A stretch of DNA of 64,000 nucleotides from the human T2T-CHM13v2.0 reference genome, Homo sapiens: the NCBI RefSeq assembly GCF_009914755.1, contig NC_060926.1. One strand, written 5' to 3'. The notes under the pieces are model-generated. The model worked only from the letters and a program-made list of their open reading frames with translations. It was not told the origin of the DNA and ran no database searches. Shown piece by piece: positions 1 through 64,000 of the stretch (the first letter of the stretch is position 1; every line of letters starts with the position of its first letter). A program made the translations under genes and the position numbers.

Positions 1-574
1 GGAAGAAAGGAGTGACTATGAAAAGGTACAGGCAAAATAAATTTTCAGAGCATAGCAGGTGACTGGATATGGGAATGTAAAAATAAATATGATATTACAT
101 ATGTACGCCCTGATTTCAATAGTAACAATTTTCTAATCGTGTATATGAAGAGTGTAGCTAAAAAGATAACCCAGAATATATTCTCATTTTCATATTTAAT
201 AAATGTTTTCTGCTTTTTTCTTCAGAGTACAACTACAATTATAACCTCAGTCATTTTTGTAGTAACCCAAGGGGTTAGGAGATGACAGTTCTCTGAAGGC
301 ATGGTACCTATTTTTTTTCTTTCCCTGAAGTGTACGTTTGTGCTACATGATTAATAATTTATTTCAGATAGTTTATATGGACTATTTTTTAAGAAAAACA
401 ACTTCCTTTCACACATAAATACACACACATAACACACACACACACATAAACACAATGAATACGCATCTTGGCAAATGACCATTTCATGTGCTGGGGTGGT
501 AGAAAATGTGGTTTGGGGCTTAAAACACAAAAAATCATGGCTTTCTTTTCACAAAAGTTATTGAACAACAGATT

Positions 575-1260
575 GACACCTGACATTACCTCTACCTCTG
601 CTACCATGGCACCTTTTTTTATGAGCCATGGATCAATGAGAAGAGTAGCTGAGGAAAGAGGCTGACTGCTATTCACTTGATTATTAAAACCCTTTGCTGC
701 TGAGGTCACCTTTTGGTGACTATTCACATGGGACACAAACACCTTCTTGTTCTCTCCCCCACACCCCCATACAGTGAGCTCTATCAACATAACTCTTCAC
801 CAGACTTCTTTATCACTATTTTTTCAGTCATGTTCCTTCCAAGTCCCTGACCATTCAGCCAAACCAGTGGATACAGCCCATGAGTTGGTATATTATCACA
901 CATCTGGCCACTTCTCCTTCCAAGCAAAGTGAACAATCGCTGTTGTTTGAGGCTGTCTCAGAAAGAGGCTGTAGTCCTGCAGCTGTCCACTTTAAGGTGG
1001 TGTGTACATGGTATATGTTGTACAGGCTCATTCGTTAACCAGACCTGAGTCTTCTTCCTCTGTTAAGTAATTTTTGGGAACTCCTCATGAGGTGATAGGC
1101 AGAGAAGGCAGTACAGCGAAAGTGCAGGCTAGGGGCATTGAAGCCATTTCATCATGTAACTTACTTGTTAGTTCAGGGTGTGATCATGTATATACCATTT
1201 TCATTTGTTGATAGAGAGCTGCTGATAACTTTAAAATTTATGGTTAGGTGGCTCAGATGA
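575..1260 (-). mobile_element. ERVL (HERV-L-like) internal fragment, decayed pol (RNase H to start of integrase)
   Basis: ORF 389..790(-) contains KVFVSHVNSHQKVTSA...FNNQV...SQPLS, resembling ERVL pol KIFVSHVNAHQRVTSAEEDFNNQV...SQPLSP. Frameshifted, with no LTRs seen. Confidence 0.8.
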
Positions 1261-1971
1261 CTGAGCCTCTGGCTTTAATGACATGAAGGTGACTGAGAGT
1301 TGTCTAGCCTGACATTTCAGTGAGAGATATGGAGCCTTCAGATGATCTTCCCCTATCTTGTGAAATACCTGACCATCAGGATAGCTGTGGTTTAGGACTA
1401 CATATTAGACCATACAGCTGTAATAGTTTTGATTGCACTCTATGTTTCATTATTCATTGGAGAGCTGGTATCCACAATATCCAACTTCGTGTGTCAATAT
1501 ATCATGTGTTTAAACATTTGGAATTTTTGTAGGAAATGTGTTCTATACTGATGAGCATTTACTACTTTCTTCTACAAAATAGAATTAAAACTACATGAAT
1601 ATCATTGGGAAGTAAGCCAGACAGAGTTTATATGTGTATTTCAATAGTTTTAGTAAAGCATATCAGCTTATCAGGAGTCCTTATGTGCCACATTTTTATG
1701 TGAAAATCTTTTACCTGAAATGCCAGGTTTGTTAACTTCATAGGCATAAAGAGATTCAAGGCTGCCAATTGTCTACTGCTTTATAACTTGTATTGACTCA
1801 TTAGGACTGACCTTGCAGATCCAAATATAGTATGGAAATATTACATTGAAGAACGTTAACTTTTTTTTTAGAATGGAGGTGTTCTTCCTTTCTCTGAAAC
1901 CACTCACCTAGCCACTCTTAATATGTGTACATGGGTAATTTTGGAGGGAGTGTGTGGGGAAAGAATTACAA

Positions 1972-3015
1972 TTTTATTTCATTTTTACTTTATTCTATAA
2001 TTGCAACTTTTATTTTAGATTCAGGGATAATGCCAGATTTGTTACATGACTATATTGTGTGATGCTGAGGTTTGGGATACAGATGATCCTGTCACCCAGA
2101 GAGTGAGCATAGTACCCAGTAGGTAGATTTTCAAAGCTTGCCCCCTTCTCCCTTTAGTAATATTCAGTGTGTATTATTGCCATCTTTATGTCCATGTTTA
2201 CCCAATGTTTAGCTCCCACTTATAAGTGAGAACATGTAGTATTTGGTTTTTTGGTCCTGTGTTTATTTGCTTAGGTTAATGGCCTCCAGCTACATCCATG
2301 TTGCTGCAAAGAACACGATTTTATTCTTTTTATGGCTAAATAGTATTCCGTGGTGTATATGTATGATATATTCTTTATCCAATCCTCTATGGATGAGCAT
2401 CTAGGTTGATTTTCATATCTTTGTTATTGTGAACAGTGTTGCATTTTTGAATATATGTGTGCATGGGTCTTTTTGGCAGAATGATTTATTTTCTTTTGGA
2501 TATATACCCAGTAATAAGATTGCTGGGTGGAATGGTAGTTCGAAGTTCTTTGAGAAATCTCCAAACTGCTTTCCACAGTGGCTGAACTAATTTAAATTCC
2601 TACCTACAGTGTATAAGCATTTCCTTTTCTCCATGGCCTCATCAGCATGTGTTATTTTTGACTTTTTACTAATAGCCATTCTGACTGGTGTGTGATGGTA
2701 TCTCATTGTGGCTTTGACTTGCATTTCTCTAATAATTAGTGATTTTGATTATTTTTTCATATGTTTGCTGGCTGTTTGTATGTCTTCTTTTGAGATGTGT
2801 CTGTTTATGTTTTGTACATACTTCTCAATTTTTTTAAAATGCTTGTTGATTTGTTTAAGTTTCTTATAGGTCCTTTGTCAGATGCATAGTTTGCAAATAT
2901 TTTTCCCATTCTGTAGGTTGTCTGTTTACTTTCCTGATAGTTTCTTTGCTGTGCCTAAGCTCTTTAATTAGGTCCCGCTTGTCAATTTTTGTTTCTGTTG
3001 CCATTACTTTTTAGG
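1972..3015 (-). mobile_element. L1 3' end (older L1PA/L1PB-type), non-inverted part
   Basis: T-rich tail, then antisense L1 3'UTR (gtgagcatagtaccc, ctcccacttataagtgagaacatg) and the antisense ORF2 C-terminus. Confidence 0.9.
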
Positions 3016-3370
3016 ACAAAAAAAGAGCCTGAATAGCCAAAGCTATTCTAAATAAAAAGAACAAAGCCAGAGGTATTACATTACCCAACCTCAAACTATA
3101 CTATAAGGTTACCCTAACCAAAACAGCTTGGTACTGGCAGAAAAAGAGACACCTCAATCTATGGAACAGAATAGGGAGCCCAGAAATAAAGCTGCACACC
3201 TACAGCCTTCTGATCTTCAACAGAGTCAACAAAAATAAGCAATGAGGAAAGGACCAAATTCAACAAACGGTGCTGGGATAACTAGCTAACCATATGCAGA
3301 AGATACATATACAAATACAAATATTACTAAAATATTATATTGCCATATACAAATATTAACTCAAGATGGG
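3016..3370 (+). mobile_element. Inverted 5' segment of the same L1 (ORF2 fragment)
   Basis: Sense L1 ORF2 (aaaaagagcctgaatagccaaagc...ttaactcaagatgg) directly abuts the antisense segment and maps just upstream of it on the L1 consensus. Confidence 0.85.
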
Positions 3371-3514
3371 AAATTCTATATAATAACTTAATAAATATTT
3401 AGTCTTACAATCTATGACAAGGAAATGTATATCTCTATAAATATATACACTATGTAAAGTAATCTCTGTCCATTGAATAAAATGCCTCGTGAAACTTTAA
3501 TATGTAACCACCTC

Positions 3515-3900
3515 AGGCTTTCTTCCTGCTTTAAACATCTCAAGGATTTCCCACTGAACTCAGAATGACATTCAAACTCCTTATCTTAAGTCTATTTCAA
3601 TCTTCTTACTACTGTAGTCCCATCTCCCACTTCACACACCCTCGAAACTCCATTGAGCCTCCACGTGGCTGCTCTGTTCTTGTCATTCAGCTCTCTCCAG
3701 TCACATGTCATCTCCCCAGATGAAACCTTCCTGGCTATCAAATCCAAACGCCTCTGCAGTTTCTATTACTTCAGTGATTCTACCTTCTTGAGGAATACAT
3801 CACCATGTGAAATGACCATTAATATTTTTACTGCCATGAGCAAGGACTTAAAGAGGGTTTGTACTGCCCTTTGGGGTATACAACAATCCTCCACTTGGTC
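3515..3900 (+). mobile_element. L2 fragment
   Basis: ctgctttaaacatctcaaggatttcccactgaactcagaatgacattcaaactcctt resembles the L2 3' region. Highly diverged. Confidence 0.55.
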
Positions 3901-4829
3901 TGGAATTTGAATTCAGAATGTCAGTGCCTGCTTTTACTCTCTGAAACTAAAGAATTTTATCTAAAGAAACAAGTTGCCTTCAGATCTTCTTTTACTCTCA
4001 CAAATGAAACCAAGTCATGTAGATATGAATCAGATATGAAGTAATATTGAAAATATATTTGAATTGCATTTATATACTTTAATATAGAAAATTAAATGAA
4101 TATCTATCTATCTATCTATCTAATACTTCTGATTTCTCTGAAATTTTTTTCCTGTTTCCAATATTATTCTGAGAACAATCCTGTAAGTTAAGGAAGTTTA
4201 AGAAGGCTGATATTTCCTGACTATAAGGAATACTTTTGTATATTTGAAATATTTAAAAGTGGTACAGTTTGCACATGAGTGTAGAGTTTACTGTAACTAA
4301 AGTATCAAAAAAACCTCGAGTCTTCTCTCAGAAACAATCTAAAAAGAATTATTTTAGTAGATGAGAAGTTACCAAAAAATCGTTTCTAAAGGTGACTTCC
4401 AAAATAATGATTTTTGCATATACTTTTTTAAAAAACATTCTTGGCTCCAAACATAAACTTCCTAGTGTACTGCTTTCCTTCTTTAGACTTTTCATATATA
4501 TATATAAAATATTGTGTATTTTAATATGAGGAAAATATATTTTTATAGTATATATTATAAATATATAATATATTTTAAGACTGCATAAAACAACAAAAAT
4601 CACATAAAAGCATAAAGTATAGGAATTCTTCCACATTTCCTTTATATTAATATACCTAATTTAGTTATGTAAATATATAGTATTTATATTGCTTTGTGGG
4701 CTTCACACCAGGAGTTCAAATAGTTTTTATTACAGGAAATGATACATTTGTATCTGTTTTTTTATTTGTTATTCTTTTTCTTAATACAATGGAAGAATCT
4801 CCAAGTTATTACCTTCAAAGTGGTCTTGT

Positions 4830-5115
4830 ATTTTTAATTTAATGTTTTATTCAGGTATAATTGACACACAGTAAACTGTACATATGTACTTAAAAATTGT
4901 GTAAGTTTTGAAGTACGTGGGCATGGGTGAACTGTCACTATAATCATGATAATAAACATATCCATCACCCTCAAATATACCTTGTGCCCCTTTACAATAA
5001 TATTTTTCCTACTGTTGTGAGCCCTGAATTCCCAAGAAACCATTCATTTACTTTCATTCACTGTTGAATTGTTTGCTTCTTTTATAATTATAAAGAATTT
5101 ATACCATATATATAT
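4830..5115 (-). mobile_element. L1M (L1MB/L1MC-type) 3'UTR fragment
   Basis: ttttattcaggtataattgacacacagtaaactgtacat...aacatatccatcaccctcaaa is a typical antisense L1M 3' end. Confidence 0.7.
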
Positions 5116-5189
5116 ATTTATTTTTTGTGCCTTTAAACCACATTCTGAAAGCAAATACCTTATAATTTTAATCTTCATAAATTTTACCC

Positions 5190-6925
5190 TTTCTTTCTTG
5201 CTTTTATTGTAGTGAGAACACTTAACATGATATGTAGCCTCTCAACAAAGTTTTAAGTGTATAATACAGTATTGTGAACTCTAAGCACAGTGTTGCATAA
5301 CAGGTCTCTAGAACTTATTCATCTTGTAAAACTGAAACTTTATACCCTTTGAAAAAGAACTCCTTATTTTTTTCTCACTGCAGCCCCTAGCAGTCATCTT
5401 TCTATTTTGTTTTTATGAATTTGACTGTGTTAGATTCCTCATATAAATGAAATCATGCAGTATTTGTCCTTCTGTGATAAGCCAATTTCACTTAACATAG
5501 TCCCTCCAAGTCCAACATGTTGCATATGGTACGATTTCCTTCTTTGTTAAGGCTGAATAATATTTCATTCTATGTCTATGCCATGTTTTATTTGTCCATT
5601 TATCCATTGATGGACATTTAGGTTGCTTTCATATCTTGACTTTTGTCAATAATGCTGCAATGAAAATGAAAGTCCAGATTTTTTTGGAGATCATGATTTT
5701 AATATTTTGGATATATATCCAGAAGGAAGATTGTTGGATCATATATTAGTTCCATATTTAATGTTTTGAGAGATGTGACTATTGTTTTTATGGCAGATAC
5801 TTCATTTTACATTCCCACCAGCAGTGTACAAGTGTTCCAATTTCTCCACATTATCACCAGCATTTTAATCTTTTGTTTACTTTTTTATAGTAGCCATTCG
5901 AACAGGAGTGTAGTGATATTTTGTTGTGGTTTTGATTAGCTTTTATTTGAGGATTAGTGATGTTGAGCATCTTTTCATATATCTGTTGACCATTTATATA
6001 TTACTTTGGAGAACTGTTTTCTCACATTCTTTGTCCATATTTTAACTGGGATACTTGCTTTTTTGTTATCAAGTTGTAGAAGTTACCTGCATATTTTAGA
6101 TATTGATCCTTTTTCAGATATATGTTTTGCAAATATTTTCTCCCATACTGTATGTTGCCTCTGCACTCTGTTGGTTGTTTCCTTTGCTGTGCAGAAGCTT
6201 TTAAGTTAGATGGAGTACTACTTGTCTATTTTTGCTTTTGTTGCTTGCACTTTTTATGCATATTTTAAAAAATTGCTTAGTCTAATGCCATGAATCTCTC
6301 CTTCTATGTTTTCTTTTATGATTTTTAATTAATCTTTAATCCATTTTATTTTGTGTATGGTGTAAGAGAAGCATCCAATTTTATTGTTTTTCATATGAAT
6401 CCTCAGTTTTCTCAACACCATTTATTGAAGAGACTGTCCTTTCTCCTTTTTGTGTTATTGGCACCCTTGTCAAAGATCAGTTGACCATACATATATGGGT
6501 TTATTTCTGGGCTTTCTATTCTGTTCCATTATTCTGTCTGTCTATTTTAATTTCATTATTATACTGTTTTGATTACTATAGCATTGTAGTGTATTTTGAA
6601 ATTCGGAATTGTAATGCGTCCAGTTTTGTTGTTCTTAAGATTGATTTGGATTTTGTGAATCCTTATGAATATTAGTATAATTATAATCTTTTTCTGTAAG
6701 AAATGCATTAGTATTTTGATAGGGATTTCATTGAATCTGTAAGTCTTCTTGAGTAATGAGGACACTTTACCAATATTAAGTCATCCAGTCCACAAACATG
6801 GGATGTCTTTTTATTTTTTTGTGATCTCTTTAATTTCTTTCATCAGAGTTATGTAGTTTTCAGTGTCCAAGTCTTTCAACTACTTGATTAAGTTTATTCC
6901 TATGAAGTTAATTCTTTTTGATGAT
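5190..6925 (-). mobile_element. L1MA/L1MB 3'UTR plus ORF2 C-terminal part
   Basis: gtgagaacacttaacatga...tctctagaacttattcatcttg. ORF 6559..6765(-) has YRFNEIPIKI...GRITIPNFKIHYNAIVIKTV, an L1 ORF2 motif. Confidence 0.9.
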
Positions 6926-6974
6926 ATCAAGTGGGTGATCTTCCTGCCTCAGCCTCACAAAACAGTCTACTTAA

Positions 6975-7890
6975 TTTTTGGTGGGGAGTTTTACCAGACA
7001 TAGTATATTCCTGGGTTGCAATTTTTTTATTTCATCCTTTTGAATAGATAATCCCATTGTTTACTAGTCTGCAAGGTATTGCTAAGAAACCCATTGATAG
7101 TCTTATTGAAGCTCTCCCATACATGATGAGTTTATTTCGATGCTTTCAAAATTATCTCTTTGTCTTTAATGTCGACACGTTGGCTGTAATGAGTCTTGGT
7201 GTAAGTTATACTTTTGGTTGATTCTGTCTGCAAACTTCTGAGCTTCGTAAATCTCAATGTCTATTTCTCTCTCTGTATTTGAGAAGTTTTGGCCATTATT
7301 TCTTTAAATAAGCTTTTGATTCCTTTCTTTTGTTCTTCCAGAACTTTCATAATGCATATATTAGTTGGTTTGATGGTGCCCGTAATTCTCTTAAACTTTC
7401 TTCACTCCTATTCATTCTTTTATTCTTTTTGTTTCTCTTATAATTTCTAATGACCTTCAAGCTTTCTGGTTCTTTCTTCTGATCAAGTCTGCTGTTGAAC
7501 TACACTAGGAAATTTTTCAGTTTAGTTATACTCATCAGCTCCAGAGTTTCTCTTTGCTTCTTTGCATAGTTTCTGCCCTTTGTTGATATCCTTGATTTAT
7601 TCCTGTATCATTTTTTTCTTATCTTATACAGTTGTCCATCTTTGTTTTTTGTAACTCACTGAGCTTCTTTAAAACAATTATATTGAGCGTTTATAAGGAA
7701 ATTTATAGATTTCCATTTCTAATTTAGGTAACTGGAGATTTATTTATTTTTTAATTGAGTCATGTTTCCCCAATTCTTTTTGTTCCTTGTGGCTTTCCAT
7801 TAGCGTCTGTATATTTGAAGAAATAGCCACCTCTCCCAGTCTTTACAGACTGGCTTCAATAGTAAAGGACCTTAACCAATCAGCCAAGTT
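6975..7890 (-). mobile_element. L1M 5'/ORF1-region fragment
   Basis: Antisense ORF1-type sequence (ttcaaaattatctctttgtcttt, agaagttttggccattatttctttaaata, cactgagcttctttaaaacaatta). Confidence 0.7.
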
Positions 7891-8216
7891 AGACAGTCTA
7901 GATTACTCCTCAATGATTGTGACAAAGATGGCTATTTTTTTTCATGATCCAGTTCTATATGTTGCTCTGGGAGTCATTTCTGGGCAAGCCAGTTCTCCAT
8001 ATTCTCCACTGACTTTATATATGCACCTAGTTCCCTCTGTTATGTTATATTTGCCTAACATAGCTAAATTGAATTTCATTTTCTGCAACTAAAGCTTCAT
8101 AAAATTATCCAAACCACGGTTTAATTTCACCATTATGTGGGAACTTACATGAACCATCTAAAAAAAAAGTATGTCTTCCATGAGTGATAATAGGTTGTAT
8201 ATGGCACTCTAATGAT

Positions 8217-8360
8217 ACTTGTCTACATAGTTGTACTTGTATTTCATATTTTCCTCTCTAGATCACAAAGTCTTGAAACAATAACTATGTGCCATATACC
8301 AACATGTACAGAACAACATCTAATTCTTAGTTTTGGAGAATATTTTAAGACAAAATAAAA
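8217..8360 (+). repeat. 144-bp dispersed direct repeat, copy 1
   Basis: Ungapped match to 9387-9530 with 5 mismatches, counted by eye. Confidence 0.95.
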
Positions 8361-9386
8361 GTATAGGCTATATCACAGGATTATCATTAAAAATTCTGGA
8401 CAGTGAAAATATTAACAACGCATTTGTTTCTAAGATATTTCATTAGTAACTACGTGCTAGCTAGGAAACAACTATTAAATGCTGCCTTTTGTATTAAAAT
8501 GCATACTGAGTACAAGGCAAAGAAAATTTGTCCTTAATGCAAAAGAGGAAATAATATGTTGTGTCAGATGAAATTAAATTCATATTTGGTTTGTTGCATA
8601 TACAAAATAATATGCATGGGAAATTAAGTAAGGTCATTTTGAGATCTTTTTAAGCAACATGAAGAGATTTATTAAAAATAGGCTATGCAATAAGATTTTG
8701 TTTAAAAACACTGGTACAGAGAATAAATGGATTAAATATTTAACAGTTATAATAAATTACTCCACTGTATTTTAATGTTTTAACTTTAAATGCCTCTTAT
8801 TAACTAGAATAATTTGTATATTATAGGGTGGTTAATTGTTAAATCATGTTGGAAAGTGGTTGATCTGCTTCAAATGGTTCCTAATTTGAATTAAAATACA
8901 AAAGTCATTCAGAAACATTCAGGTGCCTCCCTCTTACTTTGCTTTCTGTTCATCTTACTTCCTCTGACAATCCCAAATCAGCAGAAACAAATTACATGCA
9001 CATGCACACACTATTCCTGGCTGCCAACATTTAAATGTCTCCATTTTATTTTAATGTTGGTAAACTATTAAATATGCATTACTACTCATATGTCTACAGC
9101 TACATTTCTAAAGTTTAGAATTGTTATATTCTGTTTCATTTTTATGTTAAAATATATTTACATTTGTTCAGTAAAAAGCTGGCATTGCATATTTTCAAGG
9201 ATGACTTCTACAGCTTGTGAATTATTCCAAGTGACTGATAGGATACAGTCAATAAATGAAATTATCTAAAAAGTGCTAAGAAAGCATTCAGAGAACAGTG
9301 AATGTGAAGAGTGGCTTGGTTGCTGTAGTGTTGTGAATGAGCATTAAAAGAAATAATAAGGTCCACACAATTTTTCGAGTAAGGTA

Positions 9387-9530
9387 ACTTGTCTACATAG
9401 TTGTATTTGTATTTCATATTTTCCTCTCTAGATCACAAAGTCTTGAAACAACAACTATGTGCCATATACCAACATGTACACAACAATATCTAATTCATAG
9501 TTTTGGAGAATATTTTAAGACAAAATAAAA
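9387..9530 (+). repeat. 144-bp dispersed direct repeat, copy 2
   Basis: acttgtctacatag...ttttaagacaaaataaaa, offset 1170 bp from copy 1. Confidence 0.95.
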
Positions 9531-10090
9531 TAAAAATATTTCTTAATGTGAAGGACAATCCAAGACTGAATACATTTTATAAATGACAGAGAGAAAGGAA
9601 ATCTGGCATTACTGCTTTCCTTTATACCTTCTTCATACTCAGAAGAAGTAAATATTGAAGGATGAGTCTTCAAAAAGGTCGGAGTTAGTAAAAGTTTCTC
9701 TCTGGCTTTAGCCTTCTTCCATATAAGGCTGGTAGCCAGACTAAGAACTTAAATACCCTGTGTCCCACGAGAGTAGCCTAAGGAAAATCTTGGACACTTT
9801 TTCACAAAATTGCAAAAGGTTCCTAAGTATCAATTTTTGTAGTCTTCAGGATTCAAGATTCAAAATAGCTTGGGGACTAACTGTTCTGGACTTATAGAAT
9901 GAGTGTAATTTGGACAAGACCTATTATTGGGTAATGAGGACTAGGTGACACAGACATAAGTTATTGAGTACTCATGAAGTTTAGTTAAAGTGCAGTTAAA
10001 GTGTTCACTTCTGAAAATATGCCCACATTTGTGACTGAGTTTTATAGTTCTTTACCTTACTCTAAGAATAATAAAAGATATAAGTGCAAC

Positions 10091-10400
10091 ATTTTTTTTA
10101 AAGAGACATGGTCTCACTGTGTCACCCAAGCTGGAGGGCAGCAGGATGATCATGGCTCTCACTGTTACCTTGAATTCTGGGCTCAAGTGATCCTCTCATC
10201 TCAGCCTCCCACATATAGCTAGGACTACAGGCATATGCCACCATGCTCAGCTGATTTTTTAATTTTTATTTTTTAATTCTGGTAGTGATGAGGTCCAGCT
10301 ATGTTGCCTAGGCTTATCTTGAACTCCAGAGCTTAAGCCATCAACTCGCCCCAACCTCCCAAAGTGCTGATATTATAGGCATGAGCTACTGTACCCAGCC
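10091..10400 (-). mobile_element. AluJ
   Basis: Dimeric antisense Alu with AluJ-like features (gctcaagtgatcctc, ctatgttgcctaggc) and heavy CpG decay. Confidence 0.9.
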
Positions 10401-12371
10401 ACATCCGATACTTTTTAAAAGACAATTATTCTATCATGTTCTTAAATATTTCTATAACTTTATCAATTTTTATGAGTATTTTGGTAAATTATTAATTTCT
10501 AAAAGAAACACTGAGTATAGGGGACTGATAAGGAATTACAATATGTTTACATTGTTAGTTTTTCACTAAATCTGCTTTGCTTCACGCGGGTTTTGGCTCA
10601 TAATAGGCATTCAACTAATACATTTTTAATGAATGAATAAGTTCAAGCAGATGCTCTAACATTGTTTCACGCCAACAGGTCTAATGCATATAAGAGCAAC
10701 ATTTGGGAGAATGAGCCCAACCAAAATCCATTATTCCTATCAGTTTTGTAACTTGTAAATAGTGAGTTGTGTTTAATTTAAATTACTTAGAAGAAATATC
10801 AGAAGGCATTATATAGCTTTTAATTTTAGTAAACAGAAATAGAACAATGAGAAAACCAAAGAAGCATTATGACTCCAGAATCATAAACTTTGAGGAATGT
10901 AACTATAATTATATACCTTGCCATTTTCATGATTATGAATGTCTGGTAGTACTTTCTTCATGTATTTTCCTAAGCCAGTACTTTCACATTTTTGTAATGG
11001 TATTGCAAATAGTATCTTATATTCTGTTTTATCTAATATTTTGATATAAGTATTTTATATTTTCTTTTAGTAATGTAATAATATATGAATAATCAATGCA
11101 ATATTTACACAATTCATGATTTACAGATTATTAAAATCAGTAAAAATTGCAATTGGCGAAAAGGCACATAATATAAAAATTTTGCAATATAGTAAGTGTT
11201 ACAGTAATTTATCTTTAAGTAACTCCTGATGGCAGTAATGTGCTCACGATTTCTAGGCTTGTGGGATCTAAAATAAAAGACAGGATGAATTAAATATCTC
11301 AATTTTGTGTAAGAATATCATATAATTTAAACACATAAATTATTGAATGCTTACATGGAGTGAATAACTTTTAGTTATTTGAATTTTAATACTACCCAAG
11401 ACAAATATTATATGAGCCAAATACTAGACAAGACAAATTCTAGCAGCAGGTTTAAGAAGTGTTTTAGTTGGTTTGTGTGTGTGTATATGTGTGTACACGC
11501 AACTGAGTTTGTGAACATGAATGTAAAAATATTCAAGATTATAACTAGTGTGAATGGAGAGAAGAAAATAATTTTTTGTTTGTATTAAATGTCAGATTTT
11601 CTTTTTGTACTTCGTACATGTTAATAAACTTTATACTCCTCCAACTGTCCTCTTTTGACCACAGTGTAGAACACCCTGGAAGAGCCTAGGTGGAAACCCT
11701 GTCATAACTCCTCTCTAAAATCATAATATAATAAACACCAAGCACTACAGGCATCCCATCCTGGCAGGGTATCAGATGTAAAGACAAACGAATTAGACAT
11801 AAATAAATAATTTGAATTATGATTTACTGAAATTTATTGAAAAATGGCAGATGGAGATAATATTTATAAATTACTATGCTTCTTAAAATTAGTTTTTGTA
11901 CGTCTCTCTCTCATGATCCTTCTTGTGCAGCAACTGCCCTGAAATCTTTTCATTTATTTTTGTCTTCCCAGTTTTTTAGAATTATTTTCCCAAATTTCTT
12001 TCAATTATGTACTCTTACCTTTCTCCAGATTCTTTTTTTTAGATCTATTTGCTGTTGTTTTGTTGGTTTCATCAGTAACTCTGTCCTGCTGTTCCAAAAT
12101 AATTTTTCAACATCCTTTTAAGGCACCTCAGTGCTTCCCTTTACCCAGTTTTCAAATTCTTCACAGTAAATGTCCAGGTTTCAAATTGGCAAAACTAGAA
12201 TTCTTTGTGTTGAATACAAGATAGGAGAGAAGAGAGATACTGTGAATTCACACAAGTAAGATTCTCTTTTGCCGCCATCCATTACAAGAACTGTGGAAAA
12301 GGGTTATTTCATTACATGTAAGTTGGCAAACAAACCATGGTCACTTTTAGAGTATACTCATAATTATATGT

Positions 12372-12562
12372 ATTTTATTTTATTTTTATTGAGACATAAT
12401 ATTTGTGCATGTTTATGGAGTACATGTGATATTTCGTTACATGCATATAATGTGTAATGATCAAGTCAGGTTATTTAGTGTGTCTATCACTTCAAGTATT
12501 TATCATTTCTATTTGTTTTTAACATTTCAAGTCCTCTCTTAAAGCTATTTTGAAATATACAT
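12372..12562 (-). mobile_element. L1MA extreme 3' end (non-inverted part of a 5'-inverted L1)
   Basis: T-rich tail plus gagtacatgtgatattt...tgtgtaatgatcaagtcagg...gctattttgaaatatac. Confidence 0.85.
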
Positions 12563-15500
12563 CATATCAAATGGGGAAAAGCTCAAAGCTTTTCTCTAAG
12601 AACTGGAACAAGACAAGCATGCCTGTTTTCACCCTGTTATTCAATATAGCATTTGAAATTCTAGCCAGGACAATCAGGCAAGAGAAAAAAATAAAAGGCA
12701 CCTATATTAGTCCATTTTCATGCTGCTGATAAAGATATACCTGGGACTGAGCAATTTACAAAAGAAAGAGGTTTATTGGACTTACAGTTACACATGGCTG
12801 GGGAGGCCTCATAATCATGGTGGATGGCAAAAGGCAAGTCTCACATGGCAGCAGACAAGAGAAGAGGATTTGTGCTGGGAAACTTACGTTTTTAAAATCA
12901 TCAGATCTTGTGAGACTCATTCACTGTCAGAAGAACAGCACAAAGAAAACCCACCCCCATAACTCAGTCACCTCCTACTGAGTCCCTCTCACAACACATG
13001 GGAATTCAAGATGAGATTTGGGTGGGGACACAGCCAAACCATATCATTCCACCTCAACCACTTCCAAATCTCATGTCCTCACATTTCAAAACCAATCATG
13101 CCTTCCCAAGAGTCCCCCAAAGATTTAACTCATTTCAGCATTAACTCAAAAGTCCATAGCCCAAAGACTCATCTGAGACAAGGCAAGTCCCTTCTACCTA
13201 TGAGCCTATGAAATAAAAAGCAAGTTAGTTACTTCCTAGATACAATGGGGGTACAGGTACTGGGTAAATATAGCCAATCCAAATAGGAGAAATTGGCCAA
13301 AACAAAGGTGCTACAGGCTCTATGCAAGTCCAAAATCCAGTGGGCAGTCAAATCTTAAAGCTCCAAAATGATCTCCTTGACTCCATGTCTCACATCCAGG
13401 TCACGCTGATACAAGAAGTGGGTTTTCATGGTCTTGGGCAGTTCCAACCCTGTGACTTTGCAAGGTATAGCCTCCCCCCTGGCTGCTTTGACAGACTGGC
13501 ATTGAGTGTCTGTGGCTTTTCCAGTTGTGTGGTGCAAGCTGTTGGTGGACCTACCATTCTGGGGTCTGGAGGACAGTGGCCCTCTTTTCACAGCTCAAGC
13601 AGGCGGTGCCCCAGTGGGGATTCTGTGTGGGGATTCTGCATGGGGGCTCTGACCCCACATTACCTTGCCCTTCCCCCACACTGCCCTAGTAGAGGTTCTC
13701 CATGAGGGCCCCATCCCTACAGCAAACTTCTGCCAGGGCATTCAGGCATTTCCGTACATCTTCTGAAAACTAGCTGGAGGTTCTCAAACCCCAGTTCTTG
13801 ACTTTTATGCACTTACAGGCTCAATACCACATGAAAGCTGCCAAGGCTTGGGGATTACACCCTGAAGCAATAGTCTGAGCTGTACCTTGGCCCGTTTTAG
13901 TCACGGCTGGGGCAGCTGGGATGCAGGGCACCACATCTCTAGACTGCACACAGCAGAGGGACCCTGGGCCCCACCCATGAAACCATTTTTTTTTTCTCTT
14001 ACACTTTCAGGCCTGTAATGGGAGGGGCTGCCACAAAGGTCTCTGACATGCCCTGGAGACATTTTCCCATTGTCTTGGGGATTAACATTTGGCTCCTCAT
14101 TCATTATGCAAATTTCTGCAGCTGGCTGGAATTTCTTCCCAGAAAATGGGATTTTCTTTACTATCATGTTGTCAAGCTGCAAATTTTCGGAACTTTTATG
14201 TTCTCCTTCCCTTATAAACCTGAATGCCTTTAACAACAAGCAAGTCACCTTTTGAATGCTTTGCTGCTTAGAAATTTCTTCCACCAGATACCCTAAATCA
14301 TCTCTCTCAAGTTCAAAGTTCAACAAATCTTTAGGGCAGGGGCAAAATACAGCCAGTCTCTTTCCTAAAACATATCAAGGGTCACCTTTGCTCCAGTTCC
14401 CAACAAGTTCCTCATCTTTGTCTGAGACCACCTCATCCTGGATTTCATGGTTCATATCATTATCAGCACTTTGGTCAAAGCCATTGAACAAGTCTCTAGA
14501 GAGTTCCAAACTTTCCCACATTTTCCTGTCTTCTTCTGAGCCTTCCAAAATGTTCCAACCTCTGCCTCTTACCCAGTTTCAAAGTCACTTCCACATTTTT
14601 TGGTATCTTTTCAGCAGTGCCCCACTCTTCTGAATATCAATGTAAAGTATTATTTTGTTTTTACACTGCTGATAATGTCATGTCCAAGACTGGGCAGTTT
14701 AGGAAAGAAAGAGGTTTATTGGACTTACAGTTCCACATGGCTGGGGAGGCCTCATAATCATGGCAGAAACTGAAATGCACACCTCATACAGTGGCAGACA
14801 AGAGAAGACGTTTTGTGCAGGGAGACTCCTGTTTTTAAAAGCATCAGATCTCATGAGACTCATTGACTATCATGAGAACAGTGCAGGAAAAACCCGCTCC
14901 CATAATTCAGTCACCTCCCACAGGGTCCCTCCCATAACACATGGGAATTCAAGATGAGATTTGGGAACAGACACAACCAAACCATATCAACACCCAACTT
15001 GGAATATAAGAAATTTATATTGTTCCTTTTTACTTATGACACCTTATTGTAGAAATACCTAAAGACTTCATAAAAACACTTTTAGATCTGATAAATAAAT
15101 TCAGGAAAATTGCAGGATACAAAATCAACATACAAAAACCAGTAATTTTTCTACACACCAATAATGAACTAGCTAAGAAGAAAATCAAGAAGGCAATCTC
15201 ACTTATACTAACTCCATAAATAAATAAAATACCTAGGAATGAATTTAACCAAGGAGATAAAAGACCTCTAGGAGTAAACTATATATTTCTGATGAATAAA
15301 TTAAAGAAGACAAAAACAAATGGAAAGATGTCTTATAATCATGGATCAGAAGAAATAAAACCATTAAAATGACGATACTACCCAAAGCAATATACAGATT
15401 CAGTGCAATCTCTATCAAAGTACCGATGTCATTTTTCACAGAGATAGAACAAAAAAATTCTAAAATCTGTATGGTATCAAAAAGACCTCAAATAGCCAAA

Positions 15501-16828
15501 GCAATCCTGACTAGAAAGAACATCACATTACCTGACTTTAAGATATAGTACAAGGCTATAGTAACCAAACAGCATAATACTGATACAAAAACAGATACAT
15601 AAAGCAATGCAATAGAATAGAGAACCCATAAATAAGTCCATATATTTGCAGCCAACTGAATTTTGACAAAGGTGCCAAGAACATACACTGAGGATAGGAC
15701 ACTTTCTTCAATAAATGATATTGGGAAAATTTGATACCCATATACAGAATAATAAATCTGGACTCCTATTTCTGATCATATACAAATATCAACTCAAGAT
15801 GAATGAAAGACTTAAACATAAGACTCAAAACTATTAAAATCCTAGAAGAAGACATAGGGGAAACACTTCTGGAAATTTGCCTAGGCAAAGATTTTGTGGC
15901 TAAGACCTCAAAAACACAGTCAATAAAAACAAAAATTAGACAAATGAGACTATATTAAACCAAAAAGTTTCTGCACAGCAAAGAAAGCAATCAACAGAGT
16001 GAAAAGACAACCTGTTAAATGGGAAAAATATGTGCAAACTATTCATCTAACAAGGGACTAATGCCTAGAATATACAATGAGCTGAAACAACAGTAAAAAA
16101 ATAAATAAAAGTGAGCAAAGGACATTCATAGATATTTCTCAAAATAAGACATACAAACGTCCAACAGGTATATAAAAAAAAATGCTTAACATCACTAGTC
16201 ATCATGGAAATGCAAATTAAAACCACAATGAGTTATCATCTTACTCCTGTTACTATGGCTGTTATTAAAGCTACAAAAAAATAACAGGTGCTGGTGAGGA
16301 TGTGGAGAAAAGGGAACTCCTATACACTGTTGGTGGAAATGTACATTAATATAAACATTATGGAGAATAGCATGTAGTTTTCTCAAAAAGCTAAAGCTAC
16401 AAATGGAACGACTGTACGACCCAGCAATCTCACTAGTGTGTATTTATTGAAAGGAAATAAAATCAGCATCAAAAACATGCCTTTATTCCCATGTCTTTTC
16501 CAGTACTATTCAAAATAGCAAAGATACAGGATCAGCCTAATGTCTATCAATGAATAAACTGATAAAGGAAATGTGATATATATACACAATGGAATTCTAG
16601 GTCATAAAAAAATGAAATCATGTCATTTGCAGCAACATGAGTGGAGCTGGAGGGCATTATGTTAGGTGAAATAAGCGAGGCATAGAAAGACAAAGTTTAC
16701 ATGTTCTTATTCATACGTGGGAGCTAAAAGAGTTGTTCTCATCGAGGTAGAGAGTGGAATGATAGACACTACACTCTGAGAAGAGTGTGTGGGTGCGCGT
16801 GTGTATGGGTTGGGGGGGATGAAGAAAC
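12563..16828 (+). mobile_element. L1MA ORF2/3'UTR, inverted segment, interrupted by THE1
   Basis: Sense ORF2 (aagaactggaacaagacaag...caatcaggcaagagaaa) resumes after THE1 at about 14990 and runs into the 3'UTR, stopping before the part found antisense at 12372-12562. Confidence 0.85.
12703..14989 (-). mobile_element. Full-length THE1 (MaLR, THE1A/B-like) provirus: LTR 12703-13046, internal 13047-14645, LTR 14646-14989
   Basis: Two homologous LTRs end in ccaaaccatatca. ORF 13901..14326(-) has the THE1-int motif NFELERDDLGYLVEEISKQQSIQ. 5-bp TSD gcacc (12698-12702) / acacc (14990-14994). Confidence 0.95.
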
Positions 16829-19779
16829 ATCATTTTGACGTAAAAAAAGCTTATGTAAAAATAAATTCATGTTCTCCACTGCTTTCTTAATCATGTTATG
16901 CTTAAGTAGACAGTTGTGTGTCTACATCTGCAGCAAATAATTTAAGAGTTGCTTAGTAATTAATACTTAGAACAATGTAAGTAAATCATCCGATGATTTA
17001 AAATGTTCTTCTTTATGCCGTGTTTAAGATGGCTGGAAAATAAATGGTGTACATCGAAATTTTACATCTGTGAAGTTTATGTTTTTAGAATTTTGAGTTA
17101 AACATGGCTATCTAGGAAATGTGAATACATTACAAAATCTACTGTGAATGTTTCTGAAGACAGAAGTTTCATTCTGAAATTTCATATCTATAAATAAACA
17201 CAATGAATCCAATTTACCAATTATATTTATAATTATTGAAGAAAAGTCCAGAGTTACCTTCAGAGAACTTAGAGAGGGAGGTTACTATACGCAATAGTGA
17301 CGTATGAATTGGTTAAATATGTGTTCTGAAAGTCAAATAACACCACTGATACGTGTTCAACAATGAAAGTTATAACTTATGGTTTGTATACCTGTAACTT
17401 TGATGTTACAATGACTCTATACTCAGAATTAAGGTGAAATGTCATTTATCTTTTCTAGATGTGATCGCTAATTTAACCTTGAAATGCATTATTCAAAATA
17501 ATTCTCCCTAAGAAAATTTCATCAGAATGTGAAACTCTGACATTGATGGAGATCATAGATGAGTTTTAAAATTGCTTCATGTTAACGGTATTTACCCTAC
17601 AGGAAAGTTTAGGCTTCATTTAAAGTGTGCAGCCATTCAAAACAGTGTTACTTTGCCTAGGCTATTAAGGTAATCATCCAATTTAAGAATATATTACTGT
17701 GAAGACACCATCTGGCATAATACAAAATCTGGAGGCTAGGCTTAGTTTTAGTATGGATTTTTAGAGAAATCATCGAGTAACATGGATAATCTGTTAAATA
17801 ACCCTGTACCATGTTAAAAATTACCACAGAAGGTAAAATAGATACATACACACATTACAGTATATTCCTTTTTCATTTAATAGAAACTTATTCTAAAATA
17901 TATGCTTAAAGCAATGATATATTCAAGTAGAGAAAGGTTTATATGATAGAAATTTTAAAATATCTAAATTACTGACTCATATCACATAATTAGCAACAGG
18001 CTCGCGTGTATCACTGTGATTGACATACAAGAATTTTCTCCAGTTGGAAGAAATGGTCATTTTATGGCTCAATATTAGAATAAGATGATTTTCAAAATGT
18101 TTAATTTTTTTTAAATTGGGAGAAAAATTAAAACAAGTATATTTGGATTAAAATGTCATTTCATTTTGCATACATCATAGAAGTTACTTTGGGCTGTATT
18201 GTAACTATAAATACTGAAGCTGATTTTCCTGCATGGATATCAGTTTCATTATTTTATAGGAACACCATTCAACCATTACATATTAGTGTTTTCATCCGAA
18301 GTTGTAAAAACACAGGTTACTTTAATGAAAACATTTTTTAAGTAAGCTCTTTATTTCAGTTAAGTATTGGCTTATTGCTTTCAGTCTATATATTGGTCTG
18401 TTAAATGTATATTTTGATCACTGTGAAAACAGCAATGATTTTCCATACAAGATTGTGTAATCCCTAGCAAAACTGTAATGATTTTGGTCACTAGATTGGT
18501 CTGCAATGGTGTAGGTATTTGGGGATTTCTATATTCAACAAAGTATTTATTTTGCTTCTGTTCTAACACTTAATTATGTATTAGAAGGACAGATACATAG
18601 ATGGATGGATTTTAAAAATCTCTTTTATTCTTAAAAAGTTAGTTGACATATTGACATGAAAATTAACATACTTAGAAATTAATGAAGATCCTTATATACT
18701 GTAGAATCTGTGAAGTTCAACATAGTTTTGGCAGTTGTTATATATCTCTTATAATATTGTGCTTATTCTTTTACTTCTACTTCTCTTCCTCATCAAAATC
18801 TCCTAGCACTCATATGTGAATTAAATTTTTCTAAGCTATGCACCAGGAAAAGGCCATTGTAATCCTGCTTCAAGCAGCTGGTAGTAAAAGAAACACATTA
18901 ATAAACTGTGCATAAATTCTTAAAAGATGGAAGAAGAAATGGCTTTGAATTACATTTATTACTTTATGTAAGTAAATGAAGTACCGCATGTAGAATATAT
19001 GTATTTAATGCTCTATGTACATTTATTTGTCTTAAGTGAAGAAAAATGATAGCTGCTATAATTTAAAAATGTACACGATTTTGAAATCATGATATTTCCC
19101 ATAGGAAGCACAAAGAGAACATCATGGATGTGATATGATTATCTAAAAATGAAGACAGGCAAAGAATCAGAGAGTTTCCCAATACAGAAATTCACGGAAG
19201 CATGAGAAATCTTGGGAGGATGTGCATTATATAAATGAAAAGATACTAAGATACTACTGATATTATTAGATCGAGGGAATATTAGTCACTGAATAATAGT
19301 CACTCTGTTATTGGCAAACTCTTGCTAAACCCAGATCTTGTGCTGATGTCTGATTCTATAAATATGAATAAGAAAATATTCTACTCTGAGTCCACCATCT
19401 AACTACAAAGAAGGGCATGTAAATAAGTGAATTACAAGGCAATTAAAGCAGCACGGGAAATGTATGCCTATTGCAGGAACGACACAAAAAAAGACGTGAG
19501 AGTATGGCTAGAAATTTGTCAAATAGCAAAGTAGTTTTATAAGCAGCAATAGTAACATGTGGAAAGGCTTAGTTAGAGAGATGAAATAATGTGGTAATTT
19601 TAAGGCAGTAGGCTGATGCCTAAATTTTAAGATAAGAGTAATGTGAAAGAGTTGCATTTCTCATTGATGCAGGGTATTTTAAAAATTAGTGAATACATAC
19701 AGTTATTCCTAGGGATTTATAATTATTTTTTGAGAATTAAGGCTTTCACTATTGAATATTAGAATAAGACACAGTGATT

Positions 19780-19930
19780 AGCTACTAGGACTAGTTCTGC
19801 ATATTGATTTGCCTGTTAAATATAGAATGACCTTTGGAAATTTCTTAGCTTGTCTAAATCTATTTTTACCTCCTATAAGAAGAGAATAACAGTGCTTACA
19901 TGTAAGGTTGCTGTAAGTATACATAGAGAG
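19780..19930 (+). mobile_element. MIR fragment
   Basis: tgacctttggaaatttcttagcttgtctaaatctatttttacctcctataagaagagaataacagtgc resembles the MIR core. Confidence 0.55.
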
Positions 19931-20194
19931 TGCTACTGAAGCATGTAAGAGTTGATTATTTTTTAATATAACGGTTATGGTTTTGAAGAAAATATTTAAA
20001 TCATATTTCTATGTTAGCCAGCATCAGTATGATCTTCTCTTCTTAATAAAATTTAAATATGCAATGTTATCTTTAACTATGTAACATTTTATTTTATAAA
20101 GTAAATATAAAATAATATGACTCTACCATCAATTTGAATAAACTTCACCTACTCTAATAATAATTTTCCACTGCACAACTTGTTTGTAATTACC

Positions 20195-21040
20195 CATTTT
20201 GAAACTTTCATTTAGGAATATTTATAGATTCACAGAAAGTTGCAAAAATAGTACTGAGAGGTCCTGTATACCTTTCATCCAGTTTCCCCCACTGGCTGCA
20301 TCTTCCATAACTGTAGTATAATATGAAAACCAGAAAATAACCAAGATGTAAAGTGTGTGGGTAGTTCTATATCATTTTACCACATAGGTAAATTTGTGTA
20401 ACTACCACTGCAATCAAACACAGTATTATTTCACCACCAAGAAGCTCTGCCTGATGCTACCCCTTTATCCCCTTTATAGTCACACCCTCCTCTCCCCTAC
20501 TCATCACTGCTAATCCCTGGTAACCACTAATGTGTTTTAGATCTCTGTAATTTGTTATTCCAAGAAATCATATAGTTTCTGAATCTTTTGAGTTAGAATT
20601 TTTCATTCAGCATGATGTTCCTGAGATACATTTAAGGTGTTTGCATTCATTTAGAGATGATAGCTTTCTAGCAAAGTAATATTTTATGGTATGGATGCAC
20701 CACAGTTTGCTTAAACATTCACCCACTGTAGGGCATTTTGGTTGTTTCCAGTTTGGGGCTACTGCAAATGAAACGGCTATGAACAATAATATACATGCTT
20801 TTGTAAAGAAATAAGTTTTCTTCATTTCTCTGGATAAATGCCCAGAAGTGCAATTGCTAGATTGTATGCTATGCGTATTTCTAGAGTTTTAAGAATCTTC
20901 CCATTTCCCAGAGTGTTTGTGCCATTTTACAATCCCACCAGCAATGTATGAGTTTATCCACATAAGTTTCAGCATTTGGTATTGTCACCATTGTTTGTTT
21001 TATTTTAGCTCTTCAAATAGGTACACCTCATTGTGGTCTT
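20195..21040 (-). mobile_element. L1MB/L1MC 3' fragment
   Basis: tagattcacagaaagttgcaaaaatagtac. ORF 20607..20825(-) has APNWKQPKCP, the L1 ORF2 C-terminus. Confidence 0.85.
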
Positions 21041-22479
21041 AAGATACTCATATAAAATGAAAATATTCATTTTTGTAGGAACATATTTCTGAATAGGTAA
21101 AAATACCTTTATCTTTTCTAAATAAGGTATTGAATTGAAATTTGGAAAAATAAAATTCTGCTACATTATCAGAGAACTGTCGAAATTCAGAGAGAAAAAA
21201 AAATGTATTTCCAATTGGATAGGGCTGAAACCAGAATTTTGGACGAGAGTTAAGAAGCATTTCAAATTGTCATGAGAAAATAAATAATTACATAAATGCA
21301 TTTCACGTATATCAGTGACAATTAAAAAAACAGTCAAACTAGCCAGTAATTGTTCTTCGTATTAAAATTGCATTCGTTATCCATCCTTCTGCAACATGAC
21401 TCCAAGAATTTACATTTATTATTTAAATATATATCTTAAAAATACTTTTGTAAAAATACATAGTTATCCCTTGAATAAATGCCTTAGGTCTTAGGAAAGT
21501 ATATACCTTGTAACAGTTTTGATCTAAAGATGCTAGCTCCATAGTCCCTAAATTTAAAAAAGAAAGGCCTATGTGCAAAACATTAAAAGAACAATTGTTT
21601 TTAGTATAATGCATGTTAATACAGCATAATAATAGTAAAATTTAGAAGTTGAATGCTCTAGCACTACAAACATTGAGGAGTTACGTGGAATTGGAAAATA
21701 GTCTCCTTGGTAATTTAACCAAAGTAAACCTTATCTATAAGCAAAATAACACATAAAACATAACATTTTCTTTGCATTTTCTTAAAAGGAACTTTATATT
21801 TTTCAGAACATATGTTAGCATTTCATTTAGGGTCTTATTAAAAATGCCCTGGCATTTCTGTTTGTCTGAATAGAATTTCGCTCCCTCACACATCTTGAGC
21901 ATTATAAAATACCACATTAACCTTTCTCACAGAGCTTGGCATAATACAGAAGATATACTCTTCCAGGAGAATGTATTATTCATTAAGTAAATAGTGGAAG
22001 CAATATGAAAGAATTGTCTGAGTACTAAAATTTAATCAAAGCAATTAAAGTCAAAGGTGTTAATATATTACCAGACATATCAGAGTCATTAAATATTGTT
22101 GGTCTCTTCCTGCAGAAATGAAATGGACTCCTACTTCAAGTACTCAGCTAAACTTTTATTATGCCTCATTATTTTTCTACTAACTCATGATGCCTAATTT
22201 AGTCCAAGTACTATGTATAAGATACATTTGATTTTATATTTTTCTGTTTGTGTATATCTTATAAATAATTTTTAACTATTTTAGTACCACTTTACAGATC
22301 TAAGATGATAATATCCCAGAGAAAATATTTAAACATAACTAGAAATAATTTTATATACCAGGAAGTTAATAATTTTCACAGCAAAAGTATTGCATGCAAT
22401 GCTTAATGATTTAATAGGGGATACTCACATGCCAAATGCTATCTATTTAATTCTACTAAACACTTACTTATAGTCAAAT

Positions 22480-22655
22480 ACAGTATAAGAAGTGATCAGT
22501 TTATGAGTATCTACAGTGTGGCAGATTCCATCTTAGATAGCTTGTTCTCAGAATTTCATTTGGTATTGTTATTATTGGCATTTTGCAAATTAAACTCAGA
22601 GAATAATCTGCCCAAGAACATTCAACTGGTAAATGGCAAACACGGTCTGTGAATT
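22480..22655 (-). mobile_element. MIR fragment
   Basis: tattgttattattggcattttgcaaattaaactcagagaataatctgcccaag resembles the antisense MIR core. Confidence 0.5.
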
Positions 22656-23511
22656 GAGAATATATTAAAAATAGCATTGGGTGGTTATTAACTGTGGATA
22701 ACCAGATGCAGTAACAGGAAGTAATCAACATATAGCAGTCAGATGACCCATACCTAAAAATATACTAGTTGAGTAACGCTTGTGAGTAGAGTTTTCAAAT
22801 GAAAATCTATTAATTAAAAAATGAAGAAGGTATTTACACATGCTGCTCTTTATAAAAAGGAAAGACATAATGCATTAAATCACCAGAAATAGAAATAACC
22901 AACTCGAGAAATATTTCTGAATTCCGAATATGAACAGGCATCTGAGGATACAAATATTAATAACATTTTAGAGACTATTTTCCAGTTCCGTGCAATTTCT
23001 CAATGTTATGGGATGATACACAAAAATTAAAGCTGATTTCTCACTTTGAGCTATGCCATATTTTGATGTTTTTAATCACAATGAGTAAGAAAACTCAGAT
23101 CATTAAATGATGGAGATAATTTGTATTATTACTTCTATGCTTTATCAAACTAGTTCCCAGCAATAGTCAGCAAATATCCATGTTGTTTCCAGCTTTAAGC
23201 CTGTGATTTCAGAATGGGTAATAAAGAAGATGATAGGACTTTGCACCTAGAGATTCCTTCTGGTCTGACAGACTGTCTGAAGATGGGTGGTATTCTAATT
23301 CCTCAGTACAGAAATCTGAGCCATGTGGATAACTGTTATAATTCTCTGATTTCACTTGTGACATTGGAAGAAGTTTCTTTCTATCCTGAAATGGAAACAT
23401 GAAAAATAAGCCAGCATAATTTTCAAAAAGAGATCTTGATTTAGCTTGCTTAAGAAAAAAAATAATAACAGTGTGTTAGTCTCTTTTTCTTCCTTTAAAA
23501 GTAAAATGTTA

Positions 23512-24025
23512 TATATACTACATTTTTTATACACAATACAATACTATTTGGCTATTTTAAAAAAGGAAATGGTCTTATTCGCAACAACATGGATGAACCT
23601 GGAGAACATGATATTAAGTGAAATAAGCCAAGCTCATAAAAACAAATACTGAATGATTTTACTTGTATGTGGGATCTAAAAATGTCCAATTCACAGAAGC
23701 AAAGACTAGACTAGTGGTTGCCAGAAGCTAGAGGGTTAAGGGATTGGGGAGATGTTACTGAAATAACACAAAATTTCATTTAGACAGGAGGAATAACTTT
23801 AAGAGATCTATTGAACATCACAGTGAGAACAATATATTGTATATACTAAAATTACCAAAAGAATAAATTTTAAGTGCTCTCAACACAAAATATAAGTATG
23901 TGAGGTAATTCATATTTTAATAGCTTGATTTAGCTATTCTACAATGCATATATATATATTAAAAATCATGTTGTATGCCATAAATATATACAATTTTTAC
24001 TTGTCAATTAAAATAATTTTTTTTT
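23512..24025 (+). mobile_element. 5'-truncated L1MA (L1MA7/8-like) with TSD and a ~19-bp 5' inversion
   Basis: L1 3' end (FATTWMNLENMILSEISQ in ORF 23446..23652). 13-bp TSD aagtaaaatgtta at 23499-23511 and 24026-24038. Confidence 0.9.
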
Positions 24026-25640
24026 AAGTAAAATGTTACTTCCTGAAATTAAAGGGTCTCAGCTCAGTAAGAAATACCTCATGATCTCCCATAAAAACAT
24101 GAGTATATGCCAACAGTGAAACCATCTTTAAATATATTGCATTTGAAATGGAACCCATGATTTCAAATCAATCAGTTGGTTCAGTTCAGTCAGATTCTTG
24201 TTTTCAAAATTAAGTATTCTAATTTCCTCAATGTTATCTCTTGTAAGCCAATTTACTCATCCAAAGTAATCTGAAAATCATATTGCTGTGCAAATCATTG
24301 AATGCAAAGTGAACAAAAAAATAGATTTATTCAGTTGATGGAAATGAGTTGCTTAATCAAACGTTGAATATAGACTGTAGAAATCATTTTGTTACTGACA
24401 CGTTTTTCCTCAACTCTATGTATTTATGTAGCACTTATTACTATAGTGTCTAGATATCTTGACAAATGTGTCATGCCAACATAAAACACTATAGTCTCTG
24501 GCCAAGCCTATGGAAATCCATATGGCACACTGAACTATTCAAAAGCAAACACAAAAGTAAATCACCCTGTGTGATCAGGCATTGAATATTATCCTTAGCT
24601 TATCATGGTATGAATTTCTCTTTGCATGCCTGTCCCAAACACTCATGGAGTAAATATGTGCCATGGAAATTACTAGTATTGGTCCTGACTCATAGTATAT
24701 GACCAATAAATGGTAACTACTACTATTAATATAACTACTAATATGGTTGCCATTACCTGAACAAACTCCTTAAGAGATTATTTTGGTAAAATCAAGATTC
24801 AGCTAAATCTCAGGGATTTTTTTCTTATTCTTTAATTTTAATAAGCTTATAATATCCTCTAGGTAATTGATTATAAAGACGATTTTCTTTAACTTGGTTA
24901 CCATTTTTTAACAGTATTTTTTTTAGAATAGTTTTAGGTTCACCACAATATTGAGCAGAAAGTACAGAAATTTCCTACACACTCCTTGTCCCTGTGTATC
25001 CATAATTTATTTCATTATCAACAACCCCACCAGAGTAGTATATTTGTTAAAATTGACGAATATACACAGACACATCATTATCACCTGGAATCAATAGTTT
25101 GTGTTAGGGTTCACTTGTTGTTATACATTCTATGGGTTTTGACAAATGTATAATGACAGGCATCTGCCACTGTAGCATCATACAGAGTAATTTCACTTCC
25201 CTAAAAAATATTTTGTGCTGTATTCAACCTTCCCTTTCCCCCACACCTGGCAACTACTGATCTTTTTACTGTTTCCCTAGTTTTGACTTTTCCAGAATGT
25301 CATATAGTTTGAAGCACAGTATGTAGCTTTTTCAGATTTGCTTCTTTTACTTGGTGCTATGTATTTATGTTTCCTCCATATCTTCTTGTGCCTTGATATC
25401 TCATTTCTTTTTAGCACTGAATAATATTCCATTGTCTGGATGTGCCATGGTTTATTTGTCTATTCACTTACTAAAGAACATCTTGGTTGCTTCCAAGTTT
25501 TGGCAATCATGAATAAACCTGCTACATGCATCAATTTGCAGCTTTTTTTTTTTTTGTGGACATAAGTTTTGAACTTCTTTGAGTAAATACCAAGGAGCAT
25601 GATTGCTGGATGGGATTATAGGATTATGTTTACTTTGCTA

Positions 25641-26024
<384 letters not shown>

Positions 26025-26258
26025 TCATTTTGCATTCCCACTAGCAATAAATGAGAGTTCCCATTGCTCTACATCCTTGTCAGCATTTGGTGTTGTCAGT
26101 GTTCTGGATTTTGGCCATTCGAATAGATATGTAGTGATGTTATAGCGTTGTTTTAACTTGGATTTCCCCAGTAACGTATGATGTGGAACATCTTTTTCTA
26201 TGCTCATTTTTCATTTGCATATCTTCCTCAGTGAGATGTCTGTTAAGGTCTTTAACGC

Positions 26259-26568
26259 TTTTTTTTTTTTTTTTTTTTTTGAGACAGGGTCTTGCTGTGT
26301 TATCCAGGCTGGAGTGCCTTGGTACAATCATGTCTCACTGCAGCCTCAACCTCCTAGGCTCAAGTGATCCTCCCACCTCAGCTTCCTGAGTAGCTGGGAC
26401 TACAGGCATGCGCCACACTACCTGGCTATTTTTTATTTTTATTTTTCTGTAGAGATGATGTCTCTCTATGTAGTCCAGGCTGATCTCGAACTTTTGGTCC
26501 CAAATGATTCTTCTGCCTCAGCCTTTCAAAAGTGCTGGGATTACAGATGTGAATCAAAACACCTGGCT
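26259..26568 (-). mobile_element. AluJ
   Basis: Poly-T plus gagacagggtcttgct...cagcctcaacctcctaggctcaagtgatcctcc. Degenerate TSD beginning tttaac. Confidence 0.9.
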
Positions 26569-28762
26569 TTTAACCCATTTCTTAATTGGGTCGTTTGTAT
26601 CCTTATTAATAAACTGTTAATGTTTCTTTGTATATTTTGATAACAGGCCATTATCAGAGATGCAATTTGCAAATATTTTTCCTAGTCTTTGAATTGTATT
26701 TTTATCCTCTTGACAGTGTCTTTCATGGGTCAGAAATGTTTAATTTGGGAGAGGTCTAGCTTATCAGTTCTTTCCTTTGTGGATGTTTTATTTGGTGTTA
26801 TGTCCAAAAATATCTTGCCAAACTCATCATCTAAGTTTCTTTCTATGTTATCTTCTAGAATTTTATAGTTTTGTGTTTCATATTTAGGTCTGGACTCTAT
26901 TTGATTTAATTTTTGTGAAGGGTGTAAGGTTTGTGTTTAAACTCATTTTTTTTTTGCATGTCAATATCCAGTTGTACTAGCATACTTTGTTGAAAATACT
27001 CTTCTATGCCATTGTATTGTCTTTTCTCTTTTGCTAAAAATTTGTGTGGGTTTACTTCTGGACCTTCTATCATGTTTCATTGATCTATTTGTCTATTTTT
27101 TCACCAATACTACACTGTCTTGATTACTGTAGACTAAGAATAAGTCTTAAAGTTGGGTAATGTCAGTTCTTCAACTTTGTTCTTCTTTATTACTGTGTTG
27201 GCTATTCTGTGTCTTTTCCCTCTCCCTATAAATTTTGCTTTGTCAATATCTTCAAAATAACTTGCAGATATTTTTACTGGAATTTCATTTAATCTGTAAA
27301 TCAACTTGGGAAGTAGTGACATCTCAAATATATTGAGATTTCCCATCCATGAACATGGAATATATTTCTATTTATTTAGTTATGTAATTTCTTTCATCAG
27401 AGTTTTGTACTTTTCCTCATATAGATATATATTTTTTAAGTTTATACCTAAGTATTTTGTTTTGGGGGATGTTAATGTCTAATGTAAATGGTGTTGTGTT
27501 TTTCATTTTACTCCCCACTTGTTCATTTGGCATATAGGAAAGCAACTAGCTTTTCTATATTAACCCTGTGTTTTGCAACCTTGCTGTAATTGCCTATTAG
27601 TCCCAGGTCTGTTGCCATTGTTGTTGATTCTTTTGTATTTTCTACATAGATGATCATGTCATCTGTGAACAAAGACAGTGTTACATCTTCCTTCCAAATC
27701 AGTGTATCTTTTCTTTTCTTGTCTTGTCTTATTAATTAGAACTTCCAATATGATATAGAAAAGGAGGAGTTACAGGGGACATCTTTGTTTTGTTCCTGAT
27801 CTTAGTCAGAAGGCTTTGAGTTTCTCACCATAAAGTATGATGCTAGCTATAGATTTATTGTGGATATTCTTTGTCAAGATGAGGAAGCTCCTCTGTATTC
27901 CTATTTTATGTTTTAGGTTCTGTTATTTATGGGTGTTGAATTTTCTCAAAACCCACTTCTGAATTTATTTCTATGCTCCTGTGATTTTTTCTTCTGTAAC
28001 CTGTTGATGTAATAGATTATATTAATTGATTTTTGAGTTTTAAATGAGTTTTCTATGTGTGGGATAAATTACACTTAGTTGTGATGTATTATTATTTTTA
28101 TGAATTGTTGGATTTGATTTGATATAATTTGGAGGGGAGTTTTTTACATTTCTGTCCATGATAGTTCTTGGTCTGTGGTTTCCTTATCTTTGTCTGATTT
28201 TGGTATCAGAAAAATGCTGGCCTCATGGAATGGCTTAGGGAAACTTCCTTCTGCTTTGATCTTGTGAATAAGATTTTAGAGAATTACTATAATTTCTTCC
28301 TTACATATCTGGTAGAATACTTTAGTAAACCCATCTGAGCTTTGTATGTTCTGTTTTGGAAGATTGTAAATTATTAATTCAATTTATTTAATAGATGGAA
28401 GCTTATTTAGATGGTCTATTCTTGTGTGAATTTTGGCAAGTTGTGGCTTTTAAAGAAATTGTCCCTTTCTTCTAGGTTATCAAACTTGTGGACATAAATT
28501 TATTCATAGTATCCCTTTATTACTCTTTTAGTGTTTATGTAATCTGTGGTTATGTCTCTTCTTTAATTTCTAATTTTAGCAATTTGTGTGCACTTTTTTT
28601 TTTCTCAGTTAGCTTGTCTAGAGACATATCATTTTGTTGATCTTTTAAAGAACCAGCTTTTGATGTCTGTATTTTAGTTTTCTTTACTGATTTTAGCTGG
28701 TTTTTTAGTAACATTGTTTCTTCTGCTTACTTTGTATTTAATTTGTTCCTCTTTTTCTATTT

Positions 28763-28916
28763 ATGTATTTATTTGATATTATTTTGAGATAGGATCTTGC
28801 CGTGTCACCCAGGCTGGAGTGCAGTGGTCTGGTTGGTCATAGCTCACTGCATGCTCAAACACCTAGGCTCAAGATCCTCCTGCCTCAGTAACTAGGACTA
28901 CAGGCATATTCCAGCA
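28763..28916 (-). mobile_element. Alu right monomer (FRAM or truncated AluJ)
   Basis: gagataggatcttgccgtgtcacccaggctggagtgcagtgg...ggactacaggc, flanked by near repeats tcct(c/a)tttttctattt. Confidence 0.8.
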
Positions 28917-30009
28917 TTTCCTATTTTTCTATTTTCCTAAGGTGGAAGCTTAGATTGTTGAATTTTACATCTTTTTGTTTTTCAAATATGTGCTTTATTC
29001 TGTAAATTACCATCTAAACACTGTTTTTGCTACATCCTACAAACTTTTGTAAATTGTGTTATTTTAATTTAGTTCAAAATATTAAAAAAATTCTCATGAA
29101 ATATCTTCTATGACTTATGTGTTATTTAGAAGTGTGTTATTTAACCTCTAAATATTTTGGGATTTTCCAGCTATCCATCTGTTACTGATTTCAAGTTTAA
29201 TTCCATTGTGGTCTGTGAGTAAACATTATATGATTCCTCTTATTTTATGATTTGTTGAAGTGTGTTTTATTTGCCCAGAATGTGGTCTATCTTGGTGAAT
29301 GTTCCATGTGAACTAGAAAAGAATTAGTATTCTGCTATTGTTTGATAATGTTGTTTATAGATGTTCATTTTATTTAGTTGATTGATGGTATTTTTGAGTT
29401 CAGCAGTGCCCTGACTTTTTGACTGCTCATTCTGTCCATATCTGGCAAAATGATGCTGAAGTTTTAAACTATTGTGGTGATTCACCTGCTTTTCCTTGCA
29501 ATTCTAGCAGTTTTTTCCTCGTATAACATGATGCTTTGTTGTTAGGTGCATTTAAATTAATGATTGTTATGTCTTCCTGGAGAATTGATCCCTTTATTAT
29601 TATGCAATGTCTCCCTTATCTCCAATAACTTTTCTTGCCCTAAAGACTGCACTGTCTGTATTAACATAACCACTCCTGCTGCTTGTTAATTAGTATTTGC
29701 ATCATATGTCTTTCTCCAACCACTTTAATCAATACAGGTCTTTATATTTAAAGTGTATTGCTTCTAGATAACATGTAGTGGATCTTGTTTTTTAACCCTC
29801 TCTAATAATGTTTGTCTCTTAATTGTTGCATTTAGTCCATTGGTGTTTAAAATGATTATCTATATAGTTGGATTTCTATCTACCACTTGGTTTTTTTTCA
29901 GTTTATTTTTAAAAATAATTCTTTCCTTTTCTTTCTTACATAGGTCCAAGATCAGGCTGTAAAATACAATGAAAGGCCTGATTAATGAAATAATTATTTA
30001 CATTATGTA

Positions 30010-30299
30010 TCATTCTCAGCAAACTAACACAGGAACAGAAAACCAAACACTGCATTTTCTCACTCATAAGTGGGAGTTGAACAATGAGAACACATGGACA
30101 CAGGGAGGGGAACATCACACACCGGGGCCTGTTTGGGGGTGGGGTGTTAGGGAAGGGATAGCATTAGGAGAAATACCTAATGTAGATGATGGTTTGATGG
30201 GTGCAGCAAACCACCATGCATGTGTATACCTATGTAACAAACCTGCATGTTCTGCACATGTATCCCAGAACTTAAAGAATAACTTTAAAAATAAATAAA
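30010..30299 (+). mobile_element. L1PA 3' end (L1PA6-8-like)
   Basis: cagcaaactaacacaggaacagaaaaccaaac...tgtatcccagaacttaaag plus an A-rich tail. Confidence 0.9.
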
Positions 30300-31067
30300 T
30301 CTTATGACTTACATATTATTACACTAATTTCTGGTACTCAATGTTGAAGGTAAAAAAATGATGGTATTTGATGAATAGTGTCAGAGAAATTGCTCTTTAG
30401 CATGACAGTTTGTGGAGTAAAACAGTGGTTTTCCAAGAGCAGTGTTCATATCAGTGCTGATTCATAGTTTTTATTCTTCAAGCCAAAATGAGGAAAGTAA
30501 GAAAACTATGCGTAGTTTACTAGGGGCAGAACTAAGCATGTAGAAGTTTGTGGGAAATGGTGAAGCAAAAATACTTAAAAATTACTGTAATACTTTTAGC
30601 CACCACCACCACACAGGCACAGAGATACAACATTGAGTAGATGATTTATTTTTATATTTCATTGTAGTCCATCACAATCTAATATGAAATATAAGTATCC
30701 TGAAAGATAGGAAATGTACCGGATCCTGAATAAAGCTTGGCTTACTGATAAAATAAGACATTTCATACTCTTTCCATTTTGATGTTCAGTCTCCCCTCAG
30801 TTTCATTCTAACACATGCACATGCCTCTTGATGTCTAGGCTACACCTTAAGTTCTTTATTGATTGCTTACAGGATGAAAAACACAGCATAGGGCAACATG
30901 ATTTCCATGTGATCCTGACCTTACCAATTTCTTAGGCTAGCAGTAGGGAGACAATTTTGTCTACTGCCCTTTCTTGAAAATATTTTTGTTCGATATTATT
31001 TGCTCTCTTTGATATTTAAATGACCATTATTTTATTAAAATATGGAGGCAATAGAAAATAAGTGTTC

Positions 31068-31418
31068 ATAGAGAAAATGTGGTACATATACACTATGGAA
31101 TACTATGCAGCCATAAAAAGGAATGAGATCATGTCCTTTGCAGAGACGTGGATGAAGCTGGAAATCATCATCCTCAGAAAGCTAACACAGGAACAGGAAA
31201 CCAAATACCACATGGGAGTTCAACGATGGGAACACATGGACACAGGCAGGGTAGCAACACAGCTGGGGCCTGTTGGGTGGTGGGGACGAGGGGAGGGAAC
31301 CTAGATGGTGGGTCAATAGATGCAGCAAACCACCACGGCACACGTATACCTATGTAAGAAACCTGCACGTTCTGCACATGTATCCCGAACTTAAATTAAA
31401 AAAAAGAAAAAGGAAAAA
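31068..31418 (+). mobile_element. L1PA 3' end (L1PA8-like) with TSD
   Basis: KMWYIYTMEYYAAIKRNEIMSFA motif and A tail. TSD agaaaata(a/t)gtgttc at 31053-31067 and 31419-31433. Confidence 0.9.
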
Positions 31419-31735
31419 AGAAAATATGTGTTCTAGTTTATTTGTTTGTTTTTAACTTAACAGTGGTTAATTCGTTTTCTAATTAGGTGATCTCATTTAT
31501 AAATAATAAGTTTTTTCTCTTCCCTTCCAATATTTAGAACTCGTATTCTTTTTTTTTTTTTTCTGCATAAAGCACTGGCCAGGACTTCCAGTACTATACT
31601 AAATAGTGGTGGTATTTATGAACATTCTTGTGTTTTTTCTGTTTTAAAGAATATATTAAACATTGGTTCATTGAGAATAAGTTTTGTTGTAGATGTTGTT
31701 ACTTATATCAAATTTTAAAAATTCCCTTTACTACT

Positions 31736-32049
<314 letters not shown>

Positions 32050-32531
32050 TTTACTACTCCTTTTTAAGCTATTTTTAAAATCATGAAATAGTGTTGAACT
32101 TTGTCACGTGAATTTTCTGTAATAATTGATAAACTGTATGCATTTTCTTCTGTAATACAATTTAATGATTTACAATGATAGTCATTTGTGTAAAACCTTA
32201 TACTTGGTGCTTTTGAACATGTTTATGTAATTATCATTAATATCTCTCTAAACTAAAAAATAAACATGACTTGCTGACCTATTTACTTGATTTTAATTAA
32301 TAAATATGTTTAATTTTCTCATATTTATTTCAAATTATATTTGTCTATGCCATTCATGAGAACTAAGGTGTTATAAATATTCATATGGACTTTCATAGTA
32401 ATATACATTTCTGTAGCCTATATGAATAAACTCTTCGACTTGAATAAGTATTAACTGGGTCCAGGACAAGAATTGCATTTGAAAAGATAACCTATATTTC
32501 TCAAAAGAAAAATAAAGAAAATATCAGATCT

Positions 32532-32877
<346 letters not shown>

Positions 32878-34067
32878 TTAAAATGGGAAAATAAATAATA
32901 CTGATTAGTGGCAAGGCAAGCTGAAAAATAGATAAAATCAGTTTTGAGAAATTGATGGATGAGCACTGCTAAAAAAAAAGGACAGTACATGTGTAAGCAT
33001 TTAACTTCCTGGGTTCCTAGAGTCAGAAACAGTTGGGAAACTTAAAAAAAACATGGACAATTAGAGTCTTAGAATGAATCTTTTCCTGAGCTCCGCTTGT
33101 TATTTTGATGATCCTTTTGGATACATAGCCTAATAGACTATGTTGACATCAAATTATAGATAAATTACCTTATCTAAGGATAATTAAATGGTTTACTGTA
33201 CAAAGGCATTATTGTAAATTAGAACATAGTTCATTTCACACCTGTGATCAAGTTAGCATTAGTGTATTCTTTTTAGTCCCATTATATTCCATTTGCTGCA
33301 TTCACTTTGTGCATCTAAAGGACTAGTTTCCAACAACCCCACCTTTGGCAAGTATCCCAAAGTATCATCAAAGTAACAAATGGAGTTCAGGAAAAGATTC
33401 ATTCTAAGATACTAATGTAATTGAAAATAATTTGTTATGCAAAAGTTGGTAAACACAATGTGTACAACTGTGTGCTCAAAATAAATGGAAACAAGACGTC
33501 TACAAAGCATATAAAAGAGGAAGTTGAGCTTATTCTAATTTTATGTATGTTTTGCAGATATAAAACACTTCTACAGACAGCAAAGAAAATAAGTATGAAT
33601 TAAAATTCAATTGACACATGTTATCAAAACAGTTAATTTATTATCTTTGGTTTGTAGAATCATTTATGATAATTAGCAAATAAACACAAGGTTGAAATTT
33701 TACACGATTCTGAAATTTGATTGTAGGATAAACAATAATAACTTTGACTCCATAAACCTTTTATCATGCTGACTAAATTTAAAGCTTGAGATTTTATTTT
33801 AGCTCCCATGATTATTTTGGAATACAGTTGTATGAACAGAAATTGAAAGTTTTATATTAATTATATTAGGTTACATTTGATCCCTAATTGCACCCACCAT
33901 GTACATGCTTAATTATAAACTCAAGGAATAAAAATAGTCATGTATTCTCCAAATAAGAGTCACAAATTAGTCTTATTGTAGTTACATGCTGATTTGAAAG
34001 GCTTAAGCAATAAGAATATTGGCTATTGTTAATAATTCCTGCCATATGTTCTGTGATTAACAAATAA

Positions 34068-34382
<315 letters not shown>

Positions 34383-35719
34383 TCATGACTATTCTTTATA
34401 GAACTAATGCAAAATACAGATATACAATAGCTTACCTCCATACACAACCACTCAATGTCCCAATACTTTAATCTCCCCTGCTCTTCAGATCTTACATGTT
34501 TTAGCCTTTTTGTCTCTGCCTGTATGCCTTAGCTGTAAGCCAAATATAATCAAATAATTGAAAACTGACTATGATTAGAATCAGTGCAGACATTCTCCAA
34601 CATTCATTTCTATATTTAAACATTCATTTTCTTCAAAAAAATTAACTCAGTTGTTGAATTAATTGAAATAGAATGAAATACAATTTTCTTGTAAGATTTA
34701 TCACTTGTTTTTCTGTATTTTAGTCAACCATCTGTGACAATTTTGTTCATGACTTGGTAAATGAATCCTGAAACTCATTCAACACCTGTTTAAATTCAAT
34801 ATTTCAAGGGACTCATAGTCTCATACTGTGCCACATTAGTGCTTCAGTCAACTCCATAAGTGGAATTTCATATTTTTTGTATATTCTTAAGACTCCTCAG
34901 GTCACCATCTTCTCTATTAAGGCTCATGTGCATTTGTTAGAAATATCAAATGTGACTAGCACCAGGTGAATATATTTTAGAAATGCCCAATTGATATTTA
35001 TGGTCACAATAATAAGCAAGGGAGATGAGCAAGTTTTCTAAGGGTGTTAAATAGCATTAGAGTGTTGGCCTCTTTACGGTGCTTACATAATATGCTTAGT
35101 GAACACTATCCAAAGACTGCACTTTGATTTTCTGATGACGCTGAAGAACATGTCTCAAAACTCAGAATATTTCAGAAGACAAATCTTTTATTTCTCAGGC
35201 ATAGATTTATTAGTTTTTTCAAAATTATCTTTCCCTGTGATTAAATAAAACCTCAGGAAACTTTTAGAAAGATGATAGCTGTGAGAAACAGAGCTGGGAT
35301 AGAAGTTAATTTGTTTTTAGGGCAAGAGAAAGAAGTTCCCCTTTAAAGTATTTGTAATTTAGTTTGTAAATTTAAAATTTTAGTAACATTCTGTCTTATA
35401 TTCAACTTATTTCTAACTTTTTGAATTTTTAATACGTTGAAAGTCATGAAGTCGATATGGGGGATTTCAACCATAAAGACAGAATATAAAAATTCATTAA
35501 GATTAGGATAAATATTCACTTATCTTCACCACTGTGAGAGAGAGCTTTAGGACCTAGCAGAAATTACTCAACTACTTCCTTTCCTTCATCTGTAAAGCAG
35601 ACTTTATAATAATATTTAATTCAGGAGTGTAGTGCAAGGATTAAATGATCAATGACTACAGTTAATAGATGTCGGTTGTAAAATTATAAAGATTAGAATT
35701 AAAGTAATTTTAATTGCAA

Positions 35720-36360
35720 ATTTAGGGAGTAATCTGCAATACTCTCACTTTTGACACCAATTGTAAGTTCGAGTCTCCAAGACCACCGCTTGTGACACAA
35801 ACTGCAAATTTAGATGTTCCCAAGATTATCCTCAGTTTCAGTTCTTCACTAGAATTCATTGAATTCACTGAAAGCAGGTATACTGACAGCTACAGCTTCT
35901 TTTCTTGAAATAATAAAGATTAAATCATCCAAAGGAAGAGCTGTATGGGGCAGAGTTTAAGAAAGTAGTAAACACTGAAGCTCTCAGTTGTTCTCATTCA
36001 GTACAAGTTGCAGACAGCACTAACTTTCCTGGCAATGATGTGTGACTATTTGCACAAAATATTACCAGTCAGGGTAGCTGACTTGAGGCTTGATATCCAT
36101 CCTTTTTATTGGGGATTCATCAACACATTTAATTGCCCATATGAGTATCCTCAGACTTCATCCCCTCTAGATCTCCAGGAGGCAGAGCTGATACTGTGTG
36201 ACTCAAAGTCCCCACCATAAATCGCAGAATATCTGGCATGACCCCTAGCTAAATAAAGATGATTTTATCAGGCAGGGCATTCAGAGGCTTAGAGATTACT
36301 TCTCAGGAGCTGAGAGCAAAGGACACATCACTCTTTGGGCAGGAATAATTACTTACTATA
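35720..36360 (-). mobile_element. MER21-family LTR
   Basis: The end ggcttagagattacttctcaggagctgagagcaaagg...ctctttgggcaggaataattactttactata matches the reverse complement of the MER21 5' end as I recall it. Confidence 0.8.
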
Positions 36361-37859
36361 GCTACACTGCTGAAGTTCTAAATGCTATTATTAGTGTTTC
36401 AGAATAGAAACTCAAATATGTAGAAAAATATACAGGTAATATTTGATGCTACCCATTCTTTTAAATAGTTAATAATACACAGTTATCATAGGCTTTCCAT
36501 TGTGATAAACTGGTCATTCTTCTAGAAGCAAAATGTTAATTGTGTCTTAATAGTTTCTGTTTCAGTGTACAAGTAATTAGAATTTTATTTGCCCTCTGGA
36601 AAGCAAGTAACATTTTTCAAATTATAGAGAAGCAATACAGTCATCATTTTGCACTTGATTATAATAAATATTTTTGCATTTTAATTTATATATTCAGTCT
36701 AATTTTTATTTTTTATTTTATGTTTAGTTTTAGAAATTGATTCTTATCAATAAGATATAAAATCTGCTCTTATAAAGTAGCCCTGTTGGTGTAAGTGTAA
36801 GGTACCAATTTGCAGATCATTTTGAAAAAAGTAACCTTTCTTTTTAATCATTTAGTCTCGGATATGGTGTGTAACTATATAGACAAGTATTTTTGTGCAT
36901 TCATTTCAATCATTATGATAATAAGCTTAAAGAGAGAAAAGCTGTTCTATTTCTTATTATCCATTGTTAAACCTGTGTAAGTGTTTCAATTACCATAATT
37001 TTGAAAAAAATTATGGCTTAAAATTCTCAGGTAATATATTCCCTTTCAAGTATTCAATTTCATTTTTTGTATTCAGACGAAAGTACCTGACAGCTGCCTT
37101 TGAATATATTTCATGGGTATTTGCAAAGAGTAAAGTATAGGGTAGGAATGAAAAGAGGATAGAACAAAGTTGATTCTGACAACCTATCACCTGATAGAAA
37201 GAATAAGATATTTTTGCATATTGTATGGCACTTAGATAAAAATAAAATAAACTTGCAGTAACTACTTTATTTCCTAAGTTTTCTTCAGAATTTTCACATT
37301 GAATTTAACTGCCTCAGAACGTGCTTTGTAGCCACTTGGTTAATAAATATTTGTAAATATTTGTTGGTCACCTATTAGGTTCTAGGATTCTGGTGAAAAA
37401 ATATAGAAAATAGATAAATAAATATATATATATACATACATAGCAAAGTTCTAAATGCTATTTATGTGTGTGTATGTATATAACTATATGTGTGTGTATA
37501 TATATAACTATATTATATAGCTTCCAACTTCTAAGACGTAGGAGTCTAATAGGAACAGATCTCAATCTGGTGAAAGTGAGCCATGTTGTAAATAAACACA
37601 TAAAAAATATCTCATAGTTCACAGTTTCAGGCTCATGGAGTCGACTTTACTCTCAGCCAGTCTGTCAATATTGAGTTTGAAGATTTTTCTCTTTTAGACA
37701 GTGAAAATTTCTGGTATATATATCTTTGCCATGTTGTTTGGAATTATAATCTATAGTTGGCAAAATTGATGTTTTTTGTCTCATTCATTAATAATCACCT
37801 GACCTTAACATAGCCTAGGCAGTACTCTATATCTGTCTCTTTCCCCTTTGGAGATCGCC

Positions 37860-38040
37860 AGACTGAAATCCTTTCCAATCTTTCCTAGTGCAATAAGCAG
37901 CATCATTATCCACCCCACTTGAATTCAAAGCCAAAACCTCTAAATTATTCTTGAGTCTTCTGACTTAACATCCAATGAATCAGCAAGTTACATCAACTCT
38001 ATTTCAAGAATTATTGGGAATGCATCTATTTGTTTCTAAT
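37860..38040 (+). mobile_element. L2 fragment
   Basis: aagccaaaacctctaaattattcttgagtcttc...acatccaatgaatcagcaagt is L2-like. Confidence 0.55.
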
Positions 38041-38759
38041 AGCAATGGTATTCTTGACTCACTTTATATTGTTCATAGTTGATGCCTTTGAACAGTGGTT
38101 GGATAAGCATTAATTTTGATTATTTCCATTTGGGGAGCTTTCCAAGTAAAATGTTTACTCATGTATATCTATTATTATTTTAATTTGTCTTGAAGTGCAA
38201 TAGTATTTTAAACAAATGAAAGATAAAGAATGTTAAGATAAAATCACAGAAACAAACTTTAAAATTCTAAATGAAACTGCATACGTGGAATGCATTGCAT
38301 GACACTATATTTAGTAGGCTCAATAAATATCAAATTAGAAAATATAGGCCTCTTTATTTTGAATTTCCACAAATAATATTAAAATATTAAAATGGGAGAA
38401 ATAAGAGACTCCCAAGACTTAAAATATTTAATGGTGGTATATTTTGTATATATCTATACTTAGTTTATTCTTACTGCGATTTAATTTATAACAGAATAAA
38501 CTGGAAATGCTATAAATTTGATGAGTGTTTTTAGAAGCACTCTCTATATAGCATTCAAAACAGACATGAAGTATAAAAGCCTAAGGTGAAGGGATTTAGT
38601 AGTATAAGAAGTAATTAGCTGCCTAGAGAATCCTGTAAGTAATGTGTGGTCATCATTATATTGACATCTATGTATTAGTTTTGGATTCATATGGTAATAT
38701 CTTATTTTAAATAAGCATTAAAATGAATCCATTTTCTATTACTTAAAATAACCACTTGT

Positions 38760-38950
38760 TAATGGGCACAAATAACACAGGAAGTGGAGAACTGCTCTAT
38801 TTCAGCTCTACCATCTCCTAGCCATGTGAGCCTTTATGTATCTAGGTAAATGCCTTTACTTTTCTGCTCTTCATTTTCTTTATCTACTAATTAGAACTAT
38901 ACATAACTACCCTTTATAACTCATAGATTATTACAAGGATCAAACCAACA
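38760..38950 (+). mobile_element. MIR
   Basis: ttcagctctaccatctcctagccatgtgagcctt...tcattttctttatctac. Confidence 0.55.
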
Positions 38951-39006
38951 CATTGCAATTATTTTGTATTATATACAGTATAAGTACATCATATTATCAT
39001 AGAATG

Positions 39007-39367
39007 TACTATGGTCTGAATGTTTGTGTCTCCCCAAAATTCATATGTTGAAACCCTAACCCCTAAGGTGATTTTAAGAGGTAGTGCCTTTAAAAAGTGA
39101 TTAGACCATGAGGGTGCAACCCTCATGAACAGGATTAGTGCCCTTATAAAAGAGGCCCTAGAGAGAGCCATGCCCCTTCCACCATGTGAGGACACAGCAA
39201 GAAGGAATATCTATGAACCAGAAAGCAGGCCCTCACCAAAGTCCGAATCTATTGCAACCTTGATCTTGATCTTCCAATACTCCAGAACCATGAGAAGGGA
39301 ATTTCTTTGTTTTTTAAGCCACCCATTTTATAGTGTTTTGTTATAGCAAACCAAACAAAGTAAGACA
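39007..39367 (+). mobile_element. MLT1A-type solo LTR (MaLR)
   Basis: tactatggtctgaatgtttgtgtctccccaaaattcatatgttgaaacc...taagaca. 5-bp TSD gaatg/taatg. Confidence 0.9.
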
Positions 39368-40739
39368 TAATGTTTCCAAAAACAATAATATGGTTTCCTC
39401 TGAAAAGTATTAACAACTCAAGTAAGTGTTAGTTTACAAGTGTGTATACAAGAGAATTAAATAACTCCAAAACAAAACTTCATTCCCAACATTTTCTGTT
39501 CACCAAACAACTATCCGTATAAATATGCAGTTTATTTTTTACAATTAACTCCCAATTATTATTTTAAGTAGATTTTCCCTCTGTGACCTCAAGTCCTAAT
39601 CATGTGGGATGAAAAAAAGTATTTCAGACAATAGGGCCAGAAAGACCTGATTACAGTAATGTGTCTATTTTATTGTTTTTTCACCATAGGCAAGTTGTTC
39701 ACATATCTATTCAGTGGGAAAAAGTGCCTTTTAAAAACACTGTTGCTCTAAGGATTGAGTTATTATACTTTATATTACTTACCATTGTGCCTGCTGCATA
39801 AAAACATGCTTAGTGTATTATACCTATTTTTACATGTATAGCACAAAATAGATAATATGCACAATGCCCAGTATTTACTCAAGAATAACAGATATTGGCA
39901 TTGTAATATTGTTGAATATAAAACCATTAAATTTGAAACTGTACCCTACATTAGTGTTCCCGGTTTTACAAAGAAAAAGGTAACACTAATTCAAATTATA
40001 AGACTGGAACAATCATATGGATGGATTCTCCGTAAATATGAGTTTTGCTGAAACATTTGCCATGCATAATAGCTAATGTATTCAGTATTAAAGATCAATT
40101 AGGAGATTAATAATTTTTCAGAAACAACTATCTACTTATGTTAGTATTCCTATTTAAATCAACGTTTTACTGATGCGGTTTTTCAAGAATGTAATTATCA
40201 CTATCCTTCAGGGAACATATATAAGCTATTTGTATGAAATATGAAGAACAAAAGCCTAAAGTCCTATTTATAGAGAAAAGAATGTTCTTCAATCAAATGT
40301 ACAAACAGAACATAAACTCATGCATATTTAATTTTTCTTCTCTAGGCATTAACAGATATCCCATTTTTAGAATATTTTATTTTCTTAGCACAGATGTGGA
40401 ACCAATGTCTGAAGTGAAAAAAAAAAGATTACTTGGATTATTACTACTTATGGGCAAAAATCATGTTCTATGTTGTGCCTTTATGCCCTAGCATAATGCT
40501 TAAGACAAAGTAAATAATGGAAAATATAGATTGAGTGAATAAATTTTAACAAAGAATGTAATCAATGTATACCATATAAAATATCAAATAGTGTATGAAT
40601 TATTTAAAGTATATGCTGGTATTTTATGCCATAAATACAATAAAATTTGACATTATTAAATAAAAGTTTTGTTCCTATACTTTTTAAAAATTAAGCTTTA
40701 TTTTTTCCCCTAGAAAGGATCATGAATCAAAAAGCACGC

Positions 40740-41080
40740 ATTTTTTTTCACATTTTTCCAATCTTTAATGTTTACTGAAACATAATATTTGATAAAATAC
40801 ATACACACATATTTGATAAAATCTGGATATGTGGTATATCCATCACCTAAAACATTTATCATTATTTTGTGTTGCGAACATTTCAACTCTACTCTTCTAG
40901 CTACTTTGAAATACACAATAAGTCATTGGTAACTATAGTTGCCCTATTGTGATACGAAGCACTAGACCTTATTCCTTCTAAGTGTATTTTTGGACCCATT
41001 AACTAATCTGCCTTTATCTTTCCTCCTCACTACCCTTCCCAGCCTCTAACAGATTATATTCGCTACCACTATGAGATCGA
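40740..41080 (-). mobile_element. L1MA 3'UTR fragment
   Basis: catccatcacc-like motif, then aacatttcaactctactcttctagctactttgaaatacacaat. Confidence 0.8.
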
Positions 41081-41099
41081 TGAAAAAACAAACAAAACA

Positions 41100-41598
41100 A
41101 AAAATTGTGGGTACATAGTAGGTGATATATTTATAAGGTACATGAGATATTTTGATGCAGGCTTCCAATCCATAATAATATCAGGGTGAATGGGGTATAA
41201 ATCACTTCAAACAATTATCATTTATTTGTGTTGCAAACATTACAATTATACTCTTTTGGTTATTTTAAACTGTGCATTACATTATTGTTGACTGTAATCA
41301 CTCTGTTGTGCTATTAAATACTAGATCTCATTCATTCTATCTAACTATATTTTTATATCCATTAACCATCCCCACTTTCCCCCTCCCCCATCACCCTTTC
41401 CAGACTCTGGTAACTATCATTCTACTCTTTATCTCCATGAGTTCCATTGTTTTCATTATTAACTCCCACAAATGAGTGAGAATATGCAACATTTTTCTTT
41501 CTGTTCCTGGCTTAAGTTTCATTTAACGTAATGTTCTCTATTTCCAACCACATTATTGCAAATGACAGGACTTCATTCATTTTTATGGTGGAATAATA
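41100..41598 (-). mobile_element. L1MA (L1MA1-3-like) 3'UTR fragment
   Basis: ttgtgggtacatagtaggtg...ctcccacaaatgagtgagaatatgc...gcaaatgacaggacttcattc. Confidence 0.85.
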
Positions 41599-41937
41599 AA
41601 GGACGTATTTTTGAGAAATCAAACTGAGAGAGTTTTCAGTTCATTTCAGACAATCGACAAAAGATTGCATGTTTTACTTGAAGCTCTGAACAGATCCAAA
41701 TCCCTCTTGCAGAGTCACATAGAAATATATTCTCTTACAGCCTTCAAAGATATCAGCCCTGCTCCTTTATTAGTTAGCAATATTTTGAGCCAGTTCAACA
41801 TTAATATTAGTAAAAAGTTTAGTTATACTTTTCAAGAAGTAGAGAAGTTCCATTCTCTAACCTTTTCTGCTTTAGCCTCTGAAGACTTAAATACATAGAA
41901 AACAAAACAGAAATGAAATTAAGAAATGTTTGAAATA

Positions 41938-42030
41938 GGGCAACCCGCTCGGGTCCCCTTCCACACTGTGGAAGCTTTTTTCTTCCGCTCTTTGCAATAA
42001 ATCTTGCTGCAAAAAAAAAAAAAAAAAAAA
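41938..42030 (+). mobile_element. LTR12 (HERV-9) R-region retrocopy with poly(A) tail and 17-bp TSD
   Basis: ggcaacccgctcgggtccccttccacactgtggaagcttt...tttgcaataaatcttgctgc followed by A20. TSD aagaaatgtttgaaata at 41921-41937 and 42029-42045. Confidence 0.92.
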
Positions 42031-42361
42031 GAAATGTTTGAAATAAATAAACAACTTGTAAATGTACAGATGTTCTCAAAATAGAATAAATGTATTTTGC
42101 TCATTTTTTAAACACATTTAAACAAGTATGATTTTAATATATTTTACAATGTTATGTTTAGAGTATGTTTTACATACAAAATAAATTGATCACACCGTTA
42201 TGTATTTCATAAATAATGTTCTTCTACTTAATATAAGCGGAAATAAAAAGAGAATATATGTTTTAATTTAATGTCATAATTTCTTATTTATTTTAAGCAC
42301 AAAATATTTTCATATCAGGTAATGTTTGCCACTGGGGATTCTGTTTTAAAATATTTTCAAT

Positions 42362-44288
42362 TTTAATTTTTTTTTTAATTTTAGCTTTTATTTTAGATAC
42401 AGGAGGTACATGTGTAGGATGGTTACATGAGTATATTGGACTCTGATAGTGAGCATAGTACCCAATAGGTAGTTTCTCTGTGAACTCATTCCTCTCTCCC
42501 CCATTTAGTAGGCCACAGTGTCTGTTTTTCCTATGCTCTCTTCTATATGTGCTCAATGTTTAATTTACACTAATAAGTAAGAACATGCAGTATTTGGTTT
42601 TCTCTTCCTGAATTAATTTGCTTAGGATTATGACCTCCAGCTCCATCCATGTTACTGCAAAGGACATAATTTTTTTTATGGCTCCATATGTATATGTAAC
42701 ACATTTTCTTTAGCCAGTCCACTATTGATAGGCACTTTGGTTGATTCCATGTCTTTGCTATTGTAAATAGCATCGTGATGCATGTGTCTTTTTGGTATAA
42801 TGATCTATACTCCTTTGGGTATATACCCAATAATAGGATTGCTGAGTTGAATGTTAGCTTTGTTTTAGGGTATGTGAGATATCTCCAAATTGCTTACCAT
42901 GCTGGCTAAACTAATTTACATTCCCACCAACAGTGTATTAACATTTTCTTTTCTCCATAGCCTCACTAACATCTGTTTTTTTTTTGACTTTTTAATAATA
43001 GCCATTGTGACTGGCATGAGATGGTTTCTCATTGGGATCTTAATTTGCATTTCTCTGATGATTAGTGATGTTGAGAGTGTTTTCATACATTTATTGGCCC
43101 CTTGAATGTCTTCTTTTGAGAAGTGTCTGTTCATGTCTTCTACCCAATTTTAATGAGATTATTTGTGTCCAGTTTGTTTATTTGTTTAAGTTCCTTTTAG
43201 ATTCTAGATGTTGGACTTTTGACAGTTGCATAGCTTGTCAATATTTTCTCCCACCCTACAGATTGTCTCTTTATTCCACTGATAGTTTTTTAGGCTATGC
43301 AGAAGTTCTTATTTTAATTAGGCCCTATTTGTCAATTTCTGTTTTTGTTGCAATAGCTTCTGAAGGTTATTTCCTAGATTTTCTTCTAGGATTTTTATTG
43401 TTTGAGGTCTTAAATTTAAATGTTTTATCAATTTGAGTTAATTTTTTTATATGGTGAAAGGTAAGTGTCTAGTTTCGTTCTTCTGCATATGGTTAGCCAG
43501 TTATTTTAGCACCATTGATTGAATAGGGAGTCCTTTCCTCATTGCTTCTTTTTGTTGAACTTGTTGAATATCAGCATGTTGTAGGTGTGCGGCTTTATTT
43601 CTGAGTTTTCTAGTCTGTTCCATTGGTCTGTGTGTCTGTTTTTGTACTAATAACATGCTGTTTTGGTTACTGTAGCTTTATGGCATAGTTTGAAATCAGG
43701 TAGTGTGATGCTTCTGGCTTTGATCTTTTTGCTTATAATTGCCTTTGCTATTTGGGCTCCTTTTTGGTTCGATATGGATTTTAGAATAGTTTTTTTCTAA
43801 TTTTGTGAGGAATTATATGGGTAGTTTTATAAGAATCTGTAAATTGCTATGAGAAGTATGACCATTTTAATGATATTGATTCTCCAATCCATGAAAATGG
43901 GATGTTTTTCCATTCATTTGTGTCATCATTGATTACTTTCAGCAATGTTTTACAGTTGTTCTTGTAGAGATCTTTCAACAATTTGGTTAGCTGTATTCCT
44001 AGGTATTTCATTTTATTTGTGGCTATTTTAAATGGGATTGTGTTCTTGATTTGGCCTTCAGCTTGGATGTTATTGGTGTAGAGCAATGCTCCTGATATTT
44101 GTACATTTATTTTGTAGCCTGAAATCTTGGTAAAATAGTTCATCAGTTCTAGTAGCCTTTTGCCAGAGTCCTTAGGGTTTTCTAAGTATAGACCCAGATC
44201 GTCAACAAAGAGGTAGAGTTTGACTTCTTCTTTTCCTATTTGAATGCCTTTTATTTCTTTCTCTTGCCTCATTACTCTGGCGAGGGAT
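42362..44288 (-). mobile_element. 5'-truncated L1 (L1PA13-16-like)
   Basis: ORF 43847..44272(-) is an RT-domain remnant ([24 protein letters not shown]...YLENPKDS...KYLGIQLT). The 3'UTR and T tail are at the left end. Confidence 0.93.
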
Positions 44289-45181
44289 TCTACATCTAAA
44301 AAATATTGTATCTTTTTTATGTTTTAACAGTATAATAAAAGTAGCTCACAATTGTAATGATTCATTATTTATTTTTGGGATAGACCAGCCATTTTTTGGA
44401 TGTAAGAAATGAATTCCCTAATTTATTACTTTATGGCATTTCTTGTGGTTAATTGGCTTCATGGGTTCCAATGAAGTTAAATAACATTGCATTCAAGTAA
44501 AACTGCTAAAGATTTTTCATGTATTCAGCTTTCATTTGAAATTCTCACTCATTGATTACTTTAATACTAACTATTACAAAAGATTTAAGATCCTGCAAAA
44601 GTATAAAGATAATAATTCTTACTGCTGTCAGAACATTTTAGTGGGATTTGCATAAAGATAATGAATACTTATATACTTATTTAATTCTGAAATAATTCAT
44701 AATACAAGATGGTCTCTCAGAAAGTTCAAGCTTGGGTATTACTGAAGTTACATCGAGACTGTATATATGTGTTGTTCTTTCTTTGTACTAATTTTTTATG
44801 ATGTATATTTACTTGTGTTGGTTAATTTTTGTATTTTAAATTTATTGAGGAGTGATAACTTAGCTTTATTAATTTCTTTAAGGATTCTATAAACCAACAT
44901 GGATACATGATAATGTCAATGAAAATGATCTTCACAATACAGCATAGCATAACCAAGTTGCCAGACTCACCTTAGCTCTCATTGAATAAGGAATACAAAT
45001 TATTCACATCTTAATGTGACAAAAATACATATTTTCAATATTATATCTTGAGCTCTGCCAATCAATACATTACATCTCATTTTGAAAAAGTTGATTGGTT
45101 TTATTCATAATGAATTGCCATTGGAAATATTGATCAGGAAAGTCAAATCCTGGGTACAGACATATATAGTTGCACTAATCG

Positions 45182-45935
45182 TTTTTTAAATCACTTTATT
45201 GAGATATGTTTGGGATACAAAAATTGCACATTTTTAATGTATACAACTTGGTGAGTTTGGAGCTAAGTATATACCTGTAAAAATGTCACCACAATCCATG
45301 TCATAAACTTATCCAATAATCTCCAAAAGTTTTCTCCCATCTTCTTTATTATTATGATTACTAATTTTATAAGAACACAACATAAGATCTTAGCAAATGT
45401 TTAAGTGCACAATACACTATTGTTAACTATAGGCACTATGCTATATAGTAAACCTCTAGGAATTATACATCTTTTGTAACCAAAACTTTGTCTTTTGCCT
45501 GATACCTCCATGTACCACCTCTCCTGCTCCCCAAGACCCTGGAAACCACCATTCCACACTTCAGGCTTCTATGAGTTTGACTACCTTAGATTTTACATAT
45601 AAGTGAAATCATGGAGTACTTGTGTTTCTATATCTGGCTTATTTCACTTAGCAAAATGGTCTACTGTTCACCCTGTTGCCACAAATGGAAGGATATTCCC
45701 CTGTTTTTAAGACAATAATACTGTATTGTCAGAATATATCATATTACTTATCCATTCAGCCGTCAATGGACATTTAGGTTGCTTGCACATCTTAAATGCT
45801 GTGAATAATGCTACAATCAACACGTGAGTGCAGATATTTCTCCAAGATCCAGATTTCAATTTTTTTTGGATATATACAGAGAGGTAGGATTGCTGGTTCA
45901 TATGGTTGTTCTATTTTTAAATATTTAATAACCTT
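45182..45935 (-). mobile_element. L1MA (L1MA9-like) 3' end, non-inverted part
   Basis: actttattgagatatg...tatacctgtaaaaatgtcaccacaatc...ggattgctggttcatatggt. Confidence 0.85.
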
Positions 45936-45939
45936 AGGG

Positions 45940-47687
45940 TTCATGAATGCACAATGGGGAAAGAATAGCCTCTTCAAAAAATGGTGTTGAGAAAACTGGA
46001 TATCCACATGCAAAAAACTTAAATTGGGCTCTTATACAATACAGAAATATCAACTCAAAATGGATTAAAGGGTTAAACACAGGCCCTAAAATAACAAAAC
46101 ACCTGGATTGACATAGGGTAAGAGTTCTGGGCATTGACTTTGGCAGTAATTTCTTGGATATGGCACCAAAGACATAGGTATCGAAACTAAAAATAGGCAC
46201 GTGACACTACATCAAATTAACAAGATTCTACATTCAAAGGAAACACTATTAAAAGGCAACATACAAGGATTCATGATGAATACCCCCAAAACAAATGCAA
46301 TGAAGCAAAGATAGACAAGTGAAACTAACTTAAACTAAAACGCCTCTGCATAGTAAAAGAAATAACAGAGTAAACAGACAACCATTGGAATTGGAGAAAA
46401 CATTTGCAAATTATGCCTCTTACAAAGGACTAATATCCAGAACCAACAAGTAACTCAAACAACTCAAGAAAGATACAAACAACCACATTAAAAACTGGGC
46501 AAAGGACATAAAGTGACATTTCTCAAAAGAAGACATACAAGCAGCCAACAAACACCACAAAAAAAATGCTCAATATCACTAATCATGAGAGAAATGCAAA
46601 TTAAAGCCACAATGAGATATCATGTTACATCAGTCAAAATAGCTTTTTTAAAAAAATCAAAACACAAGAGATGTTGTCATGGATGCAGAGAAAAGGGAAT
46701 GCTCATACCCTGTTGGTGGGTAGTATATTAGTTTAACCTCTTTGGAAAACAGTACGGAGATTTCTCAAAGAACTAAAAATAGAAATATCCTTCAACCCAG
46801 CAATTGGACTACTGGCTGTCTACTCAAAGGAAAAGAAATAATTATATAAAAAAGACACCTGTCCTCATATGTTCATTGCAGCAGTATTCACAATAGCGAA
46901 GTCATGGAACCAACCTAAGAGTCCATCAACAGTTGACTGAATAAAGATAATGTGGTATATATACACCATGGAATACTACACAGCGACAAAAATAATAAAA
47001 TTATGTTCTTTGCAGGAGCATGGATGGAGCTGAAGGTCATTATCCTAAGAGAACTAACTCAGAAATGGAAAATAAAATACTGTATGTTCTTACTTACAAG
47101 TGGGACTAAATAATGAGTACACATGGACATAAAGAAGCAAATAATAGACACTGGAGACTCCAAAATGTGGGGGATAGGAGGAGGGTGAGGGTTGAAAAAT
47201 TGTTTATCAGGTACAATGTTCACTATTTGCAACTGAGTAAACTAGGAGCCCAATTCCCACCAGTACACAATATACCCATGTAATAAACATGAACTTGTGC
47301 CCTGAATTTAAAATAAAACGTATTTTACATAAAGGCAACAAACAGAATTGGAGAAAATAGTTGCAAATCAGAGCTGATAATATTCCTAATACGTAAAGCT
47401 TAATATTCAAAATATATAACGTTTAATATTGAAAAAATATAGTCTAATTAACTCAATAGCAAAACATGATCCAATTAAAAAATAGGAAAAGGATCTGAAC
47501 AGACATTTTTCCAAAGTATACAAAGAAATGATCAACGGGCACATTAAAAGGTGCTCCACACTGCTAATCATCAGAGAAATGCAAAACAAAACCACAATGA
47601 GATGTTATCTCACATCTGTTAACATAGATATTATAATTAAAAAAATAAGTTTTGGTGAAAATCGGGGAAAAGGGTACCCTTTTACAT
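45940..47687 (+). mobile_element. Inverted ORF2 segment of the same L1MA, split by a nested L1PB
   Basis: QWGKNSLFKKWC at the start. Resumes at about 47331 (HIKRCSTLLIIREMQNKTTMRCYLT) and ends just upstream, on the consensus, of the antisense segment's 5' end. Confidence 0.8.
46266..47330 (+). mobile_element. L1PB 3' portion nested in L1MA
   Basis: Complete L1PB-type 3'UTR. TSD aaaggcaaca(t/a)aca at 46252-46265 and 47331-47344. Confidence 0.85.
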
Positions 47688-48553
47688 ATAAGATCATGAT
47701 TTTACTGGGGTAAAAACCAAGTAGAGAAGAGCATCATGAAAACATTTTACATTATGTTAATTTGGCAGAAGTAATGAGTCCATGATCATAAACTCTTGGC
47801 CCAGGAGATGACCTGATGCTGACATAATGATTTGTTGGGGTTTTATATTTGCCTTATAGTTTCACACTTGTTTAATATCAAATATTCTTATTTCAAGAAA
47901 AATGTTTTTAAAAATTGATAATAATTATGTATTTACAAAATGAGGCTGGGGGGCGTTGCTTCTCAAGGCAATAGGCAATAGGCTGGAGGGTTCCTCCTTC
48001 CATGTTGTCCTAGAATGACAAAGGAACTTCAAGATAGTCATACATAAAATCTGAAAAACAATGCTGGACGACATATCACAAATACACATACCATGCTACT
48101 CTTAGGTCTATGCAATACCAATTCCCTCATAAATTTACAAAAATGCCTCTCTGATCAATGTTTAAAAAAATGGGTCAAAAACAGCTAAATATTAATGCTC
48201 TGGGCCTAGAATTGCCTGTCTTGGATGGCCTGTGATACTGTACCACTGCTGCTCTGTATTCTCCTGTTGGAATCTAATAGGTGTCCTAACATTCTAGTGT
48301 TACCTGTAGCAGTAAAAATGTGTTGTGGATTATTCACATGATAACTCAGCAATGTTAGCAACTTCTCTTTGAACACTCTTTCTAAATCCAATTTAGTAAT
48401 CTCCAACCTTGTGTTGACAGACACTCAAAAAAATCAGAAGATTTCTAAAGGTGAGATTATCACAGGAGCCTTCATGAAGGAAATAGGTTTATAAGCTAAC
48501 ATGTGGATGAAGTATAAAATTCTCCTGTTTTTCCTTGCTAAGTATCCAGAGAC

Positions 48554-48784
48554 TAGGCTTGCCAGATTACAAAGTTAAAACAAAAGATATCCAATTAAAT
48601 TTGAATTTTAGATAAATAATACTTATTTTAGTATAAACATGTTCCAAATATTGCATGGAGAAAACACATTTTATCTGTCTATATACCCATTCATCTTTCT
48701 CACTCTCTCTCTATCTCCATATCTGTATTTATGATCTGAAAATAAAATTAAATATAGCATCCTATATTTCATCTGGTAACCTTA
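48554..48784. mobile_element. MER53-like palindromic hAT non-autonomous DNA transposon
   Basis: TIRs taggcttgccagat / atctggtaacctta with internal aattaaatttgaattttagataaa. Confidence 0.75.
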
Positions 48785-49470
48785 CTTGCGACATAAGTTT
48801 GATCAGTTAAGAATGTCCCCAGGCTCATGTTCTGTCCTCAGGATATGTCCACAGCTTACCTCAATAAAGTTAGGTACTCCTTGTTTGCTAAACACTGGAC
48901 GAAGACACTATTGACAGATATTGTGCAGTTTAGTTATAACGCTCTAATTTAGCACATTTAATGCTCAGCAATAAATTGTATTCCCTTATAGACCTATACC
49001 AATATGTGAAAACATTTGGGGTTGATAAATAACAATTGGTAAATAGATTATGATTAGAATATTTATATAATTCCTGAACTCACTTATATAACCGTTTCCC
49101 CATTTTTCCTCTGTTAAGTGTCTAGTGCCTACCTCATGCTCCTTGTCACTGTTCACATATGTGCTATTCATGAGCACATATTCATAGGTTCAAGTCATTC
49201 CCTATTTCAGCTATTGGTTTCTTTATAAATGTTTTTTAAATTAATGGTAGAAATAAGTGTTTTGTTTATTCTACTTATGAAGGTAAATATCTCGAATTGA
49301 AACACATCAAAATAAATATTTTCAGCTTTGTTTTTTCTTTGAATTATATATTTATCATTGCAGTATTTGGTATGCAGTGTTATCTGTATTTATTTATATT
49401 TTTCTTTCTCTAGTACAGTGTGAGCTTCTTGGCTTGAAAAATTTATTCATCTTTTTTTTAAAAAAAATTG

Positions 49471-49772
49471 TGTCTTATTTCCTTTAGTGTAATCATATAA
49501 AAGTATTCTAGAAATAGTCTAAGGAAATGTACAATCATGGTGGAAGTTGAAGGAGAAGCAAGGCGTGTCTTACTTTGCAGCAGGAGAGAGAGAGAAGAAA
49601 GCCACACACCTTTAAACCATCAGATCTCGTGAGAAGTCATTCACCATCTGAAGAACGGCACAGGGAAAACTGCCCCCATGATCAATCACCTCCCACTAGG
49701 TCCCACCCCACATACATGAGGTTTATAATTTCGGATGAGATTTGCGTGGGGACAAAGAGCCAAACCATATGA
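49471..49772 (-). mobile_element. THE1D/MSTA-type LTR, partly deleted
   Basis: acaatcatggtggaag...aaaccatcagatctcgtgagaa...gatgagatttgcgtggggacaaagagccaaaccatat. Confidence 0.85.
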
Positions 49773-50929
49773 GAGCAGAATGATCTCAGTGTTAAAGAGG
49801 ACCCTTAATTTACATGAGAACAATCTCGGAAGTTATGTCAAAGTTAGTCTTTGAGGTTACCTACATACAATATAGTCCTCCATTTCCTGGGGAATATTAA
49901 CTATATGATTCGTGAGCGTGTTTGATGGTGACCTTATAATGTCGACCTACTAGAAAAATATTAAGGCTTCTCCTTTGGACGTAGAGTCAGTTTTGGCCAA
50001 CTTTCTATAATATGATTCCTTCCTATAAATGAAGTGTTTGTTTCTATCTAGTCTTCTCAATAGTTCACATGGGGTGCATCCCAACAATGCATTTAACTTG
50101 GCCCCTAAGGCAATCATGTTCATATTTTATATTTCTCAGCATATTTGTTATTTTTGTATGTGTTATTCACATATTTATGAGGCTGTGGGATGAATCCTTC
50201 TGCTTCTTATATTGTCATTTTCTTTTTCCTCCTAGAATTTAATTGTGAGTTTTAGAACGCAATAAAAATGGATTCTTTACTTTCATTGTGTTGAGATGCA
50301 GTGTTGAGGTATATGGATTTATTGACAGAGAGTAACAGATTTGTGAATAAAATGAATCACAACACACCTGATTTTTAGCAATGAATATTTTTAAAGCCCA
50401 TTTTAATGTAAACTAGTCAATTCTTGATACATTTGTAAAAGATGTGTGCTGCCTCTGACTTTACTCTCTTCAAATGCATCCCTGATTAGTTGGTTTAGTT
50501 GCTTTGTTCTAGAATAACCTCAAATGCTGTAACAACTAGACATTTTTCTGAATTCTACTCCCAGAAGAGGAGAGAATATATTTGAAATACACGCTGTTTA
50601 TTTTCATTTAAAGTCATTATAAGTCTCAAAAAATACATATTTTCTTCATAACATGCAAATTATTTAATGTTTAACAAAATATTAGTTTGCTTGTTTCTAA
50701 CCCTTGCAAAAACAAACTGTATGAACACAAGTAAATATTGGCTCAGGAAATACCCTGAAGCTATAGTTAAAATGTGCTTTTGTTTATAGAGTTTTTTTCC
50801 TCAGTATTTATAAATATTCATTTCTTACTCAACCTTCTAATTCAACATGATTTTATATTGTATTTTTTTTCTTTTTTGAAGGTGTGTTCTCATTATTTAA
50901 AAGGGACTTTATTGAATTTGCTTAAATTT

Positions 50930-51066
50930 TTAATTTTATTTCATGTTTTTAAGAGATGGGATCTTGCTATGTTGCCCAGGCTGGTCTCAAACTCCTGGGC
51001 TCAAATGATCTTTCTTCCACAGCCTCCCAAATTGCTGAGCTTGCAGGTGTCAGCTACTGCAACCAT
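50930..51066 (-). mobile_element. FLAM (free left Alu monomer)
   Basis: agagatgggatcttgctatgttgcccaggctggtctcaaactcctgggctcaa, single monomer only. Confidence 0.85.
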
Positions 51067-53029
51067 CTTAAATTTGCGTAAATTTTATAATGAATATGTT
51101 TCTGTAACTAAAGAATTTTGAGTTTTCACTTATGTCAGATTCATACACTTATAGAATACTTTCCCTTAATATTTTCTTACATTTTATGTATAAATTTTAT
51201 AGGTTTTAAAAGCAATGTTACTTTTCTTCAATTATTTTTAGGAAACTCAATGATTCAAAGATTTTTCTATGTAATAATCATAAAGGAGTGCCTAATGTAT
51301 ACAGCAAGACTAGTATGTGCATATATTATTTCATGTGTCCATTTTTAAGTAATATCCTAGAAAATGATTAAATGGTCTTAATGTGTGTATGTATATACAT
51401 AGACATTTAAATACATGTGTGTATAGGTGTACGAGTGTGTATAGGTGTAACTATATAGATACATGTGTCTTTTTTCATAAATACATTTCTATTTCTAACT
51501 TGCTATTTTTGGTAAACAAAATACTCTAAAATTTGTTTCCCTGCTTTTATAACTGATATGTTGAACACACCAGAGACAACTGGGAAAATGAGCAGTTTAG
51601 TGCCAAACAATTTATGACTTTAAAACTTAGCTCAGTCTTCCATCTTTCTAAACAGTTATTTTATGTAGGTTTAATCAGCAACTTCAGTTTTCCTCTACGT
51701 CTGGTTTAAACATTCCACAAGTCTCAAGGTCTCCACTAAATTCTTGCTTTCTCATGCTGAGCTGTCATATTAATTTATCTTACATGATAAACTCTTTCAG
51801 TTTCCAGAGCTGTAGTATATCACCATCTGATCACGTGACCACATCTTTAATATTGTAAAAACAGCTTCCTACTCTCATAATTCAGTTGAAGATCAAGGAA
51901 GTGATCTTCAGAGGGTAATTGAAATTCATGTCAATGTGAACTTCAGGTTTGTTCCATGAATCAAAAGGGAAACCTGACCCAAATCCTTGCACAAAGTCTG
52001 TATTTTCCTTTCCACACACTCTACAATGTCTAAACACTAATTCTCACCTCTTAAACATGTGCAGGTTACACTTCCTTCATCATCTCCTGCTTGAATTATT
52101 GCAACTATCTCCACATTAATCTTGCTTGTTCCTTGGGATATCTGTTCCTCTTAAATCAATATTTTATTTTACTACTGATTTTTGACTGTGGCCTTTTATT
52201 TAAAGACCAAGTCATCTTACATTTATGTTTCTTGGATGCTTTTCTCTTTCAGTCTTTTTGAATGACAATAGGTATCTATGGAAAATTATAACACAATGCA
52301 ATCAAATGATTTGAAAGTTGTTTTGTTTGTCATTATAGTTTGAAGAGTAGAACATTCACCTTAAAAAACACTGGCTAGTTCTGAAATTATGTTTAATTTG
52401 TATTTTTTAAAATGTTATCTGGAGGATGCTGTACTTATTCTTTCATCCTTGCCATGAGATTCAAAGTGATTATGTGTAGGGGTGTGAAAACAAACAAAAC
52501 AATAAAAATATCTAATGTAAGCAGAAAGACTTAGCTGATCCCTCTAGAGCTTGAATAAATAGACATTTCAGTCTTTTCCTGTTTGGAGTTTCACTAATTT
52601 TCTTGAAGGGAAATAGAAAAACTTGAGAAACCATTTGAAGATTTCCCTTACTGTGTAGCCTTCTTCTGTTTTATTGATGGGCTCTTTCTGTTTCAAGAAT
52701 TGCAAAGCCTGGGAGGTATTGTTGCTTAGCATTGTGCAGGAAAAGCTATCATAATGGAGAATTTTAAAAGAAAACATTGTCAGGAGTGCTTGTAGACTCT
52801 ACTATGGGGAAATTTGACATCTCTTTTGCATATTGCCACATATTTCTGTGGATTCTTAAAGAATTGAATGGGGATAAATATTAAGCTTCCGGTGAATATA
52901 TTTATTAGTTTTATGACATGAGGAATGAAAAATAATATCATTCAAGATAGCGAATTAGGTAATATAAAAATGTTCTGATGATACAAATAAATATCAATAA
53001 TGGCACTTATATATACAATTAGTTTATGA

Positions 53030-53250
53030 AAATGATTACTAATAACACTGATTATTTACAAGTCACTACTTTAGGTGTTTTACATGAATTTACTAGTTTA
53101 ATCCTTTCAACAATTCTATAAAGTAGATACTATAATTAACTGAATTTAACAGGCAAGGAGACTAAGGCATAGTTCCCAAGGTTACTCAATTTGTAATAAT
53201 GCTAGGATTTCAAGCATATTGTCTGCCTTTGTATTCATATGCTTAACAAC
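53030..53250 (-). mobile_element. MIR
   Basis: tttaatcctttcaacaattctataaagtagatactat...acaggcaaggagactaaggcatag...cccaaggttac. Confidence 0.75.
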
Positions 53251-53944
53251 AAAGTTACAAAGTTATAAGTAATTTATTTATCAAGTCTAATATTTTGTAG
53301 AAGACATCATCAAATTATGCTCTCATTCACTTAAACTGATTTTGAACCTTTAAACAGTGGATTTTACAGTTATTAATATGCTTCTATATTATGACATAAC
53401 TAATGATATAACACAATATGATTAACATAATGCCTCTCCATTGCAATTATGAACCACAAATCATTGGGTATATTATTGGGTGTATTTATAACTTAAAAAT
53501 AGAATTTTAGTAAAATTGAGAATTTTAAATTTCACAAAGTTAAAAATACTAACTGTTCCACTTCTCATCACCTATATCTATGCTTGTTTACATTGCATTT
53601 CTGCAAGAAAGTAGTATTCAATTTTCTCAAATTTTTTGTCAGGAGATACATACCTAGACACATACACACATTATTATGTATATGCAATATCATATATTTA
53701 TGTTATATGTAGATAGAAGTGCTTATAGAATGTAGTATATATGTAATATGTAAGCTGTAAATTGCTTGCCTTATGTATTATATATTATATCTAATCTGTA
53801 TGTATAATATGTAATATGTATAATTTATATATATGGAGGTATTGTTATTCTCATAACAATCATAGGGAACCAATTATTAAGAAAAATATTCATTATTGAA
53901 AAAAAAATATGGACACCTATCTTGTAAAAGAGTGCATTGTTAAA

Positions 53945-54200
53945 AAGTATAGCATGCTAAATGCAATGGATCCTGGATTGAAATCTTACACAAAAAAGGA
54001 CATTGGGAAAAAAGTCTGTAGTTGAGGTAATAACATACTAATATTAATTCTATAGTTTTTTTCAACTACATCATTATGAACTGTATTGACATTAGGAAAA
54101 ACTTATGAAGAGTAAACAGATAAATTGCATACCACCTTTGCATCTTTTCTGTAAATCTAAAATTATTCCAAAATTTTTATAATATATATTTTTAAAAAGA
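53945..54200 (+). mobile_element. L1MC/L1ME 3'UTR fragment
   Basis: ctaaatgcaatggatcctggattg...tttgcatcttttctgtaaatctaaaattattccaaaat. Confidence 0.7.
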
Positions 54201-54313
54201 AATAGAACATGAATACTAAATAGTCTTTCTATATTCACTGACAATAAAATATATAAATTATCTCATGCAATAAGGATAGCAATTGATTTTTTTAACTTTA
54301 GGAATGATATTAT

Positions 54314-54693
54314 TGTCAGGCCTCTGAGCCCAAGCTCATATCCCCTGTGACCTGCACCTATACATCCAGATGACCTGAAGTAACTGAAGAATCACAAAAG
54401 AAGTGAAAATGGCCAGTTCCTGCCTTAACTGATGACATTACCTTGTGAAATTCCTTCTCCTGGCTCATCCTGGCTCAAAAAGCTCCCCCACTGAGCACCC
54501 CACTCCTGCCCACCAGAGAACAACCCCTCTTTGACTGTAATTTTCCTTTACCTACCCAAATCCTATAAAACAGCCCCACCTCTATCTCCCTTCGCTGACT
54601 CTCTTTTCGGACTCAGCCCACCTGCACCCAGGTGAAATAAACAGCCTTGTTGCTCACACAAAGCCTGTTTGGTGGTCTCTTCATAGGGACGTG
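54314..54693 (+). mobile_element. HERV-H LTR7-family LTR, near full length, lacking the last few U5 bases
   Basis: tgtcaggcctctgagcccaagc start, TATAAAA at 54564-54570, AATAAA at 54636-54641, and aagcctgtttggtggtctcttca U5. Confidence 0.95.
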
Positions 54694-54714
54694 AACTCGC
54701 TGAGTCCGCCCTTA

Positions 54715-54899
54715 GTAATGTCATCAGTTAAGGCAAGGACTGCCATTTTCACTTCTTTGGTAGTGGAATGCCATCAGTTAAGGCAGGAACAGGCCATTTT
54801 CACTTCTTTTGTGATTCTTCAGTTACTTCAGGCCATCTGGGCGTATACATGCATGTCACAGGGGATACAATTGCTTGGCTTGGGCTCAGAGGCCTGACA
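54715..54899 (-). mobile_element. Second HERV-H LTR7 U3 fragment, inverted, of a different variant
   Basis: The reverse complement reads tgtcaggcctctgagcccaagccaagc...tatacgcccagatggcctgaag and has two copies of the aaagaagtgaaaatggc...gccttaactgatg block. Confidence 0.95.
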
Positions 54900-56039
54900 A
54901 TTATGCCTTATGCAAAATTGAAATCTTAAATAAACATGACTGTTTATTTGAACGAATTTTAAATAAACTGATAACTTTATATACTACAAAAATGGAGACA
55001 TAGTTATGTAATATGTAAATAAGTACATATGCATATGACATATATAATTATTTTTTCATTAAAATACATATAACTTTCTATTGAGATAATAGATCTAAGT
55101 TAAATTTCAGATTTCACTTTGAAAATAATCTGATTTCTAAACTGTGGTTTTACTGTATCAGCAAGAATTTTAGAAAGGCATTATGTATGTTTAAAGTAGA
55201 GCTTAAGTTGGCATATTATGTGAATTTTAAGGTTCTATATCTTAATTGGCCAAACATATGGTAGCATATCTTTCATATTTCACCATGACAAAGGTAACAA
55301 GAAGCCATATGCTCTTCTCTTGCTTCAAGGGTTGGCTTGAAGAAGGAGACTAGACACCCCATCAAGGGTTGGCTGTTTTTGGCTACATGCTTGGAATAAA
55401 GATGATTGGGGATAAATAAGTCTCACAACCAGGTCTCTAGAATAATTTGTTTGCTACTCTTCAGGTTATATAGTAGCTTTTCTTTTATTTTTCTCCCACA
55501 ATACGTTATTGGTTGCCTGACTTCAAACTCCAAGGCCTCATAAAATGTATGAGACTTTCTCTCCATTTTCCAAACCTCAATATTCTAATCTGTAAAAGGT
55601 TTAATTCACCGGCTGGCACATGGCATATCTAACTGTTAGCTACAATTTAACTTGCATTTAATTTCCTTTTCTCGGTCATATAACTAAAACTACATTTTTA
55701 TTTGTGTTGATATCAGATAAGCTGTTAGGCTTTAGAAAGCCAACTAATGTGTTGCTTTTGAGTTCTTACTGGAATACTTTTCACGGAACTTAAATTAGTT
55801 TTACTACCTCAGCATATTTTACTTGAGGTATGTTTGAAAGTCAAGAGATAAAGCTGGTCTGTGATTTCTATAGAAATTTTGACAAACACAAAAGTGGTAT
55901 AAAGCCATTATGCATACAGGCAAGCACAGTTGGGATATTTTCAGTCTGTCAAGTTTGCATTTTTAAAAATGTAGTAAGGTTTTATGAAAAGAAAAATTGC
56001 TTTTCCTTCAGTTTTCTTATCTCTTTCTTTGAATTTCAG

Positions 56040-56072
56040 GATAAATTTGTAAATCAAATTGTGTTCAGCCAG
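56040..56072 (+). other. Candidate 33-nt microexon (splice signals only)
   Basis: Polypyrimidine tract plus tttcag| acceptor and CAG|gtaagg donor. Phase-0 reading DKFVNQIVFSQ has no stop. No transcript evidence. Confidence 0.25.
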
Positions 56073-56872
56073 GTAAGGCTCAAACTTGAAGCTTACAGCT
56101 CTAAGAACTCTTTTGAGGCATATGCATAGGATAGTTTGATGCATAAAATGATTGAAATAGCATTGCAAGTTTTTAAGGCAATAGCGGGAATATAATTTAG
56201 TACTTACAACAGTCTATTCCAGTACATAATTTTAAATATAATGGGAAAATCAATCCCGGACTTATTTACTGAATTCTTTGTGTGCCAGTCACTGTGCAAT
56301 GGACTTGGGGGCCAAGTAGGAAATAAAAAACATAACTGAACAAAACAAAAACAAGTTCTCAACCTCCAGATATCACCATAGATGTGCAAATAAATTTGGG
56401 ATAATATTAAGTGGCACAATGAAAGTATGTTTGTGCACAGAATGTAGATGATGTAAGTGTCTGCAATTGTTTGAAGGTGTTAAGATCATGTCTATTAAAT
56501 AGAACTGAGATGAACTTTTAGGATGTATGGATCTGGCATTATTCCTGGCTGCTATTTACCTCAGGTCCCTGATGAGCTTTTGAGCCTAGAAATTATGAAA
56601 CTAAACTTTTGATACCATCTTCTGAAGAAGGCTATATTTTAAATTTTTCCAACCCAATGGAAGCATATTCTGTAGTTTATTACTTCCTTCAAACTGCTGA
56701 CGTATAGCTTAGATGCTGAAAGGAGGATAAAGGAATATATCTCTGTCACATTCCATGATGTCTCTCTCTCTTTTTTTTTCTCACATTGTCTCCTCCTTCA
56801 TTTTCTCTGTCTGCTTTCTTACTATTTAAATTCTGATTTCTCTGTTTTGGATAGCCCTAATGAAATGCTTTC

Positions 56873-56903
<31 letters not shown>

Positions 56904-56911
56904 GCCTATGG

Positions 56912-57050
56912 TTATATTCATTCATTCAACAAATTTTTATCAAGCACCTACTATTTACTAAACATTATTTTCATTTCAGGGAATACAGTAATGTGTGAAA
57001 CAGACAAAATATTTGTTATAATCAGGTAATCCGGAGTCAAAATGAATATA
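56912..57050 (-). mobile_element. L2 3' end
   Basis: attcattcattcaacaaatttttatcaagcacctactat. Confidence 0.75.
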
Positions 57051-57817
57051 TCGCATAAGGTCATGCATGTTACAAAGAAAAATTTATCAAGTGTATACAT
57101 ATCTTTCAAGAAGAATTATGTAATGTTTGAGAATCTTGAAACTAAAATCTAAAGTTTATAAAATTAAAAAATATTGTGTCTTTTTAAATGGCAAATATTT
57201 GCCTACTCTCTGTTACTTATATTTGAAATAGTTACCATACATTGATAAAAGCCAAATAGCTCACACATTTATTATATATAATAATAAATGGTTATTAACA
57301 TTAATGAAGGCTGTATAAGGTGTTCATCCTAAATAGTATGTAAAATTTGGGGACTATTTATCTGAGTTTTTAATTATATCAAATGCTCAAAGGAGAAGAA
57401 TGACACAATAAAATAGTTATTATTTGTCTATTTTTATTTGCTATTTATCAATGATGACCTTACAATCAATTCTGCCCAATTTCAATATTGCCGTTATTTC
57501 TAAGCAGTGAGGAAATGAATTTGCAAATAAACATTTAAAAGAGAATAATATAACAAATAATTTAAGAGCTTATAGTTGTAAGGAGGACATTCCAAGCATA
57601 CTCCTTAAATTACTATGAAAGAAGTCTTAAAGCTTTTGGCCTCTTTTAAATCACAAATGTTATTTCTAGCCATTTAGTCATTAGAATATGTAAAAATGTA
57701 TCAAATAATTTTAAGTATTATCTTTTTTGGCATGTGCATGAAATCATTTCTTCTACCTAAATATTTCTCAAATCTTTCTCATGATCTCAATTCTCATGGC
57801 CACCATCTAGATCTAAG

Positions 57818-58075
57818 ATGCTACAGGATGAATCGTGTCCCCAAAAAGATATGTTGAAGTTTTAACCCTTAATACCTTACAATGTGATCTTATTTGGAAA
57901 TAGGGTCTTTACAGAGGAGTTAAGTAAAGGTGAGCTCTTTATGATGGGCCCTAATTCAATATGACCAGCGTCTTTATAACAAGGAAAATCTGGACACAGA
58001 GACAAACATAAATAGAAGAAAAAGATTCGTAGACAGCCATATGATGAGAGAAGCAGAGGTTGAATTGAAACAATG
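57818..58075 (+). mobile_element. MLT1B/C LTR 5' part
   Basis: tgctacaggatgaatcgtgtcccc...ttatttggaaatagggtcttt...ggacacagagac. Confidence 0.8.
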
Positions 58076-58261
58076 GAGTATTTTTCTAATATTGTTCGTT
58101 TCTTTGTTCTTCTATGAAGTATATTTTCTTTAAATATTACTACTAAGACTTCCTGCCTTCATATTCTTTCCAAACCATCTCAAGTTAGGCTTTTCTAACA
58201 GCCCAATGAAACCCACCATTATGAAGGCCATTAATTTATTTCTCTGAATATCTGGTATTAA

Positions 58262-58616
<355 letters not shown>

Positions 58617-59976
58617 CAAAATGCTTTTTCCTTTAATGGTCTCTATCTCTAACTTATACTGTCCTCTCATGCCCACCCCCATGAAAACAAGGACTTATTA
58701 TTCACTACTTTGAGTCTCTATTCCTAAAACACATATTCAGTTTTCAATTATTTTTTTAAAGGATTGAATTCAGTGAATCTCTGATATAAAACCCAACTAA
58801 ATACAAACTAAATACAGACTTTGGCTAAAATAAGAACAACTTTCAAATACATAAAAACATAAAAATTATGACTTTTATTCATTTTTTTTTTTCTGGTCTA
58901 CACACTAAATGCATCCTTACTAAAATAGTCATGAAGCCATCTTTATGTGGGTTTATTTGAGAGAATATTTTGATTAGGTGGTCATTAATTTTAGCCAAAA
59001 ATATGTCTAAATTTGGCATTTTAAGTTAAAGGACTCATAAAATAAACCAAACACGTTTCAGTATTTTGTATTTCATTCCTCATTTTCCTCTTATAAACAT
59101 ATCACCTCAATTTCCTTGAGTAATTAACCACAAAACACACTCTTAGGAAGAAGTGTGATTTGACTTTCAGAATTCAAACTGGACATATGAAATTGTCCAT
59201 CAACTGGGCAGTGCCCCTTCTGTGACACCTAGGGCAGACCGTCATTAGCCATACACTGTGTAATCCAGGTATATGATTCCCTTCCCTTCTTTTAAAAAAG
59301 ATACAAAACAACAATTTATACAGGCACATCTTCATTGCCAGTCAGAAATGTAATGTCTATAAATAGACTCTTTAAGAAATAAAAGCATGAGATAATAAAA
59401 CTGTTTTCATATTACCAAATCATCCCCTTGATATTTGTCTGTCGCAAATGACAGCCAAAATTAAAGTCAATATAATAGTTTATGAAAAAAATGATGTGCA
59501 AGTAATTTATACTGTTTTTAATTTCTGAATGTTTTAGTCCATACAATTATGACAATCATTTAAAAAAATCTAACTGCTCCAAGTAAATTTTAAAGTTACT
59601 GGAATAAATGACTAGAAATTTTATTTAGAAAACAAAAAAAAACTATTTTTTTAAAAAAACTATTTCCTTGCCTGAATAAAATGTCTGTGAATTCAATTTT
59701 ATGTGAAAAATTCTTACAGGTACACAAGTAAGTAGTTTCAAGCCAGATTCTGAACTGTCTTTTCAATCAGTATATTTGTGTTTTTAATTGGTATATTCGT
59801 AAGAATATAGTTTTGCTGGTGACATTGTTTTCTGAATTGTTTTGTAGAGAGCCATGTAACTACTGTGGGTAAGCCAATTTTATCTCTGACTTCAGTAGCA
59901 TATTAGTGACTGATTGGGCTGAATAAGCATACAGGAGTAAATTGGAACGTGCTGCTAAGTCACACTACTATGGCAA

Positions 59977-60445
59977 TAAGGGAGGAGAGCACCCCTCCTG
60001 TCGTCTTATGCCCAATTTCTGCCTCCAAAGAAAGAAGTAAAAACTAAAAGGCAGAAATGAAATCCACAGGCAGACAGCCCGGCACTGCACCCTGGGCCTG
60101 GTAGTTAAAGACCCACCCCTGACCTAATCTGGTTATATTATCTATAGATTACAGACATTGTGTAGAAATGCACTGTGAAAATCCCTATCCTGTTTTGTTC
60201 TGATCTAATTACCGGTGGGTGCATGCAGCCCCCAGTCACGTAACCCCTGCTTGCTCAATCAATCACTACCCCCTCACATGCACCCCCCCCCCTTAGAGTC
60301 GTGAGCCCTTAAAAGGGACAGGAATTGCTCAGTCGGGGAGCTCAGCTTTTGAGACAGGAGTCTTGCTGATGCCCCCTGCAGAATAAACCCCTTCCTTCCT
60401 TAACTCAGTGTCTGAAGAGTTTTGTATACGGCTCGTCCTGCTACA
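59977..60445 (+). mobile_element. LTR2 (HERV-E) solo LTR
   Basis: taagggaggagagcacccctc...cttatgcccaatttctgcctccaaagaaag...gctcgtcctgctaca. 4-bp TSD gcaa/gtaa. Confidence 0.9.
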
Positions 60446-61385
60446 GTAAGAGACTGAAACTGAAAGTTAATTCTTCCAATTCTATTACTTTCTCATGCCA
60501 TTGAGGAGACTCTAAAATATTTTTTCACAACAAGTAGTATTTTATTTAATAATAGGTCTTTGTGAATTTCCCAATTTTAAGTAGAATTATATATCTGCAA
60601 TATTTTCTACTGAAATATGACTTTGAAAAAATCAATATAACACTTGCCGTCATGTTATTTGGTTAGAGCAGGAGAAATAAATTATTATTGTAGAAATGAA
60701 ATACAGCATGTTTCTGGCATTTCTTTTAAAGAAAAAATGGTTATTAATTTTGCCCCACAACATGTATCGATGTACAATATATCAGTTAAAAAGAATTTAT
60801 GCATGTAAACGTGCCTATTACTTTATTGTTAAGTTTCTGTTACTATAATTTCTAAGTTGCTAAACACACCAAATTAATTCATTGCTAAATTATTATTTTT
60901 ATGAATAAATATCAAAATTATTGTTTGGTGATAAAATGTCTATTCAGATGTTTTGAATCTTAATAGATAAGAATATTAGTAGATAAGTTTTAATCTGCAA
61001 GTTTTATATAGCATCATCACATCACATAAATAACAATTCTTTATTTGTAGAACTAAGCACAGATAAACAATCATAGATATACCCAAAAGATTTTTAAGAT
61101 TTTTAAAAATGATAGTTTTTTTCTTTTTATTAGGAAGCATAAATATTAAAGAGTCTAATTGAGGCTTCTGTTTTAGAGTGAATATATAACCTTGTCTTTG
61201 AGTACTTGGAAACTAATAAGATTATCCAACAAAATATCTGTTCTGTCTGTATCTTTACTGTGCGATATGACTGTCTTGTAAAAATAACTTAATATGGTGG
61301 TTGCTCAAAAAAAAAAAAAAAGAGAATTACCTTACAATCCAACAGTTTTATTCCTGGGTGTATCCAAAATGATTGAAAGCGAAAG

Positions 61386-61445
61386 TGTCTCAAAGAGATA
61401 TTTATACATTCATATTGTCTCAAAGAGATATTTGTACATTCATGT
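61386..61445 (+). repeat. 30-bp tandem duplication within L1MB
   Basis: tgtctcaaagagatattt(a/g)tacattcat(a/g)t x2. Confidence 0.9.
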
Positions 61446-61488
61446 TTATAGCAACATCATTCACAATAGCCAAAATGTAGAAGCAGCC

Positions 61489-61868
61489 TGCCTTGAGCTG
61501 AACTGTGTCCCATGCAAAATTTGGAGGTTGGAATCCTAACCTCCAATGGTACTGCCTTCAGAGGTAGGGTTTTTAAGGAAGTAATTAAGGTTAAATGAGG
61601 TTTTAGGGAAAGGCCATAATCCAGTAAGACTGGGGTCCTTATAAGAACAGCAGGACATACCAGAGGCATGCAACTACAGAAAAAAGGCCATGTGAGGACA
61701 CAGCGAGAAAGCAGCTTTATCTACAAGCCAAGGAGAAAGGTCTTAGAAGAATGTAACCTTAACAGCACCTTGATCTTGGATTTCCGGCCTCCAAGACTGA
61801 GGAATACATTTCTGTTGTTAAATCTACCCAGTTGATAGTATTTTGTTAAAGCTATTCTGACTAACACA
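61489..61868 (+). mobile_element. MLT1B-type solo LTR
   Basis: tg...gctgaactgtgtccc...gccatgtgaggacacagc...ctgactaacaca. 5-bp TSD cagcc/caacc. Confidence 0.88.
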
Positions 61869-62710
61869 CAACCCAAATGTCCACTGGTGGATGAGCAGAT
61901 AGACATAATGGAGTATATGCACACAATGGAATATTACTTAATCTTACAAAGGAAGGAAATTCTGAAACATTCTACAAAATGGATCAACCTTGAGGAAATT
62001 GGGGTTAGTGAAATAAGCCGGAAACAAAAAACAAATACAGTATGATTCCACTTACATGACTTATCTGAAGTAGCCAAACTCATAGACACAGAAAGTAGAA
62101 TGAGTTACCACGGGTTTGTGGAAGGGGGAAATGGAGAGTTGTTTAATGGGTATAGAGTTTCAGTTTTGCAAGATGAAAATATTCTGGAGATCACAAAACA
62201 ATATGAATGTATTGAACACTGCTGAACTACGTGCTTCAAAATGGCTAAGGTGGTAAATTTTATGTTACATATATTTGCCACAAAGTGTCAAACAATCAAA
62301 AGTCACCACTCACTTTATTAAAATGATCAGGCTACTTAAAGATAAGTCTTTAAAATATTATTAACTATTGCTTTTGAAATGTAAAAGTAAAATTATAATT
62401 TCAATATTAGGAGTAAAAAACACTTTAGGTAAAAATGTAAGGAATTACAAGGAGTCTACCTTGTTAAAAAGTTCAAAGGGAAAAACAACATGAATAGTAA
62501 TTGTAAGTAATCCAAAATTGTTGCAAATAAATAAGGCAGGCATCAGTGAATCCAAATCTGTTCGCTACTAAAGCATTCTTTTTAATTTCTTCAGTCATGT
62601 TTTATAGCTGCTATATGTAAGAAGCAACATTTTAAAAAGTTACTTTCTATTTATTATAGCCACATAAATGGTAAACCAAATATATAACTAGGACAAAGTA
62701 ATTAACATTA

Positions 62711-63024
62711 CAGTTGGTGCTCCGTATCTACAGATTCCTCACCAGCAGATTCAACCAACCCGGATCAAAATATTCAATAAATAAATAAAAATACAACAGT
62801 AAAAAATACAAACTTAAAAAGCAATACAGGAAAACAACTATTTGCATAGCATTACCTTGAATTAGGTATCATAAGTAATCTACAGATACTGAAAGTGTAT
62901 TGGGGGATGTGCATAGAGTGTATGCAAATACCATGCCATTTTATATAAGGGACTTAGCATCCTTGAATTTTGGTATCTGCAGGGGTCCTGGAACCCTTCC
63001 TCTGAAGATATCAAAAGACCACTA
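62711..63024. mobile_element. MER2 (TcMar-Tigger) DNA transposon
   Basis: ta-cagttggtgctccgtatct...gattcaaccaacc...ggggtcctggaacc...gaccacta-ta. Confidence 0.85.
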
Positions 63025-63159
63025 TACTGCAATGTTTTAATTATACTAATATAAAACTCCTAGTGGACTTTATGAAACATTGAAAATACATCCTTTGAAG
63101 ATCTGTAATTTGGAATTTTGGGTACATATAAAGGAAAGATGAAATTTAATTTCAAAGAA

Positions 63160-63348
63160 TGGTGGTTCTTAAATGTTAGAGTGCATTGGAATTATCTGGA
63201 AAGCTTGTAAAAGCACAGATTACTGGGTGAATCTCCTTAATTTCTGTTTCAGTAGGTTTAAAGTGGGGTCTGAAATACAGTATTTTTAAGAATTTTTCAA
63301 GTGATATTGATGTTTCTGGTCTAGGGACCACATTTTTATAGCCACTAT
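63160..63348. mobile_element. MER5A (hAT-Charlie)
   Basis: gtggttcttaaa...cagattactggg...ttcagtaggtttaaagtgggg...ggtctagggaccacattttt...ccact. Confidence 0.85.
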
Positions 63349-64000
63349 TATAGAAAATAGGGTTATTAAGGGGTATACCTTCAGTTGTGGAAATAAGATC
63401 ATGTCTTATAAAACCAAAATACTATAATTTTGGACCTTTGTTAAATTCACCAAAATAATTAAGTTTATATTTACAAATGACTTAGTAACTTTACTGACAT
63501 TTTGTACAAATTAAATGATTCCCAAATGATCATAGCAAAGCAGATCTTTAAAAAGTATTTAATAAATGTACCCTTTAGTCGATTTTGTCTCATCTTAATC
63601 ACCCTCTTTTAACTGTGTGCATATAACTACAAAAGAATCAGATCATCACCATTATTTACAGAGTGAATATCCTGCATCTATGTTTGATGTATCAGATTTC
63701 AGCTATCTTATTCTGATTTTGCTTTTATTCATATGTTTTATAGTACTTTCATGTCTTGTGTAGAGGGAAGGAATATTGTCTTCGATCACATTGCCTCTGC
63801 TTCACAGCCACTTACTGCTCCTTCTGATTGCTAAGTGCCTCTGGAGAATGACCTATAGTAATTGCACACTTTCTCTTGGCAAAGCTCTGTCTGCTTCCTT
63901 TAAGGAAAGAACACACTGCTGTAAGTTATGAATCAGGCTTGCAAAATGTAAGTTCTGGCAACAGGCTCCCGAGAACCTACATCCTGTATTATATCATCTG

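What the first reader, a model, noticed from the sequence alone, without database searches (positions are those of the whole stretch)
54309..54904. Two different HERV-H LTR7 variants fused tail-to-tail, U3 at both ends, inside a single 5-bp TSD
Seen: the unit 54314-54899 starts tgtcaggcctctgagcccaagc and ends with its exact 22-bp reverse complement. It is flanked by the direct repeat ATTAT (54309-54313 and 54900-54904); a simple foldback would give ATAAT on the right. The arms are not copies of each other. The left arm has aagct/catatcccc/gacctgc/tacatccag and one aaagaagtgaaaatggc...ttaactgatg block. The right arm has aagccaagc/tatacgcccag and two such blocks. Known: retroviral integrase normally joins one U3 and one U5 end of the same DNA, HERV-H leaves 5-bp TSDs, and a provirus's two LTRs are identical at insertion. 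Inference: a fossil of bimolecular concerted integration, in which U3 ends from two different HERV-H genomes went into one target site and the free ends were then joined by host repair. The result looks like a MITE with retroviral att ends. It would imply both LTR7 variants were active in the same germline or embryonic cell. An alternative is two independent opposite insertions followed by deletion, with the 5-bp match arising by chance in AT-rich DNA.
Basis: partly seen in the sequence, partly recalled or inferred. Interest (0 to 1): 0.85.

Follow-up and report, generated by a model that had tools for sequence, protein, structure and literature searches.

The report
HERV-H insertion with two U3 ends
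A 586-base retroviral relic in an intron of ZNF804A joins pieces of two different HERV-H LTR subfamilies back to back inside one 5-base target duplication, which looks like a rare integration that used two "left" viral DNA ends; it has no evident function.

Summary
Window 54314-54899 begins and ends with an exact 22-nt inverted repeat and is flanked by ATTAT on both sides.

- **Left arm (54314-54694, +):** a nearly whole HERV-H LTR with one copy of a 50-nt block. It lacks only its last 6 nt.
- **Right arm (54715-54899, -):** the first 185 nt of U3 of a two-block LTR.
- **Filler:** 20 nt lies between the arms.

Carter et al. 2022 list the arms as separate "solo" LTRs, 7d1/LTR7d2 and LTR7u1. The arms differ by the block and by a linked four-site haplotype shared with many other copies. 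They were therefore not identical at insertion.

This family makes 5-bp target duplications. Both ends are trimmed exactly to TG...CA. A chance 5-mer match has odds of 0.1-0.4%.

Best reading, about 65-70%: one integrase event used two U3 ends. The substrate was most likely a chimeric cDNA. A MoMLV precedent from 1988 exists.

Main rival, about 20%: two separate insertions, a deletion and a chance match.

The decisive test is the empty site in other primates. No primate genome was available here. This is a new member of a known kind, of moderate interest.

The parts
54309..54313 (.). Left copy of the 5-bp flanking direct repeat ATTAT (putative target-site duplication)
   Evidence: The last ~105 nt of the left flank gave no other match in the genome search.
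54314..54694 (+). Left arm: near-complete HERV-H LTR of the one-block type (published calls 7d1 / LTR7d2), U3-R-U5. It lacks the last 6 nt of U5. It has private deletions of 7 nt near the start and about 9 nt in mid-U3. TATAAA lies at 54564-54569 and AATAAA at 54636-54641.
   Evidence: 39 scored genome copies match query positions 1-5 through 368-382 at 89-91%. One search shows the family LTR ends. Searches give the alignment and haplotype. Searches give the Carter et al. annotation. One search gives the motifs.
54314..54335 (+). U3 terminus (22 nt) of the left arm, starting with TG directly after ATTAT
54695..54714 (.). 20-nt junction filler between the arms. Positions 54699-54708 are an exact inverted copy of the R-region 10-mer at 54608-54617, in the same orientation as the right arm.
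   Evidence: (pair I8). In one search, 39 of 5,000 shuffles of the 23-nt stretch 54693-54715, which holds the filler, had an exact LTR match of 10 nt or more. Likeness to the primer-binding site and leader was not significant (488 of 2,000 shuffles).
54715..54899 (-). Right arm: inverted first 185 nt of U3 of a two-block HERV-H LTR (published call LTR7u1). The block next to the junction lies at about 54715-54766 and its tandem partner at about 54767-54817.
   Evidence: 39 of 39 non-self scored copies match from query position 1-2 to 183-185 at 91-95%, and none matches beyond 185. Searches show the blocks. One search gives the haplotype. One search gives the annotation.
54878..54899 (-). U3 terminus (22 nt) of the right arm, ending with CA directly before ATTAT
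54900..54904 (.). Right copy of the 5-bp flanking direct repeat ATTAT
   Evidence: The 400 nt to the right gave only the self-match in the genome search (1 candidate, itself).

Best explanation
The element is the relic of one integrase-mediated insertion, about 14-20 million years ago, of a linear HERV-H cDNA that carried a U3 terminus at both ends.

The substrate was most likely a single chimeric molecule. The U5 end of a 7d-type cDNA lost about 6 nt. It was joined to an inverted U3-terminal fragment of a 7u1-type cDNA, either by end joining or by polymerase template switching, and this left a 20-nt filler with a 10-nt templated piece.

Integrase then bound the two outward U3 ends and trimmed them to TG...CA. 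It inserted them into one staggered cut, which gave the ATTAT duplication.

If the 7d part was a whole provirus, it later collapsed to a solo LTR by the usual LTR-LTR recombination.

**Shown:** the anatomy, the different origin of the arms, the 5-bp rule for the family and the exact ends.

**Inferred:** that there was a single event, that joining came before integration, that the two RNAs shared a cell or a particle, and the collapse to a solo LTR.
For: 1. **Integrase hallmarks at both junctions.** The flanking repeat is 5 bp long, the length this family makes: 33 of 58 copies not followed by a primer-binding site have a perfect 5-bp repeat, 31 of them exactly at the LTR end, against a control of 490 of 14,200. 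Both ends stop exactly at TG and CA. They lack the AA that precedes U3 inside proviruses.
2. **A chance match is unlikely.** The odds are 0.22% window-wide, 0.10% locally, and 0.38% for pairs of real HERV-H insertion sites.
3. **The left arm stops 6 nt short of the natural U5 terminus**. This is expected if a free cDNA end was joined. For a random deletion breakpoint within a ~390-nt LTR I estimate the odds at about 2-3%.
4. **The filler looks like a repair or template-switch junction.** It holds a 10-nt inverted copy of the R region, matched by only 39 of 5,000 shuffles.
5. **The arms had different sources.**
   - The two-block layout of the right arm is shared by 39 of 39 scored copies.
   - At four linked sites the right arm carries states seen in 1, 0, 0 and 1 of 44 one-block copies but in 15-19 of 27 two-block copies. 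The left arm carries the one-block states.
   - The published calls are 7d1/LTR7d2 and LTR7u1.
6. **Timing and opportunity.** The 7d1/2 and 7u1 subfamilies amplified in the same 14-20 Mya window. Carter et al. infer recombination between LTR7 subfamilies and note that template-switch recombination requires co-packaged RNA genomes.
7. **Each arm is about as diverged as other copies of its type.** The left arm differs from one-block copies by a median of 3.9%, and those copies differ among themselves by 3.7%. The right arm differs from two-block copies by 7.1%, and those differ among themselves by 5.9%.
8. **Clean surroundings.** No other HERV-H sequence was found between window positions 51075 and 58258 (about 3 kb on each side), apart from one stray hit in an old repeat at 54036-54174. 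The flanks next to the element matched nothing else in the genome searches.
9. **Precedent.** Colicelli and Goff 1988, a MoMLV provirus with inverted LTRs, "integration utilizing two U3 sequences". I saw the title in a reference list; the details are recalled.
Against: - The single-event claim rests on a 5-bp match in DNA of 20.5% G+C and on one breakpoint position.
- No outgroup empty site could be examined.
- Independent HERV-H LTRs do land close together. Of 78 other loci, 4 had a second U3 terminus within the ~3.3-kb locus, and one of these (L044) is a U3-outward pair about 700 bp apart in which each LTR has its own flanking context.
- An inverted pair is also prone to central deletion (recalled).
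- The copy samples were picked by likeness to each arm. This inflates the apparent cleanness of the haplotype split.
- Downstream of the blocks only 4 weakly diagnostic columns exist. The left arm has the one-block state at 3 of them and the two-block state at 1.
- Nothing in the sequence tells whether joining came before or after integration.
- No second locus of this kind was found. Among the 40 places scored, none had a separate inverted copy beside it, but only 40 of 3,289 candidates were scored.
Confidence: 0.42

Rival explanations
1. Two separate HERV-H cDNAs, one 7d and one 7u1, each gave a U3 end to one mixed intasome. Both ends went into one target site. The dangling inner ends were joined afterwards by host repair, with loss of most of the 7u1 DNA.
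For: It rests on the same hallmarks as the best explanation: the 5-bp duplication, the exact TG...CA ends, the arms from different subfamilies, and the left arm ending near the natural U5 terminus. Integrases join two separate donor ends in vitro (recalled; one search gave only a listing of papers on concerted integration).
Against: I know of no in-vivo precedent for pairing the ends of two separate cDNAs. The only precedent found is a single molecule with an inverted LTR (title). This order also requires the 7u1 partner to have been broken, or later cut down to 185 nt plus a 10-nt R piece. The sequence cannot separate this rival from the best explanation.
Confidence: 0.25
2. A 7d LTR (+) and a 7u1 LTR (-) inserted independently a short distance apart. 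A later deletion, perhaps provoked by the inverted repeat, removed both inner ends and the host DNA between them. The two outer ATTAT 5-mers then belong to different target duplications and match by chance.
For: HERV-H LTRs do cluster. Of 78 loci, 4 hold a second U3 terminus within the ~3.3-kb locus, and L044 is an independent U3-outward pair. The flanks are very AT-rich, at 20.5% G+C. Both subfamilies were active over millions of years. The 10-nt R piece in the filler could be a remnant of a once longer right-hand LTR.
Against: It needs three coincidences:
- a 5-of-5 match, at 0.1-0.4%;
- a left breakpoint only 6 nt inside the LTR end;
- both outer termini left intact.

My rough estimate is well under 0.1 such loci expected among a few thousand HERV-H LTRs. 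This is an inference, not a computation on the whole genome.
Confidence: 0.2
3. The insertion came from a single source and the arms diverged afterwards. A foldback cDNA, or a local inverted duplication, began with identical arms. The left arm then lost one block and the arms drifted apart or were gene-converted.
For: The pairwise difference between the arms, 10 of 128 positions (7.8%), is close to what two copies of this age would build up. Tandem 50-nt repeats can collapse. One differing site is a CpG position.
Against: Four linked differences coincide with states shared by many other copies of each block type. The right arm's second block matches the family's own second block at 91-95%. The published classification puts the arms in different subfamilies. 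A duplication made in the chromosome would also have copied the flank, but beyond the near-palindromic 5-mer the flanks do not mirror each other.
Confidence: 0.05
4. The structure is an assembly artefact, a chimeric or hairpin read.
For: Palindromic structures are a known source of such errors (recalled).
Against: The same two pieces, with the same lengths and a gap of about 20 nt, are annotated in GRCh38. They are also present in the T2T-CHM13 window.
Confidence: 0.01

Closest known systems
[quoted passage not shown]
   Same: An integrated retroviral DNA with a U3 terminus at both host junctions, an inverted LTR copy on the right, and a target duplication of the length normal for the virus. 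The title was seen. The remaining details are recalled, because the paper is not held.
   Different: That case was recovered in cell culture, and as I recall from an integration-site mutant, with both LTRs from one virus. The locus here is a germline-fixed human relic whose two ends come from different LTR subfamilies. Its right arm is only 185 nt long.
Ordinary HERV-H solo LTRs (LTR7d1/d2 and LTR7u1 of Carter et al. 2022, eLife 11:e76257)
   Same: Each arm on its own is a typical member of its subfamily, and is annotated as such. The termini and the 5-bp target duplication follow the family rule.
   Different: A solo LTR has one U3 end and one U5 end inside its duplication. Here the duplication encloses two U3 ends and no U5 end. 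The published table lists the arms as two unrelated 'solo' entries.
End-joined junctions of unintegrated retroviral DNA (2-LTR circle junctions) and template-switch recombinants from co-packaged genomes
   Same: The junction lies at the natural U5 end, with a few bases lost and a short, partly templated filler. Carter et al. infer recombination between LTR7 subfamilies and note that template-switch recombination requires co-packaged genomes.
   Different: A circle junction joins U5 to U3 head to tail within one molecule, and circles are not integrated. Here the partner is inverted and of another subfamily, and the product was integrated. The comparison with circle junctions is recalled, not tested.
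MITE or foldback DNA transposon
   Same: A short element with terminal inverted repeats inside a short target duplication. It has a strong predicted hairpin, -160 kcal/mol against -64 for shuffles.
   Different: The repeats are retroviral U3 ends and the duplication length is that of HERV-H. No second copy of the composite was found: only the locus itself matched across positions 1-586 (40 of 3,289 candidates scored). It is not a transposon family.

Membership tests
HERV-H LTR, one-block type (7d1/7d2) - left arm | Matches family copies over U3-R-U5 and lacks the second ~50-nt block (block 2b is absent in 7d1/2 according to Carter et al.) | tested here: met
   The 39 scored copies are 89-91% identical over query positions 1-5 through 368-382. 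The left arm has one block. It carries the one-block haplotype. The published calls are 7d1 and LTR7d2. The paper's text on block 2b was read.
HERV-H LTR, one-block type (7d1/7d2) - left arm | A complete U5 terminus (...GTGAAA) abutting either the target duplication or the primer-binding site | tested here: not met
   The match to family LTR ends stops at 54694, 6 nt short. What follows is filler, not a duplication or a primer-binding site. The alignment to the leader was not significant, with 488 of 2,000 shuffles scoring as well.
HERV-H LTR, two-block type (7u1/7up) - right arm | Tandem pair of ~50-nt blocks (2a plus 2b) in U3, together with the family's sequence states | tested here: met
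   All 39 non-self scored copies match across both blocks, to query position 183-185, at 91-95%. The haplotype G, G, C, T at alignment columns 31, 57, 58 and 247 is shared with 15-19 of 27 two-block copies. The published call is LTR7u1.
HERV-H LTR, two-block type (7u1/7up) - right arm | Full-length LTR of about 445-455 nt | tested here: not met
   Only 185 nt are present. No copy matches the query beyond position 185.
Integrase-mediated retroviral insertion | Target-site duplication of the family's length directly abutting both termini | tested here: met
   ATTAT abuts both ends. The family rule is 5 bp: 33 of 58 copies have a perfect repeat, 31 of them exactly at the LTR end. The chance of such a match is 0.1-0.4%.
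Integrase-mediated retroviral insertion | Termini processed to TG...CA with the outer dinucleotide removed | tested here: met
   The element starts with TG and ends with CA. Inside proviruses U3 is preceded by AA, and that AA is absent here. That integrase removes two bases is established knowledge, recalled.
Integrase-mediated retroviral insertion | One U3 end and one U5 end of the same DNA | tested here: not met
   Both ends are U3 termini. They come from different subfamilies.
Two-U3 ('inverted LTR') provirus of the Colicelli-Goff type | U3 terminus at both host junctions, inverted LTR sequence on one side, and a normal-length duplication | tested here: met
Two-U3 ('inverted LTR') provirus of the Colicelli-Goff type | Produced in a single integration event | not testable with these tools
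   This needs the orthologous empty site in other primates, and no primate genome is held. A stand-in from paralogous copies failed because the flanks next to the element matched nothing else in the genome.
MITE / foldback transposon | Many dispersed copies of the same unit | tested here: not met
   Only the locus itself matches query positions 1-586 (40 of 3,289 candidates scored, so this is a lower bound).
Post-insertion foldback (inverted duplication in the chromosome) | Arms identical at origin, with the inverted copy carrying the flank | tested here: not met
   The arms carry different family haplotypes and block numbers. The right flank does not mirror the left flank beyond the 5-mer.

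The most novel reading that the evidence does not exclude
The locus is a physical record of a HERV-H particle, or a single cell, that held a 7d genome and a 7u1 genome together. Their DNAs were fused tail to tail during or just after reverse transcription, and integrase accepted a second U3 end in place of U5. If so, it would be the first natural, germline-fixed example of two-U3 integration. It would also be direct evidence for the co-packaging so far only inferred from mosaic LTR7 subfamilies. It would predict a hidden class of U3-U3 mini-elements that are now annotated as unrelated solo LTR pairs.
Probability: 0.35. Interest if true: 0.6.

Novelty: new member of a known kind. Interest (0 to 1): 0.42.

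Why it matters
If the single-event reading holds, three things follow.

1. An endogenous retrovirus's integrase accepted two U3 ends in the germ line. I know this only from one cell-culture MoMLV provirus (1988) and from test-tube reactions.
2. Two HERV-H LTR subfamilies, 7d and 7u1, met in one cell or particle 14-20 million years ago. This is the condition that Carter et al. 2022 note for template-switch recombination between subfamilies.
3. Repeat annotation that lists such arms as separate "solo" LTRs can hide aberrant integration products. A genome-wide count of these pairs would give a natural error rate for retroviral integration.

The practical importance is small. The element is a dead 586-bp intronic relic. 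Its only conceivable effect is a ~130-bp hairpin in ZNF804A pre-mRNA. Inverted LTRs can form double-stranded or Z-RNA (passages read).

Tried and rejected
1. **Empty site from paralogous repeat copies.** The right flank (400 nt) gave only the self-match. Hits to the left flank stop at query position 295 of 400, about 105 nt before the element. This test was not possible.
2. **Genome-wide pattern scan for other U3-outward pairs.** The full table of LTR7 coordinates (supplementary file 2 of Carter et al., 236,605 characters, about 24 parts by my division into ~10,000-character parts) could not be read within the look-up cap, so no survey was done.
4. **Primer-binding-site or leader remnant in the filler.** The alignment score was reached by 488 of 2,000 shuffles, so I rejected it. 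A reading in which a 4-nt slip lets the LTR run to within 1 nt of its end is possible, but it is less parsimonious than a 6-nt loss.
5. **Capture of a cDNA fragment at a chromosome break beside an existing solo LTR.** I rejected this. It would need the break exactly at the boundary between the LTR and the duplication, and a U3 end already trimmed to CA.
6. **Insertion of a second element into the first one's duplication, inversion within one provirus, and autointegration.** I rejected these on geometry. They do not put a U3 end against unique host DNA on both sides, or they give circles.
7. **Other HERV-H pieces nearby that would point to a larger rearrangement.** None was found between window positions 51075 and 58258, apart from one stray hit in the old repeat at 54036-54174.
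8. **Literature.** Searches found no description of an endogenous U3-U3 locus or of this locus. The library lacks most subscription journals. The 1988 paper itself is not held.
9. **Diagnostic sites downstream of the blocks.** Only 4 weak columns exist and the left arm splits 3 to 1, which adds little.
Full report
**What is there**

Window 54314-54899 (586 nt) begins with a 22-nt U3 terminus and ends with its exact reverse complement. These are the only two matches in the window at up to 3 mismatches, and none of 100 shuffles gave a match. ATTAT lies directly outside both ends, at 54309-54313 and 54900-54904, and nowhere else in 54301-54910. The element starts with TG and ends with CA.

The arms pair over 101 nt at 92%. 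As single-stranded DNA the stretch folds at -160.2 kcal/mol, against -64.4 +/- 3.7 for 20 shuffles.

The window's genome is the human T2T assembly and could be searched. The same two pieces, with the same sizes and a gap of about 20 nt, are annotated in GRCh38. The structure is therefore not an assembly artefact.

**Anatomy**

The arms are unequal.

- **Left arm (54314-54694, + strand).** It matches genomic HERV-H LTRs from their first base to 6 nt before their end. The 39 non-self places scored reach query position 368-382 at 89-91% (40 of 3,289 candidates scored).
- **How family LTRs end.** They end in ...GTGAAA. This is followed either by a 5-bp repeat of the upstream flank or by TT plus the histidine-tRNA primer-binding site. 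That identifies the family as HERV-H.
- **Signals in the left arm.** It keeps TATAAA at 54564 and AATAAA at 54636.
- **Right arm (54715-54899, - strand).** It is the first 185 nt of U3 of an LTR type with two tandem ~50-nt blocks. All 39 non-self places scored match from position 1-2 to 183-185 at 91-95%, and none goes further (40 of 2,144 candidates scored). The two blocks are therefore a family trait and not a private duplication.
- **Filler (54695-54714).** These 20 nt lie between the arms. Ten of them (54699-54708) are an exact inverted copy of the R-region 10-mer at 54608-54617. Only 39 of 5,000 shuffles of the 23-nt stretch 54693-54715, which holds the filler, had an exact LTR match that long. 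Likeness to the primer-binding site and leader is not significant (488 of 2,000 shuffles).

**Which subfamilies**

The supplementary tables of Carter et al. 2022 (eLife 11:e76257) list two entries. I read passages, sections 6 and 9, part 1 of supplementary file 1 and search hits in the supplementary files.

- chr2:184759632-184760011 (+) is called 7d1 on their tree and LTR7d2 "solo" after remasking.
- chr2:184760033-184760216 (C) is called LTR7u1 "solo", 185 bp.

The aligned hg38 sequence shown there agrees with the window's left arm over the part displayed. Their text says that block 2b is absent from 7d1/2 and is a tandem copy of block 2a in 7up and 7u1.

**Were the arms different when they went in?**

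I aligned the two arms with 75 natural copies. Four of 79 copies were dropped because no U5 anchor was found. I then split the copies into 44 one-block and 27 two-block copies. Four more copies carrying another insertion were left out.

- The arms differ at 10 of 128 shared positions.
- At four of these (alignment columns 31, 57, 58 and 247) the right arm has states found in 1, 0, 0 and 1 of the 44 one-block copies, but in 15, 16, 18 and 19 of the 27 two-block copies. The left arm has the one-block states.
- These four sites travel together as a haplotype in many copies. They were inherited from different source elements and did not arise after insertion.

There are caveats. The copy samples were chosen by likeness to each arm, which sharpens the split. 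About a third of the two-block copies (8-11 of 27 at each of the four sites) carry the left-arm states. Column 31 is a CpG position. Downstream of the blocks only 4 weak diagnostic columns exist, and the left arm sides 3 to 1 with the one-block type.

Pairwise distances show that each arm is an ordinary member of its type:

| Comparison | Median distance |
|---|---|
| Left arm to one-block copies | 3.9% |
| One-block copies among themselves | 3.7% |
| Right arm to two-block copies | 7.1% |
| Two-block copies among themselves | 5.9% |
| Left arm to right arm (single pair) | 7.8% |
| One-block to two-block copies | 7.4% |

Counted against the commonest state per column, the left arm has 10 private differences in 368 positions and the right arm 7 in 180. 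These are similar and fit a similar age, but they do not prove it.

**Is the ATTAT pair a real target duplication?**

- *Family rule.* I found 71 distinct LTR copies with both termini. Of these, 13 are followed by the primer-binding site. Of the other 58, 33 have a perfect 5-bp flanking repeat, 31 of them exactly at the LTR end. With shuffled pairings the figure is 490 of 14,200. Five bases is therefore the family's rule.
- *Chance of a match.* A 5-mer match at this spacing occurs at 142 of 63,404 window positions (0.22%) and 4 of 3,991 local positions (0.10%). For pairs of real, independent HERV-H insertion sites in the required arrangement it is 14 of 3,660 (0.38%).
- *Processed ends.* Both ends are trimmed as integrase trims them. 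Inside proviruses U3 is preceded by AA, and here TG and CA abut ATTAT directly.
- *Flanks.* The flanks next to the element matched nothing else in the genome searches. The loci searched against the window gave no other HERV-H match between positions 51075 and 58258.
- *Foldback excluded.* A foldback made in the chromosome would have copied the flank in reverse. Beyond the near-palindromic 5-mer the flanks do not mirror each other.

**Mechanism**

The simplest account is one integrase reaction that used two U3 ends.

The left arm stops 6 nt from the natural U5 terminus. That is where a free cDNA end would be, and it is an unlikely spot for a random deletion breakpoint. The filler, with its short templated piece, looks like an end-joining or template-switch junction.

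I therefore favour a single chimeric linear cDNA. In it, the U5 end of a 7d cDNA was fused to an inverted U3-terminal fragment of a 7u1 cDNA, and the molecule was then integrated through its two outward U3 ends. If the 7d part was a full provirus, it later collapsed to a solo LTR.

It fits the sequence equally well. [quoted passage not shown] I saw the title in a reference list. The paper is not held and its details are recalled.

Either version needs the two RNAs or DNAs in one cell. Carter et al. report that 7d1/2 and 7u1 amplified in the same 14-20 Mya window. They also infer recombination between LTR7 subfamilies and note that template-switch recombination requires co-packaged RNA genomes.

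**The main rival**

Two independent insertions followed by a deletion cannot be dismissed. Of 78 other loci, 4 held a second U3 terminus within the ~3.3-kb locus. One of them, L044, is a U3-outward pair about 700 bp apart. One of its LTRs is the 3' LTR of a provirus and the other has its own 4-of-5 flanking repeat. Inverted repeats also invite central deletions (recalled).

This rival needs a 0.1-0.4% coincidence of 5-mers, a breakpoint 6 nt from the LTR end, and two untouched outer termini. My rough estimate is well under 0.1 such loci expected among a few thousand HERV-H LTRs. Two-U3 integrations would yield of the order of one locus if they happen once in 10,000 integrations. These rates are guesses, so I leave the rival at about 20%.

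**What could not be done**

- No primate genome was available, so the decisive empty-site test is open.
- Searches of the paper library found no description of this locus or of any endogenous two-U3 insertion. The library misses most subscription journals.

**Verdict**

It is a new, natural member of a kind known from one laboratory provirus. It is of moderate interest and has no evident function.

Noticed in passing
L044 (G000:C22:35298328-35301518), locus positions 136-546 (+) and 1244-1691 (-): Two HERV-H LTRs lie with their U3 ends outward, about 700 bp apart, and are clearly independent. The first follows proviral polypurine-tract sequence, so it is a 3' LTR. The second has its own flanking repeat, CAAAG/CAAAA. 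This pair is a useful baseline for the two-insertion rival.
   Followed up: partly
window 54314-54694 (GRCh38 chr2:184759632-184760011): In supplementary file 1 of Carter et al. 2022 the left arm is flagged NANOG = 1, H3K27ac = 1 and SOLO = 1 in embryonic stem cell data. It lies in sense orientation in an intron of ZNF804A and keeps its AATAAA signal. No paper in the library links ZNF804A with LTR7.
   Followed up: no
alignment (loci L032-L060): The two-block LTR copies fall into two haplotype groups in the first 130 nt. Sixteen copies carry GC and nine carry AT at alignment columns 57-58. About two thirds read ATTAAAAAG where one-block copies read AATAAACAG at the polyadenylation signal. These groups probably correspond to 7u1 versus 7up, but I did not check this.
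   Followed up: partly
G000:C11:75260988-75261379 and 75261483-75261834: Two LTR copies lie on the same strand about 100 nt apart, at 89% and 82% identity to the left arm. This could be a tandem pair or a provirus with almost all internal sequence deleted.
   Followed up: no
window 54007-54208: The left flank holds an old interspersed repeat with many weak genomic matches (70-97% over 40-180 nt). It ends about 105 nt before the element.
   Followed up: no
window 54336 region; L017/L076 (G000:C1:112838462-112838610): The short AAGC-TAAGC repeat just inside U3 is prone to slippage. The left arm lacks 7 nt there, the chr1 copy lacks 5 nt, and the right arm has a base change at the same spot.
   Followed up: no
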